In this document: positions 1-64,000 of the stretch, one piece after another | How the letters are laid out: each line of letters starts with the position of its first letter | How positions within the stretch are numbered: position 1 is the first letter of the stretch | Source of the DNA: Phyllosticta citribraziliensis | Taxonomy: Eukaryota | Direction of reading: 5' to 3' | DNA: 64,000 bases | NCBI RefSeq assembly: GCF_038025025.1 | Contig: NW_027117341.1 | Coordinates: 1,736,001-1,800,000 of the forward strand | Position numbers and translations under genes: made by a program | Notes under the pieces: model-generated | Databases searched by the model: none | Told to the model about the DNA's origin: nothing | The model's input: the letters and a program-made list of their open reading frames with translations, nothing else

Positions 1-832
1 AGGCCGAGTCTGTCGATGCTTGGGTAGCGTCGGGAGCATGCTGCAAAGGTTATTTTTTAGCCGGAGGTGGCAGAAGTGATGGGCGGTAGCTTGTCTGTCA
101 AGGTCGACGGTGACAGGGGGGCTGACATGAAGGATGCGAAACAGTGGTTTTTGTCAGTTGCACCAGGGCGCGAACACGTACTCATACAGCGCAGCAGACG
201 CGTCCAGACCGAGACAGACTCCAAGGCGCGCGACACGATGGGGCGGCGATGGGATCCCAGTACTTGGTGTTGGTGTCAAGGCCCCAAGGCGCGCAGGGCG
301 ACTGCAGCTGGCCCCGGGGCCCACTGGCCTTGACGTCACCCCCGCCAACCTCGCCTCTCCACTCCATCCACCTCTGGCCCTCGTCATCGCATCGACATTC
401 CACAATTCCTGCACGCCGCCCGACGCGGAGTCTGCTCAAGACGATCCGACACAATGTCTCGTCCCAGCTGCCAGGAACATTTTCTGCCCGCCGGCCAATC
501 GGAGGTGCGCCAGCGCGACCTCGAAAACGACCCCATGTCCATTGTCTAACAAGCTTCATGTCCGCAGGGATTGCTCTGCACGTCTCGACTCCCGCGCTGC
601 CGTCGACGAAACATGTCTCTTCCCATCCTCCACAGCCTGTCCGCCTCGAGTCAGACCCAGTGTCCTAAATAGCACAATCCCTCCTCGCTGCCGCGTTTCG
701 CTTTTGGCCCCGGTCTAAGCAATGGCCCGAATTGTCCACCTTCGCTGGCATAATTGCCAACCCTTCGCCCCTCCACCTCGCGATCTTGGACCCGTTGCTT
801 CCCTCCTCCGACTTGGTTCGAGTTGAACCGCC

Positions 833-2242
833 ATGTTGCCACAAATCCTCCACATTTCCAAGCGCACCTTCTTCCGCGTCGCCGCCATCCTTCTCATCCT
901 CGGGACTCTATGGCACCTCCGGCAGTTCTCGGATCGTCTCGATGTCCAAGCCATTCGTACTTCGGCCGCCAGCTACTTTCGCCATGAGGAACAAGCCTCG
1001 TGTCCCCCGATGCCAGGAATGTCGGACATGCTGGTTGTGCTGAAGACGGGAGCTACAGAGATTCCGACCAAAGTCCCAGTATCTCTACACACGGTCTTGC
1101 GCTGTGTTCCCAATTTGGCAATCTTTTCCGACTACGAGGAAACTATTGAGAATCGCCCGGTCCAAGACGTGCTTGCGAGGATACCTGACGACATCAAGGC
1201 TTCACATCCAGACTTTGAGCTTTACAATCGTCTTCAGGCCCGCGGCGGCCGCAGCTCAATCCCCAAGCATGAGATGGACGAGTGGTTTAATGCGCCAAAC
1301 ACCCAACAAGGCCAGCAGGGGAATCCGGCCTGGAGGCTCGAAAAGTGGAAATTCTTGCCCATAATCGACGCCGCACTCGACCGCATGCCCAACGCAACGT
1401 GGTACGTATTTGTCGAGGCAGACACCTACATTATGTTCCACAACCTGGCCGACTTCCTCAACCGCTACGACTCCCAGAACAACACGCCGCTGTACCTGGG
1501 CGAGCCGATGCAGATTGGAGGAGACGTTTTTGGCTATGGAGGCAGCGGCTACGCGCTCAACGCCGTCGCCATGCGCCAGGTCAGCAAGCATCGCGCCGAC
1601 AACGCAAAGGCGTACGACGATTACACGGCTGCACACTGGGCTGGAGACTGCGTCCTCGGCAAGGCGCTCCGCGACGCAGGCATCCCGCTCACATACGCGT
1701 GGCCCAACATCCAAGGAGGAAAGCCCTCTGAGCTCGACTGGGGCTCTCAAGCCGCCACAGCTGCGGCCGGAGGGACTCAAAAGCTATGGTGCTCGCGCGC
1801 AGTGTCGTATCACCACCTCTCGACCGAGGAGATGGCAGCCATGTACCGCATGCAGCGCATTACCGAGGATGCGAACAAGCCTCTCAAGCTGCACCGCGAC
1901 ATCTTCGACAACTTCGTTAGGCCGTTCCTGGTTCCCGAGGTCGACGCGTGGGAAAACCAATCCGAGGACAACGTGACCAGAGAAAACACGACAGACGCTC
2001 CAATCGAAAGCTTTGTCGAATGCCGGCTTGCGTGCGAGAAGAGCGAAAGCTGTCTGCAGCTGGCGTGGTCCATGGATGGCGGCTGCCGCCACGAAAAGAG
2101 ATTGAAGTTCGGTCGTCCTCAGGAAGGCAGCCAGGCCAAGGGAACCTCGAGAGTGACGAGCGGATGGATCATGGACAGGGTCAAGAAGTACATTGATGAC
2201 CTGGGCAGCTGCGAGGCCAAAACCGAGTGGGCGGGTTCGTGA
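833..2242 (+). CDS. Glycosyltransferase family 31 (fringe-like) type II membrane protein
   Basis: 469-aa single-exon ORF with an N-terminal TM anchor. GT31 motifs: VVLKTGATE, WRLEKWKFLP, WYVFVEADTYI, GYGGSGY, WAGDCVLG, AVSYHH. Cys-rich C-terminus. Confidence 0.9.
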   Translation: MLPQILHISKRTFFRVAAILLILGTLWHLRQFSDRLDVQAIRTSAASYFRHEEQASCPPMPGMSDMLVVLKTGATEIPTKVPVSLHTVLRCVPNLAIFSDYEETIENRPVQDVLARIPDDIKASHPDFELYNRLQARGGRSSIPKHEMDEWFNAPNTQQGQQGNPAWRLEKWKFLPIIDAALDRMPNATWYVFVEADTYIMFHNLADFLNRYDSQNNTPLYLGEPMQIGGDVFGYGGSGYALNAVAMRQVSKHRADNAKAYDDYTAAHWAGDCVLGKALRDAGIPLTYAWPNIQGGKPSELDWGSQAATAAAGGTQKLWCSRAVSYHHLSTEEMAAMYRMQRITEDANKPLKLHRDIFDNFVRPFLVPEVDAWENQSEDNVTRENTTDAPIESFVECRLACEKSESCLQLAWSMDGGCRHEKRLKFGRPQEGSQAKGTSRVTSGWIMDRVKKYIDDLGSCEAKTEWAGS

Positions 2243-4057
2243 GCAGCCACGGGGGAAACGTCATGAAGAACGCTCCCAACGAAGAAGAAACGCGAACAGC
2301 GTCCTAGTGGAGGCCCTGAAAGTCTCGGCGTTTGTGGTTTGGGTTGTGGTCAAGATTTTCTCTCCGGTGTCTACTACGTCAGGCGTCGCGCCTTTTCCCT
2401 TCTCTCCGGAGGCCGTCAAGGTCTACCGGCCCTCTTTTCTGAACACTTCTACTTTCGACCTGGTCGCTGCCGACGGCAAGGAATCAATCCTTTTGGAATC
2501 CCGACAGCTCTCGACGTCGCTGCACACGCTTTCTTCTGTGCATCAGCGATGGCCCAGGCCTTTTTCATCATCTCTTTTTCAACAGGTCAAAGAAGGAACG
2601 GCGTTCGAGGTCTCAAACTCTTGAAAAACATTATACCAAACTCGTGGTGTGGGCTTCTATGGTTGATGGATCTTTCAAGAGCTTTGGCTGTTTATGGGAC
2701 TGAGTGTATTTCGTGTTCGAGTTAGGGGCAAGGAGACGGAGCCATGACTGTCTACGAAAGACTACGTGGATGGCATCAGGGAGCAGTCGACTCAACTGCA
2801 CGAAATTTCCAACTTTTTCGTATTCACGTTGCCGGAGAAATCGTTGTTGAGTGTCCCTTGACTGCTGTTATTCCCCGATTGACTTCCAGGATGCTTTGAC
2901 GTAGATGTGATCATGGCACACGCCATAGGGCGTGCGCGCATAATTACTTCGAGTTCGTCCACCCTCTGCCTGCTCTCTTTTTGAGAGGATATTGATGCTC
3001 CGTATTCTACCGCCGCACGATCTACCGCAATGGTTGCTCGCTCGCATGTCTCCATGTCTCCCCCCGAACGCTCACACGAGGAGGCGGAGTTTGCTCGGCC
3101 CTGTCGCTTCAGTCCGGTTCTAGTTCTATCTGGTCCTCGCTTGTCGACTGCAGCGGCAGTCCGAATCTTATGTTCCCTGCAGCGGAAGCGCAGGCGTTCG
3201 TTGCGAATGACGGACGACGCGGAGGCGTTGAATGGCAAGTAGGTGATGAGCATCGTGTGAGGTTGCTGCAGAAGTGAAGCATCTGGAAGCATCTGGTCAG
3301 TCGTCCTTTTTCCCTCTGCTTTTGTATCAAAGATCGCGCTGCTCAGAAGATGAAATTCTATCTCCGGAAAGCCCTCGCCTGTCACCAGCAGGTTCTTGCG
3401 TTCAGGAACCAAGCTGCCTAGGCTTTGAATTACGCTCCGCAGTTCTGTGAGCCGAAAGAGAATGCCCAAGCCGCACCCTCTCGCTTCCTGAGCGCAGCAA
3501 GCACCCGCCGCTTGTTTCAGCATGTTTCCCGGATCCAAATGGAGAGGCGGCGTTCTGCGATGGCGCGATACGATGCCATGCGCTTCGAGGGCAGAGATTG
3601 TTTCCATGTACGCTGAGCCCGTGGTTCTCGGGAGGCTCCGTGCAACATGTCGATTGGATCGCAGTACGGTCCATGTGGCAAGAACGCTCCACATCAGCGC
3701 TTGAGGTCACCGGAAGAAACGACGCCCGAAGCTTTGAGCTGACGCTAAAATGTTCTTTGGACGCGATTAAACAGAACGTTGAAAATGCGCGTTGCGATGT
3801 TGGTGGAGGAGCTTGCGGCACGGAAGAAAGGGGTTTTGTTAGTCAGCACAGCATCCCTCGCGTCTCCCAAACTTCGCGACAAGCACCTTGTTGAGTTTTG
3901 GCGCCGACAACTGCAGCAGCCCACGCACAACCTCAAGCTTCTTCTCCGCCAGCACCGGAACGCGCATTCTCAACGTCCTCTCGAATATCGTCCAAGGAGC
4001 ATCCACACATCAGCCTAAAACCTCGGACGTTGTTCCCAGCCTCTTCGCATTCTCGAC

Positions 4058-4620
4058 ATGCAGAGCGCCCGCACAGCGGTGCGACGATTGTGTCGCCCTC
4101 TTTCTCACCAATCCCACCGCACATTCCACCGCCAAACAGGGCTGTTCATCACCCGCGCTGCTGAAGGCCTGGAAACCAAGCGCTCGGTCGAGATATTTGT
4201 TGGGGACGCGCATGAGAGCTACGTGGTGGTGGAAAAAGAGGTTGGCAATGAGTTGAGAGAAGCCGCATCAATGGCAAACGCTGAGACGGTGCCGTTGACT
4301 TACCATCGCGGCTCTCGCCAGCTCGCATTTGGTGAGCTTCGGGGTTCTTTTGCGATTGGTCCCATGTTGACTGTTCTAGGCGACTCTCAACTTCCCCGCC
4401 TGGTCATTTCTCAAGATCTCGCCGTCCCGCCTGCGTCCAAAGGCGAAAAGAGCGCTGCGACGTTGTGGGCCGCGTTTCCCTCGGATTTGATTACTCTGGA
4501 CGGAACTACCGACCGTGAGGCTCTTCCACTCGGGAGCGTAAGTATCAAAGCTAACTGCCTGGCTAGATGATTTCGCAAAACTGTCGCATGATTCAGTTCG
4601 CAAACTGCGCCCGGTTGTGA
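4058..4620 (+). CDS. Small hypothetical protein with mitochondrial-presequence-like N-terminus (probably 2 introns; C-terminus uncertain)
   Basis: ATG at 4058. The N-terminus MQSARTAVRRLCRPLSHQSHRTFH is Arg/Ser-rich with no acidic residues. In-frame intron 4332-4379 (GTGAGC...TTGAC...TAG). Second donor GTAAGT at 4538 with a CAG acceptor at 4594-4596. The unspliced ORF stops at 4570. Confidence 0.5.
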
Positions 4621-5232
4621 AGCAGCTGAAAAATCGGTAGTTATACCGATAAGGGAAGCGGTTACAAAACTGTCGTATACTTCATTGGACCTCTCTCTCA
4701 GCAAACCGACGCACTTTCGGGTCGATTTGAGGTCAACTCTGCGCGCCCGCTCTTGGGACTCGCCAACCCAGAAACCCATCTTTGTCGACACCGCTCTTCG
4801 GCGCGGCTTCAACTTCGCCGCCACTCGCTCTTGAGCGCTCCCGACTGCAGGACAGTCGTCCAGAAGGGAGATTAAATCAGCAGGAAAAGTCGTCCAACCA
4901 GGGATGTCGCAGAAAGTCACAGGCTGCAGAATGCTGGCCGGCGCAACGTCCCCCTTGTTTCCACGAAGAAGATCCTCTTGATGTCTCAACGCCGATCACA
5001 AATTGCGATTGGGCGATACACACTGTGCGCGCCGTTTCCATTCAACGATTTTGCGCGCCGTTTCCAACAGAGGATCCGAACGTGTTTCGATTGTTGCATC
5101 TGTTGACGTCGCAAGGCGATCTGCGACAAGTTTGTGAATCCTGCCCTGCTTTCCTTTGCGGCGGATAAAAAGCACCGGCACTCGCAGTCTACAGCGTGCG
5201 TGTTGCAGTCTCGACGTCGCCGACGCTGCTTG

Positions 5233-5673
5233 TCATCTCATTGGCTTCTCGGTGCCGGGGGTTGATGTTTCGATACTTTTCGCGACCGATTTGTAGAACG
5301 CTGCGAGCTCCTCGACGCCCATTTGGTTGGTCGCGGTCCTCACATGCGCAGTCGTAAGCGGGTAGTCCTCGCCCGCGCGTGGTGGCTCTGTCACTTCAAG
5401 TCGAAACCCATTCATCTGAAGGAAGATGTCGGCCGCTATGAGAGCTGTTCGCTTGTTGCCGTCCTGGAAAGCATGGTTCTTCATGATCTTTTGCGCCAGA
5501 ATGGCCGCGAGATGGAACACGTCGGTCTGCTCTTCGTATGAGTGTGTATTGACGGGCGACAGCGTCGCGGACTCTAGCATGTCAGGCTGCGTCGGTATTG
5601 CGCGCGCGACTTGCAGGGCGTGTAGAATTGTAACTCGCGATGAAGTAAGGAAATAAAGAGTGCGCGATGCCAT
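5233..5673 (-). CDS. doc: Fic/Doc (death-on-curing) family protein
   Basis: 146-aa intronless ORF. Doc-type motif NHAFQDGNKRTA (5449-5475), LESA motif, N-terminal FLT..V..LH pattern, and FLQMNG after the motif. Confidence 0.92.
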   Translation of the reverse strand: MASRTLYFLTSSRVTILHALQVARAIPTQPDMLESATLSPVNTHSYEEQTDVFHLAAILAQKIMKNHAFQDGNKRTALIAADIFLQMNGFRLEVTEPPRAGEDYPLTTAHVRTATNQMGVEELAAFYKSVAKSIETSTPGTEKPMR

Positions 5674-5719
5674 CTAGTAGTATAGAGATATATGGCGCGT
5701 TGATTAATTAGCCCTAGAG

Positions 5720-8700
5720 AAAAGGAGAGAAAATAAGCATGTCATCTATAAAAGCTATAATAAAATCGTCTAAATACTTAAAGAGAACCTGGTTAATAAA
5801 ACGTTAAAAGGCTACTAGTCTATTACTTAATCTAAAAGGTAAGACACGGTATTTAAATAACCTATATCTTATATAGAAAGTGGTTTTATCTTTAGAATCC
5901 TTAGTAAGATAGATGCAGTAGAAAGCTTATTAAATATTAAGCTTAGTATAAATCTTGCCCTTTCTAATGTGCTGAAGTAACTCTATAATAAGAGGGAGGG
6001 GGTGTAAATCCTTAGTAGTTTATTTATTAAGCTATTAGTAGTCTATATAGAATCTCTATCCCCTACTAGGCTTTTTTACTATAAGAATAGGAGAAGTATA
6101 GGTAGTAAAGCTCTCTATAATAAAGCCTTTCTAAATATTCTTAATAATATACTCTTTTATAGCCTTAAGCTGCTCTAGAGATATTCTATAGAGAGGGCTA
6201 GGTAGAAGCTCTAGTAGACTATTATATATAAGAGATATTTTATAATTAACTCCTATATAATATAGTAGTAGCTTATTAGACTCTATTTTAGAAAATACAT
6301 CTTAAAATTCCTTATAAGTAGCTAGTAGCTTAGAAGCTAATAATTCCTTAGTTTCTTTATCTTTAAGAGCCGCTTAAACTTATATAAGGTTAATAGTATA
6401 GATCTCTATTAGCGTAACTTGTATTTTATAGATAGAAAGCTTAAAAGTATCTTAAGTTTAAAATTTAATTCCCTTAATAACCTATACTAAGGGAAGAAGG
6501 TATTTACTAAAGTTTTTATCTCTATAGTCTATATCTACTTAATATTCTTTCTGCAGTTTATTACTTTACATAGAGACTTTTAGTAGGTATAAAAGATGCT
6601 AAAAGGATTAGTTAACTAGTAGCTATCTCTAGACTAGTTTATATTATTTATAGTCTAGAAGAATATCATGCTGGTTAAAAAACTATTACCTAAGAATTAT
6701 ATTATTACGGCTAATATTATAAATAAAAGTATAAGTAGAAACTATTTAATCCTAGAAGTAGAGTTAAAGATAAAAGTAAAAATTAACTTTCTTATTTATA
6801 TATTAGTTAAACCTAGTAATATTAAGCCCTTTACCTATTATTCTCTTTTTTATAGCACCTATAGACTGGAGAGTTAGTAGTAGCTTAGGGTAAATAAAAC
6901 TTATACTACTAGTACTAGTATTAGCTAGGGCACGAATTTCTAAGGCGCGGCTATTAGATATAATTAAGGTTTATATAGTAAAGGGTATACCTCTAATAAA
7001 GTAACTAAGATTTATATAAGAACCCTTAATATGTATTACTCTAAGTTTAGACCTATAGTAGGAGACTTTATCTAGGTCTTATTATTTTCTAATAAAGACT
7101 AATCTCCTTTATTTATATAGATATCTTTAGTACTTTCTTCTTTAACTAACTCTATTACCTTTATCTCTAGTTATAGGCATTATCTCTATAAATAGCTAAA
7201 CTAGCTATAGTAATTATATAGTCTAATCTCTATATAGACTTCTACTTTACCTTTATAGGTTATATTATATGAGGGAGCCCTAGATATAGATTATACCTAG
7301 GTATAACTAGAAGATAAAGTACTTATACTACTTAAGATAGTTATCTTTACTTATTCTTATTATCTCTTCTTTACTTATTCCTTATATAATATAAGTATTA
7401 GTTTTCTATAGTTAGAATAGTAGTTACTAAGACTTTAAGTAATAGGGTAGGCTTATTAGAGGTACTTATAAAAGTTAATATCTCTATCTTACTCTATAGT
7501 AACTATATAGGTTTAAAGGAGAGGATCTATTATATTATAAAAGTCCTCTTTCTACTATTCCTAGGGAAGATCTACATCTAAGGCTAATTATATAAAGTTT
7601 AATTAAAACTTCTAAAGGTCTATAGGGATATAGTATATAAGAGAGCGTAACTACTTCTTTATATCCTTATATTTATATAGACTCTAAAGGAGGTTATCTA
7701 GAAATTTAAAGATATCCTTATCTAGAGTGACTTTATTAGCCTTTATATAAGAAGTAAGGAAAGGAGTTAGGTAATATAAGACTTCTCTACTAATATAGGA
7801 AATAATATAACCTATAATATTCTATTTAGTCTCCTCTACTATATCTTTAGTAAAGTGATTGTGGTTTTATTTAATTTTATTTTATATAAGGAGGGTCTAG
7901 TATTTATATAAGGGGTCTTCTCTATTAGTAAGAAGAGGAGGATTAGGAACCTTACTACTTTAGTATTTCTTACTACTTAAAGATAAAGTAGAGGTTTTAG
8001 TAGTAGTTTCCCTTATATAGTTAGGAGGAGGTCTAAGAGTCCTTATAACTCTACTAGTAGAAGGATCTTAAGAGAGGGTAATAGGTCTTAGGTACTAAGC
8101 TAATAAAGAGGGCCTAATATATCCTTCCCTTAGAACTTCCTTAAGTCTATTAGTATAGTTTAAGAGTATTTACTTAAGAGCCTAGTTTTACCTTTATATA
8201 TAGTTTAGTTGCTGCTGTACTTAAGACTTATTTAAGGATGCAATCTTAGATTTAAATTAATTAATATCTAAGCGCGGTACCTTTATAAATACCTCTATAA
8301 CTAGAGCTTAAATTATATAAGTTAACCCTAGGTCTTAGGTACGTTCTTTTACCTCTACTACTAGGACTAAGTAGAAATTATATAGGAGAATAGGGGTAGG
8401 TCCTCTCTTATTATTATTTAATAAAAGTCTAGTATTATATAAATCTTTAGTCTCTTTATATGAATCTTATTAAGTTAATTAACTAGTACTAATATCTTTA
8501 GTAGTACTAGATGTATTAGCTTTATTCTTAGCTATACTATCTTTATAGTCTTCTACTTAGAATATTCCTTAAGTAGGTTATAGATAGGACGCCTTCTAAA
8601 TATTTATATACTACTCTATAGCCTTAACTAAAGACTTCTATAGTTAATATATACTTAATACTCCTTAGTCCTTAGATAACACCGATGCGCCTAATAAAGA

Positions 8701-9700
8701 TAACTTAGGTTTACTAGAGAAAAGTAATAAGTAGTCTTATATAAGACTATAGCTATATATAATATTACTTAGGTTAAATATTATAATACCTTTATAGGTA
8801 AAGAAGTAGGATAGAGCTAAAACTTAGAATAATCTTTTATATCTATTATAACTTATAGATTTCTCGTTATATAGGTAAGGGCTAAAGGCAAACTACTAGA
8901 GAATATATATATATCTTAATTAAATCTAATAAGTTAAAAGAATAAAATATAAAAGATACTTACTACCTATATATTTCCTAGTCCTTCCTTTATACTATTC
9001 TACCTCTTATCCTTTATATAAGGGTCCTTGGTTATTATTAGGTAAGTTATAAAGGTAAGGTATTAATAGGCTATTATATAGTATCTATCTAGGGCTATAG
9101 TAGCTGGTGCCAGCCTATAGTAGCTAGTACTAGCCTGCGGGTTTTAGCCTAAGCTATAGCAGGCTGCTACCTAAGGTAAGGCTCGTGCTTCCTATAACTA
9201 TATAATACTAGGTTTATCTATACTAGCCCTAGTACTTACCTACTATATAATACCAGGTTTATCTATACTAGTTCTAGTACTTATATAGGCGCGTGTATGC
9301 CTATCGTGATAAAATTAGTATTAGTAGTAATAAGTAGATAAGTAGCTAAGGCATATATATATATATATATTAGAGTAGTATAGTAGGTATAAGGCTTAAG
9401 GATAAGGATAAGGATAAGAAATAGAGATTTTAGAAGTAGAAGGTATAAGAGAGGTATATATAATATATAAATAAGATAATATTTATAATAGTAGAGTAAG
9501 TAGATAAGTAAAGCCTTACTAAAAACCTTAATACTATAGCCTAGCTAATAAAGGTAATAAGTATAATCTATATAGCTAATTAATTATATAGATATTATAT
9601 TATATAAGGTACTAATTATATTATATAATATAATATTATATAATACTATAAATCTATAAAGGCAATTATATAGAATTACTAATAACTCTAATAATACTAA
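5720..9700 (-). mobile_element. RIP-degenerated, 3'-truncated Ty3/Gypsy LTR retrotransposon (gag, protease, partial RT); outer boundary/LTR approximate
   Basis: Very AT-rich and TpA-rich. Reversing C>T/G>A changes on the minus strand restores a gag CCHC knuckle (7177-7218, CNYCGQFGHLQRQC), the protease motif ALADTGA (6911-6931, now ALANTST), and RT segments SPIL.VKKP...R(F)xxDY, HPLPLI and YRVLPF. FIDDMLIFS is read directly (FIDD at 5741-5752). Confidence 0.9.
9197..9283. repeat. 45-bp period tandem duplication (2 copies) in the presumed retrotransposon leader
   Basis: actatataatac(t/c)aggtttatctatactag(cc/tt)ctagtactta starting at 9197 and 9242. Confidence 0.8.
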
Positions 9701-10500
9701 GAAAGTTAATACTAGTTAGTAGAGTAAATAGATACCCTACTTCCCCTTTATTATTAATTTTAGAGTAGATAGACCTAGAGAAATATAGTTAGCTATAATT
9801 CTTAAAAAGGTAGTTTTACTTCCTACTCTTAGAAGTATTTTAGCTAACTTAAGCTATATTAAAAGAGAATAGATAAAACTAGATCTAGAATCCTAATAAT
9901 TTTAAACTAGAGCTAGGGCTAAGTATATTAGATAAAATATTTTATATTAAGGATACTACTAATCTAGTATAAGGTTTAGTTAATAATAATAGTAATAATA
10001 CCTAGATAGCTAATCCGCCTTAATAAAATTATAGGATAGCGGCTAATAGTACCTAAACTAGAAATTAAGTAAATAAAAGAGCTAAGGTTAATTATTTAAA
10101 CCTAAAAGTTATAGGCCCTTCTAATAATCTAGATAGAGTACTTAATCGATTTAATAGATTAATAGGTGCGTAGAAATTAGAGCAATTAAATTTATACTAA
10201 GAGACTATAGATAATAATAAATATATAGAGCCTAAGCTATAGACTAGTAAATTAGTAAAATTAAAACCTTAAAGGGATAGACATGTCGCGCATGCTAATT
10301 CTAGTAGTTTTATAATTAGCTTAAGAAACTTTCTCTTTATTTTATTCTCTACTTAAATTAATTCCGTGTATTTAAAAAAGGGCTTAGGGCTGCACTTTAA
10401 GCTACTTTCTAATAGCTCTAGTAAAACTAGTGGTACTTTTCTTCTTTCTAATTATTCTATTAAACTGGGGCGCGACTAGGATCTAGATTAAAAGGAATAA
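9700..10500. other. RIP-mutated AT-rich flank, not recognisably retrotransposon-coding
   Basis: TpA-rich, grading into normal GC content by about 10520. No gag/pol motifs recognised. Confidence 0.55.
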
Positions 10501-11052
10501 AGCAGGCCTGATAATTCGCTGATAGATTGCAGAGGCAACGGAACAGGGCTGCGAGATTGAAAGTGTAAGTAGACTAAATTGACATGCCGCTTCCTGAGGC
10601 TCTAGGAGAGTCCATGATTCGTTGCCGCGTTTAACGGCACGGCACTACTGAACCTTGACTTACTTGAGCATTGAATGCAGTTGAAAGTCTTATTCACGAC
10701 AACGTTTTCCCTTTTCTCCGCCCACATTTCCATCCTGCCTTTACGCCCATCGCTGCGTCTAAAGTATTCCATTGCATTACAGTATCTTGTCACTAAAGAG
10801 CTGAACCTTTGGATTGTCTTGTTGAACTAAATCCTCTCCAATCTGGTACTGCTCTTTCCGCGACATTGAGCGTTCACTAAATCCGGCGGACCCGCCTCTG
10901 AGTCGACCTCCACGTTCCTATCGAAAGTCCGCGACAACGGAGCTCAGATCAGCTCTCGATTGCCCCATTGGACAAGACTTGCAAGAGGCAAATCGCGGTG
11001 CGGTTGATACGCAATCAGCCACGTTGTGTGCTGCGTACCGAAACGCAACCTG

Positions 11053-12615
11053 ATGTCGGATGACACAGATCTCGAGACCATAAAGCACGGTGACGGCATA
11101 ATAGCCTACATGCAGAGAATCGTCCCCCAGAAAACGACTCCTACACTTGAAGATAATATTAAGAGATACAGTTTCTGTCGGGCCGACCAGATGAAGGCTT
11201 GTAGTGTTAAGGTTGAAGATGGATCAAACTACCGGCTTGTGGTAAAAATTGGTGATGGATTCCAATTCGGAGACTAGGACTGGCTGTGTTTGAAGATCTA
11301 AATTAATGGGGACTGGGAATTTGGTTAACCAGTCTACCAACTGCAAGGAGCTTTCTCTACGATATTAAAAAGTCACACACATGGGTGGAAACATTGTTAC
11401 TCTTTCGGAACATCTGAACTAACCTACATCTTTTAGGTAACAACGACGTTTGTTGCAGTTTTTGGTACAATCACACAAGCAAATTCCTCGTTCTGCGACA
11501 AGAAAAAGCTAACTATCCTCCCCAGAAGCTGAAATGTCATTAGGTTTTCCAACACTCTCACCCCACGGCAGAATCAATATCATTTTTCAAAGATTGACAG
11601 AAGCCCAAAGAAACTGCTCCAATATCTGTGGAGATCGTGGAGATATCAGAGCTCGGGCTCTCGCTGGATTTGGGAACTTACCTCACGTGAAGTATGGGAA
11701 AACGCATCAGTTTTCGCTCCATAATTTGACCACAAAATAGACCTTGCGTCCAGGCGGAATGCAACAATGATTCTGTCCGTCGATCAGTCGAAGAGTGGGA
11801 AAAGAACTTCGACGAGCCATACCAATTGACCCTCTATTACAAGACTCAGAGTAATGAGCCGGGTCCTTGCCTACAAAGCTACTATAATAACATCAGGAGG
11901 CAGAGCGCATCAATTCAATGAGACCAACATTTCGAACCGATGAGAGTGACTGGACTCCACCGACGGAGTCAAGTGGTGAGGAGGGCAGCGACTCGGCTCG
12001 GCCCAGAAAGCTTCCCCCCAAAAAAAACAAGAAGCCCAAGACACGCAAGCATGCTTCCGGAGGCATCAAAAAACTCGACCCTCCGAGACGAAAACGACTC
12101 AAGTCGCGCAAGGAACTCAACGAAGTTGAGCGTGCTTCAGGAGACGTCCCGCAGGCTGATCCTCCGCAGCCTTCTCTCACTACTTTAGATCCCAGTAAGT
12201 AACCCTCGGAGCGTTGAAGGAACAGGACTCTTCCTGACGAGAGCTTTTGTCAGATGATCTCACAGACGACGACGAATTCTGCACCCCGCTTTCCACACTC
12301 AAGCAAGAACCCGCACCGATCTCCAGTGGCGAGAAAGTGATTTCGATTGATCAAGGTAAAGGTGGTATTCCGGACGAAGGCAAAACAGCGCCAGGGCGAG
12401 ACCGCGAAAACCCCGTCTGTATAGAAGACCGCCCCATCTCGCAGGCCTCCGCGCTGCAATCTGGCCAAGAGCCAAAGGACCAGACCACCGAGTCCGTCGC
12501 CGCATTCAAAGACATGGACGAGGAGGAATTGCGATTGAAATTGCTAGAAACCGAGCTCAAACGGGAAGAGGTGTCGCTCAAGCTACGGCTCAAAAGACTC
12601 AAGAAGAGAAGTTGA
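11053..12615 (+). pseudogene. Multi-exon hypothetical gene (DUF7918-like architecture, tentative) inactivated by premature stops
   Basis: Exon 1 reads GD*DWLCLKI*INGD, matching GKWDWLRIQVQVGD in the paralog at 14.6 kb. Stops at 11275, 11299 and 11326. Introns include 12195-12253 (GTAAGT..CTGAC..CAG). The last exon ends DMDEEELRLKLLETELKREEVSLKLRLKRLKKRS*. Confidence 0.65.
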
Positions 12616-13139
12616 TGGGCGCTTCTTTTTCTTTCCTTTCTTTCCTTCGGGAGTTGGTGGTGTTGGTGTCTGGTTGAGTGCGGGTGGGCCGCTGGCGGAA
12701 AGTCGGCAGTCACCTCGAGTGGAGCCTTCGTAGACGATACATCCGGGCTCCTACCTTACCTTACCGTGCACGCCCACAACAACATCCATTCTGTCTATCC
12801 TCGAGGCGCAATCCTTTCTCTCTCCACGCGTACAGACTGCGTGCTCTTTCCGAAAGCTATTCGTTGACTTGACCCATATCCTCCTGTTGACCTGCACTTC
12901 GAGCCCGTTGGCTTGAGCCTGCGACATTCAATCGACCGATTGCGACCAGTTCTCAACTTTTGCGCCCTCATACACATGATCTGGCTCTGAAAGTCAGACT
13001 CGGAGCCCTGGAGATCAACTGCCAGCTGACAAGTGTGCAAACTGGACCCAATCCTGATTCTTTTCCGTACTGTTGACTGTAAATGAAAGCTCGATGCGCA
13101 CTCAAGCTCTTCAACCTGACCAAACTCAATTTGCGCCAG

Positions 13140-13465
13140 GTGATCTCACCGAAGACGAAGAGTACTCAAATCTTGCCAAGATCGAAGAACCTCCTCCCAG
13201 AATTACGAACGGCGAAAACGAAACTCCCAGTCGGAGCGAACAGAGCGGAGAGCAATCCACTTCCAAAAATGGAGAAAGCGGTGGTGACTCGAGCCAAACC
13301 CAGTCAAACTGTTCCTTGGCACCAAAAGGAGACCTCGCTGCCAAAATCACCAACATTGACGACATGGATGAAGAGGAGGTAATGTTGAGATTGAAAGATG
13401 TGGAGCTCAGCCATCAAGAGATAGCACTCAAGCTGCGTCTGATGAAGCTCCGGAAGGGAAGGTGA
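13140..13465 (+). other. Duplicated terminal-exon module, copy 2 (xDLTEDEEY...DMDEEEVMLRLKDVELSHQEIALKLRLMKLRKGR*)
   Basis: Homologous to exon 12254-12615. Preceded by branch point CTGAC (13116) and CAG acceptor (13137-13139) in the same splice phase. Confidence 0.7.
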
Positions 13466-13514
13466 ACTCTCTCGTCATAACATTTATGGATTGTGCAAAG
13501 GAAATTCTGGATAG

Positions 13515-13789
13515 GGTGGGCGATGCAAACGACCGAGGAAGCCGCTCGGAGTAATGATTTTGTGGTCATTGATCTGGATGACGAGTCGTCAATCATCGAT
13601 CAGGGAATCGACGACAACTCCGGGAAACAAGAGCGCAATCGAACCCAGGGAACCACGAATCCAGAGATTGGAGGTGACTTGGAAGACATGGATGAAGAAG
13701 ATGTGCAGCTGATGCTGCGTGGGATCGGGCTCGAGAAGCGGGAGGTGGCGTTGAAGTTACGACTCAAAAGACTCCGGAAGAAGAATTGA
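13515..13789 (+). other. Duplicated terminal-exon module, copy 3 (VVIDLDDE...DMDEEDVQLMLRGIGLEKREVALKLRLKRLRKKN*), or a small standalone ORF from ATG 13523
   Basis: Shares the C-terminal DMDEE...E(V/I)xLKLRL basic helix. TAG at 13512-13514 is phase-1 compatible, but no clear branch point is visible. Confidence 0.55.
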
Positions 13790-14595
13790 CAAGCCGAATT
13801 TCTCCTTTTTGACTCGGAGCTGATTTTAGCGTTTTAAGGGCGTCGATGAGCCGCCAGAAGTCGTACGCAGTCACCTGGTCGACAGGTAGACAGCGCATCA
13901 GTGTGGTTCTGGCACATCAGCAGTATTCTGGCGCGCACGGAGGCTATAAAACAAATTGATCTTCTCTTTTCCTCAGACAACCTTCCACTCTTTCAAGCTA
14001 CATGTACTGGCCGAAGCAACTACGTATCCGAGTCGACTTGCGCGTAAGCGCACCAGCGCACGTGCAGTCCACAACAGTCACTTCGACAGGTTTCGAGCAA
14101 CCCTCGCCCATGGAAGCGGCTCGGCTCCTCTGACACCAAAATCGTCAAGGCATATACATGAACCTACGAAATCCCTTGCATGAGCGAGGGACAACTTACG
14201 GCGCATCAGAGCAGAGTCGGAGCTACAAGCCACCGCCAACGCAGCCAGGAATACCGTGGGGCTCAAACTGCGCGGTACCAGAACTAGGAGCACCTCTCGA
14301 CGGCCTTGGGTTTGAAGCACACTTTCTGAGCTCTGGGTACCGCGTCAAAGCTGGGTGACTGCAGGCGGAAGCCAATTCTGGATTTTGGCCGTGCCCCTGA
14401 CTTCGACTCGACCACACGTGCGTCGAACATTCGAACACTTACCTGGAAAGTGACTCATTTACTTCTTGAGCCTGACACGAAGGTTGGTCCGCCGCAGCAC
14501 CAGAATCGCGAAAGGCGGCGTCAAGCCCTTTGCGTGTAAGCAACACTTGCATCGCACGACCCGACGTGCGAGAATCCCTTTTCTCTCCAACAACC

Positions 14596-15923
14596 ATGGC
14601 ACACTACAACGAAATCAACGTCTGGCTCGAGAGCGCCTCGACCAACACCAACGACGAACGAGAAACTTTGTATACCGACCCTTGCTGGCCCGATCAAAGT
14701 TGCAGAATGCTCGCCGCAGAAGACGAGAAGATGTGCAGCATGCGTGTGAGGGCGTCCGCAGCCTTTTGCTCCGGCAAATGGGACTGGCTGAGGATCCAAG
14801 TGCAGGTTGGAGATATAGAGCCGGAGGTCTATTTGGTTGCAAACAATACTGAGCTCCAGGGTCTGGCAGGAGTGCAACTGGAACGGTTCGAATTGCCAGG
14901 CGCAATACCAGGCATCCCGTTCGGACCAGACCTTCCAAATAGTTCTCGAATTCGAGGTGTCGTGTCGAAAAATCGCGGATCCGTCAAAGGTGCTGTACAC
15001 TCCCTTTCAAGTGATAGCCGAGGAAATGTAAGTTGAAATATACTGTCTTTGAGTATGCCGTGCTGACATTCATACTAGACCGGATTTCTTGCAGGATTGT
15101 GGGGTCGCATGGTTCAACGACGCGTTTCATTTCTCCATCCATTTAGTCTCCCATTTTCATTCGGGTAGCGTGAGCCCCGGCCCCATGGAACGCTGATGAG
15201 ACTGACACAATTTCGCAGAATTAGCCCCGTCGAGCGAATTTCCCGATTTATGGGTTTCCGAGCTGAGCTTTGCTACATCCAGGACATTCAGGAGAACGAC
15301 AACTCAAGCAGACGTTCCACAGGCTGGCCCTCAGCAGCAGCAGCAGCAGCCAACTCCATCGGGGTCCGTCGAGTCAACAACGGCTCTCGATTCAGTGGTT
15401 TCGGGGACGAGCTCGGCTGCACCCAGGACACGCAGAAAAAAGAAGGCTCAAGAAAACGTTCCAAAAACTCGCAGGCGAACGAGAACTCGAGAAAACGTGC
15501 CACAGGCCGACCCACCGCAGCAGCGACTTACTCCATGGAATCCCGGTGAGTCGGAAATGGGTTCCAGCTCCATTATTGCATCTGGCTGACTTTTCCCCAG
15601 CCGACCTCACAGATGATGAGGAGTATGCGACCCTGCCAAAGATTGAGGAGTCTCCTCCCCCTCATATCGTGAGTGGCGGTGAAATCGAAGCCCTTGGCCA
15701 GACTCAAAAGAGTGGAGAGGGGCCCGCTTCGAATGCTGGAGAAAACAGCAACGAAACACAGACAGACGGTCATCCAAGCCCCAATGACGACTCCGTCATC
15801 AAAGAGGAAGTAAATGGTTTTGAGGCTAAAGACCCACGAGCTCGGCTGTCAAACGACAGCACTCAGGCTGCCTCGTCTGCATATGATGACGGGGAGGAGA
15901 ATGTGAACTCTCGCATGACATAG
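14596..15923 (+). CDS. Paralog of the 11053-12615 gene, multi-exon, possibly frameshifted
   Basis: MAHYNEINVWLES...GKWDWLRIQVQVGD. Introns 15028-15078 and 15546-15600. Shares VPQADPPQ before and DLTDDEEY after the same-position last intron. The middle exon frames could not be joined unambiguously. Confidence 0.55.
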
Positions 15924-16477
15924 ATGGATGGCTCGAATGTAGTTCTGGCCAAGTGCATGGGAAATTTCGAGAGACTCATTTGAAGGCGTTGGACAGGACA
16001 GCCGAGCACAGGGTTGAATATTAGTTGGAATGTGGGGTTTCTGGGACATAACACCGTCAAACTGAGTAGAATCGATGGATTGAATAATACCGAGAGGTAA
16101 TTGAATGGGAGTGTCGAAGGACGGGGTAGAGTTTGTTGATGTGGTTCTTTCCATGCTCTTTTCCTGCGAGTGGTTTTGTTGGTCAACACTCGATTTTCCT
16201 TGTTGTCTCGCGTGTGTCGCTCGCGGAAGCTTCACTGCGTTTCGAGTTTCAATTGTCATGTCTGGGTAATAGGACATGCGTGGGGATGTCGTTTGGATGA
16301 CGGAGGTTATGGGATGACGTCAGTGAGAAGGGACCCTGGTAGAAATGTCGCCGGCCACCGCGTCGCATCGCCGCCAACCAAACGCCACCCTCTGCATCTG
16401 TCCCGCACTCTCGATACTCACACTTGTCGATTTGTTTCTCCAGCGTGGCTCTCTTGCGTCCCCTTCAACGCGTCAAA

Positions 16478-17731
16478 ATGGCCATCGACTCGCCTCCCAA
16501 GAACATTGTCATCATCGGCGGTGGCATTATCGGCAGCACGAGCGCATATTTCCTCTCCCACCATCCCGCATACGACCCCGCCAACACGACCATCACACTC
16601 CTTGAAGCGTCACAGATTGCCGGCGGCGCAAGCGGGAAAGCTGGAGGACTGCTCGGCCTTTGGGCGTACCCGTCTTGCATCGTGCCGCTCTCGTTCCGAC
16701 TGCACAAGGAATTGGCCGACAAGCACAATGGCGCTGAGCGGTGGGGCTACCGCGGCGTGCACTGCGGACAGATTGAGATGAAGGGACGTCCTGTTGACAA
16801 AGGCAAGGGCGCGCCGACCACGGAGAGGAGCGGCGACAGCGTCAGCTTGCAGAAGCGGACGAAGGAGGCGCTCGGTCAGTTGCGCGCGGCCGGCGTGCCC
16901 AAGGACTTGGATTGGGTCGTTCCGGAGGGCGTCCGATCATACGATGCCATGGGCGACCCAGATGACACGGCCCAAGTGCATCCATACCAATTTACCACCA
17001 GCATGGCCAAGCTGGCGGAGGAAAAGGGCGTCAGGGTCGTCTACGGCAGTGTGACGGACATCAAGACATCTGGTGACAATGTTGAGGCGGTCTCGTACGC
17101 ACCCAAGGACGGCGGAGAGACCCAGACGATACCGGCAGACAAAGTCGTCATCTCTGCCGGGCCGTGGACGCGCAATGTGTTTCCAAAGGCCCCCATCTCG
17201 GCCACGCGCGCCCACAGCGTGGTCATTAAGCCCACGCGCCCCGTCTCGAACTACGCCCTCTTCACCAGCATCGAGCTTCCGTCGAGCAACGGCAGCAGCA
17301 AGGGTGGATGGCGAGGGGCAGTGTCTGAGACGGTTGCACCTGAAATCTACGCTCGCCCTGGCCAGGAGGTCTACGCCTGCGGCGACGGAGACAGGCTAGT
17401 CCCCTTGCCCAAGACGTCGGACGAGGTGGAAGTGGACGAGCAGCGCTGTCAAGACGTGATAGACTACGTCTCGACCATCAGCGACGAGCTCCAGGACGGT
17501 GAGATAGTGGCCAAACAAGCTTGCTATCTGCCCAACGTGAGTCGCGGCTCTGGAGGACCCATCATCGGCGAGCTCTCGAGCATAAGAGGGGTCGTGATGG
17601 CAGCTGGCCACACATGTTGGGGCATCCAGAACGGACCGGGGACAGGCAAGTTGGTGTCCGAGATTGTGTGGGATGGCAAGGCGAAGAGCGCAAACATCTC
17701 GAGCCTTAGTCCCGCCAAATGGGGATTGTAA
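16478..17731 (+). CDS. TDA3: FAD-dependent oxidoreductase (DAO family, TDA3-like)
   Basis: IVIIGGGIIG Rossmann motif; IAGGASGKAGGLL, TAQVHPYQFT, PEIYAR, QACYLP, GHTCWGIQNGPGTG. Confidence 0.9.
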   Translation: MAIDSPPKNIVIIGGGIIGSTSAYFLSHHPAYDPANTTITLLEASQIAGGASGKAGGLLGLWAYPSCIVPLSFRLHKELADKHNGAERWGYRGVHCGQIEMKGRPVDKGKGAPTTERSGDSVSLQKRTKEALGQLRAAGVPKDLDWVVPEGVRSYDAMGDPDDTAQVHPYQFTTSMAKLAEEKGVRVVYGSVTDIKTSGDNVEAVSYAPKDGGETQTIPADKVVISAGPWTRNVFPKAPISATRAHSVVIKPTRPVSNYALFTSIELPSSNGSSKGGWRGAVSETVAPEIYARPGQEVYACGDGDRLVPLPKTSDEVEVDEQRCQDVIDYVSTISDELQDGEIVAKQACYLPNVSRGSGGPIIGELSSIRGVVMAAGHTCWGIQNGPGTGKLVSEIVWDGKAKSANISSLSPAKWGL

Positions 17732-18158
17732 TGGGCATGCCGCGAGTCGGTGGCAGCTGGATGTGCGAGTTCCTTGCAGTAGGGAGAGGGATGAGGCCAC
17801 AGACGTCGAATCCAGGCATTTCAGGTAGTCTGTTGCATCAAGGTCTCTCAAAGGTACTGTTTATCGAAACACGCTCGCGTGCTGTAAACCGAACTCACCT
17901 GAGGTGAGCGAGGTGCGGCGTACCGGCAGGGGCCATGTGCGTCATGGCGTTAGCGCTGGGCTGCCGCTGGCGCGCGGCGGCGCTTCTCCGCACCGTTCAG
18001 TCTGGACTCTGGACTGGAAGCCGCGTCCCTCTCCCAACCGCAACCCTTTGCTCAGTTGTCTCGCCCTCCACCGAAGCCAGTCATTGATGGATTCACTGGC
18101 ACTGGCCTTGGACTTCACCTTGGGCCTCTACTTTTCAAGAATCCTCCTACTCGCCAAC

Positions 18159-19196
18159 ATGCCTACCTCCAACATACCATGCCTCTTCTTCGACCTTCCT
18201 CTCGAGCTGCGGCTCCTCATATACGACTATGCGCTCTTTGACCAGAAGGACATTACCATAGCCTCTGCCTCCGACACGGGCATCGGCTTGGGCGTCTTTG
18301 GCGACGGCGACAGCGGATACGCGAGCGATCCCGACTCCGAGTCTGGCCAGGCGGCTGTCGACGGGCTTCCGCCCAAGCAGCTGCCCATTGTCGCGCCCTG
18401 CTACCAGCCCAGGCTGCTTCAGCCAGTTCTCGAGGTCCCTCATGCCGGTGCTGACGACGACGACATTTTCCTCTTCCAGTCTCCCAACAAAAAGGCGCGT
18501 ACCTCTGCCCACAAAGTAGGAGGACGCTTGCCCTTCGCTTCGCCGTTGGCATTGCGATTGACCAACCGACAAGTAAACCGCGAGTTGAAATGGCACCTCC
18601 ACACGCAGCAAGCACAGGCGCGCAAGTACGGCCTCTACCTCAGCTACCCACACGGTCTCGCCGTCTTCGAGTCGCAATGCCCAGACCTCGTACACGTCGC
18701 CCGAAGCATCCACATTAGCGGGGTATACTACCGCGCATCCAAGCACAACCACGATCACTCGAGTCGCTGGCGACAGCGCTACGACAACACCGATTCCGTC
18801 TACCGCGCCGCGAACAGAGCACTGGCCAAGATTGCGCGAACCACCATGCTGGAGGATGCCAAAGCTCCCATCGACTTTTTGGAAGTGCGCATCTTCTACC
18901 CCGGCGACCGCGGATATCGGGTGCTATGGGAGGACGACGACAGCCCTACAACGATAGCCATGCGGAACGTGGCCTACGGACAACTTGAGAATTGCGTCTG
19001 GACTGGCAACGGAGGCGCGGGCGCCGACCTCTTGATATTCCCGCGAGGAGGGCGTCGCGTTGTCGTTCAGAGGTGGAGGAAGCTTCGTGATCGGGGCTCC
19101 TCAAGAGGCAGCAACGCGGACGACATTGTCAGCTGGGTGGTCAATCCGAGGTGGCCATGGGGGGAGGGAAATACTCCCAAATTCGAGGCTCAATAG
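18159..19196 (+). CDS. Hypothetical protein with N-terminal F-box-like motif
   Basis: FFDLPLELRLLIYDYAL motif shortly after ATG 18159; LRLTNRQVNRE; long open frame. Confidence 0.7.
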   Translation: MPTSNIPCLFFDLPLELRLLIYDYALFDQKDITIASASDTGIGLGVFGDGDSGYASDPDSESGQAAVDGLPPKQLPIVAPCYQPRLLQPVLEVPHAGADDDDIFLFQSPNKKARTSAHKVGGRLPFASPLALRLTNRQVNRELKWHLHTQQAQARKYGLYLSYPHGLAVFESQCPDLVHVARSIHISGVYYRASKHNHDHSSRWRQRYDNTDSVYRAANRALAKIARTTMLEDAKAPIDFLEVRIFYPGDRGYRVLWEDDDSPTTIAMRNVAYGQLENCVWTGNGGAGADLLIFPRGGRRVVVQRWRKLRDRGSSRGSNADDIVSWVVNPRWPWGEGNTPKFEAQ

Positions 19197-19623
19197 GCCA
19201 TGATGACGGCGTTTGCGGTTATCCTTTGCCCTCCTTGGTATGTATTGTACAGGATCAGATGGACATTTCGAGCGCGGCGTTGGTCAGGTTAGAGAGCAGC
19301 CGGGGAATCGGAATCATGTTTTTGGCTGGCTCGATGTTGACCAAAAAACGTGAACAAAGGCTGTGGGCAAAACTGAAGGCTGGTCCGCGGCGCGACGGAG
19401 TCAATGCCACAGCTGCACTGCCACTCCGCCACAACTGACCTGACCTGCTGCCCCGGTGCCCTTCGTCATCAACGCCGTCTGCCTGCATCCTCCCGTGTCG
19501 AGTCCTTTGCTCATAAATCCTCGCCTACATTCCGACCCTCCCTCCTCCGTCGCTATCCCTTTCAGATCCTGTCCCGCGACACCATCCAATTCACCCGCGC
19601 ACTCGACATCGATTCTTTTATCA

Positions 19624-20573
19624 ATGGCAGACTTCGCCCCGCCTCCGGTACGTCCATATACCCCGCAGCTCCAACTTCCCGTCCTCGACATGGTCTAACT
19701 TGCTCACAGGGCCCGCCTCCTCCCAAAGTACCCGAGGGTTGGAAAGCGCAATGGAGCGACCAGTACAAAGAGTGGTTCTACGTCAACATCTACACCAAAA
19801 GGTCGCAATGGAACAAACCCACCGAGCCCATCTACTCTCCACCCGATGCGGCGGAGCCGGACGGCCCGCCCCCTTCCTACTCGTCCGGCGATGCCAAACC
19901 AGCGCCGTCTGAAAAGTCGGGCCTCGGCAGCAACAACCCCTGGGGTCCCGGCGCTTCGAGCAGCCATCCGGACATTAGCGAGGATGAGAGGCTCGCCCGC
20001 CAACTGCAAGCGGAAGAGGATGCGAGAGCGCGCGGTGGCGGCAGTGGCAACGGCACTCCCGCCGCTAACCGCGGAGCGTCTGACGGCTACTACGGAGCGC
20101 CTGGCGCACAGGGTGGCTATGGACAGCCATCTCCATACGGACAATCCGAGCTGCCGCCTCGCCCGGAAGAAAAGGGCAAGAAGGGCGGATTTCTTGGAAA
20201 GCTTCTAGGCAAGGCGAGCGGCAGCAGTGGCCACCACCAGCAGCAACCACACTACGGCGGCGGCTATCCTACCCAACAAAACTACTATGGCGGCGCGCCG
20301 CAAGGCCAGTACGGCTATGCGCCACAGCAGGGCTACTACGGGCAGGGCGGCTATCCTCAGCAGCAGTACGCCCAGCAGCGACCGCACAAGTCTGGAGGTA
20401 TGGGTGCTGGTGGTGCTGCGGCGCTCGGTGTGGGCGGTGGTTTGCTAGGTGGCATGCTGCTCGCGGATGCCATTGACGATCACGAAGACCATGCTTACGA
20501 CCAAGGATACGAGGATGGCCAAGACAATGACTTTGGTGGTGGTGGAGATGACTTTGGTGGCGGCGACTTTTAG
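19624..20573 (+). CDS. WWM1: WW domain protein with G/Y/Q-rich C-terminus (WWM1-like)
   Basis: MADFAPPP|intron 19648-19709|GPPPPKVPEGWKAQWSDQYKEWFYVNIYTKRSQWNKP; GGGLLGGMLL and GGDF terminus. Confidence 0.85.
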
Positions 20574-21238
20574 GCTCTGCCACCAACGTCTCGTCCTTGC
20601 TATGCGGGTTACTGTAATGGCGTTTGCTATTTTTGAGATGATGGTCACGACTTCTCCGGGCCTTTTACGACTTGCAAGCATCACGGGTTTCCTAGGTTAC
20701 GAGCAGATTTGATCTTCACGGTGTTTTCCTTTTTCTTTCTGTTTCGACGACTAGCATTCGTTCTTTCCTAAACTGTCGCCAGGCCAAAGCGCTGTCGCTA
20801 TCTGCCTCACTGCCGTCTGCTCCCCAAATCTCACAACTCAATCTGTTCCATCCGTCTTGCCACTCTCGATCGTTTGTGCCGCCACTACTGGCTGAGCGGA
20901 AGCTCCTCTTCGTACGCGTGCTGTCAAGTCGACTAGCGAACATGAGCTACCCGACCTGGACTAAAGTTGCTTACTCGAGATTCAACCGACAACAATAGCT
21001 GATCGCTTTCAGATCGTTTTAATCTGTTTGGCTTTCGCCTTTCTCGTCACCAGCGCAGTGGTCGGATACAGACGAGGATGTTTGGAGCGACACTTCGAGC
21101 GGCCGCTGACCGAGGAGGAGCCACGATGTCGGAAAGAGCGCGAAGCGGGAGAGCCGGAGCCGCCGCGCATGGTGTAGACTATCAAGGCCCTGAATCCTCG
21201 GTGCGTCTCTCAGTCACAAGTATTTGGAGAAGAAACTG

Positions 21239-23059
21239 ATGGCCTTCTGGACTACCCAAGCCCGCCAATGCTTGCGATACTGTGCCCAGACCCGTGTAGA
21301 GGTCCATGTGGATGCCGTGCTCCATCCTCGGCGCGTACCATGGCCTCCTGTCGGACACTTTCCGATAGAGAACGCCACTGCTATTTCTCCCGTGGGCTCT
21401 TTGCCACCCGCTACTTCCGCCAAGTTCTACATACCGCCTCCACCTCCTGCTTGTACTCCTTGGGGGGAGCTGGGATTTGAAAAGGGGCCCTCAACTAGAA
21501 AAGGCCCGCTGCTCTTTCTATTTTCGCTTCTATCGGTCCCTATCCTCATGTTCCTTTTGCTCAAGGGCTGTTGTCTTGCTAATTACCTCTTCGTCGACCT
21601 GCCGCGCCGCAAGAAGGCCAAACAAAAATGGAAAGACAGCACAAAGGGGATGGATAAAAAGCAGCTTGCTTCTCACGGCCGCATGGCCGAGGCGAGGACT
21701 CAGCTCTATGGATACGTCCGTGACTGTGAGCAGATCGTAAGCATGAAGGTAAACGAGCTACGCTGTTTGCGATGGCGACTACAACGTACATTGAGGAATC
21801 AGTCGCTGACGAGCCCACTCCAGGAATACAACCGCCGCGACGAAACAAAGTTCTTCCGCGACCTGGAGAAGGACAACAGACGTACCCAGAGGCAAAAAGA
21901 GCTTCGTGTACAAACGACCATTCAAGGTGTCGTCCGCCATGATTTCGGCCCCTCGGAATATTTCATCGTGGATCTGGAACATCGGGAGAAGACGGAGTGG
22001 ACCGTGTATGATACCTACATCGACAACAGCCATCCGACCCCGAGAAGGGCCATTGTGCTTACCGCGGACGGTCCGTCGACGCAGGGCGCTTCGCCGAGCT
22101 CGCCGTCCTGTGCTGCAGAATCATCATCGAGCTCTCCTTCTAGTGGTATTTCGGAAAGCTTTTCATCGTCTTCGCTGTCACCGAGTCCTCCCTGTTCTGC
22201 ACAATCATCGAGATCTCCTTCTTGTGTTGTTCCAGAAAGCTTCTCCTCGTCCCCCCCGTCGTCTTCGCCGAGCCCGCCTTGTTCTGCAATATCATCGAGC
22301 CCTCCTTGTTGTGTTGTTTCGGAAAGCTGTTCGTCGTCCTCCCCGCTATTGAGCCCGTCCTGTAACCAACTCTCACTGTGCTATCCTTCGTCGACGGTCT
22401 CTGGATGCTCTACGCCGTCAACGGATGACCATGGTGCCTCTCGCGCAGTCGTCCCTCGGACTTGGGGAAGGACGAACGTCTGGACTCCGTACCTAACTGT
22501 ACCTCCCTCGACGCCCACTGGATGCTCTACGCCGCCAACGGATGACCATGGTGCCTCTCGCGCAGTCGTCCGTCGGGCCTCGAGAAATACGATCGTCGGG
22601 ACTCCATCCCTAATCCAACGCCCCCCCTCGACGGTCACTGGATGTTCTTTGCTGCCGACGGAGGACCGTGGTGCCTCTCGCGCCATCGTCCGTCGGGCCT
22701 CGAGAAATTCGATCATCGGGACTCCATACCTAACTGTACCCCCCTCGACGCCCGCTGGATCCTTTTCGCTGCCACCTGGTGACCATGGTGCCTCTCAAGC
22801 TATCGTCCGTCGGGCCTCGAGAAATTCGATCGTCGGGACTCCATCCAGAACTGCACTCCCCTCAACGCCCGCTAGATCCTTTTCACTGCCAATGAATGAT
22901 CATGGTACCCCTCGCGCTCTCGTCCGTCAGCCCTCGGGAAATTCGGTCGTCAGGACTCCATCCCTAAACCAAACCTCCTCACTGTCAACCATTGTCGAAG
23001 AATCTTCGGTATGTTGCCCTCCCACCCCGCTCTTTCCTCCGGACCATGGTAACGGCTAA
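21239..23059 (+). CDS. Orphan hypothetical protein: one TM-like segment, Ser/Pro/Cys repeats and 39-40-aa tandem repeats
   Basis: ORF of about 600 aa; hydrophobic LLFLFSLLSVPILMFLLL; repeat units keep the reading frame. Confidence 0.55.
   Translation: MAFWTTQARQCLRYCAQTRVEVHVDAVLHPRRVPWPPVGHFPIENATAISPVGSLPPATSAKFYIPPPPPACTPWGELGFEKGPSTRKGPLLFLFSLLSVPILMFLLLKGCCLANYLFVDLPRRKKAKQKWKDSTKGMDKKQLASHGRMAEARTQLYGYVRDCEQIVSMKVNELRCLRWRLQRTLRNQSLTSPLQEYNRRDETKFFRDLEKDNRRTQRQKELRVQTTIQGVVRHDFGPSEYFIVDLEHREKTEWTVYDTYIDNSHPTPRRAIVLTADGPSTQGASPSSPSCAAESSSSSPSSGISESFSSSSLSPSPPCSAQSSRSPSCVVPESFSSSPPSSSPSPPCSAISSSPPCCVVSESCSSSSPLLSPSCNQLSLCYPSSTVSGCSTPSTDDHGASRAVVPRTWGRTNVWTPYLTVPPSTPTGCSTPPTDDHGASRAVVRRASRNTIVGTPSLIQRPPSTVTGCSLLPTEDRGASRAIVRRASRNSIIGTPYLTVPPSTPAGSFSLPPGDHGASQAIVRRASRNSIVGTPSRTALPSTPARSFSLPMNDHGTPRALVRQPSGNSVVRTPSLNQTSSLSTIVEESSVCCPPTPLFPPDHGNG
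22391..22975 (+). repeat. Coding tandem repeat, 5 units of 117-120 bp
   Basis: Units begin tc(g/a)acg at about 22391, 22508, 22628, 22745 and 22862, each carrying a variant of gaccatggtgcctctcgcgc..cgtccgtcgggcctcgagaaa. Confidence 0.9.
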
Positions 23060-24021
23060 CTCGTGGTTGACATCAGTCAAGCGGTGCCTCTGGCTCTCAA
23101 CGAAAAGGCGTCCCCGGTACAGCGTTGGCGAAACATGGCTCCTGTCCTGTGTGCCGCACCCGCAATCTCGCTCCGCCTCCGCCTCCGCTTCCTTCGCCCT
23201 GCTCCAGTGGCTCCAGCAGCTGGAGCAGCAGTTGTTCGTGCTCCTGCTCTTCGTCTTCCTCGAGCGGGACGCCTTCGCCCCCGTTGGCCAAGCCTCCTTC
23301 TAATACTCCCTACAGTGGGAGCGCGGCGTCGCGGTGAGGATCTCGAAAAAGCCGCCGAGCTCTACTGTTTGAAGGGCGTGTGGTGCTTTGGGTCGCTGGC
23401 ATGGGCTTTGACGTGTTGGGATGGAAGTGTTGTAACGGTAGTCAGGGGCAGGCGTTGGTCGGACCAAATGGTCCCTTTTTCCAGAGAGCAAGCGGTTGGT
23501 CAATGCAATCCGATATTCTTACCTGTCCATTCATTGCACATGCCGAACCGCTGAATCTGGCTCTGCGAATTGTGGCTCTATCGTACCGTACCGCTTTTGC
23601 GACTTGTGAAACGTAATCTTCACAGCAACGCCTGCTTTCCCAACTGGTTCACTTCACAAGCCTACCACGAGATGTCGAGTGTTGGGCCGGTTGAAAGTGA
23701 AAGTGAACTTGGCGCTCGCAACGTGTGGAGTTCACACTCTCAGACTCACTTTGCGAGCCTCCCGACAGATGCAAAATGTGCGCCCGGTTGAAAGTGAAAT
23801 AGTCGCGCCCGCAGAAAGGTATAAAGCTTTCTCTCCCTGCCTGCGAGACCCTCTCCCCTTTCATCCACTTCATACACATCTTCCGCTCCCACACTGTCGC
23901 CGCCGCTGCTCTTTCAGCCAACTTTTGCCTACTCTACCTCCTCGCCGCTGCCCGCGACAGACTTCACGAGCTCCAACAAACATCTTCCTCTCTTCCACTT
24001 ACTCATTACCATTACGCCAGT

Positions 24022-25278
24022 ATGCCTTGCATCAGGACCTCCCCTTCTTCTTCCCCTTCGGCTTCGGCTGCCGGCGCTCCTGTCGTTAGGAAGATCACCT
24101 TTGGTCAGTATTGTGCCCGCGGCCCCATCAAGCCCAAGGTTCGCAAGGCGGGCTCTGCCGTTACCAAGGAGAGCAACACCACCGCCACCGCCACCACCAC
24201 CATGGCTGCCACCAAGTCCTCTCGCTCCCCTGCCTCCTCCTCGGGCCCCCGCGCTCCTGTCAACAGGAAGATCACCTTCGATGAGTACCTGGCCCGCGGC
24301 ACCATCAAGCCTCGCAAGCCGCCGAGCTCTGCCGGTTCCAAGGAGAGCACCAGCACCAGCACCACTGCCGCCGCCCCTCCTTCTCCGGCGTGCTCGTTCT
24401 CCCTGTCTCCCGCCTCTTCTCCTCCGGCCTCGCCATCTCCGGCCCCGTCCCGCCAGCCCCCCGCCGACGTCCGCAGGGACACCTCCTGGACCATCCCCGT
24501 TGAAACCAGGGACACGAAGCTCCCAGGGAACCCGCTCGTGACCAAGAACGTCCGCGTGGTCAACCCCTTGATGCGGCCAAAGCCCAAGCCCAAGTCCAAG
24601 TCCGCCGCCGCCACTCCCTCTTCTCCGCCGGCCACGCGCTCTCCGTCGCCTGTCGCCGCCCGCCAACCCTCCCCGTCGGACGACGAGTTCGACTACCTCT
24701 TCAACGAGCCGTCGGACGAGGACAAGTTCGACGACCTTTTCAACGAGCCGCCGCCCCCCAAGGCCGTCGTCCAAGACGCCAAGGAGGCGCGTCGCGAGGC
24801 CGCGCTGGCGCGCTCCGCCAAAATCACGACAGGCGCCATCGCCCGCGCCGGCAACAACCCCATGGCCAACACGCGGGCCAGGCTGAACCGCATCGACAAG
24901 TCAGCCACGTCCAAGTCCGCGCGCAACAGCGGCAAGATCTCGCGGGGCCGCGGCGGCGCCGGCGGAGCCCGCAAATCGAAATCGAAACTCCGCAACCTGG
25001 CCGGCACGTCGGGGCGCTGGGTCGAGCCGCAGACGCCGCTCGAGGCCGAGGAGGCGGCCAGGCGCGCGGCCGAGATGGAGGAGTACCGCCGTGAGGTCGA
25101 CAGGCTGCTGGCCGAGGCGCCGCGCAACAACAGAGGCGGCTGCGTCGCCGTGCTGGGCGACTCCCGCATGTCCACCGTCGGCTTCGGCAACAACCTCAGG
25201 GAGCGCCGGCCTGAGGAGAACCCCATGTGGACGACGAACGCGGCCGTGCTCCGCGGGCAGGGCGGGCTCAAGTACTAG
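24022..25278 (+). CDS. Orphan Ser/Pro/Ala-rich basic hypothetical protein with internal duplications
   Basis: 418-aa ORF with strong C-ending codon bias. TATAAA at 23820 and a CT-rich leader upstream. Duplicated RKITF..Y.ARG.IKP and F(D/Y)xLFNEP motifs. Confidence 0.7.
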   Translation: MPCIRTSPSSSPSASAAGAPVVRKITFGQYCARGPIKPKVRKAGSAVTKESNTTATATTTMAATKSSRSPASSSGPRAPVNRKITFDEYLARGTIKPRKPPSSAGSKESTSTSTTAAAPPSPACSFSLSPASSPPASPSPAPSRQPPADVRRDTSWTIPVETRDTKLPGNPLVTKNVRVVNPLMRPKPKPKSKSAAATPSSPPATRSPSPVAARQPSPSDDEFDYLFNEPSDEDKFDDLFNEPPPPKAVVQDAKEARREAALARSAKITTGAIARAGNNPMANTRARLNRIDKSATSKSARNSGKISRGRGGAGGARKSKSKLRNLAGTSGRWVEPQTPLEAEEAARRAAEMEEYRREVDRLLAEAPRNNRGGCVAVLGDSRMSTVGFGNNLRERRPEENPMWTTNAAVLRGQGGLKY

Positions 25279-25555
25279 ACGGGCCTGCGACAACGACAAC
25301 GACGACAACAACGACAACGACAACGACGACCACGAACACGACTTGCACCTTTCCCCTTCTCTTTTCTGCTTTCTTCTACGCTCGGGCATTGCTTTTCCGA
25401 CCGGCTTCGTTGACTGTTTTGGCTGCTTGCCCCTTGCTTTTTCGTTTGGTGTTGCTCTGCTTTTGGATCTTCTTCAGACGGCTCGAATACCCCCAATCAT
25501 CTCGTAGCGCACGAGCACCGGCGCGCGATGATCAATTCTAGTTTTTATTCTTTGG

Positions 25556-25666
25556 CTGTTACAATCATCAACATCATCAATACCATTTTTTTACTTTTGT
25601 TTTGCGTAGTTTACTTCTTCAACTGTTACAATCATCAATATCATCAATACCATCTTTTGACTTTTG
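25556..25666. repeat. Imperfect direct repeat of about 44 bp (2 copies)
   Basis: ctgttacaatcatcaa(c/t)atcatcaataccat.tttt.acttttg at 25556 and 25623. Confidence 0.75.
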
Positions 25667-26661
25667 AATGCTTGCGTGTCCCGGCCTTGACCGTGACTTG
25701 TGAGTGCTGTGACTGACTGCGTGAATAAGGAATGAAACGTGGAATTAGTACGCAATATCTCACCCCATGGCAAGCGAGAGCATTGAAGTTAACCAGTAGC
25801 GGCAAACAACGACGTCGCGCCATGACAAGACCAGGGATCCCTCATCGCGGATCAGAAGACTCGCAAAAAAACGGTTTTCGTGCAGCGAATGGAAACAGGA
25901 CGAGCAATTCCAGCCGACGTCGATCCAAGCGAAAAGAGTTTTGGGCCGGCAAGTAGGTGCGAGCAGAGTGGCTGGAGCCATCAGCTAGGCGTCCAGGGTG
26001 CCATGCAGCTACCGTCAAGGTGCAGCTGCTGCGGCGGCTTGTGACCAAGGTTAAAAGGCGACGGGCCCAATTTGTTTGCGCAGTACAAGGGCGGAGGAAT
26101 TGGTCCTGCTTTGGCAGAGTACGAGGGATTGTGGCAGCTTACTCTGTGCGACGGTTGTTGTGGAGGGGACTTGTTCATGGAACGACGTTGAGACAGAGTC
26201 GGCGCATGGGCCATGCTAACGGCGGGCGCGGGCGGGTAGTGACGCAATCCGCTTCACATCGTTCTCTTCCACACACTTCTTCAACACCACGACTTGACAA
26301 CAAGTCAAACCGTCCGTCAGCTGAGACCTTTCCATGGCAAAGGAGCCGCCGTGAGACGCCGATCGATGCGTCGCCTGTGGCTGGGGTCGGCCGGGGCTCG
26401 CAAGACAAGATGCAGCATCCCAGTAAATCAAGGCAGAGCTGTCACCACTAACGTCATATTGTGGTCGCCGTGCGCCGCCCACAGGACAAGACGACACGCG
26501 CTGCTTCAAAACCTCCGCCCCCCCCTTCGTCATCGTCTCCTTCTCCGCGCGTCTCTCGTCTTCTTGAATTGTTGATTGCCTGCGTTCGAGTCTTTTTTCT
26601 TCACTTGATACCCATCTCCACCTACCAAACCTTCCGCGGCTTCATCAATCTCACCACAACC

Positions 26662-27513
26662 ATGCCCGACACGGCCAAGCTGGGCGACAAGCCCCTCCAC
26701 ACGCTGCTCTCGCACGACCTGGTCGACATTTACGTCGGGCCCGACAACACGCACTGGATCCTGCACGAGAAGCTGCTCTGCGCACGCAGCAAATTCTTCC
26801 ACAAAATCTTCCAATCCAAGGAGGCCAAGGAAGACCACAAGAAGCACCAAAGCGCCTCATTCGGGCTGCCAGATGAAGACGACGAGTCGTTCGCGGCCTT
26901 TGTGTCGTGGCTGTACGGCGGCGGGGTGCGGCCCGCGCGCGAGGAAAAGGACCTGACGACGCTGTTCGACCTGTACCTGATGGGCGAGAAGTGGGCCGTG
27001 GGAGCGCTGGTGGCCGACACGCTGGGCGAGGTTCGCGAATTCTACGCCCGCACCGACAGCTACCCGGGCCTGCGGCGCGTGCAGTACGTCTTCGCCAACA
27101 CGGACGAGGGCAGCGCCATGCGGCGGCTGCTCGTGCACAGCATCGCGCGCATGCTCGCGCTGCGCGACTCGATCCCCCAGCACTGGGACAAGGCGCTGCG
27201 CAAGAACGGCCAGCTCGCCGTCGACATCATCCGCGCCATCCAGGAGTGGCGCGTCGACGCCGCAAAGGTGCCCGACCCGCGCCGCGACCCGCAGGCCGCC
27301 ATTCCGAACTTCAAGCCCGAGGACGTGGACGGCGAGGTTGATGGCGCCGTTGATGAGGCCAAGGGCAAGTTGGAGCAACACACCAATGGCGTCAATGGCG
27401 ATGCTCGCTCGCCTGCTGAGGACATTGACGTCCCGGGCAAGCTGAAGCGTGCGCTGGATGAGGAGCTGCCTAACGGCCTGCCAAACGGCCTCCCTGACGA
27501 GCAGCTCGACTAA
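26662..27513 (+). CDS. BTB/POZ domain protein
   Basis: VDIYVG...WILHEKLLCARSKFF...LPDEDDESFAAFVSWLY...LFDLYLMGEKW. Confidence 0.9.
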   Translation: MPDTAKLGDKPLHTLLSHDLVDIYVGPDNTHWILHEKLLCARSKFFHKIFQSKEAKEDHKKHQSASFGLPDEDDESFAAFVSWLYGGGVRPAREEKDLTTLFDLYLMGEKWAVGALVADTLGEVREFYARTDSYPGLRRVQYVFANTDEGSAMRRLLVHSIARMLALRDSIPQHWDKALRKNGQLAVDIIRAIQEWRVDAAKVPDPRRDPQAAIPNFKPEDVDGEVDGAVDEAKGKLEQHTNGVNGDARSPAEDIDVPGKLKRALDEELPNGLPNGLPDEQLD

Positions 27514-29067
27514 GCGCTGCAACCGCCTACCTCCCTTCGATCTACCCAGACCATCTTGGGAACACCCTCCTCCACCTCACCTCTTCTACAGCATTGGAAA
27601 ACCAACCACCTACTTTACTTCTCCTCACGACCCGACTTAACGACATCCTGAACCTCCTCCATCTCCGCCTCCCAGTTTCGACCTATCCATCCTCTCTCTC
27701 TCTTCTTCCTGGAGAAATCACCATCCACAAAATTGCTCTGCTCTGCTCTGCTCTCATCAGTTGCACTTCACTTCTTTTCTTCCCTTGTCAACGCATCTTT
27801 TAGGCTGGGCGGGTAATCTCTCATCCCATCTCAGCTCATATCGACTCACCTTGACTGTTCGATTCCCTTTGTTTCTACCCATCTCCTTACGTAGTCAGCT
27901 ATTGCCTCAGTCAGACATTATCCAGTGTTGTTCGTATCGGTGGTATTGATAGTATTGGTAGCAGTGTTGGGGGAAGTATTTAGTGGAAGCGTTGTCCGCG
28001 GACACGGCATCAGCACCAAACTACTTTTCCGTCCTTCTCAAATCCAAGTGTTGGGGTTTGGCTTAGTTGATATATGTGATGTGCGTGTGTACGTACGTGA
28101 AGACGGAATGTTAGGTCCTAGTATCTAAGTACTTATTCACTTTCATATGCGCCTCTGTACCCTGAATGCCGTATACACCTGCCTACCTTAAGTATCTTGC
28201 ATCACATCCTCCCGGTCACTTACCGACTGAGGAATGAAGGGCGATTTTGGTAAAACAATAGACATATTAGCAGACTAGCCGCCAAAGTGGGTGATAGACA
28301 AGCTGTGAAAGACACGCGTCAATTGTGCCTGAGAGCTATTTGTCTATTGTATCCTCGCCTACCGCCGGAGGTACTAACAGCAGACAGACAGACAAATATA
28401 CAGAAGCAGACCACAAATCCTAAAGACCTCTCTCTCTCTGGACGCCAGGAGCAGCAGCGGCGGTTGATACCACGCGGATACGTCGAATGTTGGGGAGTAG
28501 CTCAAGGCGAGATGCTAGATAAGGAGAAACTACAGGCACGCAAACAGCCCACAACCACCAGCACCAGCACCTCAAGCACAGCACTACCTAGAGAGTAAAG
28601 TTTACTTCTCATTTACAGTCTATGTTTCTAACTATGATTCTCCCTCTTTCTTCCCTTTTTCTCGTTTTCTTTTCTTTCTTTGCCACTCCCTAATCATAGT
28701 GAGCACAAAGTTGAAAAGCAACACACTAAAGCAAGGCAGAACAACGACAAAGAAGCAACAGACGAACAGACAATAAAAGAAATAGAGACGCGCCAAAATA
28801 TTGCGCGGAAAAAGAAGACGGAGCAAAAGACTCAGACGACGGGCCAGTACGTCTCCTCACTTACCTGCCTTCCTTTATCTTCGACGCTTCGACGCTTCGT
28901 TGCATCCATCCACTTGTCCATCCATTTACAGCAGGGTTGTGCGGTTTTGCTGAACTACAGTGGTTTTGCATGCAAGCAGGCAAGGAGCACCCACCCCCCA
29001 CTCGCCGCAAGAGCAACCCCGGCCCAGGAAGTCGGCAAGCAACAAGGCATGTAGATTTCCCACGCAC

Positions 29068-31080
29068 TCAGCCATCCCTCTCCGCATTCGCCGTCCCACC
29101 CGCGCGACGCTCCGAGCCATCAGCAAAACGAATAGTGCGCTCCGCCAGCGTCGGCTCTCCTTCTTCATTAACAGACAAGCGACTAGGCGCCATACTCTGC
29201 GCATTCGACGGCATCTGCTCCGCCTCATCCACGCCGCCCTGTACATGCGGAAGCGGCGCGTCAGGCAGGCTGGAGCGCGACTTTCGCCGCTGCTGCTGCC
29301 GCTGCAGGTTCTTGTTCATGACGGAGCCGCCGATGCGGTAGATGGGGCGGGGCAGCAGGTTGGAGCCGGTGGCGGTGCTCTCGGTACGAGGAGTCGAGGC
29401 ATCCGATTGGCGGGGGTTGGCGGCGTTGCTGCCGCGGAAGTAGGTGTGGATGGAAGCGTCGGTCAGAGAGCGGATCGAGAAGGGGTTTGCGGGCTCGGAT
29501 GGGTCGGCCTCGGAGGAGACGGCTTGCGAGAGCGTCCGCGGGATGAGGATGCCCAGTTTGCCGACGGGGATGCTGAGGCCGTGGACGACCTGGGGAGTTG
29601 TTAGTACAGTGCTGCGGTGGCGTCTTGGTCTTGCGACTTACGATGCTGCAAATGATGAGGAACCAGATGACTACCATCATGACTTCCGAAAGCTGTTCGG
29701 CATCTTCCCTTATGTGGCCGTTCACCTTGATCTCGCTCAAAAACTCCAGGCTGACGTAGAGGTAGAAGACGGCGCTAACACCAATCGGACCAAAGAAGCC
29801 AGTAAAGGCAGCTTGTCGAAAGGCTTCAATCTGTGGAATCTTCTTGTGCAACGCCAGTATTACTGGGAGGCGGCGCAGCAGCAACACCAAAACTCCCAAG
29901 AAAACGAGGCGCACGGTAGGAATCACGCTGTTGACGGCAAACATGTGCCAGGGACATACTGCTCCAATCCAGATGAAGATGGCGACGTTCAGGAGCATGT
30001 CAATGGTGGGCTGTAAGGAGTCGTCCATGGTCTCGAGGCGGAACCAGTCGCTAGAACCGCAGATCAGAGTAGTCCTGGGTCGGGGGAAATTCACTTACTC
30101 CCAGGTAAAGGCATTTCCAGCCACGAAGCAAGCCAGGACGTCGTCACTTCCCAGCATGCCATCAGTTCCAACGATGAACAACTTGAGCACACAAGTCAGC
30201 TCCAGTCGAATGATGTGACGGGACAGCTTACGGCAAGGGTAATGGCAAAGACCAAAAAGCTCTCCCTGTCGACGTACTTTCTCTCCTCGGCCCAGTGGAG
30301 GAGTTCTTTGGCAATCCAACCCACCGTGGCGCCGTACGCTACACTCATGATGATGGTGTAGCCCCAGGTCTCGCCGAACCACAAGCCCATGGCCGTCCTG
30401 GCTCCGCCTCTTACGCCGCCGTCTTGGGTATACTTGATCAAGTACAGCGGCAGGAAGAGAAACGGATAGCCAAGCCCATCATTCGCGCCGCTTTCGGCAA
30501 TGATGAGCTTGGCCAACTCCTTTGGGATATTCTTGTCTGCAAATTTACCCTTGACGATGCTGTTTGACAGGACAGGGTCGGTGGGCGTCACGCAGGCTCC
30601 GACGGCGAGAGCCCCCAAAAAGCTGAGGTTCGGCACCATGGCCCAGCACAAGAGGCTAGTGATCAGCCACATGCCCGTCATGCCTGGTCCAAGCAGGAGA
30701 GCGAGCGGCTTCCATTGTTTCTGCAGGTACTTGCTGGGCAGTTGAACGCCAGCCAGCACCAACTGCACGCCCAAGACTAGGCGCGTAAAGTACAGGTTTA
30801 TGGTGCGCATCGTCTCCTCGCTACCAAGGGCATATTCGTTTGGGCGCAGAAAGTTGGCGGCATTTGGGCCGAAGACGATGCCGGCAATGGTCGAAATGAC
30901 TGGCACGTCGTCAGCAAGCGTTTTGAAACGCGCAGGACGCACAGAAGAAGGCCGAGACGTACGGGCCTCGGACAGATAAAACTTTTCCTTGCACAGATAA
31001 GACACCAGCCCAAAGACGGTGACGAACCCGCCCAGCGTTGCGCAGACAATGTTGAAGTTGGAGATGTCGAGCGTAGGCAT
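29068..31080 (-). CDS. NHA1: Plasma-membrane Na+(K+)/H+ antiporter (CPA1, Nha1/Sod2 family), multi-exon
   Basis: KEKFYLSEA, VTPTDPVLSNSIVKGKFA, ESGANDGLGYPF, DDVLACFVAGNAFTW, RRLP, GFFGPIGVSA, SIVVHGLSIP after splicing; 4 GT-AG introns. Confidence 0.92.
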
Positions 31081-31559
31081 TTCTCAGATGCGACGGAGAA
31101 ATTGGCACTAACTAGCCTGACAGGTTGAAACGGGGACGGTGGACGCGACCCCGGAAAGCCAATGCTAGGGAATCTCAAGCACAAGCAGTCGCTGGGCTGG
31201 TTGCACAGCGTAGAGGGTGGACGAGGTTTCGGCAAATGTTATTGAATCATTGGTGGAGGCGGATGAAGAGACGGATGACGGTGCAAGGGACGCCACTTTT
31301 GCTGTCTGGGGGGAGAATCAACGGGTCTTGCAAGGACGACGACGGCGGTATTGGTGATGGGAGGATGACAAGTGAAGGTGAAGAGAAGAAGTCGGGTTTG
31401 GAAGGGTCCATGTCCATGTCTAGAACCTAGGTACCTGGCCACGCCGAGTCATGTCCGTGCTTCCCCACGTCCGGGGCTCTACTCTCTAGCATTCCACTTC
31501 AACTTGTCGCTTCTAGAAGCATTCCTTTCTCGCCACTTTGATTCTTGTTACTAGCTAGG

Positions 31560-33421
31560 TTAAATTATGAGCTCGCTGACTTCTTGTGCCCGCAGTTCCC
31601 CATCTGTCCGCTTGCTGATTTCGTACTTGAGCACCTCATTGTCGTGGTACATCATCAACAGTCGCCAGCGCCGTGGATGGTCTGCTGCACGTCCCAACAT
31701 GCCTTGTATCGGGCCCACCGCTATCCCCGCTAAAGACCCTACTGAACGCTGTCCCCGGCGCTCTTGCTCCAGCGTGGGAAGAATGTGGTCGATTCGACAT
31801 GCATACGTCTTGCCGCCAGGCCGAGTCGAGCTCGTTTGCGTCAGCGATAACACAGCCACTCGCCCTTTTGCCGAACCAACAATGACGACCCCTAGTTCCG
31901 GTATTTGAGCGTGCAAGTTTAACCGATCCTGGTCGAGCAACCAGAGTGCATCTTCGCCCTCTCTACACGTCTGAAAAAGAGGGTCGTGGTAAGCGACATG
32001 ATCCGACTCAATCCCACTCTTCAGCGGTTGCAATAAGATCATGTCACGAATCGACAGGAGCATTATGGGAGACGTGCTCGGAAGACCCTCACTCTCTGGG
32101 ATTTCATTCTCAAACTCATTGGTAAGCTCGCGCCTGGCCCCGAGGGTCAGCTCACCCATCGTCACATACTCTGGAAGTCCCGTCGGCGAGAAAACTTACC
32201 AGCATTGTAGCCCTCGATCCCAGAACCCGTCTTCGGGTTCCTCTGGAGGCGCACTCGGGTCGAGCCGCCAGGTCGTGCTCGAGTTGGGAACAAGAGATCT
32301 CCGTTTGCTACAGTCAAAGCAAACCTGATCCGTGCTTGATTTGGTAATCTTTGCCTCGCAGCCAAAGGCTTCTTTGAGGTTGTCAACCCGCTTAAAGGCT
32401 CGCGAGTCGAGCCAAAGGGCCCCCCATGCTGTTCTCATCCGTCAGAGCCAAGGCTTCAAACGACAGGGTGTACGTGAACTGACTTGCGTGGCAGTACTGA
32501 TGGCTGTGCTCATCCAGCGAGGGGCAGATGCAATCCAAATCGTCCCCGTAACAGGCCTGGACGCAAAACCTTGGGGCAGTCATGTGTACGCATGGGTCGA
32601 GAACGCTTCCAATCAAGGCCAGGTCGAATATTCGGGCGACGCCCTCTATGTCGGTCGTCATCAGCCATCGCCCCTCGGGATCATCAGCAGTGTTGCAGAA
32701 GGCGACGCAAGGAATATTCGTCCCAGTGTTCGGTAATTGGACCTTTCTCTGACTTGACCTGTCTCGATACCAAGGTCCAGAGGAGGGCGCATCACGGCGA
32801 TCAAGAGCAAACGCGAATACCGTCACCTTGTGGGTATTTGAGCTGACGGCAATCATGCGGGCTTCTCGGTGGACAGCTAGACCCCAGGCGCTCTTTTCCA
32901 CATGCTCCCTGAAGAATGGAGTGACGTCGTCGCCAACGTTGGTCTCGACGCAATCTGGCTCCTGGCGCTTCTCAATGGCCTGTTGGATTTGAGAGATGCG
33001 GTACCCTATCACACCACCGTTGTGTAGCGCGAGGAGAAGTATCTCCTCATTGCCCAGAAAATCAACAATCAGTTGATTGATGTACCGACCGGGTCCAAGG
33101 GGCGCTTCGTGAACGATGGGTTGGGCGTGCTCAGGCCCCGAAGGCTGGAGGATCAGGGTGGGATCCGAGTCTAACCTCTGGTCGGGAAAGTTTGGCTGGT
33201 ACACGAAGATTTCGCTCCGTCCGGCGACAAAGTACAGGTTTTCGGTGTGCGACAGAGCTGTCTATGGAAAATCGTTAGCTCAAGTGGTTGACATGGGGAT
33301 CGAGAATGCTCGCCAGATTGCATCGCCAGGTCACGAGGTATGGAGGAGGCGCAAAAGCTGGGTGGGTGAAGTGACTGCGGGGGAGAGATGTGATGGGAGT
33401 GACGGCAATGTCGTTGGCCAT
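31560..33421 (-). CDS. CRT10: CRT10-family protein, multi-exon
   Basis: WRCNL|TALSHTENLYFVA, INQLIVDFLGNEEILL, SAWGLAVH..IAVSSN, NIPCVAF, WGALWLD, IPELGVVIVGSAKGRVAV, RWRLLMMYHD. Confidence 0.82.
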
Positions 33422-33860
33422 GGTCAGCGAGGCGGCGGGTCGCAGAGTTTAGCTATACGGGCGTTGGCGGCGGTTAGGATTGGAGAATATGGCGCGCAGC
33501 ATTTCGCAACGAGAGAGGTCGAGGAAGAGGGCTGGCAATGGGGAGAGGTCAGAAGTTACCGAGTAAGATGGCGTTGAGGTGCGAAAAGGAACCAAGCAAT
33601 TGAAGTGCCCCGCCATGGCATGGGTGCCTATCGATATTGACGTCGCCGCCACCCGCCTCAGGTTCCGACCGCAACACTTTTTGTCTTTTCCTAGCAGAAG
33701 CTCCTCCTTCCACCAACTTCTTTTCATCTTCGTCCTGGGAACCTCCACCGCTCGCTCAGCCTCGCTCCTATCCTCCTCGGTCGTTTCAAACAGCTCCCAC
33801 GCCCGAGCTACCACCCGATTCGGCGCACGCGAAGCGAACAAGTCCACCATATCCATCGCA

Positions 33861-36282
33861 ATGGAGGCCCGCCGCATCTCCGACACCGAGTCGGCTGCTG
33901 GCGACATTAAGCTCACTAATCGGCTCAGTGAGAGTAGAAGCCCCTATGTAGGAACGCCAGCTTGGGAAGATTGAATGTTTTGGGAAGAGCGGACGGTTGA
34001 CAGACATATCAAGGTGCGCGGCCACATGAACAACCCCGTCGCATGGCAGTTGTGGGGTCCGGATGCTATAGCGCTTGCAAAGAAGACAAACCGCCTGCTC
34101 TTTGTGAGCATTGGATATGCTGCTTGCCACTGTGAGCCATGCCGTCAACCTAGACGTTGATCGATGCCTGACCATCTTCCTCTCAGGGTGCCACGTTATG
34201 GAGCGCGAATCGTTCGAGAACCAAGATATAGCACGAGTCCTGAACAAATACTACATTCCAATCAAGGTCGACCGCGAAGAGAGACCCGACGTCGACCGCA
34301 TATACATGAACTACGTGCAAGCTACGACCGGCTCGGGCGGATGGCCCCTGAACGTGTTCCTCACGCCGGACCTGGAGCCCATCTTTGGAGGCACCTATTT
34401 CCCTGGGCCGGCATCGACTGCCGTCATGGGAGAACAGCCCGGGTTCCTCGAAATTTTGGAAAAGGTTAGGGAGGCCTGGCAGAATCAGCGGCAGCGGTGT
34501 TTGGACTCGGCTCGAGAAATTACGGCTCAGTTGCGCGAGTTCGCACAGGAGGGTCTCATCAGCAAGAGCGGCGAAGGCGAAGCCGGCGATGGACTAGACA
34601 TTGAACTGCTTGAAGAAGCATACTCCCACTTTGCCGCCAAGTACGACACGGAGTTCGCAGGATTTGGAAAGGCTCCCAAGTTCCCAACGCCGGCGAACTT
34701 GTCTTTTCTATTGCGGCTTGCACAGTACCCTGACGCTGTCGAGGCCATAGTCGGCGACAAAGAGTGTCAGAATGCCCAGGTGATGGCTGTAGATACCCTA
34801 AAGGCCATGGCGCGCGGAGGCATTCACGATCAGATTGGACATGGCTTTGCTCGGTACTCGGTGACACGGGATTGGAGTCTGCCGCACTTTGAAAAGATGT
34901 AAGTTCTGCCCGGCAACTATTTTGGAGGGAAAAGATTGACGACTGGCAGGCTTTACGACCAAGCGCAACTTCTTCCCGCTTACTTGGACGCATATATCGT
35001 CACTAAAGACCCGGAACTGCTTGCTGCTGCTCACGACATTGCAACATACCTGACGAGCCCTCCAATGCAGAATCCGACCGGTGGCTTCTTTTCTGCAGAG
35101 GATGCAGACTCTCTTTACCGGCCAAACGACAAGGAGAAGCGTGAAGGAGCATTCTACGTTTGGACGCGCAAGGAGTTCAAAACTATCCTGGGCGAGCGCG
35201 ACGCCGAAGTCTGCGCCAAGTATTACAATGTGCGCGAGAATGGCAACGTCAGTCCAGAGCACGATGCTCACGACGAGCTCATCAACCAAAACGTGCTGGC
35301 CATTAGCTCGACCCCTGAAGCGCTCGCCAAAGAATTCGGCCTCTCCAAGGACGAGGTTCTCAAGATACTGGAGACGGGTCGCGCCAAGCTGCTCGAGCAC
35401 CGCAACAAGGAGCGGCCTCGTCCCAGCCTGGACGACAAGATTGTCGTGTCGTGGAATGGTCTTGCGATTGGAGCCCTGGCGCGCTTCAGCGCTTTCCTCG
35501 AGGCCAACGGCGACGCGGACAAGGCCGCACACTACCGCAAAGCGGCTCTCGCCGCCGTCGACTTCATCAAGCGCGAGCTCTACGACTCCAATACGGGCAC
35601 CATGAAGCGCGTATACCGCGAAGGGCCGGGCGACGCACCTGCCTTCGCCGACGACTACGCCTTTTTGATCTCGGGACTCCTCGACCTCTACGAAGCCACC
35701 TTCGATGACGCACACCTCGAGCTCGCCGACCAGCTGCAACGCACACAGCTCTCGCTCTTCTGGGACAGCAGCGCGGGCGGCTTCTTCTCGACGGCGCCCG
35801 CCCAGCCCGACCTGATCCTGCGCCTCAAGGACGGCATGGACAACGCCGAGCCCAGCACCAACGGCGTGGCCGCCCTCAACCTGCACCGCCTGGCCGCGCT
35901 GCTCGACGACGCCGACTACGCCGCCAACGCCCGCGCCACCGCCGACGCCTTCGAGGCCGAACTCATGCAGCATCCGTTCCTCTTCGCCAGCCTGCTGCGC
36001 GCCGTCGTCGCCGTGCGCCTCGGCGTCCGCTGCGTCGTCGTCTCTGGCTCCGGCACCAACGTTGACGCTGCCGTCGCCAGGGCTCGCTCGCGCGTCCCGA
36101 CGACTGCCGTCATTGCGCGCGTCGGCGCAGGCGCGGTGCGCAGCGAGTGGCTAAAGCAGCGGAACGGCTTGTTGAGGCAGCTGGATGCGGCGGAGCCGCG
36201 CGTGCAGGTCTGCGAGGGTGGTGTGTGCAAGGACGAGTTGGACATGACGGATGTGGATGAGGCGCTGAGGGCGGTGCGGTGA
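33861..36282 (+). CDS. YyaL/SPATA20 (DUF255 thioredoxin-like + six-hairpin) protein, 3 introns
   Basis: NRLSESRSPY|VRGHMNNPVAW, IGYAACH|WCHVMERESF, IKVDREERPDVD, GGWPLNVFLTP, APKFP, PHFEKM|LYDQ, DDKIVVSWNGL. Confidence 0.93.
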
Positions 36283-36660
36283 TGAGGGGTATCTATAGAG
36301 ATTTCCTTGGGCGCTTCGTATGTGTTCGTCTGTCCGTCAGTTGGATCGAGTAGATGTACGCAGCGGGTGTTGTTGGGATGCCTTGCTGGTTTGTTGTGTA
36401 TATGAGATGGTACAATCCGAGCATAAACGATTTATTTCTGTCGAGTCCTTCATTCAGGCGATGATGGACTATTCAGTGACCATTAAATTGCGATTGAAGT
36501 GATGGTGGTGAGCATGTCGATACATTTATTCATGACTGAACAGCTGAAGCTGGGAAACTCAAGGGGTATATTGCGCAAACTGCCTACACAAGCATGCATA
36601 CAGTCCACAAATGTACAAAACGCAAACAAGAATAAAGAACGCCACTTGAACCTCGACCTA

Positions 36661-38351
36661 CTACCGCGAATCGACGCTATTCGCCTCCTTCGACTCGACC
36701 ATCTTCTCAAAATTGCCATCAGCGCTGGAGCTCTCATTGACCGGCATGCCCTTGACGACGCCGACACTCGGGGGATCGACGCCGGTCGGGACGGGGGGCC
36801 CGGTGAACTCCTTGCGGCCGCGGATGAGGTACCAGACGAGGGAGATGAGGCCGAAGCCGACGAAGACGACGCTGGCGTAGTTCATGCTGGAGGCGTCGAC
36901 GGGCAGGGTCGACGGCATGCAGAAGAGCACGATGGCGAAGAGCACCCACGCGATGGTCAGCACGTTGATGGCGTAGCCGAAGCGGCCGAGCGAGAAGGAC
37001 GAGTGCCGCACGGCGCGGCGGCCGCGCAGCACCGAGACGAGGATGGGCCCGCCGTAGGAGGCCGAGAGGCAGATGGTTGCTACGCCCGTGAAGCTGTTGA
37101 AGGCGGCGCTGGAGCCGAAGTAGATCAGCCCCAGCAGGCAGTCGACCAGCGTGGAGAGGATGAGGCCCCACAGCGGCACGCCGAGGCGGTCGTCGACGCG
37201 CGACCACAGGCGCGAGCCGGGGATGGCGCCGTCGCGCGCAAAGGCGTACGTGCAGCGGCTTGCGGCTGTGAGGGCGCCGACGCCCGAGAAGAAGAGGATG
37301 CCCAGCAGGATGAACAGCAGGCCGAAGCCGCCACCCGCGCTGCCGGTCACGATCTTGAAGACCAGCCCGATGGGCTGCCCGTTGGCCACGTTGAGCAGCG
37401 TCGCCACGTCCGGCAGCACGAAGAGGACTGGCACGAGGTAGATGACTCCCGTCACGCCGGCTGCAGCCACGGAGAGCACGATGGCCTTGGGGACTTCGCG
37501 CTCGGGGCTCTGCACTTCTTCACACATGGCTGCTACCATGCCGTACCCAGTGAGGGTGTATCCGGCCTGCAGCAGTCCGACGAAGAACGCCCATCCAGAC
37601 GGCCTGACAACTTGGTTAGTCGATTGTTTCGCCCAGAGATTCTAGTTTCAACGTACCATCCACTTGCAGAGGCGTCGTAGTGAGCAAAAACGAATTCGCC
37701 ACTCCGTCTCGAGTCGGCCATGGTTAGCACCGTGATCATAATAACCAAGACTCCGGCTCCCGTCCAATAAATGCAAATCTTGTTGATCAGATCCAGATAC
37801 TTTGCGCCAAAGACATTGACCAAAAAGGCAATGAGCATGACGGCCCAGAACATGAGCACCGTCTGGTACGTGTTGGCGACAAAATCCTCGTTCCACAGGC
37901 TAATGGCGCTCAGGATCAACTGAGCGCCAGAGAAGTTGATGCTGCACGTGACGGTCCAGTTGCCAACCAGCGTCAACCATCCCACGATCCAGGAAGAAAT
38001 GGGCGCCCACTCCTTGGGCGCCAGCATGGCAGCCCAGTAGTAGACGCCTCCGGCCGTGGGGTAGACGGCGCAGATTTCTGCCAGACTGGCGGCAATGGCC
38101 AGCGAAATGAGCGAGACGAGCACCCATCCCCAGAGAATGGTGACGGACTGGCCGTCGGCCAGGCCAATGTACATCATGGTACTGAGGCCAAAGGGGACGG
38201 CCATGATGGCAAAGGACATGCCCAGGATGGACATCATGCTCAGGTTCCGCGGCAGCTCGGCCTTGTAGCCCATCTGCTCCAGGGCGGCGTTGGCCGAGGC
38301 CTCGACGACAGAGGCATTGCGCGCGGAACCATGTGTGGATTCGGGGCGCAT
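36661..38351 (-). CDS. Amino acid/GABA/choline permease (APC superfamily, ACT family), 1 intron
   Basis: LEQMGYKAELPRNLSMMSILG, SLAEICAVYPTAGGVYYW, MCEEVQSPEREVPKAI, SRCTYAFARDGAIP, MNYASVV. Confidence 0.92.
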
Positions 38352-39842
38352 GGCGGAGAGGTGGCGGAGGTGGTTGAGCACCGGCGGCTTTGCGGAGGCG
38401 GCGTCGTGGGCGAGGAGGTGGTTTACGGCAGAGGAAGAAAGTTGGTAAGCGTCCTCTGGGCGCGGATCCAGTCAGCATTGTCAAGGAAGGACTGGAGGCT
38501 CTGCAATTTAAACGGCTGGCCAAGTGGGCTGCGGTGACTACAGTACCCACAGTCTGCGAGCAAACGGAACAGAGTCGGAAGGGAGAGGGCCACTCACACG
38601 TCGCGACGGGATGAGTGGTGCTGCGCACGCACAAAGATGAGCAGGGCAGAGAGGTGGCAGGGCAGAGGCAAGCCATGGAGGCGGATTCGCGGGCTACATA
38701 ATATTCGGACTTGGTGTCTCGAGGCCTATGTCGGCGAAATGGGACGGCTTAGGCGGGGGACGACGCTGTCTGTGGGCGATTGCCGGTCGACGCCAGGAAA
38801 CGTGTGGGGGGGCGGCGATAAGCTATGTAACATTGAACCTGGACTGGAGGACGGACGCTAATAGACGCGACTCATCCCGCATCGTTCGCCGCCTTGTTGG
38901 TTTTTGTTGCTTCATCTTTTCGTCTGAACTTTTGCTTCTCGGGTTTTTTGGTTCCTTTCGTCTGCGGTGCCCATGGCGGCGCAACTCGTCGCCTGAGCGG
39001 CAACTCTCTTCCGGCCATGTACGGAGACTTGGCCGGGTGTCGTCGCGTTGACTCGCGGTACCTCTGCTATCTGTCCTCGATGCGGAGGTGATACGGGCCA
39101 TTGCCTATCAAAGACAGCAGGAGCGTGCCTGATCAAAGCCAATTTTGATACCAGCATTTCCTAACACCCTTAGGTAAAGCCAGTCGTCCATGACTTCATA
39201 GCATGCGATCAGTTTCCGCTTCTGCTGAGCGTGGTCGACGGGGGGTCCCGATCGTCTTGATGGCTTGGCGCGGAGAAGATGCATCGTCTTTGCGGGGACG
39301 GCCAAGACATGGCATCCAAATGCTCAACGCTGTCTCGGTCGTGTGGATGCGACTGTCTGTACGAAGGCGGCCGGTGATTTGACCGCTGGCTTGCAGAGTC
39401 TCGAGCAATGCGGTAGCTGGTCCGTGACGATGACATTGGCGACGAAGAAGCGAATCGAAGGCAGCGAATGAATGAGTGTAATAACTCCAGCTTGAATCGG
39501 ATTTGATAGAAGCGTGCCGTCCCTGCATGGCGGATGCAATATATTCCGACGAGGTTAATTCGACTTCATCTCGTGCGTGTTGGATCGATCCATGCCCTGC
39601 CTTGCCTGCCTGGCCGCGGTGACGGAACGCCATCAATTCTGCCGCCCCCCACCGCCTCCTTCCAACGCGGCCGAAGCTCGAGCTCAACCTAGACAGACCT
39701 ACACGTCCATACACAACATCAACTCTCGCCATCTCCACCGTCTACCCTTCATTTTCGCGGCCATTCTCAGCTCGGCCGTCCCCCCTCCGACCCAACGTCC
39801 TCCACCTAGCCTCCACCGCGCCCGCCTCGCTGACAGCCCAGC

Positions 39843-41127
39843 ATGCCCGCCACAACCGCCGAGACCTTGTCACTGGTCCAGCGGACCGTCTCCGTCGCGC
39901 CTCTGGTTCTCTTATCGGCAGCAGATCACTACGGACGCACGGCCAAGGGCACAAAGAAGCGGGTAGTCGGCGTGCTGTTGGGACAAAACGATGGCAAGAA
40001 CGTGAGGGTATCAAACAGCTTTGCGGGTAAGCACCAGACCACCACCAGCTTGCGGTCGCAACTTCAGGACGCACGCCGCTGACGCCGCCATTTCTGCAGT
40101 CCCCTTTGAGGAAGATGAGAAGGACCCGTCCGTGTGGTTCTTGGACCACAGCTACGTCGAGGCGATGAACGACATGTTCAAAAAGGTCAACGCGCGGGAG
40201 AAGCTCATCGGCTGGTACCATTCGGGCCCCAAGCTGCGGGCGTCGGATCTGGAAATCAACGAGCTGTTCAAGAGATACACGCCGAATCCGCTGCTCGTCA
40301 TCATCGACGTGCAACCCAAGGAGGTGGGCGTGCCGACGGACGCGTACTTTGCAGTGGAGGAGATCAAGGATGTGAGAGCAACACCCTTCCCGCGGCGGCA
40401 ACATCATCATCAGGAAAGCTAACATGCATTGGTACGACAGGACGGCACGACGACAACCAAGACGTTTGTGCACACGCCGTCGATAATCGAGGCCGAGGAG
40501 GCCGAGGAAATCGGCGTCGAGCACCTGCTGCGCGACATCCGCGACGTGGCCGTGGGCACGCTGTCGACGCGCATAACATCGCAGCTGCAGTCGCTGCAGG
40601 GCCTGCACCTGCGCCTGCGCGACATCGGCACGTACCTGCAAAAGGTGCTCGACGGCGACCTGCCCATCAACCACGCCATCCTGGGCAACCTGCAAGACGT
40701 GTTCAACCTGCTGCCGAACCTGTCGGCGCCCAAGATTGCGGCCGTGGCAGGGACCGCGGCGCCCCCAGCGGGCCCCGACGCTGACAGCGACCTTGCGCGC
40801 GCCATGAGCGTCAAGACGAACGACCAGCTCATGACCATCTACCTCAGCAGCTTGATCCGCGCCATCACGGCCTTCCACGACCTCATCGAGAACAAGATCC
40901 AGAACAAGCAGCAGGAGGAGGACAAGGAGAACGCGAGCGCGGCCAAGGAGGCGGCGGCCGCCGCCAAGCAAAAGGACGGCAAGGACGGCGGCGAGAAGCA
41001 GGCCAACGGCACGTCGTCCAACGGCCCGCTGTTGAACGGCGAGGACAAGGACAAGGATGCTGGCGGCGCTGGTGGGAAGGGGCCGGATAAGGGGAAGAGC
41101 AAGGACGCGGAGGGCAAGAAGAAATAA
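39843..41127 (+). CDS. RPN8: 26S proteasome regulatory subunit Rpn8 (MPN), 2 introns
   Basis: [76 protein letters not shown]. Confidence 0.97.
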
Positions 41128-41828
41128 TCGAAGCTGCACTGAGGGAGAAGGAGGGCGGCGATGATGATGGCGGCCGTATCGAGTGTGCCGTGGTGGGTTG
41201 CTGCATAGCAGATCAGAGCAGAGCAGAGCAGAGCAGTGGCGAGATAGAAAGGCTGGCTGGCTAGCTGCCCTTTCCAACGTACACTGCAATCCTACATACG
41301 ACATTTAAAACATCATACCACCCTACCGCCGTGATGTGACTCGCTTTCCCTCCGCCCCCCCCCCTCTTTCGCCCCGTCCATCTCCATCATTTCATCACGC
41401 ATCCTCTTGCCTCTTGGCTCTGTTGTAATGGGATAGGGAGTTTTTTTTTCTTTCTGGCAGAGGAAGCCGTGAAAATGGCAACGCCTAGGGTGAATGCAGT
41501 GGATGATGATGGGTAAGTAGGCATGTGTAAGTACCTAGGTAGGTAAGAGTGGTCACTCATATTACCCCCCGGTGATATGGCTGGAGGTCCAGGTACTTGG
41601 CATGTTTGTATGAATGGTGCAGCAGTGAGTGTGGCTTTCACTAAAAGGGGGGTTTAGGTGTGTTGGTGTGTTGGTATGTAGGACCATAGTTGTTGCTTTT
41701 ATTTGAAGTCTTGTTTTGATGTAGTGTCTGTGGGTATATTTTATCTCTCTCTCTCTCTCTCGCTCCCCCCCCCTGGCCTTCAACCCCCTTATCCCTCTAC
41801 CACCAACCCAGCGAACCCTCTCCGTTTA

Positions 41829-43964
41829 TCACAGTCCACCCCACCCCGCCGCCCACCCCGCCGCCTCAGCAGCGCTGACGGCGCGCTGCGGCACCAGGCC
41901 GGCATCACCTTCACCTTCATCCACATCACCTGCATCGCCAACACCAAACAATGCCGGCGCCCTCTCCACCAGCAAGCAAGCGAGCAGGTGTTTGCACACG
42001 GGCGGTAGAGTTTCTGTCTGTACGTCCGAACCGCCGTTCGCACAGCGCAGGAGGAGGAGGCCGCCGAACTGCCAGGACGACGGTGACGACGACTTAACAT
42101 CTGGGGGCGCGGCAGAAGCAGAAGGATTGGTAGCAGTGGTAGGAAGATTGGTGCCAGAAGCAGCAGCCGCCGCCGCCGCCGGAGGAAACGCAGCAAACGC
42201 ATACGCCGGACACGTGCAATGCCAAGCGGCGAGGCGGACTTCGTAGACGGGCAGCGTTTCTGGCGCACCACTGCTACCACTGGCCCCATTACCACTCACA
42301 CCACTCGTGCTCGCACCCGCGCCGCGGCGGCGGCGGTGGTAGTGGTAGTGGTGACTGTGGTGTGTGCTGGCATTGGAAGACGCCGACGCGGTGGAGGCGG
42401 AGCGCACGTAGAAGACTGCTTGGGTTTCTTGGGGGGCTTCTTGGGGTGTTTCTGGGTGCTGCTTGGGCTTGGGGGACGGGTTGGTTTGGGGGAGTGGATG
42501 CGGGGGAGGGATTTCGATGTCTTGGTCCACATCTTGGTCCTGGCCGCGATCAGCATGTCGCTGGTCATGCTGGTGGTGGTGGTGGTGCGATGGCGATGTC
42601 GATTCAACGTGCTCAGTAGCTCCGTGTGCTGCCGCTGAGCTCCCGCCAGCACGCTTCCCCTCGTGATGGTGGTGGTGGTTGTCGTCGTCGTCGTCATCGC
42701 CGTCACAGCAAGCGCTCGCGTCAGCGCTTACGCCTCGTCTCGCCATCTGCTGCTGCTGCCGCTGCCGCGAGCGACGAGGCGACAATGGCGCAACGGCCAA
42801 ACCGCCGGCGCTTGCAAGAGCAGCCTTCGATTGCGTCGTCTGCCCACCACCATGACCACCATCGCCATGCTCGCGAGCCACGGCCGCCAGATTGCGAGCT
42901 CCGACGTCATCGTCTTCAGCTATTGTTTTAGACGCTGCCGCGCTCGTGCTAGCGATTGCGACAGCGAGCGGCGGTCCCTGGCGCTGCGCTGCTGATTCTG
43001 CTACGATGGCTTCGTCGAGACCCTGGTTTTGGTGACCCTGACCCTGGTCCTGGACGTGGCTCTGGCCCTGGCCCTGACACCTGGCAGCTTCAGCAGCAGC
43101 AGCAGCGAGCGCAGCAGCATCGACATCCGCCGGTGAACGGCCAGTCGCGTCATCATCCCTCCCTTCACCACCACCCCCATTGCCCGCCGCGGGCAAGAAG
43201 ACGTGGCCGTGTCCGGATATGGAAGCGGCCGGGGCCGTGGCAGTGTCTTCAGGTTGATGAGGATGAGGGTGCGCCGTCGTCGTCGTTGGACGCTCGGCGG
43301 CAGCGGCAGCGGCAGCGATGCTGCCAGTCACTCCGGTGGCGGTGCTATTCTTGTCGGTCGCGGCAGCGCCGCGGCGGGCATCCGAAGACGAGTTGCCGGA
43401 CAAGTTGTTGCCGTTGCCATTGGGCGCCTGACGGCCGCGGCGGGCATGTCGCGACGGTGACGTCTGTTCGTCCTCTGCGGCCTGCGCTTCGTCGTCGCCA
43501 GGCTGCAGTCGCTGCTGCTGCTGCTCGGTTGTTGACGTATCGGCCTCTCCACGTGCGCGCGCCGCGGGCCCTGTGGGTTTCGCTTCTCTCGGCCCGCTTG
43601 GTGCGGTGGTGGAGGTCGCTGACTGCTGTGGCGGCGGTGGAGCACCCGCTTGACGATGATGATGACTGATTACTACCCGCGTCACTAAGCGCCGGTCCAG
43701 CAGGTCCAGCGCCGGCAGCAGCTCGTTGGGGAACAGCACGTGCAGCGTCAAGAAGATGCCGCGTTGCGCGCCTGGTTGCAGATCGCGGAGCGGATTGAGG
43801 ATGTTATTGCTGCTGCTGGTGCTTGACAGGGCCGCCGGTTTGCTGCTGTCATCGTTGCTGTTATTCCTGTTGGGTTTGTCGTGGCCGGCCGTGGCCGCTG
43901 GCAGCGACGAGAATAGGTCCGTCAACAGGGCGCGCGCCGATGGTAAGTGTTGAGGTCCAGACAT
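41829..43964 (-). CDS. SWS1: SWIM zinc-finger protein (Sws1/ZSWIM7-like) with a large low-complexity insert
   Basis: LTLHVLFPNELLPALDLLDRRLVTR; FYVRSAS; YEVRLAAWHCTCPAYAF...CKHLLAC SWIM motif. Confidence 0.75.
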   Translation of the reverse strand: MSGPQHLPSARALLTDLFSSLPAATAGHDKPNRNNSNDDSSKPAALSSTSSSNNILNPLRDLQPGAQRGIFLTLHVLFPNELLPALDLLDRRLVTRVVISHHHRQAGAPPPPQQSATSTTAPSGPREAKPTGPAARARGEADTSTTEQQQQRLQPGDDEAQAAEDEQTSPSRHARRGRQAPNGNGNNLSGNSSSDARRGAAATDKNSTATGVTGSIAAAAAAAERPTTTTAHPHPHQPEDTATAPAASISGHGHVFLPAAGNGGGGEGRDDDATGRSPADVDAAALAAAAAEAARCQGQGQSHVQDQGQGHQNQGLDEAIVAESAAQRQGPPLAVAIASTSAAASKTIAEDDDVGARNLAAVAREHGDGGHGGGQTTQSKAALASAGGLAVAPLSPRRSRQRQQQQMARRGVSADASACCDGDDDDDDNHHHHHEGKRAGGSSAAAHGATEHVESTSPSHHHHHQHDQRHADRGQDQDVDQDIEIPPPHPLPQTNPSPKPKQHPETPQEAPQETQAVFYVRSASTASASSNASTHHSHHYHYHRRRRGAGASTSGVSGNGASGSSGAPETLPVYEVRLAAWHCTCPAYAFAAFPPAAAAAAASGTNLPTTATNPSASAAPPDVKSSSPSSWQFGGLLLLRCANGGSDVQTETLPPVCKHLLACLLVERAPALFGVGDAGDVDEGEGDAGLVPQRAVSAAEAAGWAAGWGGL

Positions 43965-44614
43965 GGTGGTCGGCTCGGCATGACTGATCAGGAAGATCTA
44001 TTTTTTTTTTTTTTTTTTCTCGTGGCTTTTTTCGGACAAAAAGTGGACGGTTCGTCGGCAAGGCTGGGCAAGGCTCAACCTTGATGTCTTTGTCCTCTGT
44101 GGCGGCGGGCTGGCTGGACGCGTGCGACGAGGGCCGAGTCGAGCGGGTTCTGGTGACGCCGAACGTTGGAAGTTGGGGTGGCGGCGGAGCAGGCGGAGCG
44201 GACATGGTGGTGCAACACACGTGACCCCAATGCCACTCCATGCCCCTTTGGGCCAACCCCTCAATTCACCCTGGAGCAATGCGGATCGCCGGTCACAAGG
44301 AGCCGTCTTGACAAGCGAAGGCGAGCGAAAGCAGGAGTACATGTTCATTGTTTCACGTTTCTGGAGGGCCTGGAGCCGTCCAGCCTACGGATGGAAGCCG
44401 TCCGATGACGACGGCCGGCTTCGCCATGTCAAGGCATTATTTACGGTGATGTGCATACGTCGTCTCAAGGGAAGGCTCCCGCCCATCACGCGACGAGTGC
44501 TACCCTTTTGGCCGTGCCTGCATCCAGCTAGCTGCAAAACGCGGCCAGCTGCAGGAACATCCTTTGGAGGCAGGCAGGCCAGCAGGTCATGCGTCGCCAC
44601 CCACCTCCGCCGAT

Positions 44615-46418
44615 CTAGAGCAGCGGAATGTCCTTGAAGGACGTGTAGACGGTCAGCGCCTTGCGATCGTCTTCAGACAGCGGCTCGTTGCCCGGACGGT
44701 CAATGACAAACGACTTCATGCCCGCTTCGAGGGCTGCCTTGACCTCTGCGACCCAGTAGTTAGCCTGCTGCCGTCCCCATGACTTGTTGTTGGTCGGCGA
44801 CGTACCCTTGACGTTGTCGCTCAGAAAGACTATCTCGCTGCACTCCTTGCCGAGCGCTTTGGCAATCTTTTCGTAGCTGGCCTTTTCCTGCTTGGGCCCC
44901 GCATTCTGCGTATCGAAATAGTCGGTGATGAGCGGGTTGAGGTCCTGAGATGCCACGGCAGGCGTCTCTACGTCGGGAACCTCTGCTTTGGCGTCGTCCT
45001 CGACCTTTGTCGTCTTGACCTTTTTCGCAGCGGGCTCTGCTGGGTCGACGCTTTCCTTGTTGGCGGGCTCCGTCTTGCGCTTCTCCTCGGCGGTTTCGGG
45101 AGCAGAGGGGGCGGATTGATCGTCCTCTGCTGTACCGGCGTGACCAAACAGAAGCTTCTGCGCGTCCACGCTTCCGGAAGAGAAGATAACAATCTGCTTG
45201 CCTGAGCCATGCCAGGCCCGCAGCTCAGGGACGACGTCTGGGTACAGCGGTGCGACAAAGGCGCCGCTCTCCCAGCCGTTTTTCCAGAGGTAACCTGCAC
45301 ACCTTGTGAGCCCCTGATTCCGTACCGTCGTGCATACCCGCAAAAGAAAGCACTGTGACCCGCCGATTTCGAAATGTCACGCCAATCGATGCGGGGTAAC
45401 GAGTATTGGGTGATTCGAGAGGCTCGAGAGTGAGAAACGGACCGATGTTGGCGACGGGCATGAAGAGTTGGCGACTCCACGTCCTGCTGCGAATTGACGT
45501 TGCCGGCGTGACCGGTGGCCCCGCACCAACACAGGCATGTCTGGAAGAGGCTCTCCGCAAAACGACGATGAAGACCCGTCTGAGGATAGCTTGCGGCAAT
45601 TACGTACCTTGGAGCTTCTTGAGATAAGGGACCTTTGAGTCTTGTTTCATCAGGTTGATGGCATAGTCGGAAAAGGTTTTGGCCGACTTTTGCGCCAGAC
45701 CTGGAAAGGACTTGACGTATCCCTGGAAGTCTGCATCTTCCCATTTGGCGTCGGCAGTCTCCGGGAGGACTTGTATGGCGTAGGGAAACTGTGAAAAGGA
45801 TGAGCACGTGCTGATTTGGAGTGATGTAAATTTGGGGATTGATTGGTCGGGATGCAAGGAAAGTGAAGCAAGAGAGCCAATCAAGCCAGTCAAAGGAGAG
45901 GCGATAACGCGGACCCAGCAACTAGCCGAGCATGCCGGGCCTGGCAAACATGTCGACGCTTTATTCCAAGCTGCCGGGGCAGAGATTGACAGTGGTGGGT
46001 GGAGCTCGATTGGATGAAGTGACGGCAAGAAGAGGTAATACTGCCGAAGAGAAGCGCAATGCGTGGCCCACAGCACGTATGAAGGATGGCAAAGTTTAAA
46101 AAAATGTAACAATGATAGATCGTGCCAGTGTGATGGTTTGGCAGCAAGGAAAAGGCTTACCAGACGCTCTTTGACGAATGAAATGGAGCACACGGTGCCC
46201 TCTGGACGGCGGGGTGTCAGCTTTGAGCAAGCAAGGAAGAGGGAGCCAAGCAAAGGCGGTTGAGCCGCACACGGTGATGGAGTGAGACGGGTGTAGGAGT
46301 AGGTAGGTAGGTCGAGGGAGTCCGAGGTCGGAAGCGGGGGAAAATGTTTGTTTCCAAGAGGCAACGCACCAATGTCGAGCAGCACGCACGTTAGCGGCCT
46401 CGATGAGTCTTGGGACAT
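44615..46418 (-). CDS. UTR4: Enolase-phosphatase E1 (methionine salvage, HAD family), 4 introns
   Basis: LLDI|EGTVCSISFVKERL|FPYA, LKKLQ|GYLW, IFSSGSVDAQKLLFG, YFDTQNAGPK, FLSDNVK|EV, RPGN. Introns 46202-46369, 45789-46160, 45295-45607, 44746-44805. Confidence 0.93.
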
Positions 46419-48768
46419 GGCGGGTGCAGAAGTGGTTTATTGGTGCAGTGTTGCGGGTGCAGGGCAGACGAGAAGAAGATGGGCCGGGATGGGCCGGGCG
46501 GTGGGCTGACGGTGAGCAGAAGGTGCTCGCTGACTCCAGATCTGTCGGTCCCCGCTGCGGGTCCGAAGACCCTGCGCGGGCCGAGATGGGGCGGATCCGC
46601 AGTGCAAGCTTTCAGGTTTGCTAAATGTGTAGAGACTCGATGAAGCATGCACGAGAAGATGATCAAGTGGCTACTGAATGATGGCCAGTGGCGCAATGGG
46701 GTGGTGGTGGGCGGGACAACGACACAGACAACAGTCGACAGCACAACAGCACAGCACACAGGACAGGACAATGACTGACCGCTGGTGTTGATGAATTCCT
46801 CGGGTTGGCCAGAGTGGAAGGTCGTGCATTAGCGGACAATGAAGCGATGCGAGGCGATGCGGTGCCTGCATGCAGGTCGACGGGGCGAGGCCAGGCCAGA
46901 GCAGAGCAGAGCAGAGCACGCGGTGTGCATGAAAGAAAGCCGAGCCATCGCATTCCCCAAGCAATAGCGTGCTTGGCGGCGGTGGATGAGGAAGAGGCTA
47001 CCAGACAAGCGTTGCCGTGACATGTGCCACCGTTGGGTAGGGTCGCGCAAGCGTCTAGACGATGGCACCACCTCTCCAGCTGACGTCCTCGTTGATTGCC
47101 AAGGGGTGCCGGCCACAGTTGTCGAGCCGTTTCAGGGAGGGCCCAGCAAGAGGCGGCGAGGTGGTTTCAGGCGGAGGGGAGTGGGAGAGGGCGCAGCGCA
47201 GCATGGCAGTAGGAGTGCCGGCAGTAGAACGTAGGGTACTGTACTGTAGTGGGCTCTGCGTGCTCGTTCCATTTGCAGAGAGGATAGGAGCAGAGAGAAA
47301 CAGACGCGATGCAGAGGGACGAGAGAGAGAGAGAGAGCCAGAGTCAGTGGCAAGGATGCCCATCCGGCCCACGGCAGCCACGTTTCCCCCGGCGTCATGG
47401 CAGCCAATTGTCGCGGCCAATCACGCTGCCCCCGCCCCCAGCCAGTGACTGGGTGCCCGCCCTCCTATCTCCCATAATTACTCGCTATCGCGCCCCAGCC
47501 GTTTGCCCCCCCTCAACTCTTCACCTTTCTGCTCGCCATGTTCTAACCTGACCCTCCGTCCGCCTTCTTCTTCCCTCGATCTCGCTTTCGTCTCGCCGTC
47601 CTCAAGCTCCTCGCTGTTCAATCCTCTCCTCTCCTCATCCGCGCCATTCCTTCTCGCCTCTCCTCATTCTCTCCGTTTCCGCTGCAACCGCCTCCCTGCC
47701 TGCCTCTGCCTGCCTGCCTACTGAGACGAGCCACCTACCACTCACCTCGCACCACCACCACCACCACCACCACCACGCCCACCACAACCACGACGCTCAA
47801 CCATCACCACCCCTCTTCCGGCCGTTTCCTCGCTCTCTCGCCATCCTCGTCCGTACACTCGTCCAGGCTCCACCCGTCCGTCGCGCCCCGTGACTCACTA
47901 CCTGCTCTCGGTCGCATCTCGGCTGCTGAGCCTCGGACTCGTCCGGCCGCTTTGACCTCGCACGTCATCACCGGTTCCATGCTCTGAGCCACCACGTCGA
48001 CTCACACTTGACTCCTCGTCTCTGCTATACATTCCCCTCCGGAGCTCTTTCATCGGTCCTCAAAGAACCTTCGCACGCCACCGCCAACCGCTCCGATTCA
48101 CCCTGCTGCTATCTTGGGCTGCGACCACGGACCTCCTCTTTGTTTTGGACACTCAACCCCACGCTACGCACGCCCTTGCGTCCTTTGTCCTCCTCCCTCC
48201 AACTCTTCCCCTCTAAACCTACGACTCACGACCTCCGCCTCCACCACTCCTCCTCTTCGACTTTGAGCGTTTCCTGCACTTCGACCACAACATCCTTCTT
48301 CGGCCACCCTTCCCGGAGGCCTCCTACACCTCGACGGTTCCTTTCCTACACTCGTTGATCCGGGTTCACCCTACTCCAAATCTAATACGTCAAATGCCAA
48401 CATCCACACTCCTTTCCTTCCCTTGTCTTTGAAGCTCTTCCTCCTTCCTCCTTTCCGTCTTCCGGCCTTTCCGCTCGACCCTCTGTGCATATCCTCGGTC
48501 ACGAAACTATACCACCTTTAGCGATTCGGAGTCTTCACCTAAAAGCGGTGTTTCCTTGCTCCTCACGACTTTTTTCACCTCTCGGCCTTTCAAATCTACG
48601 AAAATTTACATCTGTATCATTCTTCTTCCCACTCCAAGTCCTTCGGATCAAAAGCACAATAGACTTGGCTTGTTTGCTTTCTGCTGAGCGGATTGTCGGC
48701 TTGCTTTTCAAAAATCATCTCTCTGCCTTTTCACCTCTCAAGATCGGACCGCGCTCGACTCGGCTACA

Positions 48769-50847
48769 ATGGAGTGCATGAGAACCCAGTTCCAGGAGGG
48801 CACCATCTTGGATGGGCGCTTCGAGACCATCTCGGCCCTCAACCACGGATCTTTCGGCATGGTCTTCATGGCCAGAGATCTCCACACGGACGACATGGTT
48901 GCCGTCAAGTGCCTGACCAAGACCTCGGGCGCCACCATCAACGCATCAACATATCCTGTTGACGAGTATTCCGAGGAGCTGGCCATCCACCGTTCCCTCA
49001 ATGCGCACCCCAACATTGTCAACCTGATTCACACCTTTGAGAGCCCGAACCACATCTACCTGGTTCTCGAGCTTTGCCCGAATGGCGACCTTTACGAGGC
49101 CATTCGTCTCGGCAGAGGCCCTCTCGAAACGGAACACGTGCGGGACTTTATGCACCAACTAATCAGCGCCATTGAGTTCATGCACGACAAGGGCATCTAC
49201 CACCGGGACATCAAGCCTGAAAACATCTTCCTGACTCAGGACGGAAGTATGAAGCTCGGTGACTTTGGCCTTGCCACCACTGACAAGTTGTCCTTCGAGT
49301 CTGCCGTCGGTAGCGACCGCTACATGGCACCTGAGCAGTACGACTGCGGCACCACCGGATACTCGCCTGCAAAGGCCGACATCTGGGCCGTGGGCATCTG
49401 CTTGTTGAACGTCCTCTTCTCACGCAACCCCTTCGCTACCCCCACCGTCTCGGACCCTCTGTTCCGGGACTTTGTCAGCGACCGCCAGTCCCTCTTCGAC
49501 GTGTTCCCCAACATGTCCCAGGACACCTTTGAGATTCTCGTTCACTGCCTCGCCATCGACCCGGCCAACCGATCTCTCGAGGCCGTCAAGGAAGCCCTCG
49601 ACCGTGTCATCACCTTCACTACCGACGATGAGACGCTCGACGACTTTTGCGTCGAAGACAGGGAGGTGGTTGGTGTCACGGCCAACCGCGAGCCTCTGCG
49701 CACTCCATCGGTCAGCACTGCCCAACCTACTCTGGACGGTTCTTTCCCTTGGGCAAAGGCTCTGGCCATGACCCCACCTCAACCCGTCCGCAAGCTCTCG
49801 GCCATTCCCGACGACGACGACGACATTTCCGAAGATCTCTTCCCCGCGTCGGAGCGCCGCTCTCAAGACTGGTGCTCCCTCAAGCCCGAGTCTGCTTCGA
49901 TTGTGTCTTTTGTCGACTCGGGTTTGGGCATTTCGCTTCAGTCCTCTCACAATGTTTCCAAGCCCCGTCCCATCCATAACCCGGCTTCCCGCCCCATGGC
50001 CATTCCCGGCTCGATGCCTGCTCGACCCATGCCCAACATGGCGTCGGTGCTCGGCCTTAAGCAGGACATGGTGTCGAAGAGCTGGAGCGACCTGTGGGAC
50101 GAGGAAGAGGAGGAGATTGAGAATGCCTTCCAGCAGAAGCTTGGTTTCGCCGAGCGTGTGTTTAGCCACGAGACGGGCTCTGGCCGCACCACGCCTCGGG
50201 CTGGGCTTCGCGAGGTCAAGGACCCGGCTGCCATTCACAATAGCCGCAATCGCAGCCCGCCTGCGGCACCTCGCGTCATCAACGAGCAGACTGGCTTCGT
50301 CTTTGAGGATCTCCACCACGAAGACGACGAGGAGCCCAAGGAACAGCAAAAGCCTGCCCCCAAGCGCATCGTCAAGACTACTGTCGAGTCGACATCGACG
50401 CCCAAGTACTCTCCGCCAAAGAAGCGAACCGGCTTCGACATGGCCGAGAGGTGGGCGGCGCTCGGCGACAAGCGACGAGCTCCTCAATCGCCGAGCTCGG
50501 TCAAGACGGCCACTCCGGCGAGCATCGGCGGCACCAAGCGCGCCCTTGCTCTGGACTGGAAACGGGGTCTGGCAGTTGGAGAACACGCACCACTTCACGG
50601 CAGCGGCGAACATTTGGGCGTTTTTGGAAAGGTACAGGTTAGTGGTGGTGGACATGTGCAGCAGCCACACCACAAGGGACAGCAGCAGCAGCAGCAGCAG
50701 CACCAGGATTGGAGTTTGAGCAAGGACTGGCGTCGACATGCGACGCACCACCACGTTGTGGGTGCGCAGTCTTGCGGTCGCAGCGTCGTCGCTGACGACA
50801 TTGGCGACCTTGAGTGGGTTGGAGGTTGGCACGACCTCCACTTGTAG
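48769..50847 (+). CDS. KSP1: Ser/Thr protein kinase, Ksp1-like
   Basis: HGSFGMV, VAVK, HRDIKPEN, DFG, GSDRYMAPE, DIWAVG. The EGTILDGRF N-terminus, FTTDDE and SWSDLWDEE motifs fit Ksp1-type kinases. Confidence 0.85.
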   Translation: MECMRTQFQEGTILDGRFETISALNHGSFGMVFMARDLHTDDMVAVKCLTKTSGATINASTYPVDEYSEELAIHRSLNAHPNIVNLIHTFESPNHIYLVLELCPNGDLYEAIRLGRGPLETEHVRDFMHQLISAIEFMHDKGIYHRDIKPENIFLTQDGSMKLGDFGLATTDKLSFESAVGSDRYMAPEQYDCGTTGYSPAKADIWAVGICLLNVLFSRNPFATPTVSDPLFRDFVSDRQSLFDVFPNMSQDTFEILVHCLAIDPANRSLEAVKEALDRVITFTTDDETLDDFCVEDREVVGVTANREPLRTPSVSTAQPTLDGSFPWAKALAMTPPQPVRKLSAIPDDDDDISEDLFPASERRSQDWCSLKPESASIVSFVDSGLGISLQSSHNVSKPRPIHNPASRPMAIPGSMPARPMPNMASVLGLKQDMVSKSWSDLWDEEEEEIENAFQQKLGFAERVFSHETGSGRTTPRAGLREVKDPAAIHNSRNRSPPAAPRVINEQTGFVFEDLHHEDDEEPKEQQKPAPKRIVKTTVESTSTPKYSPPKKRTGFDMAERWAALGDKRRAPQSPSSVKTATPASIGGTKRALALDWKRGLAVGEHAPLHGSGEHLGVFGKVQVSGGGHVQQPHHKGQQQQQQQHQDWSLSKDWRRHATHHHVVGAQSCGRSVVADDIGDLEWVGGWHDLHL

Positions 50848-53800
50848 TTCTGCAGCAGCCATGGGAGAGCATTTTTTTCTTCTTCTTCTGACGGGGGTTT
50901 TCCTTTTCCCTTTTTCCTTCTTACTTTCTACTCATCTCACTTGCCTGTACGTGAATAGTCACGGTCAAAACAAAAAAAAGTCTTGAGTGGGAAGGGAAAG
51001 GAAAGGAAAGGATGGGATAGGATAGGTGGATGGTTGGCTGGTTGGTTGGCTGCAGAACTCGTATCTATGCGTTTCGATAGTTTGCCGTTGAGACGACTCT
51101 CGCCGAATGCTAGATTTACCCACTTATTCTACTGTGTCTCTGATGAAATTGTGAAGGCGTGAAGGTGCTTTGCTTTGGTGGTGCATTGTTTACCCGATTG
51201 CTCTTTGGGGAGGGTGTGCAAACAGTGTGGATAAACAGTACCTATATGAACGCTGCATGTACTGCATGTGCATACGTGAATCATCTACCCACCTATCTAC
51301 CATCTACCTGTCAACCTATCCTATCCCGTCACCAGCGTGTGTTCTTGAGGACACGGTAGGTAGGTAAACATTGCTCGCGAGCTCCGTTTCGCTTCGGCTC
51401 CCCACGCCGCCGCCGTGCCCTGCCCTGTCCTGCCCTGTTCTGCCCTCCGTCAGTTGGTTGGTTGGTTGACGCCACATTTTTCCTCTGGCGGAAGCTACTT
51501 CGGCGGACGCTAGGTAGGTCGGGCTCGGCCGAGGGCTTGGGCGTGGGCGTTTGTGGGGGGCGTGGCCGCCGGAGATTATAGCCTGACAGCGCTGCTTGCT
51601 GTATCTATCCCTTTGTTCCGGCCTGCGTGTGTATTTTTCTGATTGGAGTACGGTAGACGTGAGGGAGTTGGGTAGGGTGCGGTAAGGTAGGTAGGTACGT
51701 AGGTAGGTAGGTATGTGTGGACAGACACGCGGTGAGCCGCCACCACGTGCGTGCGTGCTGCCCTGTCTTCGGTTCCTACTACTGCCTTCGCAACCAGCTA
51801 CATGCACATGTCCAAAGTTACCCACCTACCTACCTAGCTAGGTAAGGTAGTAGGTAGGTCTGTATGTAGAATGCGAGAGAGGTAGCTTTATGGCCATTCC
51901 ATTCCACCCACCCCTCTCTCTCTCTCTTTCTCTCTTGCCTTCTTTGCTTGCTCTCCAGGCATTCCACTCCATTCCATTCCATTCCAAACCATGTGCAACG
52001 CAGCTCGCGAGCGCGTGTGTGCATGCGTGGCCGTGTCCCCTTCCTCTGCCTACCTCACCTATGCACCTACCAACTACAAAAAACAAAGGAAAGAAGGAAG
52101 TGAGTGCTACGTGCAATCCTCTCCCACGTGTTTTGCCGCCACCCTGCTGCTCGAATACCTTTCATACATGCCATGGCAGCTCCGTCTTCTAGTCTGGCTC
52201 TGGCTCTGGTTCTGGCTCCCGGTTCCGATAGTAGCAACGGAAGTAGAGTAGCCTAGCCTCGTGGCGTCGCTGACGGCCGCCGAACGATAGACCGATGAAC
52301 GGACCACAGAAAGGAACGGAAGGTGGAAGAGAGAAGGAAGGAAGGGTCCAGCTGCCTGCCGGCGCTCGTGCGTACGGTACGGTACCTGGCGCTACGCTAC
52401 ATGCGTGCGTGCGTGCGTGCGTGCGTGCGTGGGCGCGCTATACGCCTCGTCTACCACGGTCGGCGAGGGCTTGCGTACACTGCCCGCCTGCCCGCGGGCG
52501 TCGAGCTGAAGGGGAGCTTAAGGGGGGATGGGGAGCTGGGGAGATGGTGATGAGCGGATCTGCTGCGGCGGGGCGTGGGCGCGGAGCAGGAGAAGATGAC
52601 AATGACGAGGAGAGAGCATTGTGAGGGAGAGACGAGGCGGAGTTATTTGGATGGGAAGTGTGGAGATGGTGATGAGCAGAGGTCGGTTGGGGTGACATGG
52701 CGAGTGAGGGGTTTGGTTGTTGTGGTGTTGTTGTTGTTGTTGTTTACTGATTGCCTGACGTAGGTAGTAGGTGCGTAGGTGCGTACAAACACGCAGGTCG
52801 ATACCTCAGGCGTTGTTGGTTGCGCCCAATGAAACAAGAGGCAGCGTTGATGTTTTCTTCTCCGCCTAATCAATCAGGGTGCTTGCTGCCCATTTGCGCG
52901 TGTCCCCTAGGTACCCATCATCCACGTCGTCGTCGTCTCCATCCACCACCACCGCATCACCACCGCATCACCACCAAAGACCCCACTCAAAACCAACATC
53001 AACGACAGCAGTCCTAACAAACTTTCTCCAGCCGTCTTCAGTGCCCCATGCCCTCTCCCCTGCCCCTGTCTCTTCTCTTCCCCTGCCTGTCCAACCGACC
53101 CTGCCCTACCGAACAAAAAGCTTCTCCCCTAGCCGGCCCTCCGCCCTACCCTGCCCTACCCACCACAGGGCAAAGGGCAAAGACAAAGGCACGGACAAAA
53201 GGCAAAACGCGTGCGCCTCTGCCTCAATGCGCTCACCAGCAAGGCATCCACATACGCAATTGCAGGCATGACGGCCTTTGCGGGTGTCTTTTTCGGGACA
53301 TGTGAAGACGGACGGGGGTAGGCGATCCGACCTCGTCAGGGACTGTCTGTCTCACAGGCCGCGACGACAACATCAACACTTCCAATCGCCTCGCTGATCT
53401 CTAGGGCCAGGAGAAGGAGTCGGCCCTTACGAACAAGAGCACGTTGTATCCAGCGAGGCCTAGATCAGAGCCGCCCACGCGACCTGCGCTGTCCACCACC
53501 CAATCGGTCAGTTAAGCAGCACTGGTGCTTCCGCGCGTCCCTATCTCCCCTCCCAAACCTCCATCGCCTCATCGCCATCGCCATCGCATGCTTTCTTTCT
53601 TTCTTTCTTTCTGTCTGTCTCTCAGCGGCAACGAACCCAACCAATCCCATTGCAATAGTCAAAAAATCATCGAGCCAAGTCAGGTCAAGCGCACACACAC
53701 TTTTCCAGAAACGCGGCGGCGGCGCGCGCGCGCGCGCGGCCTCCTGCCTTCAATTTTCCGCCCGCTTGGGTCGGGTCGGTCGCGGAATAGCCTCCTCGTG

Positions 53801-54230
53801 TTCCTACCGCGCTGTCGGATCCTCCCTCAGCTAGGTAGGAATCGAGACAAACGAGAGGCGGCGGCCAGGGCCAGTCGGATCGGCGGGGATCTCTGTCCAG
53901 TGAGTGAGAAAGACGAAAGATAATCGTTGCTTGGTTGGGCTGGTTAGTTGATTCTGCTGTCTGTGTGTCGTGGAGCAAACGAATGAGATTTGTTTGATCG
54001 GGTGTGTTTTGTGATTGGCGGACATGTGAGAAAGATGAAATGAAATGAAATGATATGGAAAGGGCTGGCGGGTAGGCGGGTAGGTTGGTAGGGTTTGTCT
54101 GAGGTTGGATCACAATCAACGAGGCTGGCTGGCGCGGAAGCGGGTGTCTCTGCTACAGCCGTTTGGATTGGACAGATGAAATTTGTTTTGATGCCGTGGG
54201 TTTGGCGTCTATCTGTCTGTCTGCGTGGGA

Positions 54231-54273
54231 GTGGAGAGCTACTGTGGAGAGCTACTGTGGAGAGCTACTGTGG
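54231..54273. repeat. 13-bp minisatellite (gtggagagctact) x3.3
   Basis: Read directly from the sequence. Confidence 0.9.
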
Positions 54274-56465
54274 TGCTGTGACGTAGGTGCGTAGGGCATT
54301 GAGGTGTTTACTGCGGCTGCGGTTCCTCCTCGATGGTAGGGAAGGAAGTTCGTACATATTGTGGGGTATTTTACTTGCACTCATACTCCGTGAATGTGTC
54401 CACGCGTCTGTCAAAGACAACGCGGATCACCTTGCCTACCCACAGTATTGCCCACATCCAGTCGCCCTCGTGGCTTCATACCTCCATCCTGGCGCGCGAG
54501 CGAAGGGCAAGAACGCAACGCAGACGCGGCAGCGTTCAAAAGCTGCTAGCGGTATGCAGACGCGACCAAGACGAGCGAGCTACATACAACACATACCTAG
54601 CGTATGCAGGGCGCGCGCGGGGGGGCAGCGGGCCGTCGGTCGTTGACGGTCAACGGCTGGGCGAGGGCGAGAGGATCGGGAGATGAAGCGTCACACGCAC
54701 ACTCTGCGGGACAGCCAAAGCCGGAGTGGAGTGACGAGAGACTGACTGATTGACTGAGGGAGGGAGGAAAGGCACCACCACCACTCCATCTCAAGCGCCT
54801 TAGACGGCTAGCGACAGGATCTGTGTGCGTCCGGCTCATTTCGTCTGGTCCGGCTCGTCGGCGGCAGACACGCAGACCAGCCATGCAGACGACGGGATAG
54901 TCAGTGTGGATGGCCATCGGTGATGGCCTGCAGTGCAGTGCAGTGCGGCACTCACTCATTCACCAGCACCGCACAACCAACCACCCCACCACCCGAAGAG
55001 CTCCTCCCCTCCAGACACAGCTGCACTCTAGGCCTGTAGCCATAGCTCCCCGCAAGCCAAGCATCACCCATGCCACTCCCCCCAACCAGACCCTGCGGCG
55101 CCCCGGCGGGGCGCAGTCGAAGCCAAAGCCAAAAAGTCAATCTATTAGAGTGTGCGCTGCTGCGCGCTGCTCATCTCAATTCATTTCTTCCTTCGTGATT
55201 TCGTCGTGATGGAGGGGTGGGCGGACCGAGGGGGTTGACGGAGAGAAGGAGGGATGGAGGGTTGGCACTGCGACTGAGTTTGAGCTGCGTGCTGTGTATT
55301 GGCTTTGGTGGGTGGTGGTGGTGGTCGGAAAGATGCGGTGTGGTGAGCTGGGGTGGGGTGGGATGGATGGGTAGAAGGTCGCGGGCGGGCAGTAAAGGGC
55401 AGCAAGGTGGTGTGTGTGTGTGTGTGCAAGGTACTGCACACATGGGAGGAGCCGAGATGAGCACCTATTGCACGATGCTATTATCGTCGTTGTTGCGGCA
55501 GCTGACCATCTACACATCCAAACATCCCATCTCGTCGACAAACCTCCTCACCGCTCCCGCTTTTCCCCTGATCTGATCGCGCGCCCTCTACGACTACTCC
55601 ATATCGAAGCACCCCTTCCCCCCTTTCTCAACTCTCCCCTCTTTACCAATCTCCCCCTTTTTCCACCTCTACGTTCGTTATTTCACTGCCCCCTGTTCCC
55701 CTGTTGCTCCCCACCTTTGCATTCCTTCGGTTCATTCGGTTCATCCACCGACGTCTCCACCGCACCCCCTGAGCCGAGTGACGCACGCCGGCCCGTCCCG
55801 CCTCGCACACATCCACATTTGCCCCGCTTTTCATCGTTGGCAAAAAGGTTGCTGCAAGAGGAGGACGAATATCTATAGATAGGACAGAGAGAGACAGTGG
55901 CTAGTCAATTGCGCGACGTGCTTTCCATTCTCCACGAATTCCTTAACTCCACGCTCAAGTAGCAGAAGAAATCAGGGTATGCGATATCCAAATCCATTTC
56001 ATTAAGCAGAAACTCCTCCATAATGTGCATCACATCTACGCCGTCCAAGCATCCATCATCCATCTACAAACGCAATCCAGCCAGTGACGCTTTCCGATGA
56101 AACTCCCCTTCCTACCCGATAGAATGACAGTTGAGGAATTGAACAGAAGGAAAGGAAGGCACCGCTTCGAAAATGATGGCTCCGCTCAGCGCTCATTGGG
56201 TATCGTGGCCATGCATGCTGGCGACGTTGACGCGCTCTACAAAAAACAAAAGGAGAGAAAGGGAAGAAAGGCCGAAAGGGAGGACTGTAATTCTAATCAT
56301 TCGTCTGCGCCGGTCTAATGCGGGGAATGTTGTTGTTGCTGCTGCTACTGTACTGTGTTGTACTGTGTTGTGTCGTCGCCATGCCGGATGCTCTACTGTA
56401 TATATACGATACGGAACGTTCGCTCGTGCGACCGTGTCATATTCTCTTTCCTAGAACGCGCGGGC

Positions 56466-58511
56466 TCAAAACTTGCTGGACCGGTGGTTGTTCTGCTTGT
56501 GCTTCTTGAAACCAGGCGACGGCTGAGCGTCGCTAAACTTCCTCTTCTTCTGGAAGCCCGCGTCGCTGCGCTTCAGAGAGCTGGATTTGCTGGGCTGCGC
56601 GGTATTCGACTTCGAGGTGTTTTGCTTGCTGTTCTTGGCCGAGCTGGTCTTGCTGCTGCTGCTGCCCGTGGGTTTGGGCTTGGACGCGCCATCTTCGGCG
56701 AGTGGGCTGGCGTCGCCGTCCCGGAGCCGGGTGTAGAACAGCACGTACGGAGTGCTGTCGCGGTTCCGCTTGTCGTGCGGTTGCAAGAGGTCGCTGAAGT
56801 TTATCGACTGCACGCTTGAATCGGAAATTTGGCGCACGCCCTTGGGCGTCACTGTCCGGGCGAGGTAGTGGCCGAACGACAATTCGCCCCACTGCAAAAC
56901 CACGCCGCTCAAAGAGTACCGCGCCTTTTCGTCCTCGCATCCTGAGGCGAGATATTTGGAAAAGTCGAGTACCGGAGGATATATGACGGGGTCATCGATC
57001 TTGATGTTTTTGGGCACGGCCCTCTTGCCCTTCCCCACCATTCGGGAGGTGAAGCGCCGGAGGTGGATGATCATGATCTCTGGGAGCTGGGTGAACGAGG
57101 TGCGGCGGTTGACTGTCATCCCTTCTTCCGGTTTCTTCCCCTTCTCCAATTTCGAGTAGTAGCTGCATTGCTTGTTCTCGCAATATACACCTTCCATTCT
57201 TTCGTGCAGCAAATGCCTTTCGATGCAGGCTTCCAGGCGGTTCCTTTGGCCCGCTTGGATAGAGACCGACATGTGCACGTCTTCGGCCAAAGTGCGTGAA
57301 ACGCGTCGACATTTTGTGCAGGCCCAAGTCTTGCTCATTCCAAATCCAAAGATGCTTCTATACTGGAAGGTATCCATCTGGTTGTGGGTTGGAAGGACAT
57401 TGAGCATCCATAGACAGAATTCGTTTGCGTCCTGTTGGTTCGAGAAGTCTTTTTTTGAATCAGCGCCCATTGGAAATGTCGACGTGGAGAAAGCAATCTT
57501 CTTCATGGTCAAGTCGAAGTATCTGGTAGCGTCCAGCAACTCCTGCTTGCCTTTTGGCGTCCAGTATGCCTCGGCAAGTCCGATCAAAGCACAAGCGAAA
57601 CAAGCTGTCGCCTTCGTGATTCTTGGTTTGCCCTTGACCGTTTCCTGTATTTCTCCAGGACAATGTTTTGAATGGTTGCGCCGGTGTGTACTGAGCCAGG
57701 TAACAAACACGGGAATGTTGAGGAGACACTGCAAAACACTGCGACGGTAGCAGAAGACGCCTGGATTGAACAAGCCATACCCACCGACGTTGGGATTGGG
57801 CCATCGGCGGTCCAGGCTGTCGAGGAATTGCCGACGTCGAGCTCGCTCGTCTGCCATTTCCGTCTTCTTTCCGGTAAGAGACTGTCCAGCAGTCCTGTTC
57901 GGCTTAGTTGCGTCCTTTTGAGCGGAAGAAACCTGAGGTTTTGCCGACTCTTTCTTGCGGGATTCCAGGGGAGCCCGATCAGCCTGTGCCTGCTCAACAG
58001 GTGCTTTCGTCTTAGACTTCAAATCCGGAGTGCTAGTCGTGGACTGCTGCTGTTGCTGCGCGGAGGCTTGCTTCTTGGCCTCGCGCTTCTCTTGCTTCGT
58101 CGGATTTTGCTTCTCGCTGCTAGTCGTATCTTGCTGCAGCAAAGACGCTCTCTTCCTCTCACGCCTCTCCTTCTTCGTCGCGACACGCTTCCTCTCGCTG
58201 TCGAGCGCGGTCTCTGATGCGGGAGACGAAGGCGGCGTATCAACAACGGGGCCAGACTTGCCGCGCACCTCGTCGCGATCAAAAATCGACGGCGGTCTGG
58301 TCGAAGAACTAGACGACTCTGACGTCTCACTGCTCGCCTCTTGCTCTTTCCTCTTGATCAAGCTGATCTCAGGCCGGGTTTTCTTGGCGGGCGGTTTGGA
58401 ATGCTGGTTTGGCGATTTGGGGTGATGCGATTGCTGCAGCGCCGCCGCAGGAGTAGATATATACGGCGAATTGGTGGCGTCCATTTTTGGAGAGACGACG
58501 GGCTCGGCCAT
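56466..58511 (-). CDS. Ubiquitin-specific protease (peptidase C19); start could be further upstream at 58712
   Basis: Cys box GLFNPGVFCY..SVLQ, QQDANEF, CxxC pairs, LPEIMIIHLRRF, His box YSLSGVV..G....GHY, ISDSSV, PYVLFY. Confidence 0.88.
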   Translation of the reverse strand: MAEPVVSPKMDATNSPYISTPAAALQQSHHPKSPNQHSKPPAKKTRPEISLIKRKEQEASSETSESSSSSTRPPSIFDRDEVRGKSGPVVDTPPSSPASETALDSERKRVATKKERRERKRASLLQQDTTSSEKQNPTKQEKREAKKQASAQQQQQSTTSTPDLKSKTKAPVEQAQADRAPLESRKKESAKPQVSSAQKDATKPNRTAGQSLTGKKTEMADERARRRQFLDSLDRRWPNPNVGGYGLFNPGVFCYRRSVLQCLLNIPVFVTWLSTHRRNHSKHCPGEIQETVKGKPRITKATACFACALIGLAEAYWTPKGKQELLDATRYFDLTMKKIAFSTSTFPMGADSKKDFSNQQDANEFCLWMLNVLPTHNQMDTFQYRSIFGFGMSKTWACTKCRRVSRTLAEDVHMSVSIQAGQRNRLEACIERHLLHERMEGVYCENKQCSYYSKLEKGKKPEEGMTVNRRTSFTQLPEIMIIHLRRFTSRMVGKGKRAVPKNIKIDDPVIYPPVLDFSKYLASGCEDEKARYSLSGVVLQWGELSFGHYLARTVTPKGVRQISDSSVQSINFSDLLQPHDKRNRDSTPYVLFYTRLRDGDASPLAEDGASKPKPTGSSSSKTSSAKNSKQNTSKSNTAQPSKSSSLKRSDAGFQKKRKFSDAQPSPGFKKHKQNNHRSSKF

Positions 58512-59250
58512 GGTGGTGGACAAAGGGTGCTTGTTCGTCGTGCTCTTGCTGGTGCTGCTGCCGGGGTGGCGCCCAATGCGCTCGTCAAAGAATCGCGACG
58601 GGTTGGTCGATGTTGAAAGAAAGACGATGCTGCTGCGGCGGCGGCGGCGTCTGGACCGCTGGAGCGAGGCGGACCGCGCGAGGTCTTTGGTCTTGATCTT
58701 TGTCAAGGCCATTGTGAAGAGAAGGCGGCTCGGTGTGAAAACGCGCGCGGTTGTGAAAAGCTGGCCGCAGAATACACAATGTGAAGAGCAGAAGCCAACG
58801 ACAAAGGGACCGGGGGCCGCCTGTTCTATGTAGGTACGGTAGTGAAGGCAAGACTCAACAGGGCAACGAACGCCCTTATTCAACGTGACCTGACCTCAGC
58901 ACGAAGAGACGGATGGCGTGGCGGCGCGGACCAGAAGACGAGACGGTATCTCGCGCAGGGCAAGAGAGAGACAAAGAGAGACGGACGGGATGCAAAAGGG
59001 AAGCAGATTGGACGCGGCGACAAAGACAGCGAACGGAAAAAATGACCTCGACCCAAAAAGTCGGCGCGAAAGGAAAAAAACAGTCGAGGGCGCGAATGAA
59101 GCTCGGGTAGGGATGTGGCTTGAGCCACCAAGGCCGCTTTTTTCGCGTCCTGCGCCACACCCGCCCAGCCACACGTCTTTCAACAGCCAGTGGATGCTCT
59201 CCAACCAACCAATTCGTACGTCGACGAATACTCCCACCACGCCCTCCACC

Positions 59251-60062
59251 ATGGTTGACCACGGCCCCGCCTACGAAAACGACCATGTCCACACCGTCTA
59301 CGAGCAGATCGCCTCGCACTTTTCCTCCACGCGCTACAAGGTAGCTCGCCGCTCTTCACTCCCGCCGTCTCGCGCCCCCAACACAACCAACTGACCACCA
59401 CCCAGTAGCCATGGCCCATCGTGGAGCGCTACCTCCGCGCCCTGCCCGCAGGCTCCATCGGCCTCGACATCGGCTGCGGCAACGGCAAATACCTCTCCGT
59501 AAACCCCGCCCTCTACATCGTGGCCTCGGACCGCTCGACCAACCTGGCGCAAATCGCGACGACGCGCCAGCCGCCGCACGGTAGCGTCGTCGTCGCCGAC
59601 ACGCTGGCGCTGCCGCACCCACTCGCGCGCTTCGACTTCGCCATTTGTATTGCTGTCCTGCACCACCTGTCGACGGCCGCGCGGCGCGTCGCCGGGCTGC
59701 GCGAGATCCTGGCGCACCTGCGCGCCGACGAGGGTTGCACGGCGCTTGTGTACGTGTGGGCGCTGGAGCAGAAGAACAGTCGGCGTGGGTGGGATGAGGG
59801 CGGAGAGCAGGACGTCATGGTGCCGTGGGTCATGCAGGGCGGCAACAAGCCCAAGGCCAAAGCAAAAAATGCGAACCAAAGGGATGCTGTGGATGATGAG
59901 GCTCAGGATCAACCGCCCGAGGAGCCGAAGACGTTCCACCGCTATTACCACCTCTACCGGAAAGGCGAGCTGGAGGCGGACGTTGCGGCGGCGGGGGGCG
60001 AGGTGGTCGAGTCGGGGTATGAGAAGGATAACTGGTGGGCTGTCATGAGGCGGAAAGAATAG
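59251..60062 (+). CDS. TRM9: tRNA wobble-uridine (mcm5U) methyltransferase Trm9, 1 intron
   Basis: HVHTVYEQIASHFSSTRYK|intron 59341-59408|PWP, LDIGCGNGKY, IAVLHHLST, YVWALEQ, RYYHLY, DNW. Confidence 0.95.
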
Positions 60063-60637
60063 AGAGGGACATCTGGTGCGGGATGTTCAGCTACCAGGTA
60101 CCTACCCTATCTATACGAAAGAGGGAGGAAAAGAGGGAAGCTTCGGCTGAGTGTCAGCCGTACCTGTTTGCACGGCATACATCCATTCGCCGCTTGCCTG
60201 CATAAGTGTTTGCTGTTGCTCCGCTTCCTCGTCAATCGGGACAGCGGGGATGTGCGCTTGGAGCAGAACGTCTGCCCTTGTGTACTAGACGCGTGGACAA
60301 CCTTGATTGAGAGATTGAGGATGTCTGATCAGTCAACTGGTCTGCTCTATTCTGCTCTGTTCAGATCTGGTCTGGTCTGGTCTAATCCGATCCAATCACT
60401 CGCATGGATCTTGATCAATCCCAGTTCATCCATTGACAACCAAGCCATCTGCCATATCTCTCCATGTCTAACAAAACGCCATCTGCCCTGCCCTGCTCTG
60501 TTCCGCTCCCCTCCAATCCCATCTGGTATCGTCTATGCGCAATCAAGTCTCGCTCCCTCCTCCCTCCATGCCACCCTCCATGCATCCATCCAATCACCAA
60601 CCATCGTCCACATACCTCCGTAAGGACTTTTAGGACT

Positions 60638-62490
60638 TTACACCCCATTAGCACCCCCGCCGCCATTCTCCGCTGCTGCTCCCCCCTTAACGATGCCACT
60701 CAAGCACCCGGGGCAATTATGCGCCACCTCATGACAAAAGAGGTCGCAATCGACGCAGAAATGGCACCCGCAGCTGTCGCACTCGTACCGCGACGACTCG
60801 CTAGCCGCGGCCTCGGCGCCGACGATTTCCGCGTCAGCGTCAGGGTCCTCAGCGTCGACAGTGTTGCTGTTGTTGTTGGGGCCATCTCGCCGCTTGTGCG
60901 CCGTGCCATTCGCCGCGGCGGAACTCTTCCTGCGCTTCGCCGCCGCCGGCGACGACGGCGGCACGGGCGGAAAAGGCGTCAGGCAGCTGGCGCACTCGGA
61001 CGAGGCGACCTTGCGGGCGCGGTCCCACGAGACGGGCGACCAGTTGCGCAGCGGGAAGAGGTGGTGGTAAGAGCGGGCGAGGTGGGTCGACAGGATGAGC
61101 GTGAGGCCGCACGACGGGCACGTGGCGGGGAGGGCGCAGACCTTGGCCTTGCAGCGCGAGCAGAGGTAGCCGCCGCGCGTGAGGGCGCCGTGGCAGGCGC
61201 AGATGGTGGCGTCGTGCTCGGTGATGCGGCTGGGGAAGCCCATCATGAGGAGGGAGGCTGGGTTGGCGTTTTCTTCTGCGGCGGCAGTGGCAGTGGTTGT
61301 TGTTGGTGCAGTATCCCGGATGACGGGCGGCGTCGTCGTCGCCATGAGTAGATCGCGGAAATGCAGTTGGTCCAGCGCTACCCCATACACCGTCTCGTCG
61401 CCGCCGTTGGTGCGCGCGCATATCTCCTGGCAGATTTTGAGCCGCCCGCCCATGCCGATGATGTTGACTCGGATCTTGTCCTTGACGCACGCGCGTATCG
61501 TGGCGAAAATGTCCCCTGGGTCGACTGACAGCAGTGCTCCCAAGATGATGATGACCTCGCGCGTTCCGTGGCTGGGCGTGTGGTACAGCGCCGCGCGGCA
61601 CTGCTCCAGCGCATTTTGAAGGGAGGGACTGCCCCGGGGCTCCTGGTAATCGGCCTGCCGCGAGTCGCGGAGCTTGCGCAGCGGCGTAATGTGGTCGTTG
61701 GGGTTGCCGCTCAATTCACTGACGCGGTTGCAGAAGCCGTCATACATGCCCATGATGCTCATTTGGCTGATGGGGTTCTGCTCGAAAAATTCGCCCACAA
61801 ACTCTTGCGCGTACTTGAGCACGGCCAGGTAGCGGTTCGGTCGAAAGTCTTTGTCCAACATGGCCTCGGATTGGTCGATGATGAGGACGACATGGCGGAT
61901 GATGCCGCGTTGAAAGGGTTTGGTGTCTTGACGGAGTCTGGAAATGTCAGCTCAGTTCGTGTGACCATGTGAATGGAGGCAATGAGTAATGTCTGGCAAT
62001 TACTCCTCTCTGGTCTTTGACTGTCCCCTGTATGAAAGCCACGCATTGTAGTATTGCCACGGGCTCGCCTTTTCCTCAACCTTTACAGCTCTTCTGTGAA
62101 CCAGCGCGATATCCGCCGCCACATGCGTATGGCCCATACCAGCAAGAGAGCACCAGTGATGAAATCCAACGACAATCGTACAATGATTTGGTAATATACC
62201 ATGGTGATGTTGAATAACAAGTCCAACTCTTTCCGGAGTTTGATGCCAGGCAAGAAAAGCGTAGCTTACCTCTTCCTCTTCTTCGCCTCTGGATTGTCAT
62301 CCTCGTCAGGAAGCAGCCGACCGTCGGCGCCCTCGCGCAGCGTATCCTGCACGCCCTGCTCCCAGCGCTCCTTCCCGCGTCCCGAGTGTCCATTGCCGCG
62401 CTTCTTGCCCTTGGCCCGCGTGCCGTAGTCGTTTGTTCGGACAACGTCGTCGTCGGAGCCGTACACGAATTCTCCGTCAGAGTCGGCCAT
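60638..62490 (-). CDS. SSL1: TFIIH subunit Ssl1/p44, 1 long intron (61939-62269)
   Basis: KRKR|LRQDTKPFQRGIIRH, FFEQNPISQ, PSLQNALE, LMMGFP, C4 zinc ribbon, STHLARSYHHLFPL, FCVDCDLFCHE. Confidence 0.95.
61987..62157 (-). ncRNA. Candidate intronic box H/ACA snoRNA
   Basis: Hairpin (ACUGGUGC/GCGCUGGU), ANANNA box ACAGAA (62092-62097), hairpin (UGGCAAU/AUUGCCA, 61994-62059), then ACA (61990-61992), all on the sense strand of the SSL1 intron. Confidence 0.45.
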
Positions 62491-63194
62491 GGTGAGGTTG
62501 CTCGGCCAAGGAAGGCGAACGAGTGTGGTCGAGTGGTCAAGCTGGGGCGGCGGCTGCTACTGCCGACATGGAGTCTTGGACCAAAAACGAGCGTTGGGAG
62601 CCGACGAGGTTGAACCGTGTAGAGGTGAGGTGATGCGGCGGTTCCGCGACTTTGGTCGAAATTCACGCGCGCGCGCTGGAGGCCTTCGCAAGTGTGGGCG
62701 AGAGGCGCCGGCGGCGGGCGGGCAACGGGCGCAGAGACATCTGATGGAGCTGCCTGCGAGCTCGTCGGATTCTGGAACGAATCGAACGGAAGTTGGTCGG
62801 TGTCGTCACCTCCCAGGCCCCGACGTGCACGTGACGGCAAAGCTTAAATCGCATCGCCGCGGACAGTCCCGCCACAAGGCACGTCGCGCGATGCAGGGTC
62901 ATTTTATGTATATTTTTGGCAGGAATTTGAGTAATTACGTGCCTGTCGGCACGGTAGAATCCATTACATGTCAGGGTCTGAAGCTCGTCTTCTATCTTCG
63001 TACAAAACGTCGTGGGGGGAATAAGGTATCCATGGCCAGGTTCTTTGCCCGGCCTTTCATCTCGTAAAAAAGGCACGCCGCGCTGTGCTCCGAATCGAAA
63101 CAAAGAAAAACTTGACCGATTACTCCCAGCCGCCTTTACAACCGGTGCCAGCGCAAAAAGGCGAGTAATCAAAACGAAAACGTTAAAAGCAAAC

Positions 63195-64000
63195 TCATGC
63201 GTAAGTCGAGCCCGATACGGGCATGGGCCAGTCGTCTTCTGTGATGCTGGACCAAAACACCCACACCATGACGACGGCACAGAGGGTGAAGAGCGTCTCG
63301 AATAGCCCGCCGTTGATCTTGCCGTTTGTCGAGTTGCACAGATGCACGCTGATGACATATTGGAATATTTGGCCAATGGCAAAGAGGAGGGCGGCGCCAC
63401 CGAGGTATACTTCTGGGATTAGCCACGGATCGGACGAGGCAAACAATCAACTTACGCATCGGTCTCCTTTCTCCCAGAACCTGGATGACAAGGTAGGTTT
63501 CGACGGCGAAAAAGGCGACGAGGAAGATGAGCGGCACCAGCTGGTAGAGGGTGTAGAGGGAATAGGTGCGGTTTGGCGCGTTGAGGGTGTCGTCCCAGTA
63601 ACCCGTCCAGCTGAAGCCCGTGTCCAGCGCAATGTAGCCGGTGCCGACAAAGAAGATGGCGGCCGAGACGGCGAGCAGGCCGACGGACAGAGGGGTGCCG
63701 TCGTCGAGAAGCTGGAAGCCGACGATGCCGTTGAGGAAGAGGACCCAGATGGTTGCGACGACGGCAGCGATGTGGATGGCGCTAAAGGCCTGTCAGGTTG
63801 TCAGCGGCAAGGCCAAGGGATTCAGGGTCGGGGGATCCATTCCATACCCTTCGCACGGCACCGTCGAGGGGAAATCCGCCGACGGTGAAGATCTCACATA
63901 TGGAGATGAGGATGTAGCCAATGAGGAAGAGCTGCATTTCCCTGCGCCGTGTCAGACCTAACCAAAGTGGGCAGCCGATGGGGTGTAACGGCACCTTCTA
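63195..64000 (-). CDS. CHS7: Chitin synthase export chaperone Chs7 (3' part; extends beyond the window)
   Basis: GRREMQLFLIGY..ICEIFTVGGFPL, VGFQLLDDGT, LYQLVPL, INGGLFETLFTL, VWVFWSSITEDDWP. Confidence 0.93.

Follow-up and report, generated by a model that had tools for sequence, protein, structure and literature searches.

The locus described here raises the question of why an intact gene of the bacterial death-on-curing (Doc) toxin family lies in the nuclear genome of a citrus-associated filamentous fungus, facing a small spliced gene, and whether the two belong together. The window, i.e., the 64,000-nucleotide stretch of Phyllosticta citribraziliensis DNA that was analysed, holds the Doc gene on its minus strand and the neighbouring gene, referred to below as the partner, on its plus strand, in convergent arrangement. 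To our knowledge, toxin-antitoxin modules are regarded as a prokaryotic invention, and the toxin-related content of eukaryotes that we know of consists of single domains, not of conserved toxin-partner gene pairs. A reading made from the sequence alone had proposed a two-gene eukaryotic Doc system acting in mitochondria or on bacterial competitors, and the present analysis follows up this proposal by examining both genes, their relatives and their linkage in other fungi.

The Doc-family (Fido) gene (5233..5673, minus strand) is an intact, intronless open reading frame of 146 amino acids without internal stop. Its product exceeds the cut-offs of Pfam Fic (PF02661; 3.4e-13, 50.7 bits, cut-off 24) and NCBIfam DOC_P1 (TIGR01550; 1.4e-15, 57.5 bits, cut-off 38.65), and phmmer matches it to the P1 Doc structure 3k33 at 3.2e-7. 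The AF2 model (pLDDT 87.6, residues 137–146 disordered) assumes the same Fido fold as P1 Doc: Foldseek ranks 3dd7, 3k33 and 3kh2 first (TM 0.81–0.87, rmsd 2.2–2.9), the best match being P1 Doc 3dd7 (TM 0.87, rmsd 2.3), and FICD and VbhT are found among the lower-ranking structural matches. Doc active sites follow the consensus HxFx(D/N)(A/G)NKR, and the window protein carries the motif H67-A-F-Q-D-G-N-K74-R75, in which H67, D71, G72, N73, K74 and R75 do not vary among 21 fungal Docs taken from the protein collection. Lys74 occupies the position where Fic AMPylases have Gly. In the review PMC7180214, Lys73 of P1 Doc is tied to kinase chemistry and to Thr382 of EF-Tu. Judged by its sequence, with scores above the family cut-offs, a kinase-type Lys motif and a P1 Doc-like predicted structure, the gene is a bona fide member of the Doc family.

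Fungal Docs form a single clade (21 of the 75 rows of the tree, SH-aLRT 99), and the ESM Atlas contains a Doc cluster of 201 members, 95% of them eukaryotic. Between close lineages the dN/dS of Doc is 0.38–0.73, a value that derives from few changes and does not fall clearly below the neutral expectation. Many fungal Docs end in a conserved '...ATEY' tail, which was considered as a cis-inhibitor; the idea was dropped, the Phyllosticta copies being devoid of this tail.

The partner gene consists of three exons on the plus strand. Exon 1 (4058..4331) encodes the presequence-like residues 1–22, which lead into the R21-T22-F23-H24 motif, and the start of a beta-rich core; exon 2 (4380..4514) encodes the remainder of the core up to a conserved LDGTxD motif; and exon 3 (4567..4640) encodes the C-terminal helix (residues 135–158 in the model) and ends with the stop codon (4638–4640). 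Intron 1 (4332..4379, 48 nt) and intron 2 (4515..4566, 52 nt) are both of the GT..AG type, and contigs from X1 and X2, runs that belong to two studies, lack exactly these two segments. The position of intron 1 is common to family members, and that of intron 2, directly 5' of the exon for the C-terminal helix, is the same in six loci (L001, L002, L004, L005, L008 and L012). The exon model agrees with an annotated 160-aa protein of Phyllosticta citribraziliensis (P0079). The X1 and X2 contigs also cover Doc and extend without a break over the tail-to-tail spacer of 592 nt between the two stop codons (4641..5232); they carry no strand information, and the cover over Doc could therefore be read-through from the partner gene. 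Open reading frame, HMM matches and splicing in X1 and X2 together confirm the gene arrangement described by the sequence-only reading, i.e., an intact minus-strand Doc gene facing a small spliced plus-strand gene.

The same reading had placed the pair in an accessory island bordered by transposable elements, and such a border is present on the right side but not on the left. To the right, an AT-rich block of 4.7 kb with RIP-type dinucleotide bias (5680..10400; 27% GC, TpA/ApT 1.73, (CpA+TpG)/(ApC+GpT) 0.17) abuts the Doc start codon, beginning 7 nt upstream of the ATG, whereas the left flank shows no compositional bias and the contigs over the pair extend across it. Contigs of X2 and X3 part from the window sequence right of 5736, and their loose-end sequence has no match anywhere in the window. 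Nor is a transposon-rich or accessory setting a general property of the pair, since other lineages have it among core genes such as those for TOR, eIF2A and ribophorin II.

The partner had been taken for an orphan, which it is not. A word-seeded protein search returned only the protein itself and a family-alignment search seven proteins, but an exhaustive HMMER search recovered 65 relatives at E<=1e-3, and all named relatives are Pezizomycotina, Blastomyces and Epichloe among them. Family members are 160–175 aa long and have so far been found only in fungi. The window partner has no match in NCBIfam; among 19 proteins of the family compared with Pfam none matches an antitoxin family, and their sole match above cut-off is Fic, contributed by the Doc half of a merged gene model (P0109). 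Thirteen members compared with PADLOC gave no match, and a comparison of the partner with PDB sequences gave nothing above threshold; PriA zinc ribbon, AtaL, Aim19 and pinoresinol reductase surfaced as sub-threshold stray matches and were dismissed as relatives. The model of the partner (pLDDT 91.3, pTM 0.81) is a compact globular fold with a beta-rich core, to which no known fold could be assigned in fold searches (the best scores being E 0.055 in Foldseek and Z 4.2 in VIA-align, with UTRA-like effector domains among the structures matched), although weak scores of this kind do not prove that a fold is new. In the ESM Atlas the partner has no feature matches, and the structure rows obtained there rest on a poor Atlas model (pLDDT 0.36). 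The partner represents a protein family that has no name and comprises at least 66 sequence clusters; its fold is predicted with confidence, and no known fold is clearly related to it.

The evidence that the two genes belong together comes from their linkage. On metagenome contigs the partner is located less than 1 kb from Doc in 15 of 16 fungal-type Doc loci, the sixteenth contig stopping 370 nt past the Doc stop, and beside none of 64 bacterial-type Doc loci. The 15 linked loci represent six DNA groups, i.e., non-redundant lineages, between which similarity is confined to Doc and partner, and the flanks differ from group to group and hold different core genes. Convergent, tandem and divergent arrangements occur, and four different gene orders were counted. 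Convergent loci, with stops 95–278 nt apart, are the commonest; in the tandem locus L004 only 10 nt separate the Doc stop from the partner ATG; and locus L015 is divergent. Among annotated genomes, the two genes have consecutive accessions in Zopfia (KAF2194728 and KAF2194729), and they have been merged into single gene models in Trichophyton (P0109, P0167 and P0170), Claviceps (P0159) and Akanthomyces (P0100). The two genes are not strictly adjacent everywhere: in P. capitalensis they seem to be 6 and 18–19 accession steps apart. The pair is spread over three fungal classes with a patchy distribution, and members of one or both families, present in the medically or agriculturally relevant Trichophyton, Blastomyces, Aspergillus, Claviceps and Phyllosticta, are annotated just as 'DOC family' or 'hypothetical'.

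Doc and partner are thus tightly linked families in many lineages. This lends strong comparative support to the earlier proposal that Doc and its neighbour make up a eukaryotic system of two genes, and the steady presence of one neighbour beside Doc in many filamentous fungi suggests that the two constitute a toxin-partner module, a type of unit commonly believed to be confined to bacteria. No description of the pair was found in full-text literature outside the subscription journals. The pair offers a concrete, yeast-testable system for the taming, by a eukaryotic host, of a translation toxin gained through horizontal transfer, and it bears on whether phosphorylation regulates mitochondrial EF-Tu and on whether selection keeps eukaryotic genes linked for the reasons known from plasmid addiction.

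The explanation that we favour, and to which we give an even chance, is that of a conserved two-gene Doc-partner module of filamentous ascomycetes, in which Doc is probably a toxin and the partner its neutraliser or regulator, and which is possibly mitochondrial. Doc is a predicted Doc-type Fido kinase that descends from bacterial death-on-curing toxins and has kept their catalytic motif in full, the kinase-type Lys included, and the partner would be its cognate neutraliser or regulator, acting perhaps through its C-terminal helix by analogy with bacterial Doc antitoxins. Linkage would be maintained because Doc is harmful without the partner. More tentatively, both proteins may reside in mitochondria, where Doc would phosphorylate the bacterial-type EF-Tu and thereby slow translation.

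Regarding the C-terminal helix, hhalign aligns it over 23 columns with the C-terminal helix shared by bacterial Doc antitoxins (P 0.0084), an alignment that is nevertheless weak (probability 4.8%; its score is attained by 7 of 200 shuffles of the columns, p ~0.035), and amphipathic helices often align with one another. Compared directly with P1 Phd, the partner aligns over 7 columns at a non-significant E of 0.19, and BLASTP finds no match between the two. In the monomer model the helix has a pLDDT of ~95 and therefore probably lies against the core of the partner itself, unlike the free tail of Phd. The partner is also unlike type II antitoxins in that it matches no known antitoxin family (Phd/YefM, AbrB/MazE, RHH) and does not lie upstream of the toxin in one transcript, the genes being convergent in the window and in most other loci.

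The closest known systems are Phd-Doc of phage P1 and the bacterial Doc modules with AbrB-, RHH- or Phd-type antitoxins. They have the toxin fold, the HxFxDGNKR motif and the kinase-type Lys in common with the fungal pair, they likewise form a tightly linked two-gene unit, and the end helix of the fungal partner is weakly similar by profile to the helix shared by their antitoxins. The fungal pair, however, is nuclear, is not organised as an operon and is usually convergent, and its partner has spliceosomal introns, twice the length of the bacterial antitoxins, a presequence-like N-terminus and, in place of a DNA-binding domain, a globular core without clear known fold. VbhT/VbhA and FICD/HYPE share the Fido fold with the fungal Doc. 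They are kept in check by a helix that occludes the active site, and the fungal pair might, by analogy, operate in this way. VbhT and FICD carry a Fic motif of the Gly type and act by AMP transfer, whereas the fungal Doc has the Doc-type Lys (motif types as given in PMC7180214). FICD is an animal ER membrane protein with TPR repeats (Kinch 2009, PMC2686095); the same paper mentions 'a few fungi' and describes no partner.

With respect to the mitochondrial question, the acid-free N-termini noted earlier are present in both proteins, the first acidic residue being at position 36 in the partner and D31 in Doc. The partner has six Lys/Arg in residues 1–30; 32 proteins of its family mostly lack Asp and Glu and have 4–8 Lys/Arg in this segment, and R21 is conserved in 95% of the family. 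In the model, residues 1–20 have a pLDDT of 63 and the folded part sets in at residue 23, which we take to be the cut site expected from the R-2 cleavage rule. The presequence-like character claimed for the partner N-terminus thus extends across the family and, as a sequence feature, favours the mitochondrial idea. In the window Doc, the acidic residues typical of the N-terminal part of bacterial Docs have disappeared; its N-terminus, however, is structured and belongs to the Fido fold (helix 11–21, pLDDT 94), which leaves no separate cleavable presequence and makes mitochondrial import of Doc a tentative proposal. A partner in the matrix and a Doc in the cytosol could not meet, so that neutralisation would be impossible, and this counts against the mitochondrial reading. 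The suggestion of action on bacterial competitors finds no support, no signal peptide being seen on predictor-free inspection.

A more specific version of the module is possible, if rather doubtful. An ancestor of the filamentous ascomycetes would have taken up a bacterial antitoxin-doc operon, of which the Doc kinase stayed intact, while the Doc-binding C-terminal helix of the antitoxin became the last exon of a new gene, spliced to a novel, mitochondrially targeted domain, the pair acting on mitochondrial EF-Tu. If this were true, the pair would constitute the first type II toxin-antitoxin-like module to be natively conserved in a eukaryotic nuclear genome, and shut-down of organellar translation would serve as a regulated brake, a defence or an addiction device.

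Among the rival explanations, the one that survives best is a domesticated cytosolic regulator, which we nonetheless regard as unlikely. Doc would then phosphorylate either cytosolic eEF1A, on the Thr that corresponds by homology to Thr382 of EF-Tu, or another host protein, and lower translation in states like conidial dormancy, with the partner as co-factor, adaptor or substrate and not as inhibitor. According to PMC9292714, T430 of eEF1A is conserved, the phosphomimetic T430D is lethal in yeast, and the discussion relates T430 to the EF-Tu residue whose phosphorylation stops ternary-complex formation. Expression tables list the 'DOC family' gene AFUA_8G06180 as 3.3-fold up with conidiation (PMC5838799) and the 'DOC family' gene TERG_02161 at -2.25 with terbinafine (PMC6963840), and the position of the pair among core genes in several lineages across three classes fits long-term host use. 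An enzyme-cofactor relation alone, however, leaves linkage through four gene orders and changing flanks unexplained, the partner N-terminus resembles a mitochondrial presequence and not the start of a cytosolic protein, and the patchy distribution and high close-range dN/dS also argue against such a regulator.

Another rival is a selfish toxin-antidote element, such as a spore killer or post-segregational killer, which would harm progeny or nuclei losing the pair. The known fungal toxin-antidote drivers wtf and Spok combine both functions in one gene; they have no sequence relation to the fungal Doc pair, which consists of two genes with many copies among core genes. By analogy, the pair would resemble them in coupling a harmful to a linked protective activity, and it is like them in its patchy distribution, its fast divergence (63% identity for Doc and 51% for the partner between two Phyllosticta species) and, in the window, its direct contact with RIP-degraded repeat DNA. 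Tight linkage irrespective of orientation is a requirement of addiction systems, the pair occupies different genomic positions between lineages, and the bacterial ancestor of the fungal Doc is a classic addiction toxin. Nevertheless, we consider a selfish element distinctly improbable: no sign of presence/absence polymorphism, copy-number expansion or drive emerged, the window holds a single pair, with no second copy of either gene within its 64 kb, many loci are situated among housekeeping genes, and the conserved intron positions of the partner point to old vertical descent.

Rather than binding Doc, the partner could enzymatically reverse or counteract its modification, as Lem3 reverses that of AnkX and DarG counteracts that of DarT. 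The compact globular fold of the partner and the conserved polar residues of its family (His at 84 in 92% of members, R98, S116, T119, D132, T134 and D136) are compatible with an enzyme, but the partner has no similarity to phosphatase or hydrolase families in Pfam, NCBIfam, PADLOC or the PDB, and the window protein carries Arg at position 84 instead of the His of the family, all of which makes this role very unlikely. This Arg is one of several deviations of the window protein from the family consensus, and these also weigh against the favoured reading.

That the neighbourhood is inherited synteny devoid of functional meaning, with the fungal Doc a harmless relic, is hardly credible: the close-lineage dN/dS of Doc would permit it, but loci with differing flanks share just Doc and partner, adjacency has held through four gene orders, none of the 16 fungal-type Doc ORFs is disrupted, the catalytic motif does not vary among the 21 fungal Docs, and in a relative indels avoid both coding regions. 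This relative, organism B (run X9), matches the window at ~92% DNA identity over the two genes and has no listed indel inside either coding region. All six indels listed in 4259–5675 fall in intron 2, just past the partner stop or in the spacer, and the four listed between the two genes all sit within the spacer at 4641..5232.

The families of the death-on-curing (Doc) protein and of its small spliced neighbour, here called the partner, travel together, and this is our main result. A scan of metagenome contigs with an alignment of fungal Docs left 80 loci, 16 of which (L001–L015 and L018) carry a fungal-type Doc, intact on translation in every case; L016 and L017 carry bacterial-type Docs. With 21 partner proteins as tblastn queries, a partner was found less than 1 kb from Doc in 15 of the 16 fungal-type loci, and no partner match was returned at any of the 64 remaining Doc loci; the sole fungal-type locus without a match, L006, lies on a contig that stops 370 nt past the Doc stop codon. 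The 15 loci fall into six DNA-level groups and therefore count as six lineages, not 15. Between the groups, tblastx similarity is restricted to Doc and partner, and the flanking core fungal genes differ among the loci (ribophorin II, TOR kinase, EF3, eIF2A, an arrestin, a P450). Gene order varies as well: it is convergent in the window and in four groups, where the stop codons are merely 95–278 nt apart, tandem in L004, with 10 nt from the Doc stop to the partner ATG, and divergent in L015.

The same association is seen in named genomes. In Zopfia rhizophila, Doc (KAF2194728.1) and partner (KAF2194729.1) lie on one contig, and their consecutive accession numbers suggest that they are adjacent. 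Annotators have fused the two into merged gene models in three genera, and the genes must therefore be neighbours on the same strand; the order is Doc then partner in Trichophyton interdigitale and T. mentagrophytes (P0109, P0167 and P0170, public annotations of 255–271 aa), and partner then Doc in Claviceps arundinis (P0159) and Akanthomyces lecanii (P0100). Doc alone measures 127–136 aa in T. rubrum. Linkage of homologs elsewhere, the check proposed by the sequence-only reading, is thus borne out by the metagenome loci, Zopfia and the merged models. Inherited synteny or a shared promoter is hard to invoke, because the adjacency outlasts changes of orientation and surroundings across three fungal classes, and the pattern is the one expected under selection for co-inheritance. 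In four Phyllosticta capitalensis assemblies, one partner paralog is about 6 accession steps from Doc and the other 18–19; this arrangement, a single Doc with a diverged pair of partner paralogs on its contig (P0002, P0082, P0083), is looser than in every other lineage seen.

Two features of individual loci may be recorded here. The Doc ORF of L004 (pair at 2430–3423) agrees residue for residue with the printed beginning of P0164, a Trichophyton Doc, and its stop codon (2838–2840) and the partner ATG (2851) are on one strand, an operon-like spacing in a eukaryote. In three unrelated lineages (L005:10519–16391, L015:369–1919 and L002:15962–16417), the pair lies 1–7.5 kb from a gene for TOR kinase, eIF2A or EF3; proximity to translation and growth-control genes is odd beside a putative translation toxin, yet probably a coincidence.

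The Doc gene of the window (5233–5673, minus strand) had been read as intact, which is confirmed: it is an intronless ORF of 146 aa that scores 50.7 bits against Pfam Fic (curated cut-off 24) and 57.5 bits against the death-on-curing toxin subfamily TIGR01550 of NCBIfam (curated cut-off 38.65). Its sequence match in the PDB is Doc of phage P1 (3k33, E 3.2e-7), and P1 Doc (3dd7) is also the top structural match of its AlphaFold model (pLDDT 87.6, pTM 0.82), with a TM-score by target of 0.87 and an rmsd of 2.3 Å. Doc is a kinase with the Fic fold that phosphorylates EF-Tu at Thr382; the motif Lys, which is K73 in P1 Doc and is replaced by Gly in Fic enzymes, inverts ATP and thereby directs transfer of phosphate instead of AMP (PMC7180214). 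The motif of the window protein, H67-A-F-Q-D-G-N-K74-R75, is intact and, at the level of sequence, identifies it as a Doc-type kinase.

A tree of 75 rows was built from 74 of 78 search matches and one Trichophyton Doc, with P0005, P0019, P0023 and P0056 excluded as partial or aberrant. All ten named and 11 unnamed fungal Docs group in a single long-stemmed clade, separate from the bacterial Docs (SH-aLRT 99); since the tree is unrooted and its columns are few, it names no donor. An ESM Atlas cluster labelled ‘DOC family protein’ has 201 members, 95% of them eukaryotic and mostly from Ascomycota. Many fungal Docs bear an extra conserved C-terminal tail of ~25 residues ending ‘...(E/A)Y(R/K)xxATEY’ (alignments A1 and A3), which is absent from bacterial Docs and both Phyllosticta Doc copies. 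The presence of fic/doc sequences in ‘a few fungi’ was already noted by Kinch et al. in 2009 (PMC2686095), and two expression studies tabulate a fungal Doc gene without discussing it, AFUA_8G06180 of A. fumigatus (PMC5838799) and TERG_02161 of T. rubrum (PMC6963840). No description of the fungal Doc-partner pair was found in full-text literature, mostly outside subscription journals and without supplements, nor, with the same coverage, under the A. fumigatus locus tags.

The partner gene (plus strand; exons 4058–4331, 4380–4514 and 4567–4640) is identical to the annotated 160-aa protein P0079 of Phyllosticta citribraziliensis; both introns, 4332–4379 and 4515–4566, are GT..AG, and a spacer of 592 nt separates the gene from the convergent Doc. 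It had been taken for an orphan, and a word-seeded search returned the protein itself alone; an exhaustive HMMER search of 1.84 billion cluster representatives then revealed a family of 66 proteins including the query (E<=1e-3), which overturns that reading. The majority are 150–180 aa long and align end to end. Named members belong without exception to Pezizomycotina: P. capitalensis (two paralogs, 51% and 43% identity), Zopfia, Aspergillus oleicola, A. stella-maris, Epichloe, Blastomyces, Cirrosporium, Claviceps, Nemania, Massariosphaeria and Elsinoe. The family has no model in Pfam, NCBIfam or PADLOC, and no relative by sequence in the PDB. A confident structure was predicted from a 39-sequence alignment (pLDDT 91.3, pTM 0.81). 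In it, order is poor over residues 1–20 (pLDDT 63), residues 23–131 form nine strands and a single helix, and a long C-terminal helix follows (135–158); no convincing known fold was matched by Foldseek (best E 0.055) or by an exhaustive structural scan (best Z 4.2).

Four sequencing runs were compared with window positions 2600–6000, two of which, X1 and X2, are from one organism and different studies and may be RNA. Contigs of both lack exactly the two annotated partner introns, so a spliced form of the gene exists; the same contigs continue through the spacer and the entire Doc ORF, to 5782 (X1) and 5736 (X2), and, as they give no strand, the Doc coverage could be read-through from the partner. 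X1 and X2 contigs also cover 2600–3776, whose only long ORF (2792–3706, minus strand, 304 aa) has no Pfam match; the stretch may represent a long UTR or a transcript missing from the annotation. Run X9, from a relative (organism B), gives unspliced DNA ~92% identical over both genes; all six indels listed for 4259–5675 fall in intron 2, just past the partner stop codon or in the spacer, and none hits a coding exon.

The TE border of the putative accessory island holds on the right side and fails on the left, where the flank is ordinary. On the right, a 4.7-kb AT-rich block (5680–10400, 27% GC) begins 7 nt upstream of the Doc start codon and has extreme RIP indices (TpA/ApT 1.73; (CpA+TpG)/(ApC+GpT) 0.17); the gene pair is without RIP signal (0.46 and 1.20). 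X1 and X2 contigs reach 60–110 nt into the block. To the right of 5736, X2 and X3 contigs no longer follow the window, and as their continuation has no match anywhere in the window, the block may vary between isolates. Three tandem plus-strand ORFs beyond it (12238–12615, 13058–13465 and 15267–15923) have a common acidic stretch, ‘DLT(D/E)D(D/E)E(F/Y)’, and two have a common coiled-coil-like C-terminal end, ‘DMDEEE...LKLRL.(R/K)LKK’; they appear to be local paralogs of one small family, and no Pfam family was found for the two scanned.

We propose a Doc-type kinase and a conserved, linked partner that would act jointly, the partner restraining Doc directly. That the two proteins work together is very probable; direct restraint is an even call. 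The further step, that Doc would act in mitochondria on the bacterial-type EF-Tu there, is doubtful. Among 32 partner proteins, the majority have no acidic residue and 4–8 Lys/Arg in residues 1–30, and the variable N-terminal region closes with the conserved motif R-x-[F/L]-H, whose Arg, R21, is present in 95% of members; the ordered fold of the model starts at residue 23. Provisionally, the partner N-terminus resembles a mitochondrial presequence of the cleavable type, with Arg at −2. The first 30 residues of fungal Docs hold 0–2 acidic and 2–4 basic residues, and those of 13 bacterial Docs 2–7 acidic. This stretch is ruled out as a removable presequence, since it includes helix 11–21 of the predicted fold (pLDDT 94), and at most could be an uncleaved targeting signal. 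Action in the cytosol through eEF1A is a live rival: eEF1A has conserved the equivalent Thr (T430), and yeast does not survive a phosphomimetic change of this residue (PMC9292714). A selfish toxin-antidote element would agree with the linkage pattern, with fast divergence (63% identity for Doc and 51% for the partner between two Phyllosticta species) and with dN/dS of 0.38–0.73 between close lineages, from few changes; however, the core-genome settings of the pair and the conserved partner introns suit it less well.

Direct restraint of Doc by the partner invites comparison with bacterial antitoxins. Of 48 bacterial-type loci examined, 42 have an ORF of 63–101 aa that ends at the doc start; the N-terminal domains of the encoded antitoxins are of several kinds, but all share a C-terminal helix of ~24 residues, which MAFFT aligned to the C-terminal part of P1 Phd, the Doc-binding segment. 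When the profile of the partner family was compared with that of these antitoxins, one local match emerged, C-terminal helix on C-terminal helix, over 23 columns (P 0.0084, probability 4.8%), both helices ending 1–2 residues from the C-terminus; 7 of 200 column shuffles equalled or beat this score. Against Phd alone, DHDFAKL aligned on DAEFASL and nothing else (E 0.19). Because amphipathic helices align easily, the likeness is a lead, not proof. In the window and six other loci, a separate final exon encodes the partner helix; with a pLDDT of about 95 in the monomer model, this helix probably packs against the core of the partner itself. Among L019–L080, AbrB-like (‘MKYLGI...’), Phd-like and other antitoxins share the helical end ‘...SIxEHRxTLExLA(K/R)’ of ~24 residues (alignment A5), and the neutralising part of bacterial Doc antitoxins appears to be a portable module.
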